NCBI GenBank assembly: GCA_963807915.1
Contig: CAWEDO010000001.1
Location: forward strand, 351,701 to 415,700
Length of the DNA stretch: 64,000 nucleotides
Reading direction: 5' to 3'
DNA from: an uncultured Chloroflexia bacterium
GTDB taxonomy: Bacteria; Chloroflexota; Limnocylindria; QHBO01
The notes beneath the pieces were generated by a model. The model did no database searches, was not told where the DNA came from, and was given only the letters and a program-made list of their open reading frames with translations. Position numbers and translations under genes: made by a program. Shown in pieces: positions 1 through 64,000 of this stretch. Positions within the stretch are counted from its first letter, which is position 1. Each line of letters opens with the position of its first letter.

Positions 1-1
1 C

Positions 2-580
2 ATCGCGTCGCTGCGGGCCGTCTTCGGCAGCACCGTGCTCTATCCATCGGACGCCAACCAGGCCGCGGCCCTGGTTGCCAAGGTCCTGCATCGCAAGGGG
101 ATCGTCTTCATCCGCACCACCCGCGAGAAGCTGCCGGTCCTCTATCCCTCGACCGAGCCGTTCGACATCGGCGGCAGCCGGGTCGTCCGCCGGTCCGATG
201 CCGACCAGGTGACCCTGGTCGGGGCGGGGATCACCCTTCACGAGGCGATCGCGGCCGCTTCCCAGCTGGCCGAGGAGGGGATCGCGGCCCGGGTGATCGA
301 CTGCTTCTCGGTGAAGCCGATCGACGCCGAGACGCTGCGCGCGGCCGCCGCCGAGACGGGCGGCATCATCACCGTCGAGGACCACTGGCCGGAGGGCGGC
401 CTGGGGGACGCCGTGCTGGAGGTCTTCGCCGCCGACCCCACGCGTCCACCGATCGTGAAGCTGGCCGTCCGCCACATGCCCGGGTCGGCGACCCCTGCCC
501 AGCAGCTTGCGCTGGCGGGGATCGACGCGGCCCACATCGTCGCCGCCGCCCGTGACCTCGTACAGGAGAGCCGACCATGA
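2..580 (+). CDS. tkt: Transketolase, C-terminal part (5' truncated by window edge)
   Basis: Frame is open from position 2. Motifs FIRTTREK, GAGITLHEA, DCFSVKPID and TVEDHWPEGGLG match the transketolase pyrimidine-binding and C-terminal domains. First gene of a PPP operon. Confidence 0.9.
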   Translation: MASLRAVFGSTVLYPSDANQAAALVAKVLHRKGIVFIRTTREKLPVLYPSTEPFDIGGSRVVRRSDADQVTLVGAGITLHEAIAAASQLAEEGIAARVIDCFSVKPIDAETLRAAAAETGGIITVEDHWPEGGLGDAVLEVFAADPTRPPIVKLAVRHMPGSATPAQQLALAGIDAAHIVAAARDLVQESRP

Positions 581-1680
581 ACAACCTGCAACGGCTGCAC
601 GTCGAGCAGGACCAGAGCCCCTGGATCGACTTCATCGATCGCCAGCTTATCGACAGCGGCAAGCTGGCGGAGCGGGTCGCGATGGGAATCCGCGGCCTCA
701 CCAGCAACCCAACCATCTTCGGCAAGGCCGTCGCCAGCGGCCAGTACGACGACCTCATCCGCCGCGAGATCGCCGCCGGCCACGACACGCGCCGGATCTT
801 CGAGGAGATCGAGATCGCCGACGTCGGTGACGCGGCCGACATCCTGCGCAAGGTCTACGACGAGGCCGATGGCATGGACGGCTTCGTCTCGATCGAGGTC
901 GAGCCGGACCTGGCCGATGATTCGCAGGCCACCCTCGAGCGAGCCCGACATCTCTGGCGCCGGCTGTCCCGCCCGAACGTGTTCGTGAAGATCCCGGCCA
1001 CGCCCGAATGCCTGCCGGCGATCGAGGACGCGATTGCGGAGGGGATCAACATCAACATCACGCTGATGTTCAGCGTCGACGTCTACCGCGAGGTGGCGGA
1101 GGCCTACATCGCCGGCCTGCGGCGGCTGCGCGCCGCGGGCGGCGACATCGGGCACGTGGCATCGGTCGCGTCGTTCTTCGTAAGCCGGGTCGACACCAAG
1201 GTCGACAAGGCCCTCGACGCGATCGGCAGCGAGGCGGCGCTGGCGGCCAGGGGCCGCGCGGCGATCGCCAACGCGAAGCTCGCCTACCACGCCTTCAAGG
1301 AGATCTTCGAGGGCGGAGACTTCGACGAGCTGGCGGCCGCCGGAGCGCGGGTGCAGCGCTGCCTGTGGGCCAGCACCTCGACCAAGAACCCCGTCTATCG
1401 CGACGTGATGTACGCCGAGGAGCTGATCGGGCCGCAGACGGTCGACACGCTGCCGAACGAGACGATCGAGGCATTCCTCGACCATGGCGTGGTGAGCCGC
1501 ACCCTGGACGTGGGCTTGGACGAGGCCATCGAGGCCATCCGCGCGGTCGAGTCGCTCGGGATCCCGATGGAGAACGTCACCGACGAGCTGATCGTCGAGG
1601 GGGTCGCGGCCTTCACCAAGTCGTTCGAGGACCTGATAGGCGTGATCGACGCCCAGCGCAAGGCGCTCGCTCCCGCGTGA
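577..1680 (+). CDS. tal: Transaldolase
   Basis: GLTSNPTIF, VSIEV, VKIPAT (Schiff-base Lys), NITLMFS, SFFVSRVD, LWASTSTKNP; ATGA overlap with tkt. Confidence 0.95.
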   Translation: MNNLQRLHVEQDQSPWIDFIDRQLIDSGKLAERVAMGIRGLTSNPTIFGKAVASGQYDDLIRREIAAGHDTRRIFEEIEIADVGDAADILRKVYDEADGMDGFVSIEVEPDLADDSQATLERARHLWRRLSRPNVFVKIPATPECLPAIEDAIAEGININITLMFSVDVYREVAEAYIAGLRRLRAAGGDIGHVASVASFFVSRVDTKVDKALDAIGSEAALAARGRAAIANAKLAYHAFKEIFEGGDFDELAAAGARVQRCLWASTSTKNPVYRDVMYAEELIGPQTVDTLPNETIEAFLDHGVVSRTLDVGLDEAIEAIRAVESLGIPMENVTDELIVEGVAAFTKSFEDLIGVIDAQRKALAPA

Positions 1681-3354
1681 CCGCCCCGGCCGGCTCAGCC
1701 GCGCTGGCCACCGCGGTGACGGCACGCCTCGCCCTTTGGGCCGAGGAGCGGGTCGCGGAACGCCTCTGGTCGCGCGACGGGAGCCTCTGGGCCGCGTCCG
1801 GCAAGGCCGCCGCCTGGCTCGGCTGGCTGGGGCTGCCCGAGGGGATGCGCGAACGCATCGGTGAGCTCGAGCGGATCGCACGCGAGGTGCGCGACGACGG
1901 CTACACGCGGGCCGCGGTGCTCGGCATGGGGGGCAGCAGCCTCGCACCGGAGCTCTTCAGCCATCTCTTCCGCGACGCGGATGGGAAGGAGCTGCGCATC
2001 CTCGACTCGACGCACCCGGATGCGGTCCGCGGCTTCCGGGAATGGGCCGAGTCGGCGCGCACCATCTTCTGCGTCAGCAGCAAGTCCGGAACGACCACCG
2101 AGCCGAATGCCTTCCACGCGGCCATGAGCGCGCACGCCCCGGCCCTCGACTTCATTGCCATCACCGACCCCGGGACGGCGCTTGCCGACCTCGCTCGCTC
2201 CCAGGGCTTCCGGGCCATCGTCGAGGGGCCGCCGGACGTCGGCGGCCGCTACAGCGCCCTCTCCGTCTTTGGCCTGCTGCCGGCCGCCATGCACGGTGTC
2301 GATCTCGAGGCGCTGCTGGAGCGGGCGAGCGTCATGGCCGATGCCTGCCGTCTCCCGGCCGAGCAGAACCCCGGCCTCCAGCTCGGGGCGGCGCTGGGGG
2401 AGGCCGCGCTGGCGGGACGCGACAAGCTCACGATCCTCGCCCCGCCGCGCCTGGCGCCGCTCGGGGACTGGATCGAGCAGCTCGTGGCCGAGAGCACCGG
2501 CAAGGCAGGCCGCGGCATCGTGCCGGTGGTCGGCGAGCCGTCCGGCGCGGCCGAGCGCGTACGGGGCGGACCGGCAGTTCGTCGTCATCAGCCTCGCGGG
2601 CGACGACGGCTTCGCAGGCGCTCGCCTCGCGAGCTCGAGGGCCTGGGACATCCGGTCCTCCGCCTGGACCTGCGCGGGCCGCTCGACATCGGCGCCGAAT
2701 TCGTGCGCTGGGAAGTCGCCACCGCCGCGGCAGGGATCCTGCTCGGCATCGATCCGTTCGACCAGCCCAATGTGCAGGAGGCCAAGGACGCCACTCGCAC
2801 GCTGCTCGACTGCGTATCGCGCCAACGGGTCGCTCGTCCAGCCCGCTCCCCTGGTGGCGGAGCCCGGCCTCGCGGCCTACGGCGATCCGACCGCCCTGGG
2901 CGAGGACCCGGTCACCGTCGACGGGGCACTCGCTGCACTGCTGGCGACGGCGAGCGCGGAGGACTACTTCGCTCTCCTCGCCTACCTTCCGGCCGATCCG
3001 GCGACCGTGGAGCTGCTGCAGCGGGTGCGGGCGCTGGTCCGGGACCGGCTCGGGCTGGCCACCACCGTCGGCATCGGCCCGCGCTTCCTCCATTCGACCG
3101 GCCAGCTGCACAAGGGTGGCCCGCCATCCGGGATCTTCCTGCAGCTCACCGCGGATCCGCGACGCGACCTCCCCATCCCCGGCTGGCCGGAGAGCTTCGG
3201 GACGCTGATTGCCGCACAGGCGGCCGGCGATCTCGCCGCCCTCCAGCGACGTGGGCGTCGGGTCCTGCGTCTCCACCTTGCCGATCCGGAGTCCGGCCTC
3301 GCCCGCCTGGAGGCGATGATGGACGCCACGCTTGGCGAGCCGGCGCACGCCTGA
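1677..3354 (+). CDS. pgi: Glucose-6-phosphate isomerase (Tal/Pgi-type PGI domain); apparent frameshifts at ~2555, ~2630 and ~2815
   Basis: GMGGSSL, SSKSGTT, DVGGRYS, QLVAESTGK, PFDQPNVQEAK, then GPRFLHSTGQLHKGG in another frame. GTG start overlaps the tal stop. Confidence 0.85.
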
Positions 3355-3394
3355 CGGCGAGCTCACAACCGAAACCGCACCAACAGAGGACGAG

Positions 3395-4324
3395 ATGCAG
3401 ATCGCGATTGCAGGCCTGGGGCGGATCGGGGCCGGGATGGCCCGGCGGCTCGCGCGCAACGGGCACGAGGTCATCGCCTGGAACCGGCACGCCGAGGTCG
3501 CGACGGACCTGGCCGCCGAGCCGGAGAACGGCGGGCATGTCACGGTTGCCGAGTCGCTGGAGGCGCTGGCAGCCCTCATGACCCCGCCGCGGCACGTGGT
3601 CGTCAGCGTCCCGTCGGGCGACGCCACCGCCGACCTCGTCGAGCGTCTCGCCGCGGTCCTCTCACCGGGCGACGTCATCGTGGACGCGGGCAACAGCAAC
3701 TTCCACGACTCCCAGGCGCGCGCCGCCCAGCTGGCGGAGCGCGGCCTGGAGTGGCTTGACATGGGCGTCAGCGGCGGGATCTGGGGCCTGCAGGTCGGCT
3801 TCTGCGCCATGGTCGGCGGCAAGCGCGACGTCTTCGAGCGCTTCGAGCCCGCGGTCCGGTCGCTCGCCCCGGAGGGCGGCTACCTGTACTGCGGCCCGGC
3901 GGGGGCCGGGCACTACGTGAAGATGGTCCACAACGGCATCGAGTACGGGCTCATGCAGGCCTATGGCGAGGGCTTCGACATCCTCCACGCCTCGGAGTTC
4001 GACCTCGACCTGGCTGCCGTCGCGCGCCTCTGGAACAACGGGTCGGTCATCCGCTCCTGGCTGCTCGAGCTGGCCGGCGATGCCTTCGCCAAGGAGGGGA
4101 ACGACCTGGCCGAGATCCGCGGCTGGGTGGCGGACTCCGGCGAGGGGCGCTGGACGGTCGCCGAGGCGCTCGAGCACGACGTCCCGGCGCCGATCATCAC
4201 CCTCTCGCTCCTGCAGCGCCTGCGCAGCCGGCGCGACCCGGACAGCTTCAGCGATCGGGTGCTGGCTGCCCTGCGCAACGAGTTCGGCGGACATGCGGTC
4301 AAGTCCACCGACGAGGGCTCCTGA
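3395..4324 (+). CDS. gnd: 6-phosphogluconate dehydrogenase, decarboxylating (short form)
   Basis: GLGRIG Rossmann motif, DAGNS, GVSGG, GAGHYVKMVHNGIEYG, DSGEGRW, LRNEFGGH. GAGGA RBS before ATG 3395. Confidence 0.95.
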   Translation: MQIAIAGLGRIGAGMARRLARNGHEVIAWNRHAEVATDLAAEPENGGHVTVAESLEALAALMTPPRHVVVSVPSGDATADLVERLAAVLSPGDVIVDAGNSNFHDSQARAAQLAERGLEWLDMGVSGGIWGLQVGFCAMVGGKRDVFERFEPAVRSLAPEGGYLYCGPAGAGHYVKMVHNGIEYGLMQAYGEGFDILHASEFDLDLAAVARLWNNGSVIRSWLLELAGDAFAKEGNDLAEIRGWVADSGEGRWTVAEALEHDVPAPIITLSLLQRLRSRRDPDSFSDRVLAALRNEFGGHAVKSTDEGS

Positions 4325-4331
4325 TCCAGGC

Positions 4332-5930
4332 ATGGCCAGCCGCGGCGACCCCGATGACACCGCGCCGGCGCGACCGGCCAGCGCGCGAAACCCGCTTCGG
4401 GCGGGCCTGCGCCTCGATCGCATGCCCGAGCCCTGCACCATGGTCATCGTCGGCGCCACCGGCGACCTCACCGAGCGCAAGCTGGCCCCAGCCCTCTACA
4501 ACCTGATGCTGGGTGGCGCACTGCCGCCGGAGTTCACCGTCGTCGGCTTTGCGCGCCGCGACCTTTCCGCCGCCCAGTTCCGCGCGCACCTGCGCAAGGG
4601 GATCGACAAGTACAGCCGCAACCGACCGGTGAAGGCGTCAATCTGGGAGTCGTTCGGCGCCGGGATCGAGTACCAGTGCGGGGAGTTCCACGACGCCGAG
4701 GCCTGGGCTGCGCTCGCGAAGCGGCTGGAGCGCATCGACCGCGATCGCGGCACGTCGGGCAATCGGCTCTTCTACCTGGCGGTCCCGCCGAGCCTGCACG
4801 ACGAGATCGTGCGGCAGATCGGGGCAGCGGGGCTGTCGGGGTCGGGGTCGGGGAGCACGGATTCCCGCTATCGGGGCTGGTCGCGCGTGATCGTGGAGAA
4901 GCCGTTCGGCTCGGACCTCGCCAGCGCGCGGAAGCTGAACCGACAGCTGCGGGAGGTCTTCGACGAGGACCAGATCTTCCGGATCGACCACTACCTCGGC
5001 AAGGAGACGGTTCAGAACCTGTCCGTCTTCCGCTTCGGCAATGGCCTCTTCGAGCCGATCTGGAACCGGCGCTACATCGACTCGGTCCAGATCACGGTGG
5101 CGGAGACGGTGGGCATCGAGGGTCGCGGCGAGTCGTACGACCAGACCGGGGCCCTGCGCGACATCGTCCAGAACCACGTCATGCAGCTGATGGCCGTCTT
5201 CGCGATGGAACCGCCGATCGAGTTCAAGGCGGCGGACCTGCGCGACGAGAAGGTGAAGGTGCTGCGCGCCGTCAAGCCGATGTCGCCGGCCGAGGTCGAG
5301 GCGGCCACCGTGCGCGGCCAGTACGTCTCCGGCTGGGTCGAAGGGAAGCCCGTGCCCGCCTACCGCGAGGAGCCGGAGGTCGCCTCGAACTCGGACCGCG
5401 AGACGTACGTCGCCCTCAAGCTCGCGATCGAGTCCTGGCGCTGGGCGGGGGTGCCCTTCTACGTGCGGACCGGCAAGGCGCTGGCCACGCGCGTGACCGA
5501 GATCGCGGTCCAGTTCAAGCAGGCGCCGCTCGCCCTCTTCTCGCGGGCCGGCGCCCCGCCGATGGAGCCGAACATCCTGGCCATCCGAGTGCAGCCCGAC
5601 GAGGGCATCCTGCTGCGGTTCGGCGCCAAGGTGCCCGGCCCCGGACTCCAGATCCGCGGCGTGAACATGGACTTTCGTTACGGATCGAGCTTCGCGGTCG
5701 ACTCGCCCGACGCCTACGAGACGCTGCTGCTCGACTGCATGATCGGCGACGCCTCGCTCTTCACGCGGGACGACGAGGTCGAGCGCGCCTGGGAGATCCT
5801 GGATCCGATCCTCGACGCATGGGCCGGCGGCGAGGGCGGCCGGTTGCACCTCTATCCGGCCGGGACCTGGGGACCCGCCGCCGCGGACGAGCTGCTCGAG
5901 CGGGACGGACGGGCATGGCGACGGCCGTAG
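4332..5930 (+). CDS. zwf: Glucose-6-phosphate 1-dehydrogenase
   Basis: GATGDL, EKPFG, RIDHYLGKE, DIVQNH, RWAGVPFYVRTGK, YPAGTWGP. Confidence 0.97.
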   Translation: MASRGDPDDTAPARPASARNPLRAGLRLDRMPEPCTMVIVGATGDLTERKLAPALYNLMLGGALPPEFTVVGFARRDLSAAQFRAHLRKGIDKYSRNRPVKASIWESFGAGIEYQCGEFHDAEAWAALAKRLERIDRDRGTSGNRLFYLAVPPSLHDEIVRQIGAAGLSGSGSGSTDSRYRGWSRVIVEKPFGSDLASARKLNRQLREVFDEDQIFRIDHYLGKETVQNLSVFRFGNGLFEPIWNRRYIDSVQITVAETVGIEGRGESYDQTGALRDIVQNHVMQLMAVFAMEPPIEFKAADLRDEKVKVLRAVKPMSPAEVEAATVRGQYVSGWVEGKPVPAYREEPEVASNSDRETYVALKLAIESWRWAGVPFYVRTGKALATRVTEIAVQFKQAPLALFSRAGAPPMEPNILAIRVQPDEGILLRFGAKVPGPGLQIRGVNMDFRYGSSFAVDSPDAYETLLLDCMIGDASLFTRDDEVERAWEILDPILDAWAGGEGGRLHLYPAGTWGPAAADELLERDGRAWRRP

Positions 5931-7204
5931 GCAGGTCGTCGGCCGCGCGTCGGGCGCTGGCGGTGCACCGCCGCCTGATGCGCTTCGGGGCGGCCGAGAC
6001 GATCGTGGCCGAGCCGTGGGTCGAGCGCGATACCACCGTGCAGGCCATCGCGGCGCACCTGGCGCAGCTGTGGACCAGCCCCGCCAATGGCGAGGACTCA
6101 CGGGTCATCGAAAAGGGCATGTCGCACGCTCGCGCCTCGGTGCTGAACCTGATCGTCATGGTGCCGGACGAGGCATCGGCGTCGCGGGTGGTGGAGACGA
6201 TGATCGGCCTCGGCGTCCGCCACCCCTCGCGCGCCATCATCCTGGTGGCCGACCCGAAGGCGGGTGGCCCGACCCTCAGCGCGAGCATCACCGCGCACTG
6301 CCAGGACGGCCCCGAGGGAGCCGAGCGGATCTGCTTCGAGGTGGTGGCGCTGACGGTCCACGGGGATGCCGCCGAGCACCTCTCCGGGATCGTCGCCCCG
6401 CTCCTCATCCACGACCTGCCGACCCACATCTGGTGGCCGGGCGACCCGCCCTTCAGCGACCCGATCTTCGACCAGCTGGTGGAGATGGGCGACCGGGTCA
6501 TGGTGGACAGCGACGAGTTCGGTGACCTGCTGCTCGGGCTCCGCCGACTGACGACGCTGCGTCGGCGCAGCGGGGTCGGTGACCTGGCCTGGCGGCGCCT
6601 GGCGTGGTGGCAGGAGCTCACGGCCGAATTCTTCGATGCCCCGCGCTTCCGCCGCTACCTGCCGAACCTGAACCGTCTCGTGATCCGCTACGCGGTCCCG
6701 CCGGGGCACGCACCGCGCACGCGGAGGTCGAAACGCCAGCGGGTCTCGTGGATCGTGGCGTCGCCGCTCGCCGGCCCGATGCTGTATGCCGGCTGGATGG
6801 CTTCCCGCATCGAGTGGCGGCGCTATGCAACGACCCGGCCGCTCGAGGACGGCGGCCTGCAGCTCAAGCTCGAGGGCCGCCACGAGATGGTGGAGCTGCG
6901 GATCGAGCCGGTCGAGACGGACGACCTGCCTCCCGGCGAGCTGGTCGGGGTGCGGATGCGTGCCTTCGGGGAGACCGGCGCGGCGGAGTTCATCATCGAG
7001 CGCACCGCCGACGAGGCGGTGGTCGCCTCCAACGCGGACGGGATGACGGCCCTCCTGCGACGGATGCCGATGGAGCAGCCAACCGAATCCGAGCTGCTGG
7101 CGGCCGACCTGGTGATGGACCAGCACGACGCGGTGTACGAGGCCGCCGTGCGGGCGGCCGCCGTCTTCCTCGCCTCGGCCCGCCAGGTCGACCTGGCCGG
7201 GTGA
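5915..7204 (+). CDS. opcA: G6PDH assembly protein OpcA
   Basis: Directly after zwf. RASVLNLIV, HPSRAII, PLLIHDLPTHIWWPG, DRVMVDS, DLAWRRLAWW are OpcA family motifs. Confidence 0.88.
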   Translation: MATAVGRSSAARRALAVHRRLMRFGAAETIVAEPWVERDTTVQAIAAHLAQLWTSPANGEDSRVIEKGMSHARASVLNLIVMVPDEASASRVVETMIGLGVRHPSRAIILVADPKAGGPTLSASITAHCQDGPEGAERICFEVVALTVHGDAAEHLSGIVAPLLIHDLPTHIWWPGDPPFSDPIFDQLVEMGDRVMVDSDEFGDLLLGLRRLTTLRRRSGVGDLAWRRLAWWQELTAEFFDAPRFRRYLPNLNRLVIRYAVPPGHAPRTRRSKRQRVSWIVASPLAGPMLYAGWMASRIEWRRYATTRPLEDGGLQLKLEGRHEMVELRIEPVETDDLPPGELVGVRMRAFGETGAAEFIIERTADEAVVASNADGMTALLRRMPMEQPTESELLAADLVMDQHDAVYEAAVRAAAVFLASARQVDLAG

Positions 7205-7923
7205 CCGTCGAGTTCCGGGTCCTTCCCACGCAGACCGCCCTTGCGGAGGCGGCCGCTGATCGCATCGTGGCGGTGGCGCGCAACGCGATCCGGCGCCGCG
7301 GCCGCTGCGTGCTTGCGCTCTCCGGCGGCTCGACCCCGCGAGTCGTCTATCCGCTCCTCGCCGCCTCGCCGCGCGTCGACGCCGTCGACTGGTCGCGCGT
7401 CCAGTTCGTCTGGGGCGACGAGCGCGCGGTCCCGCCCGACCACGCCGAGTCGAACTACGGCGTGGCCCGCGCGATGCTGCTCGAGCACCTGCCCGGGCTC
7501 CGAGCCGATGCGGTCCACCGCATGCCGGCGGAGGTGCCGGATCGCGAAGCAGCCGCTGCGGGCTACGAGCGAACGATCCGGCGCCTGCTCGACCCACCGC
7601 GGCTGGACCTCATCTGGCTGGGGATGGGGCCCGACGGGCACACCGCGTCGCTGTTTCCCGGTGCGAGCACCCTCGCCGAGCGCCAGCGCCTGGTCGTGCC
7701 CGCGACAGCACCCGCAGGGATGGCGGTCCACGACCGGATGACCTTCACCCTGCCGCTCATCAACGCCGCCCGCGCCGTGCTCTTCGTGGTGGCGGGCGCC
7801 GACAAGGCCGCGGCGGTGCGATCCGTTCGTGGCGGATCCCGCAAGCTGCCCGCTGCGCGCGTTCGAGCCCGGTCCACCCTCTGGCTGCTGGATGCCCCGG
7901 CCGCCGGGCGGGCCACCCCATGA
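7201..7923 (+). CDS. pgl: 6-phosphogluconolactonase
   Basis: LALSGGSTP, WGDERAVP, SNY, LGMGPDGHTASLFPG, RMTFTLP; GTGA overlap with opcA. Confidence 0.95.
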   Translation: MTVEFRVLPTQTALAEAAADRIVAVARNAIRRRGRCVLALSGGSTPRVVYPLLAASPRVDAVDWSRVQFVWGDERAVPPDHAESNYGVARAMLLEHLPGLRADAVHRMPAEVPDREAAAAGYERTIRRLLDPPRLDLIWLGMGPDGHTASLFPGASTLAERQRLVVPATAPAGMAVHDRMTFTLPLINAARAVLFVVAGADKAAAVRSVRGGSRKLPAARVRARSTLWLLDAPAAGRATP

Positions 7924-8180
7924 GCACCTGGGTCTGGCTGTTGATCGCGGGCGTCGCGGCGGTCGCGGCCTATCTCGTCGGCTGGCCGACGTGGACCGGC
8001 TTCGCCGCTCGCCGCCGCCGAGACCTGAACACCGAGCGCTACCTCGCCTGGCGCGGGCGGGCGGGGGAGCGGCCGCCCGACCCGGCCCTGACCAGCGCGG
8101 AGCGGACTCGCCTTGCGGTCGCCGCCGCGCTGGCGCTGCTTGCCGTCTTCGCGCTCGTCGGCTTCTTCACCTACGCCTGA
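7920..8180 (+). CDS. Small two-TM membrane protein, hypothetical
   Basis: ATGA coupling to pgl; hydrophobic N- and C-terminal segments; high-GC codon usage. Confidence 0.7.
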   Translation: MSTWVWLLIAGVAAVAAYLVGWPTWTGFAARRRRDLNTERYLAWRGRAGERPPDPALTSAERTRLAVAAALALLAVFALVGFFTYA

Positions 8181-8184
8181 GCCG

Positions 8185-8526
8185 ATGCGCGTCGAGCTCC
8201 TGTACTGGGACGGCGACCCGAACTACATGACCGCTCGCCAGCGCCTGGTCGAGGTGCTGACCGAGGATGCGTTCGAGACGCCGATCCAGATGATCGCGGT
8301 CAACAGCGAGGCCGACGCGGAGCTGCTCGCCTTTCCCGGTTCGCCCACCATCCGCATCGACGACGTCGACATCCATCCAGCCGGGGTCGGGGGGATCGGG
8401 CTCCGGCTGCGCAGCTACCCGGACGACGCGGATCCTGACGGCCCATCGAGCGAGCCCGTGCCCGGGAAGCGGCTCATCCGCCGGGCCGTGGAGCGCGCAC
8501 GCGGCTGGGGCCACGGACGGGGATAG
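8185..8526 (+). CDS. Thioredoxin-fold protein (DUF2703/'alkylmercury lyase'-like) lacking cysteines
   Basis: MRVELLYWDGDPN...FPGSPTIRID resembles the YFDGCP...GSPT family (recalled similarity, not a search result). Confidence 0.6.
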   Translation: MRVELLYWDGDPNYMTARQRLVEVLTEDAFETPIQMIAVNSEADAELLAFPGSPTIRIDDVDIHPAGVGGIGLRLRSYPDDADPDGPSSEPVPGKRLIRRAVERARGWGHGRG

Positions 8527-8586
8527 CGTCTGCCAGCGCATCAGTCCGACGAGGGTTAGACTCCGACGGATCATGGTTGTTCCCGC

Positions 8587-8958
8587 ATGACTGCCAACAA
8601 GCGGCCGAGCACTTCGAGCCTGCGCCGCTTCATCAGCTCACGACCCTACGTCGCCATCGCCGAGCTGCGGCGCCGGTTCATGCTCGACCAGCCCGACGAC
8701 ATGTCCCGCCTGGAGCGCGACGGGCAGGCGGTTTGGGTTGGGCTTCCGGAGCGGGAGGCCTCGAAGCTCCAGGACCTGTGGTCGCGCGATGAGATCGGCC
8801 TCCAGCTGTCGGTCGAGGTTCGGGCACCGGTGGTGGTCGGGATCTTCCCGATGCGGGTCGCACGCTATGTCATGGATGGCGCGTCATTCAACGGGTCGAA
8901 TGGGGTGCATCCCCATCCGGCCCATCCCCTGACCGCGGAGCCGGCACTCGCCGAGTGA
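8587..8958 (+). CDS. Hypothetical protein
   Basis: Clean 123-aa ORF; TAGACT -10-like box at 8557-8562; coupled (GTGA) to the next gene. Confidence 0.65.
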   Translation: MTANKRPSTSSLRRFISSRPYVAIAELRRRFMLDQPDDMSRLERDGQAVWVGLPEREASKLQDLWSRDEIGLQLSVEVRAPVVVGIFPMRVARYVMDGASFNGSNGVHPHPAHPLTAEPALAE

Positions 8959-9296
8959 CGGTCGTCCTCCTTGGCCGGGACCTGATCATCGCCTCGCGGA
9001 TCGCCGCCGCCGCCGAGCTCGCGCAGGTTCCCTTCACCCGGGTCGAGCACGCCGCGGATCTCCCGGCGCCGGCGCAGGTTCGCCTCCTGCTGGTCGACTG
9101 GGGCGATCGGTCGGCTGACTGGGACGAGCAGATCTCGGGGTGGTCAGCCGGGGCACCGCAGTCGGCTCGCCCGCGGATCCTCCTCTTCGGACCGCACGTC
9201 GACCTCGAGGCGCATGCGGCCGCTCGTTCCGCTGGACTCGGCCCGATGCTTGCTCGGTCGAAGCTCCTCGCCGACCTGCCCACCCTGCTCGGGTAG
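8955..9296 (+). CDS. Degenerate receiver-like (CheY-fold) protein
   Basis: Alternating beta/alpha pattern (VVLLGRD, LLLVDW, ILLFGPHVD..A.AA) typical of stand-alone atypical receiver domains. Confidence 0.55.
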   Translation: MTVVLLGRDLIIASRIAAAAELAQVPFTRVEHAADLPAPAQVRLLLVDWGDRSADWDEQISGWSAGAPQSARPRILLFGPHVDLEAHAAARSAGLGPMLARSKLLADLPTLLG

Positions 9297-9302
9297 CGGC
9301 CG

Positions 9303-10025
9303 TCAGGCAGGCGGCTTCATCGGTCGCAGCATGATGTCGGTCACCTCTGCCGTGCGGGGCATGTGCACGGCGAAGAGCACCGCCGCCGCCACGTCGTCCG
9401 CCGCCATCAGCCGCTCCGGGTCATAGGCGCGTCCCTCCGCCGCGTGGATCGCCGCCTGGAGCGGGGTGTCCGTCCGTCCGGGGTAGATGCTGACCACGCG
9501 AACCCCGTGGCGGTTCACCTCCTCGCGAAGGCTGTCGGCCAGCGCCCGCAGGGCCGCCTTGCTTGCGGCGTAGGCGCCTGCGATTGGCTGCGGACGCAGG
9601 ACGGCGCTGCTATTGATGAAGGCGACCTGACCCTCGGCGCGAATGAGAGCCGGCAGCAGGAGCCGGGTCAACCGCTCGGGCGCGGTCAGGTTGACGGCCA
9701 GCTGGAGGTCAAGGTCCGCGTCCGACGCCTCCGCGAGCGTTCCACGGGAGTACGCCCCGGCGCTGTGGACGAGCAGATCAAGCTCGGGAAGGTCAGTGGC
9801 AAGCGTTGTTCCGGCCCGCTCCACCTCGTCCTGCTTCCCGAAGTCCGCGGTCATCGTGCGTACGAGCCCCGTCCCTGCCCGGGCGCTGAGGCTCGCCAAC
9901 CGGCGCGTGTCGCGACCCAGGGCAGTCACTGAGGTTCCCTCGTCGACCAGGCGGTTGACGAGGGCTTGGCCGATGCCGCTGCTCGCGCCGGTCACCACCG
10001 CGTGGCGGATCGCGCGGTCAGCCAT
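9303..10025 (-). CDS. SDR family oxidoreductase
   Basis: TGASSGIG, NSS, YAASK, YPGRTDT. Confidence 0.92.
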   Translation of the reverse strand: MADRAIRHAVVTGASSGIGQALVNRLVDEGTSVTALGRDTRRLASLSARAGTGLVRTMTADFGKQDEVERAGTTLATDLPELDLLVHSAGAYSRGTLAEASDADLDLQLAVNLTAPERLTRLLLPALIRAEGQVAFINSSAVLRPQPIAGAYAASKAALRALADSLREEVNRHGVRVVSIYPGRTDTPLQAAIHAAEGRAYDPERLMAADDVAAAVLFAVHMPRTAEVTDIMLRPMKPPA

Positions 10026-11296
10026 CGACGCCCAGGAGATCGGCCGACGCGAGTCGGTCCGCCGCGTCGGCCAGCTCCGCGAAGGGGAGAGCCGATCGTT
10101 CGGCGATGTCGAGCAGCGAGTGGCTCCCGTCGGACTGGTTCAGAACCCACAGCATCGCCAGCTGCTGGCGCGCGGGATCGCCGCCGCCCAACGATGGGTA
10201 CAGCCCCCGGCGCCCGAGCTGCGGTTCACCCTTCGGGGAGAGATTGCGGTAGGTGCGATTGCGCTCGATCAGCTGCAGCACCTCCCAGAGCGTCGTGAGC
10301 GAGTCCGCGAGTCCGTCGGCCGTGATGAACGCGAGGTCATCGGCCGAGGTGTGGTACTCGGGGTATTGGCTGTGCGGCGTCCGGGAGAGACTCCCCACCG
10401 GAAGGTCAAAGCCCGGCGATCCGAACTGCCGCTCGTCGTAGCCGTAGGGCGCAAAGTCCAAGAGGCGAGCCGCACCCGCCTTGGCGCCCAAGACGTGCTC
10501 CATCGCGCAATCGATCTCGGCCTCGCCGCGCCGACTCCGCTTGTACGTGATCCCCCCAGGGTCACCCAGGCATGCCAGCGTCAGCCCGTGGCGGATCGAC
10601 CCCACCTCGGCCTCGTGCTGTGCCAGCCAGGTGATGGCGCCGATGGTTCCGGGCGCGAAGAGGAAGCGGTACGTGTACCGGTGCGGGACTCCGGCGAGCT
10701 CGGCTCGCGAGGTAGGTCGCCACCGCGACGGCGGAGAGGTTGTCGTTGGCCAGCGAGGGGTGGCAGATGTGTGAGGAGATGAGGACCTCGTCCGCGACCT
10801 CGCCCGGCAGCACGCACTCCCCGTACGTCAGCGATCCAGGCGCCAGGGTCGAGTCGATCCGAACGCGATACCGACCCTCGGGCAGCCCGGCGAGCTGTCG
10901 ATGTGCCAGGCAGAAGCCCCACGTCTCCTCGTAGTAGGAGGTGCGATAGGGGATCCAGTCGGGGTGCTCGGGCAGCGAGTGGAGATGGGGTCGAAGCTCC
11001 TCGAGCGTCATCGTGGCGTCGATCGGGATGGAGTAGCTGACGACGTGCAGGTTCGAGTCGCGCAGGTCGACGATGCGGTTTCCCGCCTCATCCTCGATGA
11101 ACGCCTCGCGGATGTTCCATTCACGCGGGACGGTCCAATCCAGCACGGGTGTTCCGGATGGGACCTCGGTCACCTGGAGCGGGATCCGAGCGCCGATCTC
11201 GGCGAGCGTCTGCCGGACGCCGTCGCCGGTGATGCTGCGAGTGATCGGGAAGAGGCGTCGAGCGAGATCGAGCATCGCCTCGCCATCGGGCGTCAT
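10018..11296 (-). CDS. DUF4910 aminopeptidase-like polysaccharide-locus protein; frameshift ~10700
   Basis: RSITGDGVR, DWTVPREWNI, IPYRTSYY, HICHPSLANDNLS, then DERQFGSPG, YHTSADD and PKGEPQLGRRGLY with a wHTH tail in a second frame. Confidence 0.88.
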
Positions 11297-11940
11297 GCGA
11301 GACGCAGTTTCCGCACGTAGAACGCCTCGGCATGCCCGGAGTCGGCTCGGCACTCGATGCCGCGCAGCCTCGCCAGCGCCAGGAAGGTCTCGTCGTTGAA
11401 CCACGGCTTGCTGGCCTGGCTGGGAAATGCACCCCGCAGGTGTGCGAGCTTGCGATCGAGGGTCGGGCGCGCCAGCTCGACGAATGCGCTCGGCGATCCC
11501 AGGTCTCCGTCGAACTTCGGGATCTCGTACTCCAGGATCAGGTGGTCACGAAACGTGTTCCAGGTCAGCTCGGAGACGAGGCGATGATCCTGGTGGCGAT
11601 CGTCGCGGTAGGCGGTGAAGACGACATCTGGCGCAATGGCGCGCCGCCCCATCTCGTCGAAGCGCTCCTTCAGCGGAGCGCCGGCGTACGGCAAATACCC
11701 GTCCCGGAAGTCCGCGACCTCGACCTCAACCCGGTCGCCCAGCAGCTGCTGCGCGCTGGCGCGCGCCTCGTCGGCGCGCTCGGGCGAGGCGCTCAGGATG
11801 ACGAAGCGAAACGTGGCGGAGCTCTCCTCCGCGATGCGGAGCAGGGTCCCGCCGCAGCCGATCTCGATGTCGTCGGCATGCGCCCCGATGGCCAGGATCG
11901 TCGAGGCACCGCTGATCAGCGACCAGCCGATCGGCTTCAT
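11293..11940 (-). CDS. PIG-L/LmbE family deacetylase
   Basis: GAHADDIEIGCGGT, DRHQDH, YEIPKFDGDLG. Confidence 0.9.
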   Translation of the reverse strand: MKPIGWSLISGASTILAIGAHADDIEIGCGGTLLRIAEESSATFRFVILSASPERADEARASAQQLLGDRVEVEVADFRDGYLPYAGAPLKERFDEMGRRAIAPDVVFTAYRDDRHQDHRLVSELTWNTFRDHLILEYEIPKFDGDLGSPSAFVELARPTLDRKLAHLRGAFPSQASKPWFNDETFLALARLRGIECRADSGHAEAFYVRKLRLA

Positions 11941-12723
11941 CGCGGTTCGGCCTTCCAGAGCTCCCACGGCCCGCGTCCCGTCTCGTAGAGCGCGTCGAGC
12001 CGCTCCTTGTCCTTGAAGGTGTCCATCGCCGTCCAGAAGCCGCTGTGGCGCTCGGCGCCCAGGCGACCGGCATCGATGAGTCGGTTGAAGGGCTCGCGGA
12101 CCAGGTCCTCGCCCGGTCGCATGTAGTCGAAGATCTCGCGGCTGCAGGACGAAGTAGCCGCCGTTGATCCAGAAGTCGCTCTCCTCGACCGGCTTGATGG
12201 TGCGAACTGCGCCATCGGCGGCGATGTCGGTCAGGTGGAAGGTCAGGCTCGGGCGCACCGCCATGAAGGTCGCGACGTTGTCGGTGGCCACCGACCGGGC
12301 GATGTAGGCATTCAGGTCGAGGTCGGTCAGCCCATCGGCGTAGTTGGCGAGGAATGGCCCGTCATTAGCCACGTGCTCCCGAACCGCGAGGAGGCGCTCT
12401 CCGATGCTGGCGGTTGGCCCGGTGTCGATCAGGGTGATCGTCCAGTCCTCGATGTCGCTCGCCAGCAGCCGGATGTCAGCCCCACCCCGCGACAGGACGA
12501 AGTCGTTCGAGATCGACTCGTCATAGGACCGGAAGTAGCTCTTGATCACGTCGGCGCGGTAGCCGAGGCAGAGGATGAACTCCTTGTGCCCGAAATGGGC
12601 GTAGTACTTCATCACGTGCCAGAGGATGGGCCGATAGCCGATCGGCACCATCGGCTTGGGGATCGTGTCCGAGTAGTCGCGCAGCCGGGTCCCGAGGCCG
12701 CCGCAGAAGAGGACGACCTTCAT
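11937..12723 (-). CDS. rfbF: Glucose-1-phosphate cytidylyltransferase; frameshift ~12140
   Basis: LFCGGLGTRL, PKPMVPIG, INGGYF, then GFWTAMDTFKD in the alternate frame. Confidence 0.88.
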
Positions 12724-14012
12724 GCGATCACCTCCACGCGAGGGATCGCCACCACGAACTGGCCGCCCCAGTCGCGGACGTAGGCGAGCTGCTCGGTGAT
12801 CTCGTCCCGAAGGTTCCAGGGCATGATCAGGACGTAGTCCGGCCGCGTCTCGGCCAGACGATCCGGGTGATGGATCGGGATGTGCGTGCCGGGCAGGAAG
12901 CGGCCCTGCTTGTAGGGGTTGCGATCGACCACGTAGTCGATGAAGTCGACGCCGATGCCGCAGTAGTTGAGGAGTGTGTTGCCCTTGCCGGGGGCGCCGT
13001 AGCCGGCGATCGAGTGGCCCGCTCGGCGTGCGCCGATCAGGAACTCCAGCAGCCCGCGCTTCGTTTCGCGCACCTGCTCCTCGAAGGTGCCGTAGGTGGC
13101 CAGTTCGCGGTAGCCGGCGGCCTCCTCGGCGGTGCGCAGCGCCGCGACCGCCTCGCTGACGGGCAGCGCCGCATTGCCCGCGTGTCGCCCGTAGATCCGC
13201 AACGAGCCACCGTGGGTCGGCAGCTGTTCCACGTCGAAGAGCGTCAGCCCATGCGCGGCGAAGATGCGCTCCACGGCGAGGAACGAGAAGTACGAGAAGT
13301 GCTCGTGGTAGATCGTGTCGAACTGGTTGCCGTCGATAAGCTGGCGCAGGTGCGGGAACTCAAACGTGGCCACCCCGGCCGGCGCGAGCAGGATCGCCAC
13401 ACCCGCGACGAAATCATTGAGATCGGGAACCTGCGCCAGGACGTTGTTGCCGATCACGAGGTCGGCCGGCGGGCCATCGGCGGCGAGCTGCCGGGCAGCC
13501 TCCGTGCCGAAGAAGGTCACCACGGTCGGAACGCGGCGCTCGATCGCCGCCTCCGCCACGTTGGCTGCCGGCTCGACGCCAAGCACCGGTATCCCGCGCT
13601 CGACGAAGTACTGGAGCAGGTAGCCATCGTTGCTGCCCAGCTCCACGACGAGGCTCCGCTCGTCGAGCCCGAAGCGGGGCGTCACCGCATCGACGTAGCG
13701 GCGAGCGTGCGCCAGCCATGAGTCGGAGTACGCCGAGAAGTAGGCGTACTCGCTGAAGATCGCGGCCGGCGAGACGAACTCCTCGAGCTGGACGAGCAGG
13801 CAGGATCCGCAGACGTAGACGTGCAGGGGGTAGAACGGCTCCATCTGGTTGAGCTGGTCGGCCTGGAGATACGACTCGCAGAGGGGCGACATGCCCAGGT
13901 CCACGAGCGTGACGGTGAGCGGGGCGTCGCAGAAGCGGCAGCGGGGCTCGCGGCCCCCGCCTTGTCCGGGGACTCCGGGCGCCTCGCGAGTTGTCGATGC
14001 ACGGGTGGTCAT
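12720..14012 (-). CDS. NDP-sugar C-methyltransferase (Zn-binding N-terminus, class I SAM)
   Basis: CRFC..DLGMSP, CGSCLLVQ, ELGSNDG, FDTIYHEHFSY, THGGSLR, YGAPGKGNTLLNY. Confidence 0.92.
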   Translation of the reverse strand: MTTRASTTREAPGVPGQGGGREPRCRFCDAPLTVTLVDLGMSPLCESYLQADQLNQMEPFYPLHVYVCGSCLLVQLEEFVSPAAIFSEYAYFSAYSDSWLAHARRYVDAVTPRFGLDERSLVVELGSNDGYLLQYFVERGIPVLGVEPAANVAEAAIERRVPTVVTFFGTEAARQLAADGPPADLVIGNNVLAQVPDLNDFVAGVAILLAPAGVATFEFPHLRQLIDGNQFDTIYHEHFSYFSFLAVERIFAAHGLTLFDVEQLPTHGGSLRIYGRHAGNAALPVSEAVAALRTAEEAAGYRELATYGTFEEQVRETKRGLLEFLIGARRAGHSIAGYGAPGKGNTLLNYCGIGVDFIDYVVDRNPYKQGRFLPGTHIPIHHPDRLAETRPDYVLIMPWNLRDEITEQLAYVRDWGGQFVVAIPRVEVIA

Positions 14013-14587
14013 GGCAGTGCCGGTGCGAGCGCCATTCGACCCCGCAGCTCAGCCTCCATCTCCGCCAGCAGGGCCCATCCTCGGTCGCGATCGCTGATGG
14101 CACTCACCGGCAGCGGCCACGTGATGCCCAGGCGGGGGTCGTCGTGGCGAAGGCCGGCAGCGTCCTGTGGCGCGTAGAACTCGCCGATCAGGTAGCTGGT
14201 CTCAGTGGCGTCGGCCAGGGTCTGGTAGCCGTGCGCGAATCGCTTCGGGCAATACAGCCCGCGTCCGGAGTCGCTGTCGAGCTCGACGGTGACATGCTCG
14301 AGGTAGGTGGGGGACTCCGGCCGCAGGTCGACGATCACGTCGAGGATCGCTCCCCGCGTGCAGCGCACGTACTTCGGTTCGGCCGAGGGAGGGAACTGGA
14401 AATGCAGTCCGCGGAGCGTGCCGCGATGACGGTTGAACGAGACATCGGCCTCTGCAACCGTCGGGTCGAGACCGCGCTCGCGAAACTCGACCTGGGAGAA
14501 GACCCTGGCGAAGAAGCCGCGATCGTCGTCGCGGCGCTCGAGGTCGATGATGAAGGCGCCCGCCAGGCGGGTCTCGGTGAAGATCAC
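14009..14587 (-). CDS. rfbC: dTDP/CDP-4-keto-6-deoxyhexose 3,5-epimerase (RmlC/RfbC family)
   Basis: DDRGFFAR, GTLRGLHFQ, DLRPESPTY, FAHGYQTL, DDP.LGI.WP. Confidence 0.9.
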   Translation of the reverse strand: MIFTETRLAGAFIIDLERRDDDRGFFARVFSQVEFRERGLDPTVAEADVSFNRHRGTLRGLHFQFPPSAEPKYVRCTRGAILDVIVDLRPESPTYLEHVTVELDSDSGRGLYCPKRFAHGYQTLADATETSYLIGEFYAPQDAAGLRHDDPRLGITWPLPVSAISDRDRGWALLAEMEAELRGRMALAPALP

Positions 14588-15657
14588 GACGCTGCTTCGC
14601 CCACGGCGGCGGCCTCCCGAGCGGATCCTGCGGCGTTGCGCCACCGAAGATCGGTGCCGACTTGCCTGGTCCGCAGCAGGTACTGGAGCTGGTCCAAGCG
14701 CGTGAACCCGCGGAAGCCGAAGAGCGCAGCGTCGAGGTCGATCGATGCAAACACGCTGGCCAGCTGCTCCGCACCTGCCTCCGCATCCCATGCGCACCGG
14801 AACCCCGGCAGCACGCTCCCGATCCGGTCGAAGCTGACCCGGTAGCTGCGGTCGTCGCCACCGGGCGGGCCGAACGAGGTCGCGCAGCCTGGAACGGTGT
14901 CGCCGACGATCTCAGCGACCTCGCGGATCCGGTAGTTCTGGGCGTTGCTGCCGACGTTCAGCACCTGCCCATGGATGACCTCGAGCGGCGCTGCGAGGAC
15001 CGCCAGCACGGCGGCGCTGGTGTCGAGGATGTGCACCAGTGGTCGCCACGGAGTGCCATCCGAGGTCATCCGGATCTCGTGCGTTGTCCACGCGATGCCC
15101 ATCAGGTTGTTGAGCACGATGTCGAACCGCATCCGCGGGCTCGCCCCGAATGCGGTCGCGTTGCGCAGGAATGTCGGGTGGAAGGCGTCATCCGCCAGCG
15201 CGCCGACATCCCGCTCCACGAGCACCTTGCATTCCGCGTAGGTGGTCAGCGGGTTGACCGGCGACTCCTCGGTCATCGTCTCGCCGCCGCCGATCCCATA
15301 CACGCTGCACGAGGACATGTAGACAAAGCGCGGCACGCCCGCTGCCCGGGCGAGCCCTGCGAGGTGCAGGCTGCCCCGATGATTGATGTCACGGGTCACC
15401 TCCGGAGCGAGTTGCCCGAGTGGGTCGTTCGACAGCTCCGCCAGGTGCACGATGGCGTCCTGGCCCTCCACCTCGGCGAGGGTCAGGTCACGGATGTCGG
15501 CCACGATCGTGCGCGGGCTCTGCTGGATGCCGGGGTACAGCCAGCCGGCGCGGTAGAAGCCCGTGTCCACGCCGGTCACCGAATGACCGGCGCGCGCGAG
15601 CTCATCGGCCAGCACGCAGCCGATGTAACCGTCCGTCCCGGTGACGAGGATCCTCAT
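14584..15657 (-). CDS. NAD-dependent epimerase/dehydratase
   Basis: VTGTDGYIG, HLAELSNDP, SSCSVYG, YAECK, LRNATAFG, DGTPWRP. Confidence 0.92.
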   Translation of the reverse strand: MRILVTGTDGYIGCVLADELARAGHSVTGVDTGFYRAGWLYPGIQQSPRTIVADIRDLTLAEVEGQDAIVHLAELSNDPLGQLAPEVTRDINHRGSLHLAGLARAAGVPRFVYMSSCSVYGIGGGETMTEESPVNPLTTYAECKVLVERDVGALADDAFHPTFLRNATAFGASPRMRFDIVLNNLMGIAWTTHEIRMTSDGTPWRPLVHILDTSAAVLAVLAAPLEVIHGQVLNVGSNAQNYRIREVAEIVGDTVPGCATSFGPPGGDDRSYRVSFDRIGSVLPGFRCAWDAEAGAEQLASVFASIDLDAALFGFRGFTRLDQLQYLLRTRQVGTDLRWRNAAGSAREAAAVGEAAS

Positions 15658-15978
15658 CGCTCTCCTGCCGTGGCCTTGCTCGCGGGCACCTCACCCCTCG
15701 GCTGCACGAGTGCTCCGGCCCAGAGGGTCGCCCAGCATCTCGGATCGTTCGTCGTGCGTCAACAAGCCTCGGTGGACTGTCGAGTCGCGGCGTTGCCCCT
15801 AGTCAACGCGAGTTGCACCCAAGTTCGGGCCAAGGGAGGTCTGGTCCTACGGCCATGACCTTACGGGAGGACTCCCGGACTCTGACCAATGGGCCAGTGC
15901 CTGCAGGCGGCGCGCATCACAAGGTTGGGGAGGCAGTCCCGCGGCTGTGCCCTGTCCGCACTTGGGAGCTGAGAGCGC

Positions 15979-17319
15979 ATGCGTTACAAGTCGATCCCGT
16001 TGTCCGCCAGGGTCTCGCGCCCATCGCCACCGTCGCGCCAGCAGCCACGGGCCCCCCGACAGGCCGTCGTAAATGCGATCGCCACAGCGATCCTCGTGCT
16101 CCTGCTGCCGGCCGTGATCTACCCGGCCTTCGTCGCTGAGGCTGGCACCCCCACGCTGCGCCTGGTCAGCGCCTCAGTCGCCGGGACAGCGGTCACAGTC
16201 GTCGGCGAGGGCTTTCCGCGCCACGTGAGCATCGCCCTTCGGCTGGATGGTCAGGCCCCGGGTTCAACCGCCACCCGCACCACCACCGACGGGGTATTCT
16301 CCCAGCGGCTCATGATCCCCTCCGACACGCCTCCCGGCTCGCACCTCCTGTCCGCGGGGACCGAGAAGCGTCGCGGCGATCGCAGCTGGACACAACTCGC
16401 TGCCATGGTGCTGATCGTCGCTCAGGCCCCGCTGGCCACCACTTCGGCGTTACCCACCCCGACGGCGGTCCAGCAGCAGACGGCTGCCCCAGCCACGAGC
16501 ACGCCGGTCGCTACCGTGGGAGTGACCGCCACGCCGGGGCAGACGCCCACATCGGCACCAGTCGCCACGCCGGCGCCCGTCGTCACGCCGGCGCCCCCGC
16601 CGGTGACCCCTATCCCGAGCACTCCGCAGCCAACGCCGGTTCCCCCGATCTCCAGCGGCTGGCAGAACATTCTGACCGACAACTTCGACGCCGGCGGAGT
16701 GCCGTCCCATTGGATCCTCTACGACGGACCGTACGGCTCGGGGCCACGCAACTGCGCCACCCCAGCGCACGTCACGGTGTCGGGCGGCTCTATGAGGATG
16801 CTGATGAGTTATGAGTCATCCGGCAAATGCGGTGCCGGGTGGTACACGGGCGGCATGATGGTCGCCGACCAGTACGGCGGAAACGACCAGCGGCTGACGG
16901 TGCGGTTCCGGATCGTCAATGGCGGGGTCACTGGCCACCACGTCATCCCGATGCGTTGGCCCACGAAGGGGACGTGGCCCGCGGCAGGCGAAGAGGATTA
17001 CTGCGAGGGAGACTCGCTCACCGCCTGCACGACGCACCTTCATTACAGCTCGTCGAATTTGCAGATCAGCCACGGCTACGCCTTCGACATGACGCAATGG
17101 CATACGTTGCGTTTCGAGCGCACGAACTTCGTCGTAACGGCCTACATCGACAACATGAGCACCCCGATATGGACCTATCTGGGGTCCGCGACCACCCTAC
17201 CGGACACGTTCAAGCGGACGGTGCTGCAGCAGGAGTGCCAATCGTCCTGCCCTTCGGGCAACACTGGCACCGAGGAGATTCAGATCGACTGGATCGCCAT
17301 TGATCAGCCGGCAGGCTGA
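15979..17319 (+). CDS. Secreted or anchored GH16-like glycoside hydrolase with Ig-like domain and Pro/Thr linker
   Basis: N-terminal hydrophobic segment, long PT-rich linker, ExDxxE catalytic motif (WPAAGEEDYCE), WHT, C-terminal IQIDWI. Confidence 0.75.
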   Translation: MRYKSIPLSARVSRPSPPSRQQPRAPRQAVVNAIATAILVLLLPAVIYPAFVAEAGTPTLRLVSASVAGTAVTVVGEGFPRHVSIALRLDGQAPGSTATRTTTDGVFSQRLMIPSDTPPGSHLLSAGTEKRRGDRSWTQLAAMVLIVAQAPLATTSALPTPTAVQQQTAAPATSTPVATVGVTATPGQTPTSAPVATPAPVVTPAPPPVTPIPSTPQPTPVPPISSGWQNILTDNFDAGGVPSHWILYDGPYGSGPRNCATPAHVTVSGGSMRMLMSYESSGKCGAGWYTGGMMVADQYGGNDQRLTVRFRIVNGGVTGHHVIPMRWPTKGTWPAAGEEDYCEGDSLTACTTHLHYSSSNLQISHGYAFDMTQWHTLRFERTNFVVTAYIDNMSTPIWTYLGSATTLPDTFKRTVLQQECQSSCPSGNTGTEEIQIDWIAIDQPAG

Positions 17320-18314
17320 TCGGACCGCCGGGTTAGCGCGCGCCTGATTCGCCTGGCGAGCGGCTGAATGATCGGGATGCTTCCGAGGCGCCACATCGGG
17401 GAGAGGATCGCGTTCAACCCGAGCATCGAGATCTGACCGAGCGGCCCGGGCCGGAGCCACGGAGCGAGATCGCTTGCCACCGGATCAAGCTCGAGGTCTC
17501 CAGCGGTCACCAGGCGCCGAAGAAGACGCACGTAGGCCGTGCGGCGAAGGCTGACCCAATCAGCCGGGATCCACGGCTTGGCCTTGCCCGCGTTGTGAAG
17601 CAGGACTGTCTCCTTACCGCGATACCGACATTGCAGGCGGTGCAGATCGACCACGTCGACCCCTTCACCTAGTGCCCCGGCCGCAGGGGCTAGGTCGGGA
17701 TCGAGGAGCCGCACGGAGCCAGGCGGAACCTCCGACATGAGCAGCGCGTTGAGCGCGTCCTGATCGCCCTGGGCGGTCGCCGAGTCCCCCTCCTGTTCGT
17801 AGAGGGTCGGGGTGTCCCAAATCTGGCGGCACAGTTCCCACCATCTCTCGAGAAGCTTCGGCCATCGATCCGCAGAAAACGCGATGAAGCCTGCGTTCAC
17901 GTAGGGAGCTCGACGCAGTGGAACTCGCAACCCGAACAGAGACTGCCACTCGGCAAACCACCGTTCGACCTCGGGATCGGGAAAGGCGCAGATGGCCCCG
18001 GCCTCCGCTGCTTCGAGCACGTCGTTGAGAGACGCGGTCACGACCATGTCGCTGTCCAGCAGTACCACGACTCCCGATGGGCTAGTCAGGTAGGGGAACG
18101 GCTTGAACAGTGTCGGATTCCTGGCCTTCGTCCGGTCGTACGGGATGATTGTCGCCGTGCCCGACAGGAGTCGTCGCTGGTCGGCTCGAAGTCCGGTGTC
18201 GAGGATCGTCAGCGGGTGCTGATGCCCTGTGATTCGCAGCGAGTTGATCAACGCAATCGTCCCAACGGCGAAGCGCTCGTCAGTAATCGTGTGGAATACG
18301 ACACGCGCCGCCAC
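17304..18314 (-). CDS. Glycosyltransferase, GT8-like
   Basis: LDSDMVV (DxD), YVNAGF, DQDALN, HNAGKAKPW. Confidence 0.75.
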   Translation of the reverse strand: MAARVVFHTITDERFAVGTIALINSLRITGHQHPLTILDTGLRADQRRLLSGTATIIPYDRTKARNPTLFKPFPYLTSPSGVVVLLDSDMVVTASLNDVLEAAEAGAICAFPDPEVERWFAEWQSLFGLRVPLRRAPYVNAGFIAFSADRWPKLLERWWELCRQIWDTPTLYEQEGDSATAQGDQDALNALLMSEVPPGSVRLLDPDLAPAAGALGEGVDVVDLHRLQCRYRGKETVLLHNAGKAKPWIPADWVSLRRTAYVRLLRRLVTAGDLELDPVASDLAPWLRPGPLGQISMLGLNAILSPMWRLGSIPIIQPLARRIRRALTRRSDQPAG

Positions 18315-18316
18315 TG

Positions 18317-19336
18317 CTAGGAACGATCGACCCGAAGAAGTCTGTTAGCCGCGCGAAGTGCCCACCGAGGTGCGATAAGAGCCGCCCCGGCGACGAGCAG
18401 GTGCCGTGGTGTCAGCACGGATCGTCGACGTGCGCGCCACGCGCGTCGAACGTCGCGCCATGCTCCGCGCCGCCCTTGTCCACCATGAAGGAGTCGATGC
18501 TGTGCTGCGCGCTGGAGGTGGGACATAGCAATGGCATCCGCGATCCAGTCTCGCTCGTGCTCTGTTACCGACCCGCGAAGCCGCACGTGAGCCGCGAGTC
18601 CGACTCGCAGCCCTCGCTCGAGGATCGTTTGCTCGCTGTCTTCAACCCGCTCTGCACGCTGACGGGCACGCTGATCCGAGTTGCTTCGCTGGGTGTAGAT
18701 AAGTACTCGCCTCCGGACATACCGGACCGGCCCGACAGCTGCCATGCGCATCGCGAGCTCGATGTCGCACGCTGGGCCGGCCGAGGGGTCGAAGAGACCT
18801 CCCGCCCGATATGTCGCCTCGCGTGAGAACGCGATCGAGCCGATGTTCCACGGCGGTTGCCCCTCCCGCGTTATGACGCGCATCCATGAAGTCGCGTCGT
18901 AGTCCCCCTGAGCGATCGAGGAAAGGCGCTGGTAGAAGCGCCATGTTGCGGCGGCTGGTTGGCCGTCCACATCAATGCGGGCGCATTCGCCCACGACCAT
19001 GACCGGAGCGCCACCCTGCTCAATGCTTCGCGCGAAGGTTTCGAGGGCATTGGGCAGCAGGCGATCGTCCGCGCCCATCGGTATGAGCCATGCGCCGCCG
19101 CACAGCCCGGCCGTGCGGTTGAAGTTCTCGAACACATCGGACGCATTCGGCCACCGATGGCCGCGGACCGGCAAACCAAAGCGCTCGGCGATCGCCGCGG
19201 TATCGTCGGTTGACGCGTTGTCGCCGATGACGAGCTCCCAGTCCTGGAATGTCTGGCCCTGCACACTCGCAATCGCGCCGGGCAGCCAGTCTGCCTCGTT
19301 CCGCGCGGGAATGAACACGGAGAACATCGGGGCCAT
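18317..19336 (-). CDS. Glycosyltransferase family 2
   Basis: SVFIPARN, DNASTDDT, NFN, GADD, D.EL..R. Confidence 0.85.
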   Translation of the reverse strand: MAPMFSVFIPARNEADWLPGAIASVQGQTFQDWELVIGDNASTDDTAAIAERFGLPVRGHRWPNASDVFENFNRTAGLCGGAWLIPMGADDRLLPNALETFARSIEQGGAPVMVVGECARIDVDGQPAAATWRFYQRLSSIAQGDYDATSWMRVITREGQPPWNIGSIAFSREATYRAGGLFDPSAGPACDIELAMRMAAVGPVRYVRRRVLIYTQRSNSDQRARQRAERVEDSEQTILERGLRVGLAAHVRLRGSVTEHERDWIADAIAMSHLQRAAQHRLLHGGQGRRGAWRDVRRAWRARRRSVLTPRHLLVAGAALIAPRWALRAANRLLRVDRS

Positions 19337-19543
19337 AGAAAGCGACGGTACCTCCAGGACCACGGTCACCGGCATGCAAGGCCTGAACGCAGGGCGGCCA
19401 GGACCGCTCCCCGGGTGCGCCTGGCTCAGGGACATGCCAGGGCAGCCCCATATCTTGCCGATCGTTCCCAACCGGCGCAAATAGACAATGCCGACTCGGG
19501 CAGCCCGACGGTGCCGCCACGCAACGGGATTCCGACAGGAGAT

Positions 19544-19572
19544 TTGACCCTCTAGGACTTTCGTACTATGGT
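19544..19572 (+). promoter_or_regulatory. Sigma70-type promoter for the GT2-GT2-flippase genes
   Basis: TTGACC (19544-19549), 17-bp spacer, TATGGT (19567-19572) in an AT-enriched intergenic region. Confidence 0.6.
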
Positions 19573-19686
19573 CGATTTCCAGCGACCAAGGCTCCCGAAT
19601 CCATATTGAGCACCCGCTGACCACCCAGCCGCGTCGCCGGCGCGCCCTCCGGCGGGCTCCGGCGACGGCTAGAGGGAATAGCCTCC

Positions 19687-20487
19687 GTGCCCGTCTCCCA
19701 CCCAGTTGCCGCACCCGGGAATCGGCATTCCCTGCATAGCCCGGAGCGCCCGCAAGGGCTCTCGCGGGTTAGCGTCGTGATTCCGGCAAAGGACGAGGAG
19801 CGCAACATCGCGTGGGTACTGAGGCGGATGCCACCGAGCGTGGACGAGGTCATCCTCGTCGACGGGTTATCGCGAGATGCGACGATCGACGTTGCGCGCC
19901 TGGTGATGCCACAGGTGGTCGTGATTCATGAACTCAAGCCGGGCAAGGGCAACGCGCTGGCGGCGGGCTTTGCGGCTGCGACAGGTGAGATCATCGTAAT
20001 GATCGATGCTGATGGAAGCATGGACCCCGCGGACGTGCCACGCTTCATCGAGGCGATTCGTGAAGGGAACGACGTCGCGAAGGGCTCCCGCTTCCTGCCC
20101 GGCGGCGATACGCAAGACATGACGCCGATGCGCCGCATTGGACATTTTGGTCTCCTCCACCTCGCCAACCTGCTGTACGGAACCCGCCACACGGACCTGT
20201 GCTACGGGTACTTGGCCTTCCACCGGCAGGCCCTCGCGTCGCTGTCCGTATCGGCCGCTGGGTTCGAGATCGAGATGCAGCTCGTGGCACGCACGTCGAT
20301 CGCCCGGCTCAGCGTGGTCGAGTTGGCGAGCGTCGAGTACGCCCGTCGCAACGGTGCATCGAATCTGCGGGTCATGCGGGATGGCTGGCGCGTGCTCTGG
20401 ACCATGCTGCGGGAGCTCCGCTGGCGCCCCGCACTGGCTGTCCCCGTGAGGGACGGGACGCTGCGGGCCTCTGAACCTCAGAGCTGA
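19687..20487 (+). CDS. GT2, polyprenol-phosphate glycosyltransferase (DPM1-like)
   Basis: SVVIPAKDEE, VDGLSRDAT, GKGNAL, IDADGS, GSRF, TDLCYGY, GFEIE. Confidence 0.9.
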   Translation: MPVSHPVAAPGNRHSLHSPERPQGLSRVSVVIPAKDEERNIAWVLRRMPPSVDEVILVDGLSRDATIDVARLVMPQVVVIHELKPGKGNALAAGFAAATGEIIVMIDADGSMDPADVPRFIEAIREGNDVAKGSRFLPGGDTQDMTPMRRIGHFGLLHLANLLYGTRHTDLCYGYLAFHRQALASLSVSAAGFEIEMQLVARTSIARLSVVELASVEYARRNGASNLRVMRDGWRVLWTMLRELRWRPALAVPVRDGTLRASEPQS

Positions 20488-20523
20488 AACCCGTTCGACT
20501 CGGCCCACGGGCATAATCGGTCG

Positions 20524-21489
20524 ATGCTCCGCGACATACGCGTTTCTGTCGTCATCTGCACGCATTCGGAGGAACGGTTGCCACTGCTGCGAGAAGCCGT
20601 GGCATCGGTCCAAAGCCAGAGCCCGCCTCCCGACGAGGTGATCGTCGTCGTCGATCACAATCCGGCACTCCTTGACGCCATTGGCGACCAGCATGCACCA
20701 GCCATTGTCCTTGGCAGTTCCGGCCCGCCGGGGCTGTCAGGCGCGCGCAACACCGGCGTTGGCGCAGCTTCGGGGGAGATCGTGGCATTCCTCGACGATG
20801 ATGCATACGCGGAACCCGGCTGGCTTTCGGCGCTCGTCACACCGTACGCCAAGCCAGATGTGCTGGGCGTCGGAGGGGTCGCCCTTCCCGAGTGGCAGAC
20901 CGCACAACCCAGGTGGTTCCCCGCCGAATTCCTCTGGGTCGTCGGATGCAGTTACGAAGGTTTGCCCACGACGATCGCGTCGGTGCGCAACATGATCGGC
21001 TGCAACATGTCGATGAGGCGCTCAGTCTTTCCATCTGTGGGCGGATTCCACCATGGAGTCGGACGCGGGCGCGGGCTGCCGATGGGCTGCGAGGAGACGG
21101 AGATGTGCATTCGAGCCACGCGCCAGCTCGGTGGCCTTTTCATGCACCAGCCGCCTGCGAGGGTGCGCCACGTGGTCCCGGCCAGCCGTACCCGGCTCAG
21201 GTACTTCTTACTCAGGTGCTTTGCAGAGGGTGCGTCGAAGGCGTACGTGGTTATGCTCGCGGGCTCGGCCCGCGGGATGGAGTCCGAGCGCCGATATGCT
21301 CGCCGTACGTTGCCGCGCGGCATGCTCCGAGGTGTGGGTGACGCCCTCGGTGGAGACCTCTTCGGCCTCGCCCGCGCAGCAATGATCCTGCTTGGGTCGC
21401 TGTCCTTCAGCTTCGGGTATGTTCACGGAACGGCTCGTCAAGGGAACCTCCGCGGCATGCCGGCCGGCCACGGCCCCGCCAAGGAGTGA
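20524..21489 (+). CDS. Glycosyltransferase family 2
   Basis: SVVICTH, GLSGARNTG, FLDDDA, IGCNMS, CEETEMC. Confidence 0.9.
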   Translation: MLRDIRVSVVICTHSEERLPLLREAVASVQSQSPPPDEVIVVVDHNPALLDAIGDQHAPAIVLGSSGPPGLSGARNTGVGAASGEIVAFLDDDAYAEPGWLSALVTPYAKPDVLGVGGVALPEWQTAQPRWFPAEFLWVVGCSYEGLPTTIASVRNMIGCNMSMRRSVFPSVGGFHHGVGRGRGLPMGCEETEMCIRATRQLGGLFMHQPPARVRHVVPASRTRLRYFLLRCFAEGASKAYVVMLAGSARGMESERRYARRTLPRGMLRGVGDALGGDLFGLARAAMILLGSLSFSFGYVHGTARQGNLRGMPAGHGPAKE

Positions 21490-22766
21490 CCTTCTTCTCC
21501 TGGCTCGCCTCCCACACCGCTCTGCCGCTGTATCGCAACGCGTACGCCCTGATGCTCAGCTCGCTTCTGACGGGCGTCCTGGGCATTGCCTACTGGGCCA
21601 TCGCGGCGCGGCTCTTTCCGGCGGCGGACGTCGGCATCGGGGCATCGCTCATCTCCACCATGATGTTCGTCGGGAGTGCATCCCAACTCAACCTGCGGTC
21701 GGCGATGTACCGATTCCTGCCGGTTGCCGGGAGTGGCGGCGTTCGGCTGGTCGGCATCACCTACCTCTTCATCGCCGCCACGTCTGCGCTATTGGCCACG
21801 GGAATGGCCATCGCCGGAGCCATGCTCAATGTGCTGCCCACGGGAATCGTGCCGAGCGTTGGTGCTGTGGCCGTCTTCGCCGCGGCGGCGGTTACCTGGA
21901 GCCTCTTCTCGTTCCAGGATCATGTGCTCACGAGCATGCGGCTCACCCTCTGGCTGCCAATCGAGAACGTGATCTTCGCGTTGGTGAAGATCGGCTTCCT
22001 GCTCGTGATGGTGCAGGTGCATCCATTCGGCGTCTTCCTGTCCTGGATCGTCGCGGCGGCGCTCGCCGTCGCAACGGTCACCGGCGCACTCTTCTCGATT
22101 CTGCGGCAGCGGAGCAGATCATTGCCGGCGAGCTCACTCAAGCCCGCGGCGGTAGCGCGCTTCGCTGCTGCGGACTACCTCGCGGGAATCTTCTCAACGG
22201 CCGGCACGGCTCTCCTGCCGGTGCTGGTGCTTCTACAGGTCGGGCCGGTGCAGAGCGCCTACTTCTACGTGGTGTGGCTGATCACCACGATGCTGGGCTT
22301 GGCTCCGATCGCCATGTTCACGTCCCTTATGGTCGAAGTAGCGAGCCGAGAGGCTTCGTTCGAACGCGAGGGACGGCCCGTCTTCAGGCGCGCGCTCGGC
22401 CTGCTGCTCATCCCTATTGCCGTCCTTGTCATCGGGGCGCCGCTGCCGCTCGCGATCTTCGGTCCGGAATATGCCGCCGCTGGCGCGTCGCCGCTTCGGC
22501 TGCTGGCGGCGTCAGTCATCCCGTTCACGGTGAACAGCTTCGCCGCCTTCTACGCCCGCTCACGTGGTCGCATGCGGCTCGTCATTCTGATCGAAGCCGG
22601 GATCGCAACCCCATCACTGCTCCTCTCTACCGTCCTCCTGCCCGCTGTGGGCCTGACCGGGGTGGGTATCGCGGTGCTGTTCAGTCAGTCCCTAGTGGCG
22701 GTCGGTCTTGGGACGACGCTGCTTCGCGGTCTGCTGTTCGGAATTGGTGCGCGGAAGGGCGCGTGA
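21486..22766 (+). CDS. Wzx-like oligosaccharide flippase
   Basis: About 12 TM segments, N-terminal LYRNAYALM..LGIAYW..AARL, FGPEY; inside a GT cluster. Confidence 0.8.
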   Translation: MTFFSWLASHTALPLYRNAYALMLSSLLTGVLGIAYWAIAARLFPAADVGIGASLISTMMFVGSASQLNLRSAMYRFLPVAGSGGVRLVGITYLFIAATSALLATGMAIAGAMLNVLPTGIVPSVGAVAVFAAAAVTWSLFSFQDHVLTSMRLTLWLPIENVIFALVKIGFLLVMVQVHPFGVFLSWIVAAALAVATVTGALFSILRQRSRSLPASSLKPAAVARFAAADYLAGIFSTAGTALLPVLVLLQVGPVQSAYFYVVWLITTMLGLAPIAMFTSLMVEVASREASFEREGRPVFRRALGLLLIPIAVLVIGAPLPLAIFGPEYAAAGASPLRLLAASVIPFTVNSFAAFYARSRGRMRLVILIEAGIATPSLLLSTVLLPAVGLTGVGIAVLFSQSLVAVGLGTTLLRGLLFGIGARKGA

Positions 22767-23592
22767 CCAGCGCCCGCCACCGTTTGGGACTCAGGCGCAA
22801 CCCGAGGAGCTCACTCCCCAACCCGACAGCCGTGAGCGCCCAGCTCGCCGCCATGAAGGGCAGGTACTCAGGGGTTCGCGCCAGCCCGACCGTCGCGGAC
22901 CGTATCTGGGGGGCGAGTCGCCGGTGCCGCACGAGTAGCCGAGCCATCCCGCGCCCGTACCACATTCGTTGGCGCGCGAACTCGGCGAACGACGGACGGT
23001 CGTCGTGAAAGGCGATCGCTCGGTCGGTATGTGCCAGCTTCGCGCCCGACGCGACGGCCCGAAAACACCAATCGTGGTCCTCCGCCGCCCCGGGGAATGC
23101 CGAATCGAATGGGACGGCCTCAAGAAGCGCCCTGCGCACGAGCGTAGCCTGGCAGCCAATCACGGAGGATTCGCCGGGTTGCTCCTGCATCCGGCGCCTC
23201 CAGATCTCACCTCGCTGCCAGTAGGTCGGATGGGCAGCTCTGGTCCTGAGCTCAGCCTGAACGGCGTCATAGTGATTACGCTCCGCGACATCGATGAGGG
23301 CGGAGAGCGTGTCCGCCGTGATCTCGGTATCGCTGTCGACGTATGCGACCCAGTCGGTCTTGGCCTGAGATGCTCCGAGCTGACGCGCAGCACCCAACCC
23401 GGCCCCCTCGTCGCTGAGTACCTCCGCCCCCATCATCCTCGCGACCTCCGCTGTGCCGTCGGTCGAGGCACCGTCCACGACCACAACACGCTGAGGGCGG
23501 CTCATCTGGATCGCAGTCAACGATGCTCCGATTGATTCGTGTCGGTTACGAGCGCAGACGATCACCGTAACGGGGAGCTGGATTGTCAGCAC
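22681..23592 (-). CDS. Glycosyltransferase family 2
   Basis: VIVCARN, VDGASTDGT, GLGAARQ, YVDSD, AEDHD, RQRMWY (QxxRW-like). Confidence 0.85.
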   Translation of the reverse strand: MLTIQLPVTVIVCARNRHESIGASLTAIQMSRPQRVVVVDGASTDGTAEVARMMGAEVLSDEGAGLGAARQLGASQAKTDWVAYVDSDTEITADTLSALIDVAERNHYDAVQAELRTRAAHPTYWQRGEIWRRRMQEQPGESSVIGCQATLVRRALLEAVPFDSAFPGAAEDHDWCFRAVASGAKLAHTDRAIAFHDDRPSFAEFARQRMWYGRGMARLLVRHRRLAPQIRSATVGLARTPEYLPFMAASWALTAVGLGSELLGLRLSPKRWRALVTRPSAHQFRTADREAASSQDRPPLGTD

Positions 23593-23653
23593 TTCCTCTC
23601 AAATCGAGCATCGGTAGATTCCGGAGCGTCATGCTAGGCTCTGGCGCCCACCC

Positions 23654-24820
23654 ATGCTGGAGATCCCATTGACCCCCGGTCCGTTCGGTCGCTGCCCAAT
23701 CGACGGGGCGGAATGCATTCAGCGACCGCTGTGGGACGGCGCCCTCCTGTTCAACTGCGATGCATGCGGGTTGTGGTTCTACGGGAGTGAGGCGAAGCCG
23801 CACGACTTGATGGAACGCGCCTACGAGGGATCTGTCGCCGACGCGAACATGCATGAGTACTGGTTCCGCGGCAACTTCCTCGCGTCGGAAGCGACCGACT
23901 TCCTCGCTTCGCCGGCGCTTCGGCTCTCACTGCGGTGGATGGACCAGAACGTCGCGCGTCCTGCCACGGTGCTCGACGTGGGCTGCGGGCGGGGGACGTA
24001 CCTGCGGGGCCTCAGGGATGTCGGCTTCACGGCCATCGGCCTCGACCTATCTTCGACCGTCGCCAGGGTCCTCGCCGGACAAGGGTTTGACGTCCACGTT
24101 GGTCCGGTCCCCACCTATCCAATAGACTGGCCGGAGCCAACCGTCGTCAGTACGAACTTCGTGCTGCACCACCCGACCGACCCCGTCGGATTCCTGCGAT
24201 CGATCCACGAGCGGTTCCCAGCAGCCCTGGTCGTCCTAACTCAGGGCCTGTACCCGACCTGGACGCATGCATTCAAGGGCGCCGTCCCGCGAACGCGGCC
24301 GGGACTCCCACGGAACGTTACTGCCTGGAGTCAGCGCGCGATCGAGTCGGCATTTGTGCATGCTGGCTACACCGATGTCCGCCTTATGTCGACACGGCCC
24401 AGCTGGCGGGACGTGCACTTGGGGATCCAGTCGTCAGGCGCGCGGCTCGCCTATCGGCTCTTCGGTCGGCATCTGGGAGCGAAGCCCGCTCCTGCCGACT
24501 CCGGCGCCCAGCCCTCGGCCCGGCGCACCTCACCCTCCGGCCCCATGGTGCTGGGTTTGCGTGCACTCCTTGCCGCGAAGGCCTGGCTCTACTGGCTTCC
24601 GGCGACCTACGCGCGGATTGCCGGCCTCCCGCCGGCAGCAGCACTCGTCATTGCGGGCGGACGTGCAGACCTAGCCGTTTTGCAGGACCGGTCCCAGCAA
24701 CGCGGCGGACAGGACGAGGAAGACGTGGCCGGCGATCGGGGACCAGAGGGAGTGCGTGCGCCTCACCTCCCAGCCGTAGAGGAGACCCACGAGCAGCATG
24801 ATCCCGACGGCCGCGAGTGA
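23654..24820 (+). CDS. Class I SAM-dependent methyltransferase with N-terminal Zn ribbon
   Basis: CPID..CDACG, VLDVGCGRG, VLHH..DP. The 3' end is uncertain because it overlaps the convergent gene by 150 nt. Confidence 0.8.
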   Translation: MLEIPLTPGPFGRCPIDGAECIQRPLWDGALLFNCDACGLWFYGSEAKPHDLMERAYEGSVADANMHEYWFRGNFLASEATDFLASPALRLSLRWMDQNVARPATVLDVGCGRGTYLRGLRDVGFTAIGLDLSSTVARVLAGQGFDVHVGPVPTYPIDWPEPTVVSTNFVLHHPTDPVGFLRSIHERFPAALVVLTQGLYPTWTHAFKGAVPRTRPGLPRNVTAWSQRAIESAFVHAGYTDVRLMSTRPSWRDVHLGIQSSGARLAYRLFGRHLGAKPAPADSGAQPSARRTSPSGPMVLGLRALLAAKAWLYWLPATYARIAGLPPAAALVIAGGRADLAVLQDRSQQRGGQDEEDVAGDRGPEGVRAPHLPAVEETHEQHDPDGRE

Positions 24821-25441
24821 TCTCGTGCCGACGTACGTGGCCCCGAACGTGACCGCTGTCAGCACCAGGCCATAGCGGCGACTCGCGTCGCTTAACAGCG
24901 GCTGCAGCACGCCTCGAAAGATCAGCTCCTCGGGGACCGCTGCGCAGGCGGTGAGCGCGATTCCCGCGGCGGCGGCAGCGATCGGGGTGTCGATTGCCAG
25001 CCCGGGGTCGTTGGGAGTAGTCGCCGCCAGCGCGAGGCCGATCGGAATCCCAGACAGGGCGATCGCCAGGCTCCGCCAATCGGTAGAGATCCGCGCCAGC
25101 GACAGCTCGCGGACGTCCATCGTGGCAAGCCGACTGGCAGCCAGCACCGCAAGCAGCAGCGGAGCGCCGGCGAGGATGAGCCATGCGGCGTGCGGCAGCT
25201 CGGGAACGGGCAGCGTCATCGACAGGAGGCGCAGCAGCGCCGGCAGCGCGATGGCGGGCAGGACACGTACGCTTGGATCGCCGATGGCGAGCGGTGACCG
25301 CTGGGCCCAACCGAAGTGGCTGAGAGCCAGGACCAGCACCGTCGCGTCTAGGAGTGCTGTTCCTGCCGGCGCCACCAGCAACAGCAGCTCGGCCCCCAGG
25401 ACGGCACCGAGATATGCCATCCATGCGCGTCGCAGCACCAT
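24671..25441 (-). CDS. CPBP (CAAX/Abi) family intramembrane protease, degenerate motifs
   Basis: EELIFRG motif 1; FGATY in place of FxxxH; SLW.PIAGH; multi-TM. Confidence 0.8.
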   Translation of the reverse strand: MVLRRAWMAYLGAVLGAELLLLVAPAGTALLDATVLVLALSHFGWAQRSPLAIGDPSVRVLPAIALPALLRLLSMTLPVPELPHAAWLILAGAPLLLAVLAASRLATMDVRELSLARISTDWRSLAIALSGIPIGLALAATTPNDPGLAIDTPIAAAAAGIALTACAAVPEELIFRGVLQPLLSDASRRYGLVLTAVTFGATYVGTRSLAAVGIMLLVGLLYGWEVRRTHSLWSPIAGHVFLVLSAALLGPVLQNG

Positions 25442-25692
25442 CAGGTAGGCAGCAGCTGCAGCAACCGGAGCAGCACGATGGTGGTGAATGACACGAGCAG
25501 GGGCAGCACTGCGATGTCAAGGCCGTGAATCCACCGGCGGGCCCGATCGCCACCGTATGCACGCACCGCCTCACGTTGGATCAGGAGCAAGAGCAGGGCG
25601 ATCACGGCGGCCAGCCCAGCCGTCGTCGAGACCAGGTCGTAGTTGGTCGAGCTGAGGTAGTCGACGATCGTCCGATTGATAGACGACGTCAT
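25441..25692 (-). CDS. Small two-TM membrane protein coupled to the CPBP gene
   Basis: 83 aa; S/T-rich N-terminus, LLLLLIQRE, LDIAVLPLL; stop overlaps the CPBP start (TGATG). Confidence 0.7.
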   Translation of the reverse strand: MTSSINRTIVDYLSSTNYDLVSTTAGLAAVIALLLLLIQREAVRAYGGDRARRWIHGLDIAVLPLLVSFTTIVLLRLLQLLPT

Positions 25693-25813
25693 GGGTCGAA
25701 CGCTTGTCGGGTCCTGCGCGCGACCCGGTGCCACCTCGGCTCTAACATGCCCGCATCGTAGGACATCACCCTAGCGTCGGAGGGATGGACCGATCGCATC
25801 TCGGCTGGTTGCC

Positions 25814-27662
25814 GTGATTGGCCGCTCACGTTCCTGGCTCGAGTCCTCCGGCATCGGGGCGGAGGTCATGCCGGCCGGGGTGGTGCTCGTGACGCTGGGC
25901 GTCGGCGTGGCGCTGTGGCTGGCCGCCCTGCAAACGTTCGACGTCCGGCGAATCAGCGACTTGGGTCTCGTGAGCCAGGCCTCCCCCGCGATGCTGGCGG
26001 GGATCGCCCTTATCGCCGCGGGATTCGTCCTGTCGCTTCGCCTAAGGCTGCTCTCGGCCCCTCTGGCGCTGGTGGCCACGGGGCTCCTGCTGCTGGCGGT
26101 GCATGGCCTCCCAGCCTTCGTGGAGGATGCGCCACGGTTTCCGGTTGCCTACCTCCACGCCGGATTCACCGATGACATCGAGCGAGCACGGGTCGGCTGC
26201 TGCCAAACGTGGACGCGCGCTTCAGCTGGCCAGTCTTCTTTTCGCTAGGGTGCACTCACCACCCGGTCGGCGGCATCGCGAGCGCGATCGAGATGCAGCC
26301 CTGGGCGGCCCCCCTGATCACGACCGCGCTGTATTCCCTCCCTTGTTCGTCATCTTTGGTGCGATCTCGAGCGATCGGCGGCTCGTGTGGACTGCGGTCT
26401 TCGTCTTCTGGCCACGAATTGGATCGGCCAGGACTACTACGCCCCGCAGGCCTTCGCCTACCTGCTCTATCTGACGGTACTGGCGGTGCTGCTGCGCTGG
26501 TTCCGCCTGTCGAGCAGGTCTCGTGGTTGGGGCGCCGGCTGGACCGGGTTCATCGCTCGGCATCGCCGCCGAGAAGGCGCATCGAAACGACGGTGGATGG
26601 CTGGGAACTCGGGCCAGCGCCACAAGCGGTCACCCGACAGCAACGGGCCAGCCTGCTGGCAGTCATCGTGCTCCTGACCGCGGTGCCAGCGTTGCAAGCC
26701 ACCAGCTCACGCCCTTCGCCTGCTCGGCGCGGTGACGGCCCTCGACCATGCTCCGCCGAAGCAGTCTGCCGGGGCTTCCCGGTCCTGGTCGCGGTCCTGA
26801 TCGGCATGTGGATCAGCTACATGACCGTCGCGTTCCTCGTCCGGCAACCTGCCCAACCTGCTCAAAGACCATTGGGGCGGCTGGCGAAACCGGCGTCGCA
26901 GAACGTCGGGCGAGCCGCCTGGCCGGGAGCGACGTCCATGTATTTGTCGTCAGTTTCCGCTTGATGATGACCGGCGCGCTGTGGGCCTTGGCGGCGCTGG
27001 GGCTCTTCCGGCGGATCCGCGCCGGGTATCTGGATCTTGAGGCGGCCGCTCTGGCGGCGGTACCGTTCGGCCTGATGGCCCTACAGGCCTACGGCGGCGA
27101 GATGCTGCTGAGGGTCTACCTCTTTTCGCTGCCCTTCATGGCGTTTCTGGCTGCGGGTGCCTTCTTCCCGGAAGCATCCGACCGGACCGGACGCGTGCCA
27201 CGGAGCCTGTCGCATTCGCCGTCATCCTCGTCCTGGCCCTCATGGTCACGAAGCACGGCAACGAGCGTGCGGACCGCATCTCGGCCGATGAGTTCGCGGC
27301 GGTCCAACGCCTCTACGCGATGGCGCCAGCTGGGTCGACGATCGGCTCGGCTAACTATGCCTCCCCGCTGCGCTACCAGGACTTCGATGTCTATGACTAC
27401 ACCTACGTGCAGGAGCCGCTGCCTGAAGGGGGACGTCGCCGCAGTGATCGCAGCGCTCCATCCCAGCGACCATTGCGCATATCTCTTGTTCAGCCGCGCC
27501 CAATCGGCGACTGCCGAGCTCTACGACGGCGTCCCGGAGAACCGTTGGCGGCTTGCCGAGACGCGGCTGCTGGAGAGCGGTCATTTCGGGGTTGCATTCG
27601 AGAGCCCCGATGCCGCGGTGCTGGTCTACGAGCCGACCCGGACCGGGTGCCTTACACCATGA
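25814..27662 (+). CDS. Large polytopic membrane protein (GT-C/polymerase-like, DUF2206-like); many frameshifts
   Basis: Consecutive fragments in different frames (PRFPVAYLHAGF, DARFSWPVFF, NWIGQDYYAPQAF, SHQLTPF, QAYGGEMLLRVYLF, GNER) typical of membrane proteins in actinobacterial and chloroflexal glycan loci. Confidence 0.7.
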
Positions 27663-28223
27663 TCGTCCGTCGGCTCGAAAGCCCCCTGCTCCTCGGCTGG
27701 AGCATGCTCACCGCGGCGCTGTCGTTCGGCAATTTCCATCACCCGCTCCGTACCGCCGTCGCCCTCATATTCCTGGCGTTCGTGCCCGGCCTCGCGTTCC
27801 TGCGCCTGGCGAAGCTGACGGATCCCGTGATGACCGTCCTGCTGGCCGTGCCGGTGAGCTTTGTCGCATCGACGCGGCCGTATCGGCCATCCTCGTGTAT
27901 GCCGGGATCCCGTCCTGGGACCTGGGGCTGTCGCTCCTGATCTCGTTCGCGGTGGGCGCCCTGATCATCGATCTCGTGAAGCCCACGATGGCGGCCGGGT
28001 CGTCACTTCCGAAGGTGAGCGGCCTGCTCGGCGACGAGGCCCGACAGGCCCGCCTCATCGGGTCCCTCCTGCGAGGCGCGTCACTGAGCGGGCATGCGAG
28101 GCCGCCAACGTCAGCGCGACGACACTCCGCCGTGCGCTCCAGCGCTCCCCGGACCTGCGCCGAGCGGTCGCCGTCGCAACCCAGGGTGCCGTCGAGCCGG
28201 AGACGGGGTCAGATCGGCCCTGA
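27659..28223 (+). CDS. DUF1616-like membrane protein with C-terminal HTH-like segment; frameshifts ~27865 and ~28085
   Basis: PLRTAVALIFLAFVPG membrane motif, about 4 TM, then GASL-ERACEAANVSATTLRRAL. ATGA-coupled to the upstream gene. Confidence 0.55.
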
Positions 28224-28398
28224 CGGCGATCGCGCCGGTGCCCACACGCCACGCTGCGGTTGCTCCAATGCTTGGCGAACGGTCGGCCTTCGTGTAGCCT
28301 CTTGCCCGGATGGGGTGCCGAGGCACGGTCCCGTAACTCCGGTCGCCAGGGACGTGCCGAGCAAGTGGCGAGCCCGACCCATCGCAGACCTGGTTGCC

Positions 28399-31300
28399 GT
28401 GCCCGCCGGATCCGCGTGCGCCTGATCTCGCCTCGTCGTCGCGATCGGTCATCTGTCTCGGACTTGCCGCACCGCTGGCAGCTCCGGCGCCGGTCGCGTG
28501 CCCTCTCGCTCCAGCCCGGCTTCAGCGAGTCCATCGTCTTCAGCGGGCTGACCAACCCCACGGTCGTGCGCTTCTCGCCCGACGGCCGCGTCTTCGTCGC
28601 CGAGAAGAGCGGGATGATCAAGGTCTTCGACTCCGCTGGCCGACACCGACGCCCGACGGTCTTCGCCGACCTGCGCACCAACGTCCACAACTTCTGGGAC
28701 CGGGGCCTGCTCGGGCTGGCGCTGGCGCCGACCTTCCCGACCGATCCAAGCGTGTACGTGCTGTACACCTACGACGCGCCGATCGGGGGCAGCGCCCCGC
28801 GATGGGGGACGCCGGCGCGACCTCTGACGGCTGCCCGAGCCCACCCGGCGCGACGACCGATGGCTGCGTTGCTTACCGGTCGCGCTGTCGAGATTCACGG
28901 CGAATGGCAACACCAGCGGGGCGGAACGGTCCTGGTCAACGATTGGTGTCAGCAATTCCCGAGCCACTCGGTCGGCACGCTCGAATTCGGGCCCGATGGC
29001 TATCCTGTACGTCTCAGCGGCGGCGACGGGGCCAACTTCAACTACGCCGACTACGGCCAGGCCGGCGGTCGGCCGGGCAGCCCCGTCCCCAAGAACCCCT
29101 GCGGCGACCCGGCGGCGCCGGGTCGGCGGCAACCGAGACGCCGCCGACCGCCGAGGGCGGCGCGCTCCGCTCGCAGGACCTGCGCACCACGAGCGATCCG
29201 ACGGCGCTGGACGGCTCGATCCTGCGCATCGACCCGGCCACCGGCCTCGCGGCGCCGGGCAACCCGCTCGCCGGCAGCTCAGACGCCAAATGCGCGGCGC
29301 ATCATCGCCTACGGGTTCCGGAACCCGTTCCGCTTCACCTTCCGCCCGGGGACGAGCGAGCTGTGGATCGGCGACGTGGGCTGGAATCGACCTGGGAGGA
29401 GATCGATCGGCTATCCGTCGGCGGCTCCGTGGCCAACTACGGTTGGCCGTGCTACGAGGGGAACGCGCAGCCAGGCCGGCTACGACGCAGCTCGAAGCTG
29501 GACATCTGCAACGGCCTGTACTGCCAGGGGCCGAGCGCCGTGGTCGCCCCGTATTTCACCTACAGCCACGCTAACAAGGTGGTCGGCCGGCGAGAACTGC
29601 CCGGCTGGCAGCTCGTCGATCTCCGGCATGGCGTTCTGGCGTGGCGGGCAGCTATCCCGCCAGCTATACAGGGCGCGCTCTTCTTCGCCGACTACACGCC
29701 GCAACTGCATCTGGGTGATGCCCGCCGGAGCCAATGGCCTTCCCGACCCGGCCCAGCGGGCGACCTTCGTCGCCGGTGCCGCGGACCCGGTCGACCTGAC
29801 CATCGGGCCTGGCGGTGATCTGTTCTACGTCGACTTCGACGGAGGACGATCCGGCGCATCTCGTACGGCACGAACGCGCTGCCGACCGCCGTCATCTCGG
29901 CCAACCCGACGAGCGGGCCAGTCGCCGCTGACGGTCAACTTCAGCGGCGCCGGGTCGTCGGACCCCGATAGCGATCCGCTCGCCTACGCCTGGGACCTCG
30001 ACGGCGATGGACTGTTCAACGACGGGACGGCGCCCAACCGCGCAGCGCACCTATGTCGCCAGCGGGACGGTCAATGCCGCCCTTCGCGGTCTCGGATGGG
30101 CATGGCGGATCCGATACGAAATCGGTGCCGATCACCGTCACCGGCGGCCCGACGGTGACCTACCTGAGCAGCCTGAACCCGACCAGCGCCGTCAACGGCT
30201 GGGGCCCCTATGAGCGCGACCTGAGCAACGGCGAGAAGCTGGCCGGCGACGGCCACCCGCTCACCCTGAACGGGGTGGTCTATCGCCCGCGGCCTGGGCA
30301 CCCACGCCGCGGCCGACCTGCGCTACACGCTGCCGGCGCGGCAGCTGCAGCCTGCTCGGCACGCTGGGCGTCGACGACGAGGTGCCCAACACGGCGCCGG
30401 CCACCGTCACCTTCCAGGTGCTGGTCGACGGCGTCAGCCGCTACCTCAGCCCGGTGCTGACTCCGGCGCAGCACCAGCCCCAGCGCTGAACCTGGCCCTG
30501 CCGGCCGGCACCACCCTGCAGCTGGTGGTCGGCAACGGCGGCGACACCAACGCCTACGACCACGCCGACTGGGCCGATATCCGGCTCAGCTGCACGCGGC
30601 AGCCACGAACACGCCGCCCACCCCGGTGATCGATACCCCGGCCAGCAGCCTGACCTGGGTGGTCGGCCAGTCGATCAGCTTCAGCGGGCATGCCACCGAT
30701 ACCCAGGACGGCACGCTGGCCGCCACGCGCCTGGACTGGTCGCTGGTCCTGCAGCATTGCCCCTCGAATTGCCACACCCATGCCGCTCCAGAGCTGGACG
30801 GGGGTGGCCGGCGCCAGCTTCAGCGCCCCCGACCACGAGTACCCGTCCTACCTCGAGCTGTCGCTGACCGCCACCGACTCGGGCGGGCTGAGCACCACCG
30901 TCACCCGCCGCCTCGACCCGCAGACGGTGAACCTGACCTTCGCCAGCAACCCGAGCGGCCTGCAGCTGGTGGTCGATGCCATCAGCCAGGCGGCGCCCTT
31001 CACGCCGCACCGTGATCGTGGGCTCGGCCAACTCGGTCAGCGCTCCGTCGCCCCAGAGCCTGGGCAGCACCAACTACGCCTTCAGCGCCTGGTCGGACGG
31101 CGGCGCCGCCACCCACACCGTGGTGGCGCCCGCCAGCGCGGCGACCTACACCGCCACCTACACCGTCACCGGCGGCCCGACCGTGACCTACCTGAGCAGC
31201 CTGAACCCGACCACCGCGGTCAATGGCTGGGGCCCCTACGAGCGCGACCTGAGCAACGGCGAGAAGCTGGCCGGCGACGGCCACCCGCTCACCCTGACGG

Positions 31301-32641
31301 GGTGGTCTTCGCCCGCGGCCTGGGCACCCACGCCGCGGCTGACCTGCGCTACACGATGCTCGGGCGGCAGCTGCAGCCTGCTGGCCAGCCTGGGCGTCGA
31401 CGACGAGGTGCGGGCAGCGCCGGCCAGCGTCACCTTCCAGGTGCTGGCCGACGCCACCAGCCTCTACCTCAGCCCGGTGCTGACCCGGAGCAGCGCCAGC
31501 GCCTAGCCTGAACCTGGCCCTCCCGGCCGGCACCAGCCCTGCAGCTGGTGGTCGGCAACGGCGGCGATACCAACGCCTACGACCATGCCGACTGGGCCGA
31601 CCCCGCCTCAGCTGCACGGGCGCCACCAACACGCCGCCGACCCCGGTGATCGATACCCCGGCCAGCAGCCTGACCTGGGTGGTCGGCCAGTCGATCAGCT
31701 TCAGCGGGCATGCCACCGATACCCAGGACGGCACGCTGGCCGCCACGCGCCTGGACTGGTCGCTGGTCCTGCAGCATTGCCCCTCGAATTGCCACACCCA
31801 TGCCCTGCAGAGCTGGAGCGGGGTGGCCGGCGCCAGCTTCAGCGCCCCCGACCACGAGTACCCGTCCTACCTCGAGCTGTCGCTGACCGCCACCGACTCG
31901 GGCGGGCTGACCTCCACCGTCACCCGCCGCCTCGACCCGCAGACGGTGAACCTGAGCTTCGCCAGCAACCCGAGCGGCCTGCAGCTGGTGGTCGATGCCA
32001 TCAGCCAGGCGGCGCCCTTCACGCGGACGGTGATCGTCGGCTCGTCCAACTCGGTCAGCGCGCCGACCCCCCAGAGCCTGAACAACACCAACTACGCCTT
32101 CAGCGCCTGGTCGGACGCCGGCGCCGCCACCCACACCGTGGTGGCCCCCGCCAGCGCGGCGACCTACACCGCCACCTACACCGTCACCGGCGGCCCGACG
32201 GTGACCTACCTGAGCAGCCTGAACCCGACCAGCGCGGTCAGCGGCTGGGGCCCCTATGAGCGCGACCTGAGCAACGGCGAGAAGCTGGCCGGCGACGGCC
32301 ACCCGCTCACCCTGAACGGGATGGTCTTCGCCCGCGGCCTGGGCACCCACGCCGCGGCTGACCTGCGCTACACGCTGCCGGGCGGCAGCTGCAGCCTGCT
32401 CGGCACGCTGGGCGTCGACGACGAGGTGCCCAACACGGCGCCGGCCACCGTCACCTTCCAGGTGCTGGTCGACGGCGTCAGCCGCTACCTGAGCCCGGTG
32501 CTCACTCCGACCAGCACCAGCGCCAGCCTGAACCTGGCCCTGCCGACCGGCACCACCCTGCAGCTGGTGGTCGGCAACGGCGGCGATTCCAACGCCTACG
32601 ACCATGCCGACTGGGCCGACCTCCGGCTCAGCTGCACCTAG
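28399..32641 (+). CDS. Giant secreted PQQ-dependent sugar dehydrogenase (GSDH) + PKD + 3 NPCBM + 2 Ig-like linker modules; many frameshifts; start approximate
   Basis: DGRVFVAEKSG, DRGLLGLA, SHSVG, AYGFRNPFR, LWIGDVGW, NYGWPCYEG; PKD (FSGAGSSDPD..YAWDLDGDG); NPCBM (NGWGPYERDLSNGE, GLGTHA, DHADWAD). Confidence 0.85.
30134..32641 (+). repeat. Intragenic tandem repeat, ~1.02 kb unit, ~2.5 copies
   Basis: accgtcaccggcggcccgac..tacctgagcagcctgaacccgacc recurs at 30134, 31162 and 32180. Linker copies starting near 30608 and 31628 are nearly identical in DNA. Confidence 0.95.
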
Positions 32642-32647
32642 CCAGGA

Positions 32648-33013
32648 TTACTCCCGGAGGCGCGCGCCGCACCGCGCGCAGCGATAGGCACCCATCCGGT
32701 TTCGGTGTCCGCACGCCCGGCACACCCGGGCCGGCGCGAGGGCACCGGGTCCGGGGATCCCGGCCGGGAGTTTCGGGAACCCGACCTCCGGCGCGTTCGG
32801 ATCGGCCAGGCTCGGGCGGAGCCAATCGAGGCTCGCGTGCGGTACGGGAGCGGCCGGGCGCGGGGATCGTCGTCGCACACGGGCGGCCCGCTTGCGCTCC
32901 GCGTCGGCGGCGCGAGCCGCCAGCAGGTTGACCCGCCAGCGCGCCGCGATGGCGAGGGCTCCCACCGGAGCGGATGCGCCGACGACCAAGGCCATGAGCA
33001 CGTCCAGCCTCAC
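32648..33013 (-). CDS. Membrane-anchored Zn-ribbon protein
   Basis: N-terminal TM; C-terminal CRACG..CARCG; coupled to the cysS stop. Confidence 0.65.
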   Translation of the reverse strand: MRLDVLMALVVGASAPVGALAIAARWRVNLLAARAADAERKRAARVRRRSPRPAAPVPHASLDWLRPSLADPNAPEVGFPKLPAGIPGPGALAPARVCRACGHRNRMGAYRCARCGARLRE

Positions 33014-34463
33014 CGGATCAGGCTACTCGCTTGCGCTTGACCCCGACGGCGCGGTCGCTCTACCTCCGCGCGACGGGAACTGCCCGTCCGGCGTGTCCGC
33101 AACCTCGATTCCCATCTCGCCCAGTTGCGTCCGCAAGCGGTCCGCTTCTGCCCAGTCCTCGGTCGCCCGCGCGGCGGCCCGACGTTCGAGCAGCGCCGCG
33201 GCTCCCGGCGGCAACTCGCCCTCCAACGGATCAGGCGCGTCCGCCGGCACATGGAGGTCGAGACCAAGGACCCGATCGAAGTCAAGGAGGAGCGCGCGCC
33301 TGCGCCGCCGGCGCAAGGCCGCTGTCCGCCGCAGCCCCGTGTGCGATGGCAATGGCGGCCGGCATGGCCAGGTCCTGGCTGATCGCCTCCGTGAAGCGCG
33401 CGCGGTAACCGGACATCGGCTCGACGGCCAGATCCGGCGTGGTCCGATCACCGGCACCCTCCGCCGCGGCACGACGCAGCCGGCGCAGGCCCGAAGCCGC
33501 AGCCTGCATCGCGCGGTAGGTGAAGTCGAGCTTCGAGCGGTAGTGGGCGGTGAGCGCCAGGTACCGGAAGTCGAGCGGCTGGAAGCCCTTCGAGGGGAGG
33601 TCCGTGACCCGGATCACGTTCCCGACGCTCCGCGCCATCTTGGCGTCGTCGAGCGTCAGGAACTCACCGTGCATCCAGACGTTGACGACGCGGTGGCCGA
33701 TGGCGCCTTCGCTCTGCGCGATCTCGTCCTCGTGATGCGGGAACTTCAGGTCGATGCCACCGGTGTGGATGTCGAAGCGCTCGCCGAGGTACTTCATGGA
33801 CATCGCCGAGCACTCGATGTGCCAGCCGGGGAAGCCCTCGCCCCAGGGTGACGGCCACCTCATGAGGCGTCCCGGCTCGGCGAGCTTCCAGAGCGCGAAG
33901 TCCTCGGGGTCGTGCTTGTCGGTCTCGACGTCGACCCGGTGCCCGGCGCGCATCTCGTCGAGCTTCTGCCCGGACAGCTGGCCGTACGCCGGAAACGCGG
34001 ATACATCGAAGTAGACGTTGCCGTCGACCTCGTAGGCGAGTCCCCTGGCGAGCAGGTCGGAGGTCAGTGACAGCATCTCGGCGATGTGGTCGGTCGCCTT
34101 CGGCATGACGTCCGCCGGGGTGATGTTCAGGAGGCGCTCGTCGTGGAGCCAGGCATCGGTATAGAACTCCGCGATCTCGTACGGGGTCTTCCCCTCGACC
34201 TCGGCGGCCAGCAGAATCGGATCCTCGCCCGTCTCGCGCATGTGCCCGACATCGGTGATGTTCTTCACGTAGAGCACGTCGTAGCCCAGGTACTGGAGCG
34301 TGCGCCGCAGGAGGTCGCCGAAGAGGTAGGTGCGCAGGTTGCCGATATGCGCATAGCGGTACACCGTGCTGCCGCAGGTGTAGATCGTGACGCGCCCGGG
34401 CGTGATCGGCTCGAGCGGCTCGACGCGACGCGTCAGCGAGTTGTAGAGGCGAATCGGCTGCAT
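33010..34463 (-). CDS. cysS: Cysteine--tRNA ligase; frameshift ~33310
   Basis: [57 protein letters not shown]; C-terminal DWAEADRLR in a second frame. Confidence 0.93.
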
Positions 34464-34500
34464 CGGAGCGGCATTGTACCGATGCGACCGCCGGGAGCCG

Positions 34501-36315
34501 TCAGGCCGGTTCCGCGACCTCTTCGGTCGAGGCGGCCGATTCGACGCGCAGCTGCTTGAGCGCCGTCGGGTCGATCCCACCGAAGCGCGGCAGGTCGGCG
34601 AGGCTGGCGGTGCGCGCCAGGCGCTCGCTCATCTTGCCGTGGACGATCTGGCTGAAGTCCGGGATCGCCATCAGACGCCGCAGGGTCTCGGCCGGCACCT
34701 CGAGCAGCGTGGCGTCCTCCTCCGCCACCACGTCGGCCGTCCGCACGCTGCCGGTCAGGGCGGCGATCTCGCCGAAGAGGTCGCCGGCGGTCATGGTCGA
34801 GAGGGTCCGGTTCGCGCCCTCGCCGGTCGTCACGCCCGCGACCACCTTTCCGCCAAGGACGAAGAAGGCGGCGTCACTGGCCTCGCCATGGCGGGTGATG
34901 GCCGTCCCTGCCGCCGCGTCGCGCACCCGGGCTGAGTTGAGGATCAGATCCCGATCCTTTGGCGGCATGCCGGCCAGTGCCGGGATGTAGCCGAGCAGCG
35001 TCTCGATGTCGACGAGGCTGGCCGGGCGGCCGAAGGCCATCCCCGGGGCGGACCCGGCGCCGCGCAGGAGGCTGATGGCACGGCGCCACTCGGCGGCCGG
35101 CTGTCCGAGGCCGGGCAGCACCGCCGTAATGAGGGCAGCGACCACCACCACCAGCGAAGCCGCCGCGAACATCAGGCGTACGTCGATCACGTCCGCCAGC
35201 CCGGCGATGCCCATCCCGACCAGGTAGACGACGGTCGTGATCACGTACGAGGTCGAGAAGACCCGGCCGCGCATCTCGCGTGGCGTGTTGCGCTGGTTGA
35301 TGAGGCGCGCCGCCACGAACGAGGGAGCGTTCAGCGCGCCGGAGAAGCTGATGAGCAGGATCGCCAGCCAGACGTTGGTCTGGAGGGCGTACAGCAGTCC
35401 GAAGAGGCCCATCCCCAGGTAGCTGAGGACGAGCCACTGGCCCTCGCGCAGTCGGTCTGAGAGGCGCGCCATGAGGAGGCTGCCGACCACGAAGCCGACC
35501 GAGGTGAGCCCCTCCTGCAGGCCGTATTCGAACTCCGTGGCGCTCAGCGCGGTGAGCGCGAAAGGGAGGAGCAGCACGTTCTGCAGCCCGAACGAGATGA
35601 GCACCGGCACCTTGACCAGGTTCATCGAGCGCAGGATCGGCGTGCGCAGGATGAACTTGGCCCCGAAGTTCAGGTTGCGGATCATGTCGCGCACCGTGGT
35701 CAGCTCCTCGGTGACCAGGGGTGCGATCTTGACCAGGCTGATCATCAGGGCGGAGAAGGCGAAGGTGCCGGCGTCGATCAGGAAGACGGTGTTGATCGAC
35801 TGGGTCGAGGCCAGCAGTCCGGCCAGCGCGAAGCCAACCGCGGTGGAGCCGAACTGGGCGATGGCCATGATCGCGTTCGCGGCCCCGAGCTCCTCCTCCG
35901 AGGCGATCTCGGGCAGCACCGACTCGTTGGCCGGCGAGAAGAACTGGGTGACCGATGCCGAGAGCATCACCATCACGTACAGCCAGGCGATGTGGATGTT
36001 CACGACGAACGGGATCGAGGCGACGATCACGAGCCGGATCAGGTCGGCCGCGATCATGATCCGCTTGCGGTCGAACCGATCGACGACGACCCCGGCCACG
36101 AGGCCGAAGATGAGCGTCGGCACCGCCGTTGCCATCAGCATCAGGCCGACGTTGAGCACCGAGCCGGTGACCCGATACACGATGATGCCGGCGGCCAGGC
36201 TGGTCAGCGCGTCGCCGATGGTGGAGACGAGCTGTGCGCTCCACAGGTAGACGAATGCCCGCTTGCGCAGGACCGCGAAGGGCGATGGCTGGGCCGGCAG
36301 CGCTGCAGCGGTCAC
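34501..36315 (-). CDS. MFS transporter fused to a C-terminal cyclic-nucleotide-binding domain
   Basis: 12-TM MFS (GVVVDRFDRKR motif A), then GDLFGEIAAL..RTADV phosphate-binding cassette. Confidence 0.9.
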   Translation of the reverse strand: MTAAALPAQPSPFAVLRKRAFVYLWSAQLVSTIGDALTSLAAGIIVYRVTGSVLNVGLMLMATAVPTLIFGLVAGVVVDRFDRKRIMIAADLIRLVIVASIPFVVNIHIAWLYVMVMLSASVTQFFSPANESVLPEIASEEELGAANAIMAIAQFGSTAVGFALAGLLASTQSINTVFLIDAGTFAFSALMISLVKIAPLVTEELTTVRDMIRNLNFGAKFILRTPILRSMNLVKVPVLISFGLQNVLLLPFALTALSATEFEYGLQEGLTSVGFVVGSLLMARLSDRLREGQWLVLSYLGMGLFGLLYALQTNVWLAILLISFSGALNAPSFVAARLINQRNTPREMRGRVFSTSYVITTVVYLVGMGIAGLADVIDVRLMFAAASLVVVVAALITAVLPGLGQPAAEWRRAISLLRGAGSAPGMAFGRPASLVDIETLLGYIPALAGMPPKDRDLILNSARVRDAAAGTAITRHGEASDAAFFVLGGKVVAGVTTGEGANRTLSTMTAGDLFGEIAALTGSVRTADVVAEEDATLLEVPAETLRRLMAIPDFSQIVHGKMSERLARTASLADLPRFGGIDPTALKQLRVESAASTEEVAEPA

Positions 36316-36371
36316 GCGTTCCTCGTGGGTGGGTCGGCACATTCTGCCATCGGCTGGCTACCATGCTCCCC

Positions 36372-36983
36372 ATGCCGCAGCGCGATGCCGGCGCATCCTA
36401 CCCGCTCACCCTCGGCGAGGAGCCGGCTTTCTGTCCTGCCTGCGGGAAGGCGCTGGTCGAGCGTGTCCTCGAGGAGGATCACCGGCCGCGCCTCATCTGC
36501 CCGGACGGGCACGTCACCTGGCGCAACCCGCGCCTCGTGGTCGGGACCCTGCCGGTCCGCGATGGACGGGTGCACCTCGCCCGGCGCTCGATCGAACCGG
36601 GCGCGGGTCGCTGGACCTACCCCGGCGGCTTCCTGGAGCTCGGCGAAGCGGCGCAGGAGGGAGCGCGGCGCGAAACGGAGGAGGAGACCCGGCTACGGGT
36701 CGAGGTTGGGCGCTTGATCGGCGCCTACTCCCGCCCCTATGCCGGGGTCGTCACCCTCATCTACGAGGCCACGATCGTGGGCGGCGAGGTTCTGCCCGGA
36801 GTCGAGACGAGCGAGGTTCGCGCCTTCGGCCCGGACGAGATCCCGTGGGACGAGCTCGCCTTCTCGACGGTCGAGAGCGCCCTTCGCGACTGGGTCGCGT
36901 CGCTGCCGGGGCGCGGCGTGCGGTTCGAGCCGGAGCTGTACGTGACCGGCGATCCGGACGAAGGTCAGCCGGCCGACTCGTAG
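36372..36983 (+). CDS. NUDIX hydrolase with N-terminal Zn ribbon
   Basis: FCPACG..CPDGH..NP; Nudix box GGFLELGEAAQEGARRETEEET. Confidence 0.92.
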   Translation: MPQRDAGASYPLTLGEEPAFCPACGKALVERVLEEDHRPRLICPDGHVTWRNPRLVVGTLPVRDGRVHLARRSIEPGAGRWTYPGGFLELGEAAQEGARRETEEETRLRVEVGRLIGAYSRPYAGVVTLIYEATIVGGEVLPGVETSEVRAFGPDEIPWDELAFSTVESALRDWVASLPGRGVRFEPELYVTGDPDEGQPADS

Positions 36984-38221
36984 CGACGGAAGACGGCGAC
37001 CGCGTTCTGGCCGCCGAAGCCGAAGCCGTTGATGATCGCCGTCCCCACCTGCGCCTCGCGTGCCGTGTTGGGGACGTAGTCGAGGTCGCAGGCCGGGTCC
37101 GGCGTCTCGTAGTTGATCGTCGGCGGCATCTTCCCGTCCCGGATCGCGCAGACCGCGGCGACCGCGGAGATCGCCCCGGCGGCCCCCAGGGTATGCCCGA
37201 TCATGCTCTTGTTGCTGCTGACCGCCAGGTGCGCGGCGTGGTCGCCGAACGCCGCGTGGATGGCCTTCGTCTCGGTCGCGTCGTTGAGCGGCGTGCCGGT
37301 GCCGTGGGCGACGACGTAGTCGACCTCCTCGGGCTCCACGCCGGCATCGCGCAGTGCCCGGGTCATGGCACGGGCCGCGCCGTCGCCCGTTGGGTCGGGG
37401 GCGCTGATGTGGAAGGCATCACCGGTCATCGCCCCGCCGGCGACCTCGGCGATGATGCGAGCCCCGCGTCCCTCGGCGTGCTCGGCCGACTCGACGGTGA
37501 GGACCGCGGCGCCCTCGCCGAAGACGAAGCCGTCGCGATTCGCGTCGAACGGGCGGGAGGCGCCGGCGGGATCGTCGTTCCGCTTCGAGAGCGCGCCCAT
37601 GTTGGCCAGGGCGGCGAACGCGACTGGCAGGATGGCGCTCTCGGTGCCGCCGGCGATCACCACCTCCACGTCGCCATGCTCGATCAGGCGCTGCGCGTCG
37701 ATGAGCGCCTGCACCCCTGAGGCGCACGCCGCCACCGAGGCGATGACAGGCCCGTGCGTGCCGTTCTGGATGCTGATCTGGCAGGCTGCCATTGAGGGGG
37801 AGAGCATCGGCACCATGAAGGGGCTGACGCGCTTCCCGCCCTGCTCCAGGAAGACCCGCTCGCCGATGGCCACGTCGCCGATCCCCCCGCCGCCGGTGTT
37901 GACGATCACCCCGATGTCGTTGCGGTTCGCGTCGGTGATCTCGAGGCCGGCATCGGCGATCGCCTGGGCCGCGGCCGCCACGGCGAACTGCGAGAAGCGG
38001 CTCATCCGCCTCGCCTGCTTGAAGTCGATCCAGGTCGCCGGATCGAAGCCCTTCACCTCGGCCGCGATCCGCACCTCCTCGGCCGACGCGTCATAGCCGC
38101 TGATCGGCCCGACTCCGCTCGTGCCGGCCAGCAGGCTGGCCCAGAAGCTGGCGGCGTCGTTGCCAATGGGCGTGATCGCTCCGAGGCCAGTCACCACGGC
38201 GCGCCGTCGTGGGTCCTTCAT
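36965..38221 (-). CDS. fabF: Beta-ketoacyl-ACP synthase II (copy 2)
   Basis: VVTGLG, AACASG (catalytic Cys), SRPFD, AHGTGT, KSMIGH, GFGFGGQN. Confidence 0.92.
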   Translation of the reverse strand: MKDPRRRAVVTGLGAITPIGNDAASFWASLLAGTSGVGPISGYDASAEEVRIAAEVKGFDPATWIDFKQARRMSRFSQFAVAAAAQAIADAGLEITDANRNDIGVIVNTGGGGIGDVAIGERVFLEQGGKRVSPFMVPMLSPSMAACQISIQNGTHGPVIASVAACASGVQALIDAQRLIEHGDVEVVIAGGTESAILPVAFAALANMGALSKRNDDPAGASRPFDANRDGFVFGEGAAVLTVESAEHAEGRGARIIAEVAGGAMTGDAFHISAPDPTGDGAARAMTRALRDAGVEPEEVDYVVAHGTGTPLNDATETKAIHAAFGDHAAHLAVSSNKSMIGHTLGAAGAISAVAAVCAIRDGKMPPTINYETPDPACDLDYVPNTAREAQVGTAIINGFGFGGQNAVAVFRRYESAG

Positions 38222-39501
38222 CCCTCGGCTCGAGCGAGGATCAGCGTGCTGTTGTGCCCGCCGAGCCCCATCGAGTTCGACAGCGCCACGCGGCTGTCCG
38301 TCTGACGCGCCGTGTTTGGCACGTAGTCGAGGGTGAGCTCGGGATCGGGATGGCGGTAGTTGATCGTCGGCGGGATGCAGCCGCTCTGCACGACGCGGGC
38401 GCATACGAAGGCCTCGAACGCTCCGGCCGCGCCCATCATGTGACCGGTCATGCTCTTGGTGGAGCTGACCGCCAGCTTGCGGGCGTGGTCGCCAAAGACC
38501 GCCTCGATCGCCATGGATTCATATCGATCGTTGAGCGGCGTGCTCGTGCCATGGGCGTTGATGTAGTCGACCGCCTCGGGGCCGATGCCCGCGCGCTCCA
38601 GCGCAGCCCGCATGGATCGCTGGCTCCCCTCGCCGCGCTCGGCCGGCGCCGCCATGTGGAAGGCGTCGGACGACGAGCCATAGCCGATCACCTCGGCGAT
38701 CGGGGTGGCCCCGCGCGCGCGGGCATGCTCCATCTCCTCCAGGACGAGCACGGCGCATCCCTCGCTGACCACGAAGCCGTTACGGGTCGCGTCGAAGGGG
38801 CGGGAGGCGATGGTCGGGTCATAGGCGCCGGTGTCGGGGTCGATCGGGGAGCCGAGGGCTCGCATCTGGCCGAAGCCAGCGAACGCGATCGGCACGATGA
38901 CGGCCTCCGTGCCTGCCCCGAGCATGAGATCGGCCTGGCCGCGCACGATGGTCTCCATCGCCTCGCCGATGGCGTGCCCGCCGGTGGCACAGGCGCTCAC
39001 CACGGCCAGGTTGGGGCCACGGATCCCGTACTGGATCGCGACCATCCCCGAGGCGGCATCCGGGATCATGTGCGGCAGCAGGAACGGCGAGACGCGGCTC
39101 GGCCCGCGCTCGTTGAGGGTGGCCAGGCCATCGGCGATCATCCCGATGCCCCCGATGGCGGTGCCGACGATCATCCCGAACCGATCCGGATCGGCCTGGG
39201 CGGCGTCGAGCATCCCGTCGGCGTTCAGCAAGCCGGCATCCTTGAGCGCCTCGCCCGAGGCGGCCACTGCGAAGTGCGTGTTGCGATCGTGCCGCCGCGC
39301 GTCCTTGCCGTCCATGTACTGGCTGACGTCGAAGCCCTTCACCTCCCCGGCGACATGGATCTCGTAGTCGGTCGTGTCGAAGAGCGTGATGTCGGCCACG
39401 CCCGATCGGCCCGCCACCAGCGCGTCCCACGATGCGTCGGCCCCGATCCCGACCGGTGAGACGACCCCGAGTCCGGTGACGACGACCCGTCTCGCGCTCA
39501 C
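38218..39501 (-). CDS. fabF: Beta-ketoacyl-ACP synthase II (copy 1)
   Basis: VVTGLG, SACATG, SRPFD, NAHGTST, KSMTGH, SMGLGGHN. Confidence 0.92.
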   Translation of the reverse strand: MSARRVVVTGLGVVSPVGIGADASWDALVAGRSGVADITLFDTTDYEIHVAGEVKGFDVSQYMDGKDARRHDRNTHFAVAASGEALKDAGLLNADGMLDAAQADPDRFGMIVGTAIGGIGMIADGLATLNERGPSRVSPFLLPHMIPDAASGMVAIQYGIRGPNLAVVSACATGGHAIGEAMETIVRGQADLMLGAGTEAVIVPIAFAGFGQMRALGSPIDPDTGAYDPTIASRPFDATRNGFVVSEGCAVLVLEEMEHARARGATPIAEVIGYGSSSDAFHMAAPAERGEGSQRSMRAALERAGIGPEAVDYINAHGTSTPLNDRYESMAIEAVFGDHARKLAVSSTKSMTGHMMGAAGAFEAFVCARVVQSGCIPPTINYRHPDPELTLDYVPNTARQTDSRVALSNSMGLGGHNSTLILARAEG

Positions 39502-40499
39502 GCAGATGCCTCGGCTCCGCCGGGGAGCCAGAGGGCGCCATCGCCAGGCGCGTCGAGGGCATGCGTCTGGGTCTCGGGCGCGATGCGCTTGATGAGGCCG
39601 CTGAGCACCCGCCCCGGCCCGATCTCGACGAAGTCGGTCACGCCGTCGGCCGCCATGTGACGGATCGTCTCGGTCCACTGCACGCCGTGGACGAGGTGCT
39701 CGGAGAGCTCCCGGCGCAGGCCGTCGGCGGTGCGGATGAGGCTGGCGTGCACGTTGCCGAGCATCGGCACGCGTGGCTCGCGGAACGGGACCTTGGCCAG
39801 GATCTGGCTGAACTCGTCGCGCGCGCGGCGCATGAGCGGGGAGTGGCTGGCGACGCTCACCGTCAGGCGCACCGCCTTGCGAGCACCGACCGTCTTGCTC
39901 ATCTCCAGGGCGAAGGCGAGGGCGGGGATGACGCCGGAGAGGACGATCTGCCCGGGAGCGTTGGCGTTCGCGACGCCGATCTCGCCGTGCTCACGGGCCG
40001 CGTCCACGATCTCGTGCACCTGCTCGTCGGAGAGGCCGATGACCGCGCCCATGCCGCCCTCGATGCCGCGCTCCTGCATGATCCGGCCACGCTCGCGCAC
40101 GAGGTTGATGGCGGCCTCGAAGTCGATCGCGTCGGCGGCGACGGCGGCGGCGTATTGCCCGGCCGAGTGGCCCGCCAGGCGGATCGGCGCCAGCTCCACG
40201 CCGGCCTCGGCCGCCTCGGCGCGCATCGCCTCGAGGTAGGCGACGCTGGTGGCGAGGATCGCCGGCTGGGCGTTGACGGTCAGGTCCAGCTCCTCGGCGG
40301 GACCCTCGGCGATCATGCGCGACAGCGGAAAGCCGAGTGCGGCGTCGGCGCGCTCCATCACCGCGGCGGCGGCGGGAGAGCGCTCGAGCAGGGCGGCTCC
40401 CATCCCCACGTACTGCGAGCCTTGTCCCGGAAATACGAACGCGTGGGCGTGGGGCGGGGAGGCCGGCTCGGGAAGATCGGTATCGTCGGTCATGCGCAT
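39498..40499 (-). CDS. fabD: Malonyl-CoA:ACP transacylase
   Basis: FPGQGSQ, AQPAI, GHSAG nucleophile, RG..MQ, SVASHS, EIGPG. Confidence 0.93.
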   Translation of the reverse strand: MRMTDDTDLPEPASPPHAHAFVFPGQGSQYVGMGAALLERSPAAAAVMERADAALGFPLSRMIAEGPAEELDLTVNAQPAILATSVAYLEAMRAEAAEAGVELAPIRLAGHSAGQYAAAVAADAIDFEAAINLVRERGRIMQERGIEGGMGAVIGLSDEQVHEIVDAAREHGEIGVANANAPGQIVLSGVIPALAFALEMSKTVGARKAVRLTVSVASHSPLMRRARDEFSQILAKVPFREPRVPMLGNVHASLIRTADGLRRELSEHLVHGVQWTETIRHMAADGVTDFVEIGPGRVLSGLIKRIAPETQTHALDAPGDGALWLPGGAEASA

Positions 40500-40553
40500 C
40501 GGCCAGTCAGTTGATTTGGGCGCGAGTATAGCCGAGCACGCTCGAATCGCCGC

Positions 40554-41966
40554 TCAGGAGTGCTCCGCATCCCGTACGAAGCGGCTCACGACGTCATGGA
40601 GTACCGGCAGCCCGAACCGGATGGCGCTCACCGGGATCCGCTCGTCATGACCGTGGAAGAGCGACAGGAACGGCATCTCCGGGGACAACTGCAGCGGAGC
40701 AAACCCGTACGTCGGGATGCCGAGCAGGGCCAGGGCCTTGGCGTCGGTCCCCGGCGTGATCATCATCGGGGCCGCCAGCGCCCCGGGGTCTGCGTCGAGC
40801 AGCGCCTGGCGCATGAGGTCCACGATCGGAGCGTCGGCCGGCGCCTCGGTTGGCGGCATGAGCAGGACCGGCGTGACCTGCGCCAGCTCTCCTACGGTCG
40901 CCTGCATCTGTGCCAGGAGTGCCTCCTGGTCTGTGCCGGGCAGCGTGCGCACGTCGATCTCGGCTTCGCCGCTGCCGGGGATGACGTTCATCTTCTTCCC
41001 CGAATGGATCATGTTGGGCGTGACCGTGTCGCGCAGCATCGCCGCCAGCGAGCGGCGCAGGACGGGATCGTCGACAACGGCGTCGATGGCGGCGAAGGCA
41101 CCGTCCTCATCCGCGGCCCGCACCCGGTCCGCGACCGCGCCCAGGCCGAGCGCGACGAGGAACGCGTCGACCACCGGCGTCATCCGCATCGGCTGGGCCG
41201 TCGATGCGAGGCGCGTCACCGCCTCGGCCAGCTTGATGGCGGCGTTGTCGGGATGCGGCATCGACCCGTGCCCGGTCATTCCGGTGGTGGTCATGCGGGT
41301 CCAGGCAATCCCCTTCTCGGCGACCTGGATGGTGTAGACGCGCCGACCGCCGACCGTCATCGAGTAGCCGCCGACCTCGTTGAGCGCGGCGGCCGCCGGG
41401 CGGCCGAGGGCGTCGCCGAAGAGATCGGGACGGGTCTGGACCCAGTGCAACGCGCCGAAGGTCCCGCCCGCCTCCTCGTCGGCGACGGCGGCGAAGATGA
41501 CCTCCCGACGCCGCTCGCCGCCGGACCACGCGAGCGCCAGCATCACGCTCAGCTCCATGGCGACCATGTCCTTCATGTCGACCGCACCGCGGCCCCAGAT
41601 CGCCCCGTCGATGAGCTCTCCGCCGAACGGGTCGTGGCTCCACGACTCCAGGTCGACCGGCACCACGTCGATGTGGGAGAGAAGCACGAGCGGCGGCTCG
41701 GGATCGGCCACCGTCGCGGGGAGGCGGGCGAAGCAGGAGCCGCGTCCGGGGGCCGGCTCCAGCACCTCCGCGGCGATCCCTTCCGAACCCAGCACCTCGG
41801 CGCAGTAGGCGGCAGCCGCGGTCTCCCCGCCGGTCGAGTCTCGTCCTGCCGCTCCGTCTGCCACGCCGGGGGGATTGACGCTGGGGATCCGGATCAGCGC
41901 CTGCAGGTGCTCGATGCACTCCGCGCTGGCGCGGTCCCAATCCACCTCCGGCGACGATCTCTGCAT
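40554..41966 (-). CDS. M20/M25/M40 family metallo-hydrolase
   Basis: SHIDVVP, GRGAVDMK, DEEAGG, NEVGG, GHGS, HGHDER. Confidence 0.92.
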   Translation of the reverse strand: MQRSSPEVDWDRASAECIEHLQALIRIPSVNPPGVADGAAGRDSTGGETAAAAYCAEVLGSEGIAAEVLEPAPGRGSCFARLPATVADPEPPLVLLSHIDVVPVDLESWSHDPFGGELIDGAIWGRGAVDMKDMVAMELSVMLALAWSGGERRREVIFAAVADEEAGGTFGALHWVQTRPDLFGDALGRPAAAALNEVGGYSMTVGGRRVYTIQVAEKGIAWTRMTTTGMTGHGSMPHPDNAAIKLAEAVTRLASTAQPMRMTPVVDAFLVALGLGAVADRVRAADEDGAFAAIDAVVDDPVLRRSLAAMLRDTVTPNMIHSGKKMNVIPGSGEAEIDVRTLPGTDQEALLAQMQATVGELAQVTPVLLMPPTEAPADAPIVDLMRQALLDADPGALAAPMMITPGTDAKALALLGIPTYGFAPLQLSPEMPFLSLFHGHDERIPVSAIRFGLPVLHDVVSRFVRDAEHS

Positions 41967-41971
41967 GCTGC

Positions 41972-42922
41972 TCAGGGGTAGCTCCGCGCCGGCGCCTGGT
42001 CGGCGCTGGAGAGCGGCCGCGCGGCCGCGACGTGTACCTCGGAGTGCCGGGCATGAACGAGCCGTCCCAGCGGCCACTCGGCGGCAAGCAGCAGGAGTGC
42101 CGCGACGAGCAGCACCGGCAGCTGCCAGGCAGCCCCGATCAGGATCAGCGACAGGAGGAAGAAGCCGTGGATCGCGATCCGCGTGCCGAGCGCCAGCCGC
42201 AGCTCCAGGATCGCCTGGCGCGCGCCATCTGGCGGCACGCGATCGGGACCCCACACGCCCCAGGCCGAGATGGCGACGAAGGCCGCCATCGCCACGCCGA
42301 AGAGCCAGAGGCCGCCACCCGGCTCTGCGTCGACCAGCGGACGCAGGATCGAGAACGGCACCAGCCCGGCCAGCAGCAGGAGCCAGGCGGGGAACGGGAC
42401 GGCCAGCTGCAGCCACTCGAGCGCCGGCCGGCCGCGCGACGCGTCGCGCAGCCAGCGAGTCATCACGCTGAAGCCGAGCGTCACGAAGAGCCAGGCGTAG
42501 AAGTTGCCGGCCGGCACCCCGAACCAGCCCTCGGTCGGGCTGATGCCGCGCCAGGTCCAGAGCCCCATCCGGATGGCGATCGCGTCGAAGGCCAGGTCCA
42601 GGCTGATGGCCAGCACCGCGTCGACGAACGGGGCATATCGCCGTCGCACACCGAGGGCATCGGTCAGCCGCATGGCTCCAGCGATGATCAAGGCCCAGGT
42701 CATGCCGATGACGACCGGCGCCAGATCGATGGTAAGGATCCAATCGGGCGAGTAGTGGTAGGTCCTGAAGACGAGCTGATCGCCCTCTTCGAGCAGGATC
42801 CCGAAGGCGGCGGCCGAGATCAGCTCCAGGAACGGCAGGCGGCCCCGTCGCAGCGCGGCGACGGCGGCGCCGATGAAGAAGAGCGAGGCGGAGAGCTCAA
42901 TGAGCACGTACAGCGGATTCAT
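41972..42922 (-). CDS. CruF-like (carotenoid biosynthesis/DUF422) membrane protein
   Basis: DLAFDAIA..GLWTW, WFGVPAGNFYAW. Confidence 0.7.
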   Translation of the reverse strand: MNPLYVLIELSASLFFIGAAVAALRRGRLPFLELISAAAFGILLEEGDQLVFRTYHYSPDWILTIDLAPVVIGMTWALIIAGAMRLTDALGVRRRYAPFVDAVLAISLDLAFDAIAIRMGLWTWRGISPTEGWFGVPAGNFYAWLFVTLGFSVMTRWLRDASRGRPALEWLQLAVPFPAWLLLLAGLVPFSILRPLVDAEPGGGLWLFGVAMAAFVAISAWGVWGPDRVPPDGARQAILELRLALGTRIAIHGFFLLSLILIGAAWQLPVLLVAALLLLAAEWPLGRLVHARHSEVHVAAARPLSSADQAPARSYP

Positions 42923-42960
42923 TCCGGACCGATCATATCGGCCCGCGACCTGCGGCCGCT

Positions 42961-44238
42961 CTACACCGCTCGGGCAGGGGCGACCGGTGGGGTCCGACGC
43001 CGCAGCAGGGCTCGCGCCAGCAGGCCGATGGCGAACATGGCCAGTCCCGCCAGGATGGCCGGAAGGGGCAGCGTGACCACCAGGGTGACGCAGCCGAGCA
43101 GCCCGACCACGTTGAGCGCTCGTGGCCACCGCCGCTCCTCGATCGGCTGCGTGTAGGCCGCCGCATTGGCGATCGCGTAGTAGGTCAGGACCCCGAACGA
43201 GCTGAAGCCGATGGCGCCGCGCAGGTCGGTCGTGGCGACCAGGACGACGACCGCCGCCGCGATCGCCAGCTCGGCGTGATGGGGCACGTGCCGGCGCACG
43301 TCGACGGCGGCGAGCGTGCGCGGCAGGTCGCCCTCGCGAGCCATGGCCAGCGCCGTTCGGCCGATCCCCGCGATGAGCGCCAGCAGGGCTCCCAGGCTCG
43401 CGGCGACCGCCCCGACGCGAACCGCCGGCAGCGCCCAGGACGAGCCGGCCGCTTCGAGTGCCGTGGCCAATGGCGCATTGCTGGCGGCGATCGCGTGCGA
43501 TCCCGCGACCAGCAGGGCGGCGGCCCCGACCAGCAGGTAGACGGCCACCACGATGCTCAGCGCGATCGGGATGGCGCGCGGAATCGTCCGCCCGGGGTCC
43601 CGCACCTCCTCACCCAGGGTCGCGATGCGCGCATAGCCGGCGAACGCGAAGAAGAGCAGGCCGGCCGATTGGAGCACGCCGTACGGCCCCCCGGGCAGGT
43701 CGCCGATCGCCAGGTTGCGAGCATCCGCGTGGCCGCTCACGAACGAGATGACGACGACCAAGGCAAGGGAGAGGAGCGAGACTGCCACGAGGGTGCGCGC
43801 AAGTGCGGCTGTGCGAGTGATGCCGCGCAGATTCACCGCCGTGAGGACCAGGACGGCCACCACGCCGACCAGCCGCTGGATCCAGGTCGTCCCCGGGACC
43901 GCGTATGCCGCGAAGGTCAGCGCCATCGCCGCGCAGGAGGCGGTCTTGCCGATCACGAAGCCCCAGCCGGCGGCGAAGCCCCACCACTCGCCGAGCCGCT
44001 CGCGCCCATAGACGTAGGTCCCGCCGGAGGTGGGGTAGCGCGCCGCCAGCTGCGCCGAGGCGACCGCGTTGCAGTAGGCAACTCCGGCCGCCAGTGCCAG
44101 GCCGATCAGCAGCGCGCTGCCGGCCGCCGCCGCGGCGGGGGCGAAGGCCGAGAAGACCCCCGCCCCGATCATCGAGCCGAGCCCGATGACGACCGCGTCG
44201 AACTTCCCCAGCCGGCGGGCCAGTGGCGCCGAGGTCAT
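42961..44238 (-). CDS. APC family amino-acid permease
   Basis: GLGSMIGAGVF, YPTSGGTY, FFAFAGY, EEVRDP.RTIP. Confidence 0.92.
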   Translation of the reverse strand: MTSAPLARRLGKFDAVVIGLGSMIGAGVFSAFAPAAAAAGSALLIGLALAAGVAYCNAVASAQLAARYPTSGGTYVYGRERLGEWWGFAAGWGFVIGKTASCAAMALTFAAYAVPGTTWIQRLVGVVAVLVLTAVNLRGITRTAALARTLVAVSLLSLALVVVISFVSGHADARNLAIGDLPGGPYGVLQSAGLLFFAFAGYARIATLGEEVRDPGRTIPRAIPIALSIVVAVYLLVGAAALLVAGSHAIAASNAPLATALEAAGSSWALPAVRVGAVAASLGALLALIAGIGRTALAMAREGDLPRTLAAVDVRRHVPHHAELAIAAAVVVLVATTDLRGAIGFSSFGVLTYYAIANAAAYTQPIEERRWPRALNVVGLLGCVTLVVTLPLPAILAGLAMFAIGLLARALLRRRTPPVAPARAV

Positions 44239-44726
44239 AGCGCGGCGGCGACCCGGCGTGCCGCGTCCGCCAGCTCTTCGTCCGTGACGTTGGGGAGCAC
44301 GTCCTCCCAGAGCGGCAGCATCATGTTCTTCGCCTGCAGCATGCCGAGCGGCCGGGGCATGAACCAGACGTGGAAGTGCGCACCGCCATCGCCCCATCGG
44401 TACAGGTGGACTCGGCCGACGTCGCCCAGCGCGAGAATCGCGCGCTCGATCCGCGCCGCCAGCGGCCCGAAGGCGGCGGCCGCTTCCGGCGAGAGGTCCT
44501 TGAACGAGTCGACGTGCTCGCGGCTGGCGAGCCACACGACCCCGGGCAGGCTGCCACCGACGGGTGGATGGAGAGTGAAGTGCTCGTCCCCCCAGACTGC
44601 GGCCGTCGCGCCGCCGTCGCAGATCCCGCACGGCTCGCCCCCCGGCTCACCTCGCCGCGGGGGCTCGGGGATCACGGGCTCGGCGAGCGGGCGGAGGGTC
44701 AGTGGTTCGAGATAGGGCATTTGCAC
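44235..44726 (-). CDS. HIT-like protein (HxHxW variant)
   Basis: CGIC Zn motif, REHVDSF, GDGGAHFHVWF; AGGAG RBS. Confidence 0.7.
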   Translation of the reverse strand: MQMPYLEPLTLRPLAEPVIPEPPRRGEPGGEPCGICDGGATAAVWGDEHFTLHPPVGGSLPGVVWLASREHVDSFKDLSPEAAAAFGPLAARIERAILALGDVGRVHLYRWGDGGAHFHVWFMPRPLGMLQAKNMMLPLWEDVLPNVTDEELADAARRVAAAL

Positions 44727-44770
44727 GGCTTGACTCCTGTCTGCTTCAGATTCGGGTCGCGGGTGAGCGC

Positions 44771-45607
44771 CTAGAGGCGGGGTGGGCCGCGGCGGATTCG
44801 CTCGCGGACGGTATCGACCGATTGGTCGTCCTCCCAGCGGCTCTCGATGAACCAGGTGGCGCCGGCCTCCGCCATGGGCTCGAGCATTGCACGATCCGCC
44901 TCGTGATCGACGCCCGAGGTCAGGCCCTCGATGACGACGTCGAACGGTTCGGAGGATTCGCGATGCTTAGCCATCCAATCCACCACCCCGGCCACCACCT
45001 CGGGCGTGGCGTCCTCGTCGTCACGCTCGCCCGACTTGTCCGCGACGATGATCCCGTCCCAGCGCGCAGACCGCCGAAGGGACCTGGGATGCGGCCAGGC
45101 GCCGACCGGCCAGACGGGGATGCGCGGCTGCTGTACGGGGCGCGGGTCGAAATGGAGGTCCCGCATCCAGTAATGCGTTCCCTGGTAGCTCACGGTTTCT
45201 CCAGACCAGGCCAGCTCCAGGATGTCCAGGCACTCGTCGAGCTTCTCCGCGCGCACACGGCGGGACGGATCTTCCGTGCTGACCCTCGAGTAGCCCCCAT
45301 CCCACGTCCCGCCCAGGCCAACCGGCACGACCAGCCGGCCGTTCGACAGGTTGTCCAGCGTGATCGTCTCGCGAGCCACTTTCCACGGTCGCCGGCGCGG
45401 CAGGGAGAAGACCATGGCCCCCAGTGTCACTCGCTGTGTGACCGCCGCCATGGCTCCCAGCACGACCCATGGGTCGAAGACGTCGCCGCGTTCGACGGAG
45501 ATGTCGTCCCAGGCGAAGACGCCGTCCCAGCCGGCTTCCTCCGCCTCTCGCGCCATGATCACGTAGTCCTGCGCGCTTCCGAATGACGTGATGACTCCGA
45601 ACTTCAT
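44771..45607 (-). CDS. LLM-class flavin-dependent oxidoreductase
   Basis: AEEAGWDG, DPWVVLGAMA, TLDNLSNGR..GLG, PVQQPRIPVW. Confidence 0.9.
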   Translation of the reverse strand: MKFGVITSFGSAQDYVIMAREAEEAGWDGVFAWDDISVERGDVFDPWVVLGAMAAVTQRVTLGAMVFSLPRRRPWKVARETITLDNLSNGRLVVPVGLGGTWDGGYSRVSTEDPSRRVRAEKLDECLDILELAWSGETVSYQGTHYWMRDLHFDPRPVQQPRIPVWPVGAWPHPRSLRRSARWDGIIVADKSGERDDEDATPEVVAGVVDWMAKHRESSEPFDVVIEGLTSGVDHEADRAMLEPMAEAGATWFIESRWEDDQSVDTVRERIRRGPPRL

Positions 45608-46461
45608 GCTCGTTCTCCTCGTACTGCCGACACTTCGGTTGGCGCGACGGCGGTCGGCAGGCGACCGGCAGCGCGCCGCGCGATCTCGATGAACGGGCGG
45701 AGGCGGACGGAGAGCTCCGTCCGCGTCGCGCGAAATGCTTCCAGCCGCTCCTCATCGCGGCCCTCGACGGCAGCGGGGTCGTCGAGGTGCCAGTGCAGGG
45801 AGCTGTGCGGGCCAGGCAGGCTGGGACACTCCTCGCGGGCCGAGTTGGAGAGGGTGATGACGTAGTCGATCGGCTCGTGGATCAGCTCGCTCACCGGTTT
45901 CGCGCGGGCGTGGCTCCAGTCGATGCCCAGCTCGGCCAGGACGCGAACGGTCAGTGGATGGACCGCCTTCGGCCGCGTCCCGGCCGAGAATGGCCGGAAG
46001 TCGCTGCCGCCGAAGCGGCCGAGCAGCGCCTCGGCCATCTGGCTGCGTGCCGAGTTGCCGTTGCACACGAAGAGGACGCCGATTGGTTGCGCTCGCTGAG
46101 CCCGACGGGTCGGATCTGCGACCTCCAGCGTCTGCTCGAGGTCGGCGAGCTCGACCTCGAGGCGCTCGAGCTCCTCTCGCTGGAGAGCGATGCGCCGCCG
46201 CTCGTCCTCGAGCGTGGCGACCAGCGCCGGGTCGGCCCCATCCCCCGCCAGACAGCGATCGGCGAGCTCCCCTGCCTTCGCGGGGCTCATCCCAAGCCGG
46301 CGCAGCGTCAATACCAGGGTCAGGCGCGAGAGGTCGGCATCGGTATATGTGCGGTAGCCGTTCGGGCGTCGAGCGGGCTGCGGGAGGATGCCCTCCGCCT
46401 CGTACCAGCGAACGCCGGAGGGCGAGATGCCGGCGCGTCGCGCGAGGCTCGAGATGTTCAC
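45604..46461 (-). CDS. MerR-family regulator fused to an ArsC/LMW-PTP domain
   Basis: N-terminal MerR HTH (ISSLARRAGIS..VRWYEAEGIL..NGYR.Y) and coiled coil; C-terminal CNGNSARSQMAE, SAGT, HW.LDDP. Confidence 0.9.
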   Translation of the reverse strand: MNISSLARRAGISPSGVRWYEAEGILPQPARRPNGYRTYTDADLSRLTLVLTLRRLGMSPAKAGELADRCLAGDGADPALVATLEDERRRIALQREELERLEVELADLEQTLEVADPTRRAQRAQPIGVLFVCNGNSARSQMAEALLGRFGGSDFRPFSAGTRPKAVHPLTVRVLAELGIDWSHARAKPVSELIHEPIDYVITLSNSAREECPSLPGPHSSLHWHLDDPAAVEGRDEERLEAFRATRTELSVRLRPFIEIARRAAGRLPTAVAPTEVSAVRGERA

Positions 46462-46467
46462 CTGTGC

Positions 46468-46498
46468 AGCCTAATCCTTGTAGTGACTGCAAAGTCAA
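46468..46498 (-). promoter_or_regulatory. MerR-type promoter/operator (19-bp spacer with dyad)
   Basis: On the minus strand, TTGACT-ttgcagtcactacaaggat(19)-TAGGCT. The spacer holds the imperfect inverted repeat TTGCAG-tca-CTACAA. The GTG start lies 6 nt after the -10 box. Confidence 0.85.
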
Positions 46499-46530
46499 GG
46501 CCCCTCGGCGCGCGGCGTAGAATCCGGCGC

Positions 46531-47973
46531 ATGGCCACCCAGGTGAGATCCGAGACGGTTCCAATCTTCCTCGCCGGCGAATTCGTGCGCGCGGGCTCCC
46601 CTCTCGAAGTTCGCAACCCGGCAACCGGTGAGCTGGTGGCGACCACCTGGCAGGCCGGCATCGAGGAGCTGGAGCGGGCGACGGTCGCCGCGGTCGAGGC
46701 CTTCGACAAGACGCGTCGCCTGGCGAGCTTCGAGCGGCGCGATGCGCTGGCGCACGTGGCCGAGCGGATCAGCAAGGACGCCGACGAGCTGGCGGAGCTG
46801 CTGAGCCGAGAGTCGGGGAAGCCGGTCCGCGACGCAAAGGGCGAGGTGGCGCGCGGTGCGCTCACCTTCCGCACCGCCGCCGAGGAGGCGCTCCGCATCA
46901 ACGGGGAGTGGCTTCCCCTCGATTGGGCAGCGGCCAACCGCGGGCGGAGCGGCATCGTGCGCCGCTACCCGATCGGCCCGGTCGCCGGAATCAGCCCGTT
47001 CAACTTCCCGCTCAACCTGGCGGCCCATAAGGTCGCGCCGGCGATCGCCGCCGGCTGCAGCATCGTGCTCAAGCCGCCATCCAAGGACCCGCTCGTCATG
47101 CTGCGCGTCGCCGGCTACCTGGCCGAGACGAGCCTGCCGAAGGGCGCCGTCTCGATCCTGCCGATGGATCGGCCGACGGGCGATCGGATGGTCGCGGATG
47201 ATCGGTTCAAGCTGCTCAGCTTCACGGGGAGCCCATCGGTCGGCTGGAAGATGAAGGCGGAGGCCGGCAGGAAGAAGGTCGTCCTCGAGCTCGGCGGCAA
47301 TGCCGGCGCGATCGTCGACGAGACCGCCGACCTGGACTGGGCCGTCGCCCGCCTGGCGTATGGCTCCTTCGCCTATTCGGGCCAGGTCTGCATCAGCGTC
47401 CAGCGCATCTACGTGGTGGCGTCGGTCTACGACGAGTTCCAGCAGCGCTTCGTGGAGAAGGTGCGGCAGCTCCAGATGGGCAGCCCCCTTGATCCGGCGA
47501 CCGACCTGGGACCGATGGTCGACGCCAAGGCTGTCGCGCGCACGCACCAGTGGGTCGGCGAGGCACTGGCCGACGGCGCGAGGGCACTCGTCGGCGGCGA
47601 GCCGGACGGGCTGTTCTACCCGCCGACCGTGCTCGTCGACGTTCCCAAGGACGCGCGGGTCTGCGGCGAGGAGGTCTTTGCCCCGGTCGTGAACCTCTTC
47701 CCGGTGCCGGACTTCAGGGCCGCGATCGCCCAGATCAACGACAGCCAGTTCGGGCTGCAGTGCGGCGTCTTCACCAACGACCTTGAGCGGACCCTCCTCG
47801 CGCACGACGAGCTCGAGGTCGGGGGCGTGATCGTCAACGACGTCCCGACCTGGCGCACCGACGCGATGCCCTATGGCGGCGTGAAGGACTCGGGCCTGGG
47901 TCGCGAGGGGCTGCGCTGGTCGATCGAGGACATGACCGAGCCACGCCTGCTGGCGTTCGCCCGGCCGCTGTAG
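46531..47973 (+). CDS. Aldehyde dehydrogenase family protein
   Basis: ISPFNFP, FTGS, LELGGN, GQVCIS, EEVFAP, PYGGVKDSGLGREG; TAGAAT 7 nt upstream. Confidence 0.95.
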   Translation: MATQVRSETVPIFLAGEFVRAGSPLEVRNPATGELVATTWQAGIEELERATVAAVEAFDKTRRLASFERRDALAHVAERISKDADELAELLSRESGKPVRDAKGEVARGALTFRTAAEEALRINGEWLPLDWAAANRGRSGIVRRYPIGPVAGISPFNFPLNLAAHKVAPAIAAGCSIVLKPPSKDPLVMLRVAGYLAETSLPKGAVSILPMDRPTGDRMVADDRFKLLSFTGSPSVGWKMKAEAGRKKVVLELGGNAGAIVDETADLDWAVARLAYGSFAYSGQVCISVQRIYVVASVYDEFQQRFVEKVRQLQMGSPLDPATDLGPMVDAKAVARTHQWVGEALADGARALVGGEPDGLFYPPTVLVDVPKDARVCGEEVFAPVVNLFPVPDFRAAIAQINDSQFGLQCGVFTNDLERTLLAHDELEVGGVIVNDVPTWRTDAMPYGGVKDSGLGREGLRWSIEDMTEPRLLAFARPL

Positions 47974-47979
47974 GCCCCC

Positions 47980-48348
47980 ATGACCGATCTTGCGGCGGCG
48001 CCCGCCGACCGGGCCGTCCGCTATGCACGTGTCCTTCCGGCCTCCGAGCTGCGTGACGGGGAGCTGATCCCGGTCGAGATCAACGGCTGGCCAGTCGTCC
48101 TGGTGCGGCAAAGGGGCTCCTTCTACGCCGTCCAGAACAACTGCTCCCACAAGGACTTCCCGCTGTCAGAGGCCGGATTCGATCCACGCGACGAGGTGCT
48201 CGTCTGTGCCTGGCACGGCGGCTGCTTCGACCTGCGCACCGGCGCGGCGGTCGTCCCGCCCGCCACCGAACCGATCGAGATCTTCCCCGTGCGCGTGAGC
48301 GGCGATGGCTGGGTCGAGATCGGCCTCACCGGCAGCCTCGCCCGCTGA
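47980..48348 (+). CDS. Rieske [2Fe-2S] ferredoxin
   Basis: CSH...CAWHGGCFDLRTG ligand set. Confidence 0.92.
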   Translation: MTDLAAAPADRAVRYARVLPASELRDGELIPVEINGWPVVLVRQRGSFYAVQNNCSHKDFPLSEAGFDPRDEVLVCAWHGGCFDLRTGAAVVPPATEPIEIFPVRVSGDGWVEIGLTGSLAR

Positions 48349-48359
48349 GCGCCCGACCG

Positions 48360-49139
48360 ATGGACCTCGAGGCGCTGCCGTACGTCAACTGGATCTTCTG
48401 GGCGGCCCTCACCTCCGGATCGCTGCTCGTGGTCGGCGGCACCGAGCTGCTCGGTGGAACGACCCGCGGCTATCGGCTCTTCATGGCGGGCCTGCTGGCC
48501 GTCTGCGCTGCAGTCCTCCTCGTCTCGGAGCTGAACCTCGTCACGACCCCGGCGGTCGACGCCACGGCGGACTTCCGTCGCGGGCTGGTCTGGGCCTGCG
48601 CGGCGCTGACCGGCGCGTACCTCGTCGCATCCATTGCCCGCCTGCCGCGCAGCGGCCTCGCCATTGCCGCCGGCTCGGCCGGGATCTTCGCATTGGCGGC
48701 GCTCGCCGCTGCCGGCGGCACGCTCAGCGCGCCCCTCTTCACGGCGCAGCTGATGCTGGTCGCGGTCGCGCTCGGGGCGGTGACGGCGGCGATGCTACTT
48801 GGACACTGGTACCTGGTGACGCCGAAGCTCTCGCCGGCGCCACTGCGCCGCATGATGTGGCTGCTGCTCGCCTCACTCGGCCTGCAGGCGCTCCTCTTCG
48901 TCGTTGCCGTCACGGCGGTCAGCAGCGGCCCCCTCGGCGGCCCGATCGGATGGCTGACCTGGCTGCGCCTGGTGGCCGGCATCCTGCTGCCGATCGGGAT
49001 CACCGTGCTGGCGCTGCTCGCCAGCCGCGCCGCGTCGCTGCAGGCCAGCACCGGCCTGCTGTACATCGGCCTGGCGCTGGTCATGGCGGGGTCGATTGCG
49101 GGCGCCAGCCTTGCCTACCTCACCGGCGTGCCGGTCTGA
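48360..49139 (+). CDS. Polytopic membrane protein (DmsC-anchor-like)
   Basis: About 8 TM; AMLLGHWYL and STGLLY motifs. Confidence 0.6.
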   Translation: MDLEALPYVNWIFWAALTSGSLLVVGGTELLGGTTRGYRLFMAGLLAVCAAVLLVSELNLVTTPAVDATADFRRGLVWACAALTGAYLVASIARLPRSGLAIAAGSAGIFALAALAAAGGTLSAPLFTAQLMLVAVALGAVTAAMLLGHWYLVTPKLSPAPLRRMMWLLLASLGLQALLFVVAVTAVSSGPLGGPIGWLTWLRLVAGILLPIGITVLALLASRAASLQASTGLLYIGLALVMAGSIAGASLAYLTGVPV

Positions 49140-49147
49140 CCCGGCCG

Positions 49148-49804
49148 ATGGAGGTCACCGTCCGCTGCTTCGCTACCCTCCGCGAGCTGGCGGGCGCCCG
49201 CAGCACGCTGGCGATGCCCGATGGCGCGGTGCTCGACGACGCCTGGGCCGCACTCGCCGAGATGCATCCGGGGCTCGCCCCGCATCGGCCCTTCGTCCGA
49301 GCCGCGCGGAATGGCGAGTACGCCGAGTGGGCGACGCCACTCGAGGAGGGCGACGAGATCGCGTTCCTGCCGCCGGTCAGTGGCGGCGGCCCGACTGGGC
49401 TGACGGACGGCGCGATCGACGTCGCGGCCCTCGAGGCGGCGGTGGCGGCGAGCGGGCACGGTGCCGTCGTCACGTTCGTCGGGCGGGCGCGCGACCGAGC
49501 CGATGACGGCCGCAAGGTGCTCGAGCTCGAGTACGAGGCCTACCCCGAGATGGCGGACTCCGTTCTGGACGAGATCGTGGGGGAGGCCGAGGAACGCTGG
49601 ACCGGGGCGGTCGCAGCCGTCGTGCATCGGGTCGGCATCGTGCCGATCGGCGAGGCGGCGGTCGCGATCGTCACCGCCGCTCCCCATCGCTCCGAGGCAT
49701 ACGAGGCCAATCGGTTCCTGATCGAGGCCATCAAACAGCGCCTCCCCATCTGGAAGCGCGAGCGCTTCGCCGATGGCAGCGAGTGGAAGCGGCCCGGCGC
49801 CTAG
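49148..49804 (+). CDS. MoaD-MoaE fusion molybdopterin synthase (MoaX-like)
   Basis: FATLRE..EIAFLPPVSGG (MoaD) in frame with GAVVTFVG, LEYEAY, HRVG, APHR, PIWKRE (MoaE). Confidence 0.92.
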   Translation: MEVTVRCFATLRELAGARSTLAMPDGAVLDDAWAALAEMHPGLAPHRPFVRAARNGEYAEWATPLEEGDEIAFLPPVSGGGPTGLTDGAIDVAALEAAVAASGHGAVVTFVGRARDRADDGRKVLELEYEAYPEMADSVLDEIVGEAEERWTGAVAAVVHRVGIVPIGEAAVAIVTAAPHRSEAYEANRFLIEAIKQRLPIWKRERFADGSEWKRPGA

Positions 49805-50349
49805 CCCGACTGGCGCCTTACCTCCGCCAGCCACCGGTCGGCGGCGCGCCCCGACCGCAGCCGGATCGCGACGAGGTCCGGCCGTGCGGCAAGCAGGGGC
49901 GGGTACTCGCGCCGGCGCAGGCGGTAGGTGGTGAGGATCCACCACAGCAGCGAGTCGCGGCTGAAGAGGTGGGTCGAGAGGCGTTCGCGGTTGCCGCTCC
50001 ACAGCTCCTCGCGGCGGGCGACGCGCCGGGTGGTCCGGACCAGGTACCGCCACAGGACTGTCCGCAGCGGCAGGTCGAGCCATACGACCGCCTCGGCGCG
50101 TTCCCAGAGCAGGTCCCGCACCTTCGCGTAGTTGCCGTCCACGACCCACCCGTCAGCGGCGATTGCTGTAGCGACCCGCTCGCGCAGGACGTCGTCCGGC
50201 GCCTCGGTCCAGTCGGGCTCCCAGTGGAGCGCGTCGAGCTCGACGTGCGGCACCCCCAGGCTCGAGGCCAGCGCGGCCGCCAGGGTCGACTTCCCGGTTG
50301 CGCTGGTCCCGACCACGTTGATCCGGCGCGCGGAGAATCGGTCGGGCAT
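49801..50349 (-). CDS. Adenylate-kinase-like P-loop protein
   Basis: GTSATGKST, ELDALHW, WVVDGNY, WLDLP. Confidence 0.85.
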   Translation of the reverse strand: MPDRFSARRINVVGTSATGKSTLAAALASSLGVPHVELDALHWEPDWTEAPDDVLRERVATAIAADGWVVDGNYAKVRDLLWERAEAVVWLDLPLRTVLWRYLVRTTRRVARREELWSGNRERLSTHLFSRDSLLWWILTTYRLRRREYPPLLAARPDLVAIRLRSGRAADRWLAEVRRQSG

Positions 50350-50468
50350 GGGCCTCCCTCGCTGGTCGTCGGCGGCCGACATTCTAGGCGGCGGCAGGGG
50401 TGGCGCCGCAGCATCGGCCCCAATGCCTGCTGGCGGATGCCGGGTGGCCTCATGTACCCTGCGGCGGT

Positions 50469-51671
50469 ATGTCCACCCCCCTCCCCGGGCAGATTCGCTG
50501 TCCGACCTGCCACCGCTCCACCCCGCCGGCGGCCTTCTGCACGCAGTGTGGGACGGCGATCCCGGCGTCGGCCCGGGCGAGGCCGCGCGGCCTCGATCGC
50601 GAGGAGCTTCAGGACCGGATTCGGATCCACCGGCCGGGCGATGCCGCGTTCCGGCGGGGCTCGACGCCCGGCGAGGGGTACGAGCCGCCGCCCTCCCCGT
50701 ACCAGCCGTTCCGGCCCGAGCCCGAGGATGAGCTGGTCCTGCCCGGGTCGGAGAGCGGCGAGACTCCGGCCCGCGTCGACAACACGCCGCCGGGCTTCGA
50801 CGACCGCCCGCCGCCGATCCCGGCCGCCCCGCCTCCGCCGGTCGTGCAGCCACCGCAGGCGCCTCCGCCGCCGGCGCGGGTCTTCAAGCAGCCCGCCCCC
50901 GCCGTGTCACCGCGGGCTGCCGCTGCCCAGCCGCCCCCGGTCGTCGCTCCGTCACCGGTCGTCGCCGCGCCGCCCCCTGCCGCACCCGCCCACGAATTCG
51001 ACGAGCCGGAGCAGCCCTACGACCCGGCCGAGCCCTACGACTACCGCTACCCCCCGCCCGACGACGAGTGGCGCCGCCGGGGATCCGGCTCGGGCTCCGG
51101 CATGGGTCCACTCGCCGTCGGCGGGTTCGTCCTGCTCGGCATCCTGGCGATCGCGGTCGGTGCCGTGATGGCCGGCGTATTCAGTGGTGGCGTCGCCGTC
51201 GAATCGCCGTCGAGCACCCCGCTCATCTCGGTGGCCCCGAGCGTGACCCTGGAGCCGAGCCTCGGGCCGTCGACGCAGCCGTCGAGCGGCCAGCCGACCC
51301 CTGCCGCGAGCGGCGGTTCGCCCCTTCCCTTCCCGGATGGGTTCAACGCCCGAACCGAGCCCTGCGCCGAGGAGCCCGCCAGCCAGGACGGCTGCAACTC
51401 GAGCGGCGCCACGGTCAGCGGCGGATCGGTCTGGGTCTGGATCGGCTTCAGGAAGGGCAATTCCGAGGACCTGCTGTCGGTCAGCGTCGTGAATGCCTCT
51501 GGCCAGACGGTGGGCGACGGGAGCCTCTCGCTCGGTTCCATCGGCTGCGCGAACCCGTGCAGCGGATGGGCGCGCTTCCGCTTCAGCGGCCTTGCGGTCG
51601 GGAACTACACGATCCGGGTCGAGCGCAACGAGACGCTCGCCGCCGAGGCCACCTTCACGGTGACCGGCTAG
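50469..51671 (+). CDS. Zn-ribbon / Pro-rich / single-TM protein with Cys-containing extracellular Ig-like domain
   Basis: CPTC..FCTQCG, long Pro-rich region, TM (LAVGGFVLLGILAIAVGAVMA), S/T linker, C-terminal GNYTIRVE beta domain. Confidence 0.75.
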   Translation: MSTPLPGQIRCPTCHRSTPPAAFCTQCGTAIPASARARPRGLDREELQDRIRIHRPGDAAFRRGSTPGEGYEPPPSPYQPFRPEPEDELVLPGSESGETPARVDNTPPGFDDRPPPIPAAPPPPVVQPPQAPPPPARVFKQPAPAVSPRAAAAQPPPVVAPSPVVAAPPPAAPAHEFDEPEQPYDPAEPYDYRYPPPDDEWRRRGSGSGSGMGPLAVGGFVLLGILAIAVGAVMAGVFSGGVAVESPSSTPLISVAPSVTLEPSLGPSTQPSSGQPTPAASGGSPLPFPDGFNARTEPCAEEPASQDGCNSSGATVSGGSVWVWIGFRKGNSEDLLSVSVVNASGQTVGDGSLSLGSIGCANPCSGWARFRFSGLAVGNYTIRVERNETLAAEATFTVTG

Positions 51672-52744
51672 CCGTCCCTCGTCCGGCCGCTCGGTCTGGG
51701 CGTGCCCCCGGCATCGCGTCGCTTCGCGGCGAGCGCGCTGATCGCCTCCATCACGCAGCGATGCGCGACCGCGGAAGTGATCTCGCTCACGTCGTAGGCG
51801 GGCGCCACCTCCACCACGTCCATCCCGGCCAGCTCCACCGCGCCGACGATCTGCCGGATCGCGCGCAGCAGCTCGCGCGACAGCATCCCGCCCGGCTCGG
51901 GCGTGCCGGTCCCCGGTGCCATCCCCGGATCCAGGACGTCGATGTCGATCGACAGGTAGATCAGCTCCGGCCCGTCGAGCGCTTCCGCGATCGCGTCCGC
52001 GACCACAGCCTCGGCTCCGCGCTCCTCGATCTCGGTCATGAAGTGGACGCGCAGCCCGTGCTCCTCCATCCACTCGAGGATCTCCGGAGGCGGCCAGTAG
52101 CCGCGCAACCCGACCTGCACGAAGTTGCGGCCGTCGATGGCCCCGGACTCGATCAGCCGCCGCATCGGCGTGCCGTGCGAGGCCAGCACCCCCCAGGTGC
52201 TGTTGGCCGCGTCGGCGTGCGCGTCGAAGTGCACCATGCCGAGGCGCTTCGGGGCGATCGCCTCCGCCACGGCGGATGCCGACGGGAAGGTGATCGAGTG
52301 GTCGCCGCCGAGGACGATCGGGATCGCCCCGGCCGTCGCCACCTCCAGCACCTTGCGCCGAATCACGGCGTGCCCTCGCTCGAGGTTGGCAGGCACCACG
52401 GGCGCGTCGCCCGCGTCGACCACGTCGATCCATTCGAACGGCTCGATTCCCAGCTGCAGGGAGTTCGGAGAGCCAGCGTCGTAGTGCGCCGCCCGGATCG
52501 CCCGCGGCCCGAAGCGCGCACCGGGCCGATGGCTGACGGCGTCGTCGAACGGCGCGCCAACGATCGCCACGTCCGGGCGTCGTGCGGCCAGTGCCGCCGC
52601 ATCGGTCAGCTCCGGAAGCTTGTGGAAGCTCGTCCGACCGACGTACGCGGGAAGGTCGAAGTCATCGAACTCGGTGTAGGGGTCGAGCCCGGTCGGGACG
52701 TGCTCCGGATTGGGGCCGCTGTGGCGGCGCGTCTCATCTGCCAT
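51668..52744 (-). CDS. speB: Agmatinase/ureohydrolase family
   Basis: RPGARFGPRAIR, LGGDHS, FDAHAD, SHGTP, SIDIDVLDP, GTGTPEPGG, DVVEVAP. Exact substrate is uncertain. Confidence 0.85.
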   Translation of the reverse strand: MADETRRHSGPNPEHVPTGLDPYTEFDDFDLPAYVGRTSFHKLPELTDAAALAARRPDVAIVGAPFDDAVSHRPGARFGPRAIRAAHYDAGSPNSLQLGIEPFEWIDVVDAGDAPVVPANLERGHAVIRRKVLEVATAGAIPIVLGGDHSITFPSASAVAEAIAPKRLGMVHFDAHADAANSTWGVLASHGTPMRRLIESGAIDGRNFVQVGLRGYWPPPEILEWMEEHGLRVHFMTEIEERGAEAVVADAIAEALDGPELIYLSIDIDVLDPGMAPGTGTPEPGGMLSRELLRAIRQIVGAVELAGMDVVEVAPAYDVSEITSAVAHRCVMEAISALAAKRRDAGGTPRPSGRTRDG

Positions 52745-52874
52745 CGGGGATGGCTGACGCCCTCCTGCGAACGATGGCGGGCGCCGTCGCGGCGCGGAGC
52801 AGGCCCGCAGCTGAAGCGGCCCCGATCCTAGCAGAGGCCGTCCAGCCGGGGGCTCCTGCTACCATCGATCGGCC

Positions 52875-53270
52875 ATGCCCGACGACCGCCGCACCTACAC
52901 GATGGACGAGGCAAACGCGCTCATTCCGCAGGTCCGCGCGGTCCTGCTGCAGCTCGCCGTCCAGCAGCGCCGGCTCGACGCCTCGCATGCCGAGATGCAC
53001 CGCCAGCTCGATGCGAACGGCGGCCCGGAGGGCGCCATGGCGGCCGGCCGCCAGGAAGCGGAGACGGCCGACATTCGCGAGGGGATGCGGACGCTGCTCG
53101 TCCACCTCAGCGAGATGGCGGTCGAGCTGCGCGACATCGAGATGGGCCTGGTCGACTTCCCGGGCGAACGCGACGGCGAGCCCGTCTGGCTCTGCTGGCG
53201 CCTGTCCGATGCGCGCGTCGCGTTCTGGCACCCGACCGACGAGGGGTACGCGACGCGGCGGCCGTGGTGA
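52875..53270 (+). CDS. DUF2203 family protein
   Basis: YT.DEANALIP, GLVDFP, WLCWR, FWH...GYA.RRP. Confidence 0.85.
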   Translation: MPDDRRTYTMDEANALIPQVRAVLLQLAVQQRRLDASHAEMHRQLDANGGPEGAMAAGRQEAETADIREGMRTLLVHLSEMAVELRDIEMGLVDFPGERDGEPVWLCWRLSDARVAFWHPTDEGYATRRPW

Positions 53271-53280
53271 TCGGCGGCTG

Positions 53281-54201
53281 ATGTCGGTCACCGTCATCGG
53301 TGACACAACCCTGGACGTCACGGTGCGGCCGTCCGAGGCACCTCGTCCAGGCGGTGACGTGCCCGCCAGCATCTGGCTCTCGCCGGGTGGGCAGGGCGCC
53401 AACGTGGCGGTCCGGCTGGCGCGCGCCGGCGTGGGGGTGCGGCTCGCCACCGGCATCGGCGACGACGCGGCCGGGCTCCTGCTGCGAACGGCGCTGGAGG
53501 CCGATGGCGTCGCGATCGTCCGGCTCTCCGCCGTGCGCAGTGGCCTGGTGATCGCGCTGCTCGACGATACGGGCGAGCGGGCGATGCTCTCCGACCGCGT
53601 CACCCTCGACCCCGGTCAGCTTGGCGCGGCGTGCGAGGGAGCGGCCTGGGTGCACTGCTCCGCCTACGCCCTCGCCGATGACGCCAGCGGCGACGCGCTG
53701 GCCGAGGCGCTCGGCTCGCTGCCGGCGGCCACGACCGTCAGCGCCGGCGGCGGCTCGCTGCCGGACGATCCCGCGCTGGCGGGGCGCGTGCGGCGACGCC
53801 TCTCCATGGCGGGCGTCGCGCTCCTCCTCCTCGGTCGCGACGAGGCCTCGGCCCTGCTGGACCAGCGGCTGCCATCCCTGCCCGCCGCGGCCGATGCCCT
53901 GGCCAGCACCTTCCCCTCCCTCATCGCAATCGTCACCGGCGGGGAGGCGGGGTCCGCGGCGGCCGGGCCTGGCTTTGCGATCTCGGTGCCGGCGATCGAG
54001 CAGACCAGCCCGATGGTCGATGCAACCGGAGCTGGCGACGCGTACGCCGCCGGCGTGATCGCCCGGCTGCTGGAGAGCGGCTGGCCACCAGAGGTGGCGG
54101 CACTGCGCGAAGCGATGGAGCGCGGCGCCCGGGATGGCGGCCTCGCCTCGCGCACGCTCGGTGCCCAGGGCACGACGAGGGCGGAGCTCGTGGGTCGATG
54201 A
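53281..54201 (+). CDS. PfkB family kinase, probable pseudouridine kinase
   Basis: PGGQGANVA, DATGAGDAY; ATGA-coupled to psuG. Confidence 0.85.
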   Translation: MSVTVIGDTTLDVTVRPSEAPRPGGDVPASIWLSPGGQGANVAVRLARAGVGVRLATGIGDDAAGLLLRTALEADGVAIVRLSAVRSGLVIALLDDTGERAMLSDRVTLDPGQLGAACEGAAWVHCSAYALADDASGDALAEALGSLPAATTVSAGGGSLPDDPALAGRVRRRLSMAGVALLLLGRDEASALLDQRLPSLPAAADALASTFPSLIAIVTGGEAGSAAAGPGFAISVPAIEQTSPMVDATGAGDAYAAGVIARLLESGWPPEVAALREAMERGARDGGLASRTLGAQGTTRAELVGR

Positions 54202-55137
54202 GCACCCAGACCCCGCTCCGCATCTCGGAGGAGGTCGCCTCGGCCATCGCCGAGGGGCGTCCGGTGGTGGCCCTCGAATCGAGCCTCATCGCGCAGGGAC
54301 TTCCCGTCCCGCACAACCTCGAGACGGCCATCGCCTCCGAGCGGGCGGTCCGTGACGAGGGTGCGGTCCCGGCCACCACCGCGATCGACGGCGGCCAGCT
54401 GGTGGTGGGGGCCGCCTCGGCCCTCCTGGAGCGGTTGGCAGACCCGAGCAGCGCGGCTGGCAAGGCGGGATCGCGCGACCTCGCGCCGCTCCTCGCCTCG
54501 GGGGCGTTGGCGTCGACGACGGTCAGCGCCGCGGCGCGCATCGCGGCCCTTGCCCGGATTCCGCTGCTCGCCACCGGGGGCATCGGCGGCGTCCACCGTG
54601 GCGCCGCCACCTCGTTCGACGTCAGCAGCGACATCGACGAGCTCGCATCGACCCGGGTGGCGATCGTGTGCAGCGGCGCGAAGTCGATCCTCGACCTGCC
54701 GGCCACGCTCGAGCTGCTCGAGACGCGGCGCGTGCCGGTGATCGGCATCGGCGTCGACGAGCTGCCGGCCTTCTACACGCGAGACCTCCGGACTCGTGCT
54801 CTCCCATCGGGTCGACACGCCAGCGGAGGCAGCGCGCGTGATCGTGCTGCACCTTGGCATGGAGGGCGCCGCGGGCATGCTCTTCGTTCAGCCGCCCCCG
54901 GCCGACCTGGCGATCCCCGGTGGCGACATCGCGGGCTGGATCGAGGTGGCCAACGCCGAGGCCCTCGAGCGGGGGATCCGGGGCGGTCGGGTGACGCCGT
55001 TCATCCTCGCGCGGCTCGCCGAGCTGTCGGATGGCCGCACCCTGCGCACGAACATCGGCCTGATCGTCAACAACGCCAGGATGGCTGCCCGCGTGGCGGT
55101 CGCCCTGGCGGCGATCCACCCGCCTCGCCAAGCCTGA
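54198..55137 (+). CDS. psuG: Pseudouridine-5'-phosphate glycosidase; frameshift ~54783
   Basis: VVALESS, TTVS, ATGGIGGVHRG, DVSSD, GAKSILD, then VTPFIL, G.TL.TNI.L..NNA. Confidence 0.92.
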
Positions 55138-55210
55138 GGGAACGCATACAGCCGACTGGTATCCTGCCATCAGCCCACATCGGGCCGCGACACGGCAGCA
55201 GGAGGTCGCC

Positions 55211-55753
55211 TTGCGGATCTACGACGGGAGTCCGCGGCAGGGCTGGGAAGAGGTCTTCCGAGGCATCGGTGCGTACGTCGACCGGGAGCGGATCAAGGAG
55301 CTGCTGCTGCTCGAGCTCGATGCCGGGTTCATCCTGCAGGGAATGGGGATGCCGCAGGCCGGGGCGCGCACCGAGTCCGAGATGACCCTCATCAAGGTCA
55401 CCCGGGAGCTGCCGGACGACGAGGTGGCCGAGCTCATGGAGGCCTCGGAAGCCAAGCGCGGCACCGCGGCCGGCGACACCCCGCACGCCGAGATCTCGAA
55501 CTACTACGAGCAGGCGATGCGCGTCATCGGCGCCTACCTCGACCTCAACAAGCCGCGCGACGTCTTCCTCTTCGAGCAGGAGGGCGCCTTCGTGCTGCGC
55601 CTCCTCATGCTCGGTGCCGGGTCGGCCCCGATGGGCCACCAGCTCGTCGAATTCACCCGGGACGACATCGTGGCTATGATCGATGCAGCACCAGGACAAC
55701 GAGACCACACCGCCCGGGAAGCCGGGCCACCTGACGGGGAGACCGTGGCATGA
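55211..55753 (+). CDS. Hypothetical protein with internal duplication
   Basis: GGAGG RBS with TTG start; two copies of R.IGAY.D. Confidence 0.75.
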   Translation: MRIYDGSPRQGWEEVFRGIGAYVDRERIKELLLLELDAGFILQGMGMPQAGARTESEMTLIKVTRELPDDEVAELMEASEAKRGTAAGDTPHAEISNYYEQAMRVIGAYLDLNKPRDVFLFEQEGAFVLRLLMLGAGSAPMGHQLVEFTRDDIVAMIDAAPGQRDHTAREAGPPDGETVA

Positions 55754-55902
55754 AGCTCTTCAAGATCCTGTTCGTCACCATCGGGGCCGTGCTGGCCGCG
55801 ATCATCATCATTCCGCTGACCGTGCTGGCCGGCCTCTTCGTCTGGCTCAAGCTGACCGAGGAGGGCGACGAGGACGACCTCGAGATCGAGGACGCCGTCT
55901 AG
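55750..55902 (+). CDS. 50-aa membrane peptide with acidic tail (absent from the ORF track)
   Basis: MKLFKILFVTIGAVLAAIIIIPLTVLAGLFVWLKLTEEGDEDDLEIEDAV*; ATGA overlap; strong GC3 bias. Confidence 0.75.
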   Translation: MKLFKILFVTIGAVLAAIIIIPLTVLAGLFVWLKLTEEGDEDDLEIEDAV

Positions 55903-56720
55903 CCGGTACTCAGCGCCCAGGCCGTCGTCCACGAGACCGCGGCCACGAGAATCCCGTACCAGAGTCGACGCTCGCTCGGCATCCCCTGGAGGATGCCGGC
56001 CAGGCCGATGAGCCCCAGCGCCACGCTGCCCGGCGTCGCGCGCCCGCCGATCAGCAGCGCGCCCCCGACGCCCAGGCCGACCGCCAGCGCGAGTCCCGCG
56101 GCGAGGAGGCGGGTCGTGCGGCGACCGAGCAGCTGGGCCAGGCTGCGCGAGGCGCCGGCCGTGTCGGCTTCCCAGTCCCGCAGCGTGTTGGCGAGGTGCG
56201 CGGCCATCGCGAAGGGGGCTACCAGCGGGATCGCCGGCAGCACGCGCTCGATCGGAACCCCCACGCCGGCCGCAACCCAGGCTGGCAGCAGCCCGAAGCT
56301 GACGAGATAGGGGAGCGGAGACAACGGCGTGCGGGACAGCCAGAGGTTGTAGGCCAGCGCCGACGCGGTCGCCGCCGACCCCAGCACCAGCGGCAGGGCG
56401 CCGGTGCGCCAGGACGCGACCAGCTGCACGGCCAGCCCGATCGAGGCGATCCAGGCGGCCGCGTTGAGGCCCACGTCTCCGGCGGGCAGCGGCTTCTCCG
56501 GCCGGACCGTCGCGTCCCGGAAGCGGTCGGCGATGTCGTTCGTCGCCCCGGTGAAGACCTGGGAGCCAGCCACGGCCAGGACCGTGAGCAGCCATCGTTC
56601 GTCGATCCGGAAGCCTGCCTGCGTGGCCAGGATCGCGCCGAGCGCGGCGGCCAGCGCCACCACCGCAGCCGCGGGGGCGGGGTGGATCGAGACGAATGGC
56701 GGCAGGCATCGGCTCATCAT
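55899..56720 (-). CDS. UbiA family prenyltransferase
   Basis: NDIADRFRD..RPEKPL, YNLWL, HLANTLRD..D. Confidence 0.82.
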   Translation of the reverse strand: MMSRCLPPFVSIHPAPAAAVVALAAALGAILATQAGFRIDERWLLTVLAVAGSQVFTGATNDIADRFRDATVRPEKPLPAGDVGLNAAAWIASIGLAVQLVASWRTGALPLVLGSAATASALAYNLWLSRTPLSPLPYLVSFGLLPAWVAAGVGVPIERVLPAIPLVAPFAMAAHLANTLRDWEADTAGASRSLAQLLGRRTTRLLAAGLALAVGLGVGGALLIGGRATPGSVALGLIGLAGILQGMPSERRLWYGILVAAVSWTTAWALSTG

Positions 56721-56801
56721 CGCGCGTCGGGCGGACAGCCGGGGAGCCGGTGCGCTAGACTGACCTCCCGAGTACGGCGTTGGCGTCCGCTGCTCGCGTG
56801 A

Positions 56802-58548
<1,747 letters not shown>

Positions 58549-58552
58549 GCCG

Positions 58553-60127
58553 ATGAGCCCGCGCGCCGCTGCCGCCGGCAAGGCGGCCTTCAACCGGTCT
58601 GCCTACGAGCGCGATCTCGGCGCCTTCATCGCGCAGCGCGAGGAGGAGCTCTACCAGCATGGCGCCGGGGTCCGGGATGAGCTCGCCCTGGGACCGATCT
58701 ACGCCAGGCACGCCTCGCTGTTCAACCGCCACGGGGTCGATGCCCTTCGCGCCCTGGTCGAGGCCGGTGGGGCGGAAATCAGCCATAACCGCGCACTGCT
58801 GGCGGTGGCGACCGACGGTTTCATCGAGCAGGCAGTCGCCGGCATGACCGACGCGATCGGCACCGCCGAGGCCACCGCCGTGGTGGTCTGGCGAGGTGAG
58901 TCGATCCCGTACCGTGCGCTGCGCAACCGCATCGGCGACATCAGCGGCCGTGCCGAGCGCAACGGGCTGTACGCCTCGTACCTCGAGGCGGAGGAGGCCC
59001 TCAATCCGCTGCGTCGAGGCCGCTTCGATCGGATCGGCGAGCTGGCCCGCGAGCTCGGCTATGCGGACTACGTCGATCTCATCCGCGTGACACGCGGCTT
59101 CGATCCGGACCAGCTCGGCGCCGAGATCCGCGCCTTCCTGGCCGACTCGGAGACCCCGTACTTCGCCGCGCTGCGCCGCTTCCTGGCGCGGATCGAGATC
59201 GAGCAGGGGGACGCGAGCCTTGCCGACCTGTGGTACGTCCTGCGCGGAAGTGGGTGGGACAACTGGTTCGACGGCCGCAGGCTGATCGGGGTGCTGGAAT
59301 CCACCCTGCGCGGCCTCGGGATCGACCTTCGCGACCAGCCGGGCGCGACCCTGGACGTCGGGGCGCGGCCGAACAAGTCGCCCAGAGCGTTCGTCGCGGT
59401 CATCAACGCCCCCCGCGACGTGCGTCTCGTCATCCAGCCGCGCGGGGGCTGGAACGACTACGGCGTCGTCATGCACGAGGCGGGACACCTCGAGCACTTC
59501 CTGCACGTCGATCCACACCTGCCCATCTCGCTGCGGGAGCTCGGCGACGCGAGCGTGACGGAGGGATACGCCACGACCTTCGAACGCCTGCTGGGACAGC
59601 CCGCATGGCTGACCGAGGAGCTGGGCATGCCGCCCGAGCATGCGGTCGCGTTCGCCGATTTCTGGTCGCTGCGGTACCTGAACATCCAGCGGCTCACGGC
59701 AGCCCGCCATCTCCACGAGCTGCGCATGCACCGCGGCGGCGACGACGCCGTGCATCGCGCCACGTACGCTGGCCTGGCTGGTCTCATCACCGGCGTGCGC
59801 GAGCCCGAGGAGCGCTATCTGCTCATCGACGACGGGATGTATGCCGCGAACTACCTGCGCGCGTTCATGCTGGATGCGGCTCTCACCGACCACCTCACGG
59901 TCCGTCACGGGGAAACCTGGTGGCGCACCTCCGCCGCGGGCGAGACGCTCCGCCGCGCCTGGCATCGCGGGCAGGAATGGACTGCCGAGCAGGTGGTTGC
60001 GCATCTCGGGTATGATTCGCTGGACTGGCGACCGGTCGTGCGTCAGATTCGGGCCAGGCTCATCGGCGAGATGAGTGGCTACGGCGGGCCCAACATCACC
60101 ACTCGCGCAGGGACCCGCAAGGTCTGA
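58553..60127 (+). CDS. M3/gluzincin-like metallopeptidase
   Basis: KSPRAF, HEAGH, downstream VTEGYA, YAANYLRA. Confidence 0.7.
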   Translation: MSPRAAAAGKAAFNRSAYERDLGAFIAQREEELYQHGAGVRDELALGPIYARHASLFNRHGVDALRALVEAGGAEISHNRALLAVATDGFIEQAVAGMTDAIGTAEATAVVVWRGESIPYRALRNRIGDISGRAERNGLYASYLEAEEALNPLRRGRFDRIGELARELGYADYVDLIRVTRGFDPDQLGAEIRAFLADSETPYFAALRRFLARIEIEQGDASLADLWYVLRGSGWDNWFDGRRLIGVLESTLRGLGIDLRDQPGATLDVGARPNKSPRAFVAVINAPRDVRLVIQPRGGWNDYGVVMHEAGHLEHFLHVDPHLPISLRELGDASVTEGYATTFERLLGQPAWLTEELGMPPEHAVAFADFWSLRYLNIQRLTAARHLHELRMHRGGDDAVHRATYAGLAGLITGVREPEERYLLIDDGMYAANYLRAFMLDAALTDHLTVRHGETWWRTSAAGETLRRAWHRGQEWTAEQVVAHLGYDSLDWRPVVRQIRARLIGEMSGYGGPNITTRAGTRKV

Positions 60128-60249
60128 CCGGTCATCCGCCCCGCGCGTCCCCCGGACGAGAGCCTCAGGCTCAGCGTGGTCCCGTAGTACCTCGCCCGTG
60201 AGCTTCGCTCGCTACCCAGATCCCCCTTTTTCGAGGTTACAGGCACTCA

Positions 60250-61722
60250 ATGAACGACGACACCCGCTCCCAGCGCCGCGGTCGGCCCCGCCGCAGACCT
60301 GATGGGGGAGGCCCTCGCCGGCAGGCGCCACGCCCGGTCTACCAGGGGCGGCGCAACAACTACGCGACCGGCGGCTACTCGTCGATCTTCGCCGGGCCGT
60401 TCCCGCGCGAGGGCGACGAGACCGATGAGGGCTGGAACCTCGCCGACCTCCAGGCGCGCAGCCTCGAGGAGCTCCGCGAGCTGGGCAGCGAGCTGGGCGT
60501 CGAGGGAGCCGACGCGCTCGAGCACTCCGACCTCGTGCTGAAGCTGCTCGACGTCGTGCCGCTCACGCCGTCGCAGCCGCGCCAGGAGCAGAACGGACAG
60601 CCGGGGATCGCCACCGGGGTCCTCGAGATCGTGGACGAGGGCTTCGCCTTCCTGCGGCGTCACGGCGTGATGCCGTCGAACGACGACATCTACGTCAGCT
60701 CGTCACAGGTCCGTCGCTTCGGCCTGCGCACCGGCGACAAGGTGGAGGGCCAGACCCGGCCGCCCAAGGACCAGGAGAAGTACTGGGGCCTGCTGCGGGT
60801 CGACACCGTCAACGGCGTGGATCCCGACACGGCGCGGCGACGCCCGTACTTCGACACGCTGGTGCCGGTCTTCCCGGATGAGATGTTCGACATCGAGACC
60901 GATCAGAAGAACCTCACCCAGCGGCTCATCAACCTGATCAGCCCCATCGGCAAGGGCCAGCGTGGCCTGATCCTGTCGCCGGCCAAGGCCGGCAAGACGA
61001 CCGTCCTGAAGCACATCGCGGCGGGGATCACCGACAACTACCCCGAGGCCGTCCTCATGGTCGCCCTGATCGGCGAGCGGCCGGAGGAGGTCACCGACAT
61101 GAGTCGGAGCGTCAAGGGCGAGATCTTCGCCTCGACCTTCGACGAGCCGACCGAGAACCACACCCGCGTGGCGGAGATGTGCCTCGAGATCGCCAAGCGG
61201 CAGGTCGAGACGGGCCGTGACGTGGTGGTTCTGCTGGACTCGATCACGCGCCTGGCGCGCGCCTACAACCTGGCCTTGCCGGCATCCGGCAAGACCCTCT
61301 CCGGTGGCGTCGACCCGATCGCCCTCTACCCGCCGAAGCGCTTCTTTGGCGCGGCGCGCAACATCGAGGGCGGCGGCAGCCTGACCATCATCGCCACCTG
61401 CCTGGTCGACACCGGCTCCCGGATGGACGACGTCATCTACGAGGAGTTCAAGGGCACCGGCAACATGGAGCTGGCCCTCGACCGGAAGCTCTCGGAGAAG
61501 CGCATCTTCCCGGCCATCGACGTGCTCCGCTCGGGCACGCGCCGCGAGGAGCTGCTGCTCGACGAGAACACGCTGCGCATGATCTGGACGATGCGCCGCA
61601 TGCTCTCCGCGGTCGGCCCGAACGAGGGGATCGAGCTGCTCATGCAGCGGCTCGGGAAGACGAAGAACAACGCCGAGTTCCTCGTCTCGCTCAGCAAGAG
61701 CGTCGAAGCCTCCGAGCGCTGA
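60250..61722 (+). CDS. rho: Transcription termination factor Rho
   Basis: [60 protein letters not shown]. Confidence 0.97.
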
Positions 61723-61736
61723 TCCTCCCGCGACCC

Positions 61737-63110
61737 GTGCCAAAGCCAGCGCGTCGTCAGATCGTCGCGCTGCTGGCGGGCGCCGTCCTGCTGGCCGCCT
61801 GTGGGACGGCGACGCCGAGCCCGAGCGGGTCCGCATCGGTCCAGCCCTCTGCCTCGACCGCCCCAACCGCCACGATCGGCGAGGTCGTGCCAGCACCGGG
61901 CTCGTCGAGCACCGTGTACGCGCCGAACCCCGGCGCGATCGTGGTGGCGATCGATCCTGGCCACGGTGGCTGCCTCGACTGGGGAGTCCCCGATCCGGGG
62001 AAGCGCGGCCCCGACTTCAGCGAGAAGACGATGACGCTGGCGATCGGCCTCGAGCTGCGGCGCATTCTCGAGGAGCAGGGCGTGACGGCGGTCATGACCC
62101 GCGACGCCGACGAGGCACTGGCCGGTGACGACTACCCGGCCCTCGGCTGCAGCGGGCCGCCGTTCCGAGACGTGAACGGGGACGGCCAGTCCGGCTTCGA
62201 CCCGGAGGGCAAGACCCGGACCCGCGACGAGCTCCAGGCCCGCCTCGACCTCGTCAACCTGGCGCGCGCGGACCTGCTGGTCAGCATCCATATCAACTCG
62301 CTCACGCAGAACGGCGTGGTCTTCGAGATCGCGGCCACCCAGACCTACTACACCGATGAGACCCCGTGGGGCCTGACCGCCACGCAGCACCTGGCCCAGC
62401 AGATCCAGGACGGCGTCGTGGCCGCGATGGACCCGATCGCGAGCTACGAGCGACAGGATCGCGGCATATCGGCCGTCAACCTCTTCATCGTCGCCCCGCC
62501 GTTGTTCGTGACCACGCCGGAGCGGCCCGACCCCGTCATGCAGCCACGGCGCGGCGCCCTGGCGCCGGCGGTGCTGACCGAGGTCGGCTCGATCACGCTC
62601 GCCGTGGAGCAGGACCTCCTCCTTTCGCCGGATGGGCAGGCGGCGGCGGCGGGTGGGATCGCCTCCGCCCTCGGGGCCTATTTCGCCGATCGGCCGCTGG
62701 CGGTCCGCTTCGATGCGCTCCTGCCCGGCGGCGAGGCGGGCACGGTCCCCACCGCGGTCGACGGCAGCGGCCCGCCGTTCTGGGCGCCGGACCTGCCCGG
62801 CGACCAGGTCGCCTCGGGACTGCCGGTGCGCCTCACGAACACGGGAACCCAGCCGTGGCCATCCGACCTGACCGTGCTGGCCGGCTGGGGACCCGGTGAC
62901 GAGCCGTACCTCCGCCAGGCGCCCCACGCGCTCGCCGACCTCGGTCTCGCGGTGCCGCCGCTGGCCCCCGGCGAGTCGGTGGTGATCGTCCTGCAGCTGC
63001 CCTTGCCGGGAAGCGGGGGGAAAACGCTGTGGGTGACCCTCGGCGCGGACGGTGCGCCGTTCAGCGACCGCGGATCGCCTCCGCTGCAGCTCCGCATGCC
63101 CGCTCCGTAG
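61737..63110 (+). CDS. Lipoprotein N-acetylmuramoyl-L-alanine amidase (Amidase_3) with C-terminal Ig-like domain
   Basis: Lipobox LAAC; IDPGHGG, EK, SIHIN, LTEVG. Confidence 0.85.
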   Translation: MPKPARRQIVALLAGAVLLAACGTATPSPSGSASVQPSASTAPTATIGEVVPAPGSSSTVYAPNPGAIVVAIDPGHGGCLDWGVPDPGKRGPDFSEKTMTLAIGLELRRILEEQGVTAVMTRDADEALAGDDYPALGCSGPPFRDVNGDGQSGFDPEGKTRTRDELQARLDLVNLARADLLVSIHINSLTQNGVVFEIAATQTYYTDETPWGLTATQHLAQQIQDGVVAAMDPIASYERQDRGISAVNLFIVAPPLFVTTPERPDPVMQPRRGALAPAVLTEVGSITLAVEQDLLLSPDGQAAAAGGIASALGAYFADRPLAVRFDALLPGGEAGTVPTAVDGSGPPFWAPDLPGDQVASGLPVRLTNTGTQPWPSDLTVLAGWGPGDEPYLRQAPHALADLGLAVPPLAPGESVVIVLQLPLPGSGGKTLWVTLGADGAPFSDRGSPPLQLRMPAP

Positions 63111-63157
63111 GGGCCGGAAAGGACCAGCGGCACGCGCCAAAGGGGCCAACCGGCAGG

Positions 63158-63187
63158 TTGACCATTTCTTCACACCGCTGCTACCAT
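63158..63187 (+). promoter_or_regulatory. Sigma70 promoter with extended -10
   Basis: TTGACC (63158-63163), 18 bp, TG-c-TACCAT (hexamer 63182-63187). Confidence 0.7.
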
Positions 63188-63193
63188 CCGCAG

Positions 63194-63314
63194 GCACGAC
63201 TTTCGGCCGGCGCGTCGCCCGGACCGGCAGGGAAGAGCGAGGTCGGGCACAAGCCACCTTGGATGCAACCGCGGGAGCTTCTGTATTGCCCGATCAGCGA
63301 CGGCCTTCGCGCCG
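63194..63314 (+). ncRNA. Candidate structured leader RNA overlapping the RBS and start of the M23 gene
   Basis: Nested pairings CGGCGCG/CGCGCCG, GTCGC/GCGAC, GGTCGGGCA/TGCCCGATC, AAGC/GCTT. Confidence 0.45.
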
Positions 63315-64000
63315 CGCGAACGACGAACGACCAACAGCACGAGCGGTCTCACATCTGGCCGTCCTTGCCCTGCTGGCCGTCACCGTCGCCGTGGGCGTGC
63401 GCGCCACCACTGACGGCGGATCAGGCGGGAACGACCGCTTCCCGTTCGGCCTCGTGGCCGTGGCGCAGGGCGCCGATGGCGCCGAGCTCGACACCCGCAC
63501 CGTCCAGTACGACCTGGTGCCTGACCCCGAGGCGTCCCCCGACCCGCTCCTCGAGCGCCGCGGCCTGGCCGAGCTTCCGGCGTACACACCGCTGCCGACA
63601 CCGGTAGCGCCGCCGCCCCCGCCGGCCGTGCCGAAGCCCAAGGCCGTCTACGTCAAGCCCGCGCCGATCGTCGGCACCGGCCAGCTGGCGTGGCCCGTCG
63701 CCGGTGGCGTGATCACCCAGTACTACAGCTCCTACCACAAGGCGCTCGACATCGCGGCGCCGGCCGGCACCGCGGTCAAGGCATCCGCTGCCGGCGTTGT
63801 TACGTGGTCCGGCTGGAAGGACAATGGCGGCGGGTTCGTGATCGCGATCGACCACGGCAACGGGATCGTGACGGTCTACAACCACCTAAGCAGCCTGTGG
63901 GTCGCGGCCGGCGCCTCCGTTGCCGCAGGACAGGGGATCGCCGCCGTGGGCTGCACCGGGGTCTGCACCGGGCCGCACGTCCACTTCGAGGTCATCGTCG
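63286..64000 (+). CDS. M23 family metallopeptidase (3' truncated by window edge)
   Basis: GGGAG RBS with TTG 63286, TM segment, Pro-rich linker, WPV.G.ITQ, HKALD, YNHL, GCTG.CTGPHVHFEV. Missing from the ORF track because it has no stop in the window. Confidence 0.9.
   Translation, partial: MPDQRRPSRRANDERPTARAVSHLAVLALLAVTVAVGVRATTDGGSGGNDRFPFGLVAVAQGADGAELDTRTVQYDLVPDPEASPDPLLERRGLAELPAYTPLPTPVAPPPPPAVPKPKAVYVKPAPIVGTGQLAWPVAGGVITQYYSSYHKALDIAAPAGTAVKASAAGVVTWSGWKDNGGGFVIAIDHGNGIVTVYNHLSSLWVAAGASVAAGQGIAAVGCTGVCTGPHVHFEVIV

Follow-up and report, generated by a model that had tools for sequence, protein, structure and literature searches.

A MerR-ArsC fusion in a Chloroflexota lineage as a probable autoregulator with an ArsC-derived sensor

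What is an arsenate reductase fold doing at the head of an operon without arsenic genes, joined to a MerR-type DNA-binding domain and lacking the first of its resolving cysteines? The question is raised by a gene from a soil Chloroflexota bacterium. It lies in the window, namely the whole stretch of 64,000 nucleotides analyzed here (C1:351701-415700), whose relevant features are collected in Table 1.

Table 1. Features of the MerR-ArsC fusion locus, in window positions.
Feature	Coordinates	Strand	Description
APC-family amino-acid-type permease	42961..44238	-	AA_permease_2, E 2.4e-42 (Pfam)
HIT-fold protein, 163 aa	44235..44726	-	H117-F-H119-V-W121 and C33-x-x-C36 motifs, invariant residues
LLM-class oxidoreductase (luciferase-like, F420-type best hits)	44771..45607	-	Pfam and NCBIfam; variable passenger
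MerR-ArsC fusion gene	45604..46461	-	285 aa, GTG start, leaderless; intact ORF
ArsC / LMW-PTP-fold domain, residues 127-264	45670..46083	-	Pfam LMWPc 129-257
Cys212 codon	45826..45828	-	pI258 Cys89; 120/120 homologues
Ser205 codon	45847..45849	-	Site of first resolving Cys (pI258 Cys82)
Cys133 codon	46063..46065	-	CX5R P-loop nucleophile (CNGNSAR), pI258 Cys10; 120/120 homologues
Long dimerisation (coiled-coil) helix, residues 78-115	46117..46230	-	AF2 secondary structure
Cys70 codon	46252..46254	-	C-terminal end of helix 60-72 (AF2), before dimerisation-helix hinge
MerR winged-HTH, residues 1-68	46258..46461	-	Pfam MerR_1
MerR-type promoter	46468..46498	-	-35 TTGACT (46498-46493), 19-bp spacer, -10 TAGGCT (46473-46468)
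19-bp dyad operator (predicted), CTTTGCAGTCACTACAAGG	46476..46494	-	8+3+8, 6/8 positions symmetric
Divergent aldehyde dehydrogenase	46531..47973	+	Pfam Aldedh, E 1.3e-139; 69 bp from fusion start

Domain architecture of the fusion

The first-pass annotation described a MerR HTH and coiled coil followed by an ArsC/LMW-PTP domain bearing a CX5R loop, a description borne out by Pfam, an AlphaFold2 (AF2) model and HMMER alignment. The MerR_1 and LMWPc matches score 53.7 bits (cut-off 21.6; residues 1-68) and 59.8 bits (cut-off 23.2; residues 129-257), respectively, and in NCBIfam the C-terminal half matches arsC_pI258_fam best, at 99 bits and thus under the cut-off of 174.3. In the AF2 model (mean pLDDT 88.9) helix 78-115 connects the two domains. 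PDB searches align the dimerisation-helix region to CueR and CadR and match the ArsC half by sequence exclusively to arsenate reductases, the closest solved structure being Deinococcus indicus ArsC2 (DiArsC2; 8P5N/8P6M, E 7e-34, Foldseek TMt 0.90-0.93, 44-46% identity in the Foldseek alignments). No PDB chain spans both halves (best Foldseek TMq 0.45).

The MerR plus LMWPc architecture is common to all 120 best homologues, which come from many assemblies, and is limited to a few sequence clusters, nearly all from one Chloroflexota class. The first-pass annotation knew of ArsC fusions to ArsR and not to MerR, and HTH_5 plus LMWPc (ArsR-ArsC) is indeed the common form, with 15 examples among the 57 longer representatives that were scanned. 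A PhoU-LMWPc fusion is present among the relatives as well.

Like MerR, CueR, ZntR, CadR, SoxR and NmlR/AdhR, the protein possesses an N-terminal winged HTH and a long antiparallel dimerisation helix, and it matches CueR, CadR, MerR and HiNmlR in sequence and fold. Where MerR-family activators have a short metal loop, a 2Fe-2S site or a GyrI/TipAS/B12 domain as their effector module, this protein has a complete enzyme fold of 140 residues. With the Trx-coupled ArsC enzymes (Staphylococcus aureus pI258, Bacillus subtilis, D. indicus ArsC2) this module shares its fold (TMt ~0.9, rmsd 1.2-2.0 A), the CX5R P-loop, the Cys89 equivalent and the D/E-D-P loop. It differs from them in a serine at the Cys82 site, in the Thr to Asn134 and Gly to His225 changes, in scoring under the NCBIfam ArsC cut-offs, in its attached DNA-binding domain and in lying outside an ars operon. 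ArsR-ArsC fusions likewise combine a DNA-binding domain with the same ArsC fold, but ArsR has a repressor fold that As(III) releases, whereas the DNA-binding half here is MerR-type and the promoter activator-style.

The operon and its promoter

The LLM gene (Bac_luciferase, E 4.4e-35 in Pfam) has its start codon overlapping the fusion stop as ATGA, and HIT-like and APC genes follow, as first annotated and as confirmed by direct reading of the overlap, Pfam and AF2/Foldseek. A second ATGA coupling, missed at that stage, joins the APC permease start to the HIT-like stop. The HIT-like protein gave no match by sequence in Pfam, NCBIfam or the PDB; its AF2 model (pLDDT 78.9) resembles structures of the HIT family (Foldseek E 1.5e-6, TMq at most 0.62). 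We conclude that the fusion, the LLM gene where present, the HIT-like gene and the APC gene form one operon. The promoter of the divergent aldehyde dehydrogenase, an enzyme scoring under all NCBIfam equivalog cut-offs, abuts the operator, with a TAGAAT box at 46518-46523, 7 nt ahead of its ATG. This divergent layout resembles the merR/merT arrangement.

The window was said to lack arsB, acr3 and arsR, and indeed whole-genome tblastn with Acr3, ArsP, ArsM, ArsR and MIP queries places no ars gene there other than the fusion, nor does a whole-genome search with Pfam ArsB and HTH_5 give a match inside it. Elsewhere the same genome carries a separate ars island, a stand-alone three-Cys ArsC and an ArsR-ArsC fusion that lies in the island; the cell therefore has no need of the window fusion for reducing arsenate. 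The HIT-like, APC, aldehyde dehydrogenase and LLM genes of the presumed regulon have no known arsenic role.

Comparison of 34 loci, 14 from the window's own clade (clade A) and 20 from a sister clade (clade B), separates constant from variable partners. In clade A the HIT-like gene is directly downstream of the fusion or of LLM in 14/14 loci, the APC permease is present in 13/14, and the adjacent divergent aldehyde dehydrogenase in 11/14. The LLM neighbor, whose conservation the first-pass annotation had proposed to check, proved inconstant, occurring in 3/14 loci plus one remnant (L004). Each of the 14 genomes with a clade A fusion has the HIT-like gene beside it. HIT-like orthologues without the fusion occur in 4 of the 18 genomes holding HIT-like, one of them at a contig edge, and no clade A-type operator was found upstream of these four.

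The promoter is conserved across both clades. In 33/34 loci TTGACN is followed by a 19-bp spacer with an 8+3+8 dyad, TANNNT and, 6-8 nt on, the start codon of a leaderless message; in the window the GTG lies 6 nt past the -10 element. TTGACN-N19-TANNNT occurs just four times in the 2.27-Mb genome, and the clade A operator pattern once genome-wide, at the fusion gene. The half-site reads CCTT[GA][CT]AG in clade A versus CCTTC[AG]AG in clade B, a change that parallels clade-separating residues, S13/A and G16/A among them. As in MerR-family activators, the predicted dyad lies inside the 19-bp spacer; unlike in those activators, the regulated promoter is predicted to be the protein's own and the mRNA leaderless. 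Such a conserved MerR-type promoter points to an autoregulating MerR-type regulator, and that the fusion is an autoregulator of this type with an ArsC-derived sensor we regard as very probable.

Cysteines and arsenic relatives

The fusion protein contains CNGNSAR and VITLSNSAREECP. HMMER alignment to 8P5N (E 7e-34) pairs Cys133, Ser205 and Cys212 with Cys15, Cys87 and Cys94 of DiArsC2, which are among the cysteines named in the description of that enzyme (8P5N). The serine first noticed at the first resolving-Cys site is therefore real, and it is fixed, occurring in all 14 clade A loci and all 120 database homologues. The equivalent position is Cys in 20/20 clade B loci and in 117 of the 146 representative matches that yielded an alignment; because most ArsC-like representatives are C/C/C, Ser205 is the derived state.

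The relay had been called broken. Cys82 is lost, yet the D/E-D-P acid loop, CX5R and Cys212 are intact and invariant in clade A, and Cys70 is present in 116/120 close homologues and in 34/34 loci of both clades. Judged from sequence, the invariance of Cys133 and Cys212 together with the conservation of Cys70 argues for rewired thiol chemistry, not simply a broken relay. Six residues separate the clades (S13/A, G16/A, R69/L, N134/T, S205/C, H225/G). Recognition-helix Ser13 and Gly16 are found in 14/14 clade A loci and each in 120/120 database homologues; clade B has Ala13 in 18/19 and Ala16 in 19/19 loci.

Clade B fusions (52-61% identity) share the architecture, hinge Cys70, promoter layout and leaderless start, but keep Cys82 and have Ala13/Ala16. 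Fourteen of the 20 loci adjoin ACR3, ArsM, ArsN2, ArsP_1, ArsR or MIP (aquaporin) genes, the arsM neighbor scoring above its NF008823 cut-off, and in L039, L051 and L052 the fusion stop overlaps an acr3 or MIP start. No ars gene lies near the fusion in the other 6/20, two of which adjoin phosphate genes (pstSCA/Ppx, PPK2). Most clade B loci contain ArsR as well, several have the fusion as their sole nearby ArsC-like gene, and the clade B protein may be mainly an enzyme rather than an arsenic sensor. In a domain tree clade A forms one group (SH-aLRT 94); the tree came from a quick search, its basal support is weak and its outgroup row is itself a C/S/C fragment.

Candidate signals and a proposed route

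We propose that the fusion acts as a one-component transcription factor of the MerR type that regulates its own gene and senses through a recruited thioredoxin-type ArsC, a reading to which we give an even chance. The leading candidates for its signal are an oxyanion, arsenate or one resembling it, and thiol oxidation; the narrower claim that the ligand is arsenate or a similar oxyanion stands somewhat short of even. No pointer was found to the initially suggested control of organoarsenical or organophosphorus catabolism.

An unlikely alternative is an NmlR/AdhR-like sensor that detects redox or electrophile (aldehyde) stress through its thiols, in which Cys133 and Cys70 would be oxidised or alkylated to activate the neighboring aldehyde dehydrogenase and helper genes, arsenic no longer being involved in clade A. 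The divergent aldehyde dehydrogenase at 69 bp, kept in 11/14 loci, speaks for it, as do the conserved MerR-domain cysteine and a MerR half that is about equally close to NmlR models and structures and to metal sensors; P-loop cysteines of the LMW-PTP fold are, moreover, oxidant-sensitive. However, Cys70 is as conserved in arsenic-linked clade B and so is no clade A novelty, and it lies elsewhere than the NmlR/AdhR sensing cysteine, which we take to be at residue 52-54. The 19-bp-spacer promoter, furthermore, serves the fusion operon and not the aldehyde dehydrogenase, which has its own TAGAAT box.

Less likely again, the fusion would remain mainly an arsenate reductase, working through a shortened Cys133 to Cys212 route or a low-molecular-weight thiol like the single-Cys Corynebacterium enzymes, with the MerR half giving substrate-induced self-expression only and the downstream genes as incidental passengers. 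The intact, invariant CX5R, Cys212 and acid loop fit this, as do those clade B loci where the fusion is the sole nearby ArsC-like gene. Cg_ArsC2 (3RH0), a mycothiol/mycoredoxin enzyme among the structural matches, indicates that an ArsC can work without Cys82. Corynebacterium glutamicum ArsC1/ArsC2, mycothiol/mycoredoxin-coupled, are LMW-PTP-fold ArsCs without the Cys82 relay; they also lack Cys89 and are stand-alone, whereas in the window protein Cys89 is invariantly retained and the resemblance to the Trx-type enzymes is much closer. Against a reductase, the genome already encodes a stand-alone ArsC with three cysteines as well as an ArsR-ArsC fusion in a full ars island, no arsenite exporter lies at the clade A locus, the coupling to HIT-like (14/14) and APC (13/14) is unlike that of passengers, and the loss of Cys82 coincides with the pocket changes N134 and H225.

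We consider it improbable that the ligand of the P-loop is a phosphate ester, phospho-amino acid or nucleotide connected with the HIT-like enzyme and the permease, whether simply bound or transiently phosphorylating the loop. Such a phospho-ligand sensor would suit the phosphatase-type fold and P-loop (LMW-PTP, YwlE and PtpA are among the Foldseek matches), the nucleotide-handling HIT fold and amino-acid-type permease alongside, the two clade B loci adjoining pstSCA/Ppx or PPK2, and the PhoU-LMWPc fusion. Yet the domain is far nearer ArsC than phosphatases (8P5N, E 7e-34), the reductase-specific Cys212 (Cys89) is invariant, and a scan of the window genes between 36965 and 53270 gave none for a kinase, a phosphatase or phosphate transport. 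An assembly or indel (frameshift) artefact or a decaying pseudogene has nothing in its favor and is refuted by an intact frame, by 120/120 best homologues of the same length and with both domains in independent assemblies, by conserved promoter, cysteines and synteny, and by a confident two-domain AF2 model.

For the one-component regulator with an ArsC-derived sensor, we infer the steps past binding to its own promoter as follows. The dimer would occupy the dyad, and the low-pKa P-loop Cys133 would react with an oxidant or with an oxyanion, most likely arsenate. With Cys82 absent, the usual cascade could not resolve the adduct, which would persist or move to Cys212 and/or hinge Cys70; the specific Cys133/Cys212/Cys70 route is rather unlikely. 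A change at the alpha4-alpha5 hinge would then re-orient the DNA-binding domains, realign the over-long spacer and turn transcription on.

The first-pass annotation had set three-cysteine homologues in ars operons against its proposal. These exist in clade B (C/C/C in 20/20, ars neighbors in 14/20 loci), but clade A carries Ser205 in 14/14 loci and an operon without ars genes. The arsenic linkage and three cysteines of the sister clade indicate an arsenic-rooted family. Its ancestral form, represented by clade B, would have had the full Cys10/82/89 relay in ars loci, and probably switched on itself and arsenite exporters upon reducing or binding arsenate. Clade A would subsequently have lost Cys82, changed its P-loop and pocket (Thr to Asn134, Gly to His225), altered its operator half-site along with two residues of the recognition helix, and acquired a different small regulon. 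The earlier proposal of a new one-component system accordingly survives in part: an ArsC-derived sensor in a MerR-type regulator is the best reading of the 19-bp-spacer dyad promoter in 33/34 loci, while the window's form is, as far as sequence comparison indicates, a derived offshoot of an arsenic-rooted family and not an unrelated invention.

Domain composition and conservation of the fusion

The N-terminal half of the MerR-ArsC fusion is a winged helix-turn-helix (residues 1-68) that scores 53.7 bits against Pfam MerR_1, whose cut-off is 21.6, and 43 bits against Pfam MerR, whose cut-off is 28.2. Residues 129-257 match LMWPc at 59.8 bits against a cut-off of 23.2, with a CX5R P-loop reading C133-NGNSA-R139. 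The top NCBIfam match of the C-terminal half is arsC_pI258_fam (TIGR02691), at 99 bits under its cut-off of 174.3, and PRK13530 scores 81.5 bits, below its cut-off of 215. The nearest solved structure to the ArsC domain is Deinococcus indicus ArsC2 (DiArsC2; 8P5N/8P6M; E 7e-34 by HMMER), in which Cys15, Cys87 and Cys94 constitute the catalytic triple-cysteine system, as given in the relevant passage of PMC10483234. The HMMER alignment sets Cys133 (C-NGNSA-R), Ser205 (VITLS) and Cys212 (EECP) of the fusion against these three residues, and thereby bears out the cysteine pattern claimed in the first-pass annotation, with serine at the position of pI258 Cys82.

An AlphaFold2 model computed from a 62-sequence alignment (mean pLDDT 88.9, pTM 0.71) begins with the winged helix-turn-helix; Cys70 lies in the helix spanning 60-72, and a long helix (78-115) leads on to the ArsC fold. 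Residues 1-110 align to CueR and CadR, the helix at 78-115 being the predicted coiled-coil dimerisation element. In Foldseek searches the two halves match separately, one to ArsCs (TMt ~0.9) and the other to CueR, CadR and NmlR, and no solved chain spanning both halves was found. The true phosphatases PtpA, YwlE and human LMW-PTP lie far behind the ArsCs, at about E 1e-5 and TMt 0.6-0.7.

A homologue search over 8000 scored candidates yielded 973 proteins at E ≤ 0.001. The architecture search proposed in the first-pass annotation establishes that the fusion is real: MerR and LMWPc occur together in all of the best 120 of these 973 homologues, which share 71-100% identity, derive from many assemblies and, where a source is named, belong to Candidatus Limnocylindria or Chloroflexota. 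An indel or assembly artefact is excluded by the same 120 proteins. Of the sequencing runs, a single one contained 0.06 of the sampled words, and no RNA run was among those listed. Among them Cys133, Arg139, Ser205, Cys212, Ser13, Gly16 and His225 are each present in 120/120, Asn134 in 119/120 and Cys70 in 116/120. At the level of 50%-identity representatives, the combination is limited to a handful of clusters; ArsR-ArsC fusions, by contrast, are common and well represented among the relatives, and HTH_5 (ArsR) accompanies LMWPc in 15 of the 57 longer representative matches scanned. Databases label the fusion homologues generically, as 'MerR family transcriptional regulator' or 'arsenate reductase'. 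Among representatives P0121-P0270 the ArsC fold is elsewhere joined to PhoU (P0184), MIP channels (P0179, P0258), GNAT (P0270), a cNMP-binding domain (P0174), rhodanese (P0194, P0226) and histidine phosphatase (P0154), and also occurs as tandem LMWPc pairs.

Judged by sequence, the fusion appears to be a MerR regulator whose sensor domain is of a new type; it occurs in ancestral arsenic-linked and derived Cys82-less forms. With MerR activators it shares the helix-turn-helix, the predicted dimerisation helix and a dyad within a 19-bp spacer (19-20 bp being a family feature). With thioredoxin-coupled ArsC (TIGR02691) it shares the CX5R nucleophile and the Cys89 equivalent but differs in Ser205 for Cys82 and in a score under the curated cut-off. 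The domain clearly derives from that family, and because both Cys82 and the score threshold are missed, the fusion should not be classed among the thioredoxin-coupled ArsCs. It has the LMWPc fold and P-loop of LMW-PTPs over the Pfam cut-off, but is far nearer the ArsCs. Against the NmlR model NF041849 it reaches 44.1 bits, under the cut-off of 175; the sensing cysteine of NmlR/AdhR regulators, expected at residues 52-54, falls where the fusion reads L-R-R, its conserved cysteine sitting instead at 70. A full-text literature search, a Frankia paper included, found no description of a MerR-ArsC/LMWP regulator.

Two clades and their gene neighbourhoods

In the window, four minus-strand genes stand in a row and a fifth, for an aldehyde dehydrogenase (ALDH), diverges from them.

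Positions of the fusion, its promoter elements and neighbours in the window, and of arsenic genes on contig 2 (C2) of the same genome
Feature	Position	Strand	Basis or remark
MerR-ArsC fusion, 285 aa, GTG start	45604-46461	-	ORF and Pfam
GTG start of fusion	46461	-	
MerR-type promoter of fusion	46468-46498	-	read from sequence
-35 box TTGACT	46498-46493	-	
-10 box TAGGCT	46473-46468	-	
Predicted dyad operator CTTTGCAGTCACTACAAGG	46494-46476	-	read from sequence
Luciferase-like (LLM) oxidoreductase	44771-45607	-	ATG overlaps fusion TGA (ATGA)
HIT-like protein, 163 aa	44235-44726	-	AF2 and Foldseek
APC-family permease	42961-44238	-	ATG overlaps HIT-like stop, second ATGA
Aldehyde dehydrogenase (ALDH)	46531-47973	+	faces away, 69 bp upstream of fusion start
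TAGAAT box of ALDH	46518-46523	+	7 nt before ATG
ars island (loci L002, L003)	C2 ~24.5-35.5 kb		outside the window
ArsR(HTH_5)-ArsC fusion	C2:32325-32885		one 230-aa frame
Stand-alone three-Cys ArsC	C2:419038-419460		

Full-length fusions are found in about 40 of the 201 same-class genomes searched. They were divided by identity rank, prior to the counting of any feature, into clade A, to which the window protein belongs (14 genomes, window included, at 70-100% identity to it), and its sister, clade B (26-27 genomes, 52-61%), tallies that include nine unpublished genomes, none of which supplied a locus. Genes in related loci were called with a simple GC3-based ORF picker that fails now and then, and the context counts are drawn from 1.5- to 7-kb flanks of related genomes, which are non-independent samples.

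All 14 clade A loci carry Cys/Ser/Cys. Counts over the 1.5-kb flanks are 14/14 for a following HIT-like gene, 13/14 for the APC permease and 11/14 for an adjoining divergent ALDH. Conservation of the serine at Cys82 and of the LLM neighbour, both raised in the first-pass annotation, divides: the serine is universal in clade A (120 of the best 120 homologues), and the LLM gene is not conserved, being present in only 3/14 loci; one further locus has a deletion remnant of it. That remnant (L004, genome G108, ~2355-2591) retains some 22 first and 66 last LLM residues between the fusion and the HIT-like gene, and suggests that the LLM once occurred across more of clade A and is in the course of being lost. 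The wider surroundings are syntenic in eight of nine related genomes examined and include fatty-acid synthesis genes, an M20 peptidase, a carotenoid-synthase-like membrane protein and a Rieske protein. A MoaD(ThiS)-MoaE fusion protein (49139-49804, plus strand) and two adjacent beta-ketoacyl synthase genes beside an acyltransferase gene (36965-39678, minus strand) form ordinary housekeeping context.

For clade B, 20 loci were fetched with 5-kb flanks, one of them (L035), missed by the ORF picker, being read by hand; all 20 encode Cys/Cys/Cys, and arsenic genes adjoin the fusion in 14. Scored against TIGR00832, ACR3 is over the cut-off at L039 and L047 and under it at L037 and L042, an arsenite methyltransferase (NF008823) is over cut-off in seven loci, and ArsN2, ArsP_1 permeases, ArsR or a MIP channel account for further arsenic neighbours. 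The fusion stop overlaps the acr3 start in L039 and the start of the MIP gene in L051 and L052. Three-cysteine homologues in ars operons, which the first-pass annotation would have counted against a sensor, therefore do exist in clade B; the description is untrue of clade A. Four of the 20 loci have nothing suggestive in their 5-kb flanks. In L047 and L048 (genomes G179 and G020) the fusion comes after an operon that encodes a YfcE-type metallophosphoesterase, another LMWPc protein bearing the 'Phosphatase-like_N' domain and, seen only in L047, Acr3.

Loss of Cys82 is probably a derived state that arose in a single event, a reading of the sequences that follows from the Cys/Cys/Cys majority among ArsC-like representatives (117 of 146 aligned, from 150 matches) and from an ArsC-domain tree, obtained by a quick maximum-likelihood search, in which clade A is one group (SH-aLRT 94). 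Clade A joins representatives P0122 and P0123 weakly (81-84) in this tree, whose base is unresolved and whose rooting row is a Cys/Ser/Cys fragment. P0122 represents another Cys/Ser/Cys lineage, with ~57% identity. P0123 is a MerR-LMWPc fusion that has lost all the ArsC cysteines (S-NFNAA-R, with Ser and Arg at 82 and 89) and kept that of the MerR domain. Both serve as leads only, being metagenome singletons, P0123 on a contig of 1556 bp and P0122 on one of 1343 bp, and no close locus of P0123 (Ser/Ser/Arg) was found in the genome or metagenome contigs scanned. Two pocket residues are specific to clade A, Asn134 in place of Thr and His225 in place of Gly.

Promoter, operator and associated genes

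The hallmark of promoters activated by MerR proteins is a dyad centred in a spacer of 19 bp. Directly upstream of the fusion start, 33 of 34 loci contain TTGACN and TANNNT set exactly 19 bp apart; the spacer holds an 8+3+8 inverted repeat with 5-8 of 8 positions symmetric, and the start codon lies 6-8 nt past the -10 box, so that fusion transcripts should be leaderless. On this promoter layout the fusion is predicted to be a working MerR-type regulator. The sole locus that lacks the promoter is L047, where the fusion gene lies inside an acr3 operon. Only four sites in the 2.27-Mb genome fit TTGACN-N19-TANNNT, and a whole-genome search with the clade A operator pattern found it once, at the fusion promoter, with no extra regulon member. 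The half-site reads CCTT[GA][CT]AG in clade A versus CCTTC[AG]AG in clade B, in step with a recognition helix that carries Ser13/Gly16 in the former versus Ala/Ala in the latter, and the paired differences look as though DNA specificity had shifted in a coordinated way.

The ALDH transcript also looks leaderless, given the position of its TAGAAT box, and TAGAAT or TACAAT is seen by eye 5-10 nt before the ALDH start in eight of the 14 clade A upstream regions. The fusion operator would lie ~45 bp upstream of the predicted ALDH transcription start and may or may not serve that gene too. The ALDH itself is below every NCBIfam equivalog cut-off; lactaldehyde dehydrogenase is its top model (437.7 bits against a cut-off of 650), and the phosphonoacetaldehyde and GapN-type models score lower.

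The HIT-like protein has no sequence match in Pfam (E ≤ 10), NCBIfam or the PDB. Its AF2 model (pLDDT 78.9) matches HIT-family structures in Foldseek, Fhit and mycobacterial Ap4A phosphorylases among them (E 1.5e-6 to 1e-4, TMq 0.5-0.62). Relatives bear the JGI name 'Ap4A HIT family hydrolase', and the ESM Atlas gives 'HIT' cluster names, a lead only. The motif H117-F-H119-V-W121 replaces the third histidine of the expected H-x-H-x-H-x-x with a tryptophan that is invariant in 41/41 aligned sequences, as is C33-x-x-C36, and the protein, instead of being a hydrolase, may be a phosphorylase or a transferase. A close orthologue occurs in 18 of the 201 genomes, namely all 14 with a clade A fusion and four without, one of these at a contig edge. 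The three readable fusion-free loci (L065-L067) have no MerR-type promoter or dyad upstream of the HIT-like gene. At L065 (genome G030, 4014-5489) a HIT-like gene of 77% identity is directly followed by an LLM gene of 41% identity to that of the window, an arrangement in which the pair recurs in another context.

Candidate signals and significance

The relay had been proposed to be broken; it is probably not merely that. Cys82 is indeed lost; even so, the invariance of Cys133 and Cys212 and the retention in both clades of Cys70, which ends its helix next to the hinge with the dimerisation helix, suggest transfer of thiol chemistry to the hinge. The dimer would bind the dyad, the signal would be received at the ArsC P-loop, thiol chemistry would pass from the enzyme domain to the hinge and the 19-bp spacer would be realigned, as by other MerR proteins. 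Our first choice of signal, held tentatively in view of the family's arsenic roots, is arsenate or a look-alike oxyanion, forming an adduct on Cys133 that Cys82 is no longer there to resolve; the pocket changes at Asn134 and His225 allow for a changed ligand.

Sensing of an oxidant or electrophile, with the ALDH as output, ranks second and is unlikely. In its favour, the ALDH is the divergent neighbour in most clade A loci; against it, the conserved MerR-domain cysteine is not at the NmlR/AdhR position. Somewhat less likely again is a still-active reductase working by a shortened or small-thiol route. It would draw on the two cysteines that remain, and the genome encodes other ArsCs. As the first-pass annotation had observed of arsB, acr3 and arsR, none of the genome's other arsenic genes is inside the window. 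The ars island comprises an ArsP-type permease, two Acr3-like genes, ArsR, the ArsR-ArsC fusion, a second LMWP and a metallophosphoesterase, the last two perhaps frameshifted since each matches in two pieces; pairs of ArsR with ArsM and of ArsR with ArsP are also encoded, as is an ArsB-like gene. With these genes and the other ArsCs located elsewhere, the window fusion is not the cell's main arsenate reductase. A phospho-ligand sensor is quite improbable, with LMW-PTPs far behind in structural matches. In two clade B loci the three-Cys fusion does adjoin phosphate genes in place of ars genes, lying between Ppx/GppA with a SLAC1/TehA-type channel and a histidine phosphatase with pstS-pstC-pstA (L033, genome G182) or 170 bp upstream of a PPK2 polyphosphate kinase gene (L046, genome G002).

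The arsenate reading may extend to the family as a whole, which could sense As(V) directly for transcription by enzyme chemistry, with clade A as a 'stalled-enzyme' version rewired to a new regulon; we regard this broader proposal as possible but doubtful. By capturing or reducing arsenate, the ArsC domain would form a thiol adduct or disulfide and hand it to the MerR hinge cysteine, activating the promoter; the Cys82-less clade A would hold the signal and would have been rewired, operator included, to a HIT-like, permease and aldehyde dehydrogenase regulon. To our knowledge, the known arsenic regulators (ArsR, ArsD, AioXSR) sense As(III).

If true, a MerR activator has acquired a whole enzyme as the module that receives its signal, and that module has shed one catalytic cysteine while operator and regulon changed alongside. 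The family would offer a compact natural example of the passage from enzyme to sensor, in which an ancestral three-Cys form linked to arsenic can be compared with a derived, non-arsenic form that lacks Cys82, and Ser13/Gly16 versus Ala/Ala with their paired half-sites would be a test case for the rules of MerR DNA recognition. It could also give a one-component sensor that is specific for arsenate and not for arsenite, the first of its kind, with uses in biosensors and in following arsenic and phosphate stress among the Limnocylindria, a soil class that is abundant but uncultured.
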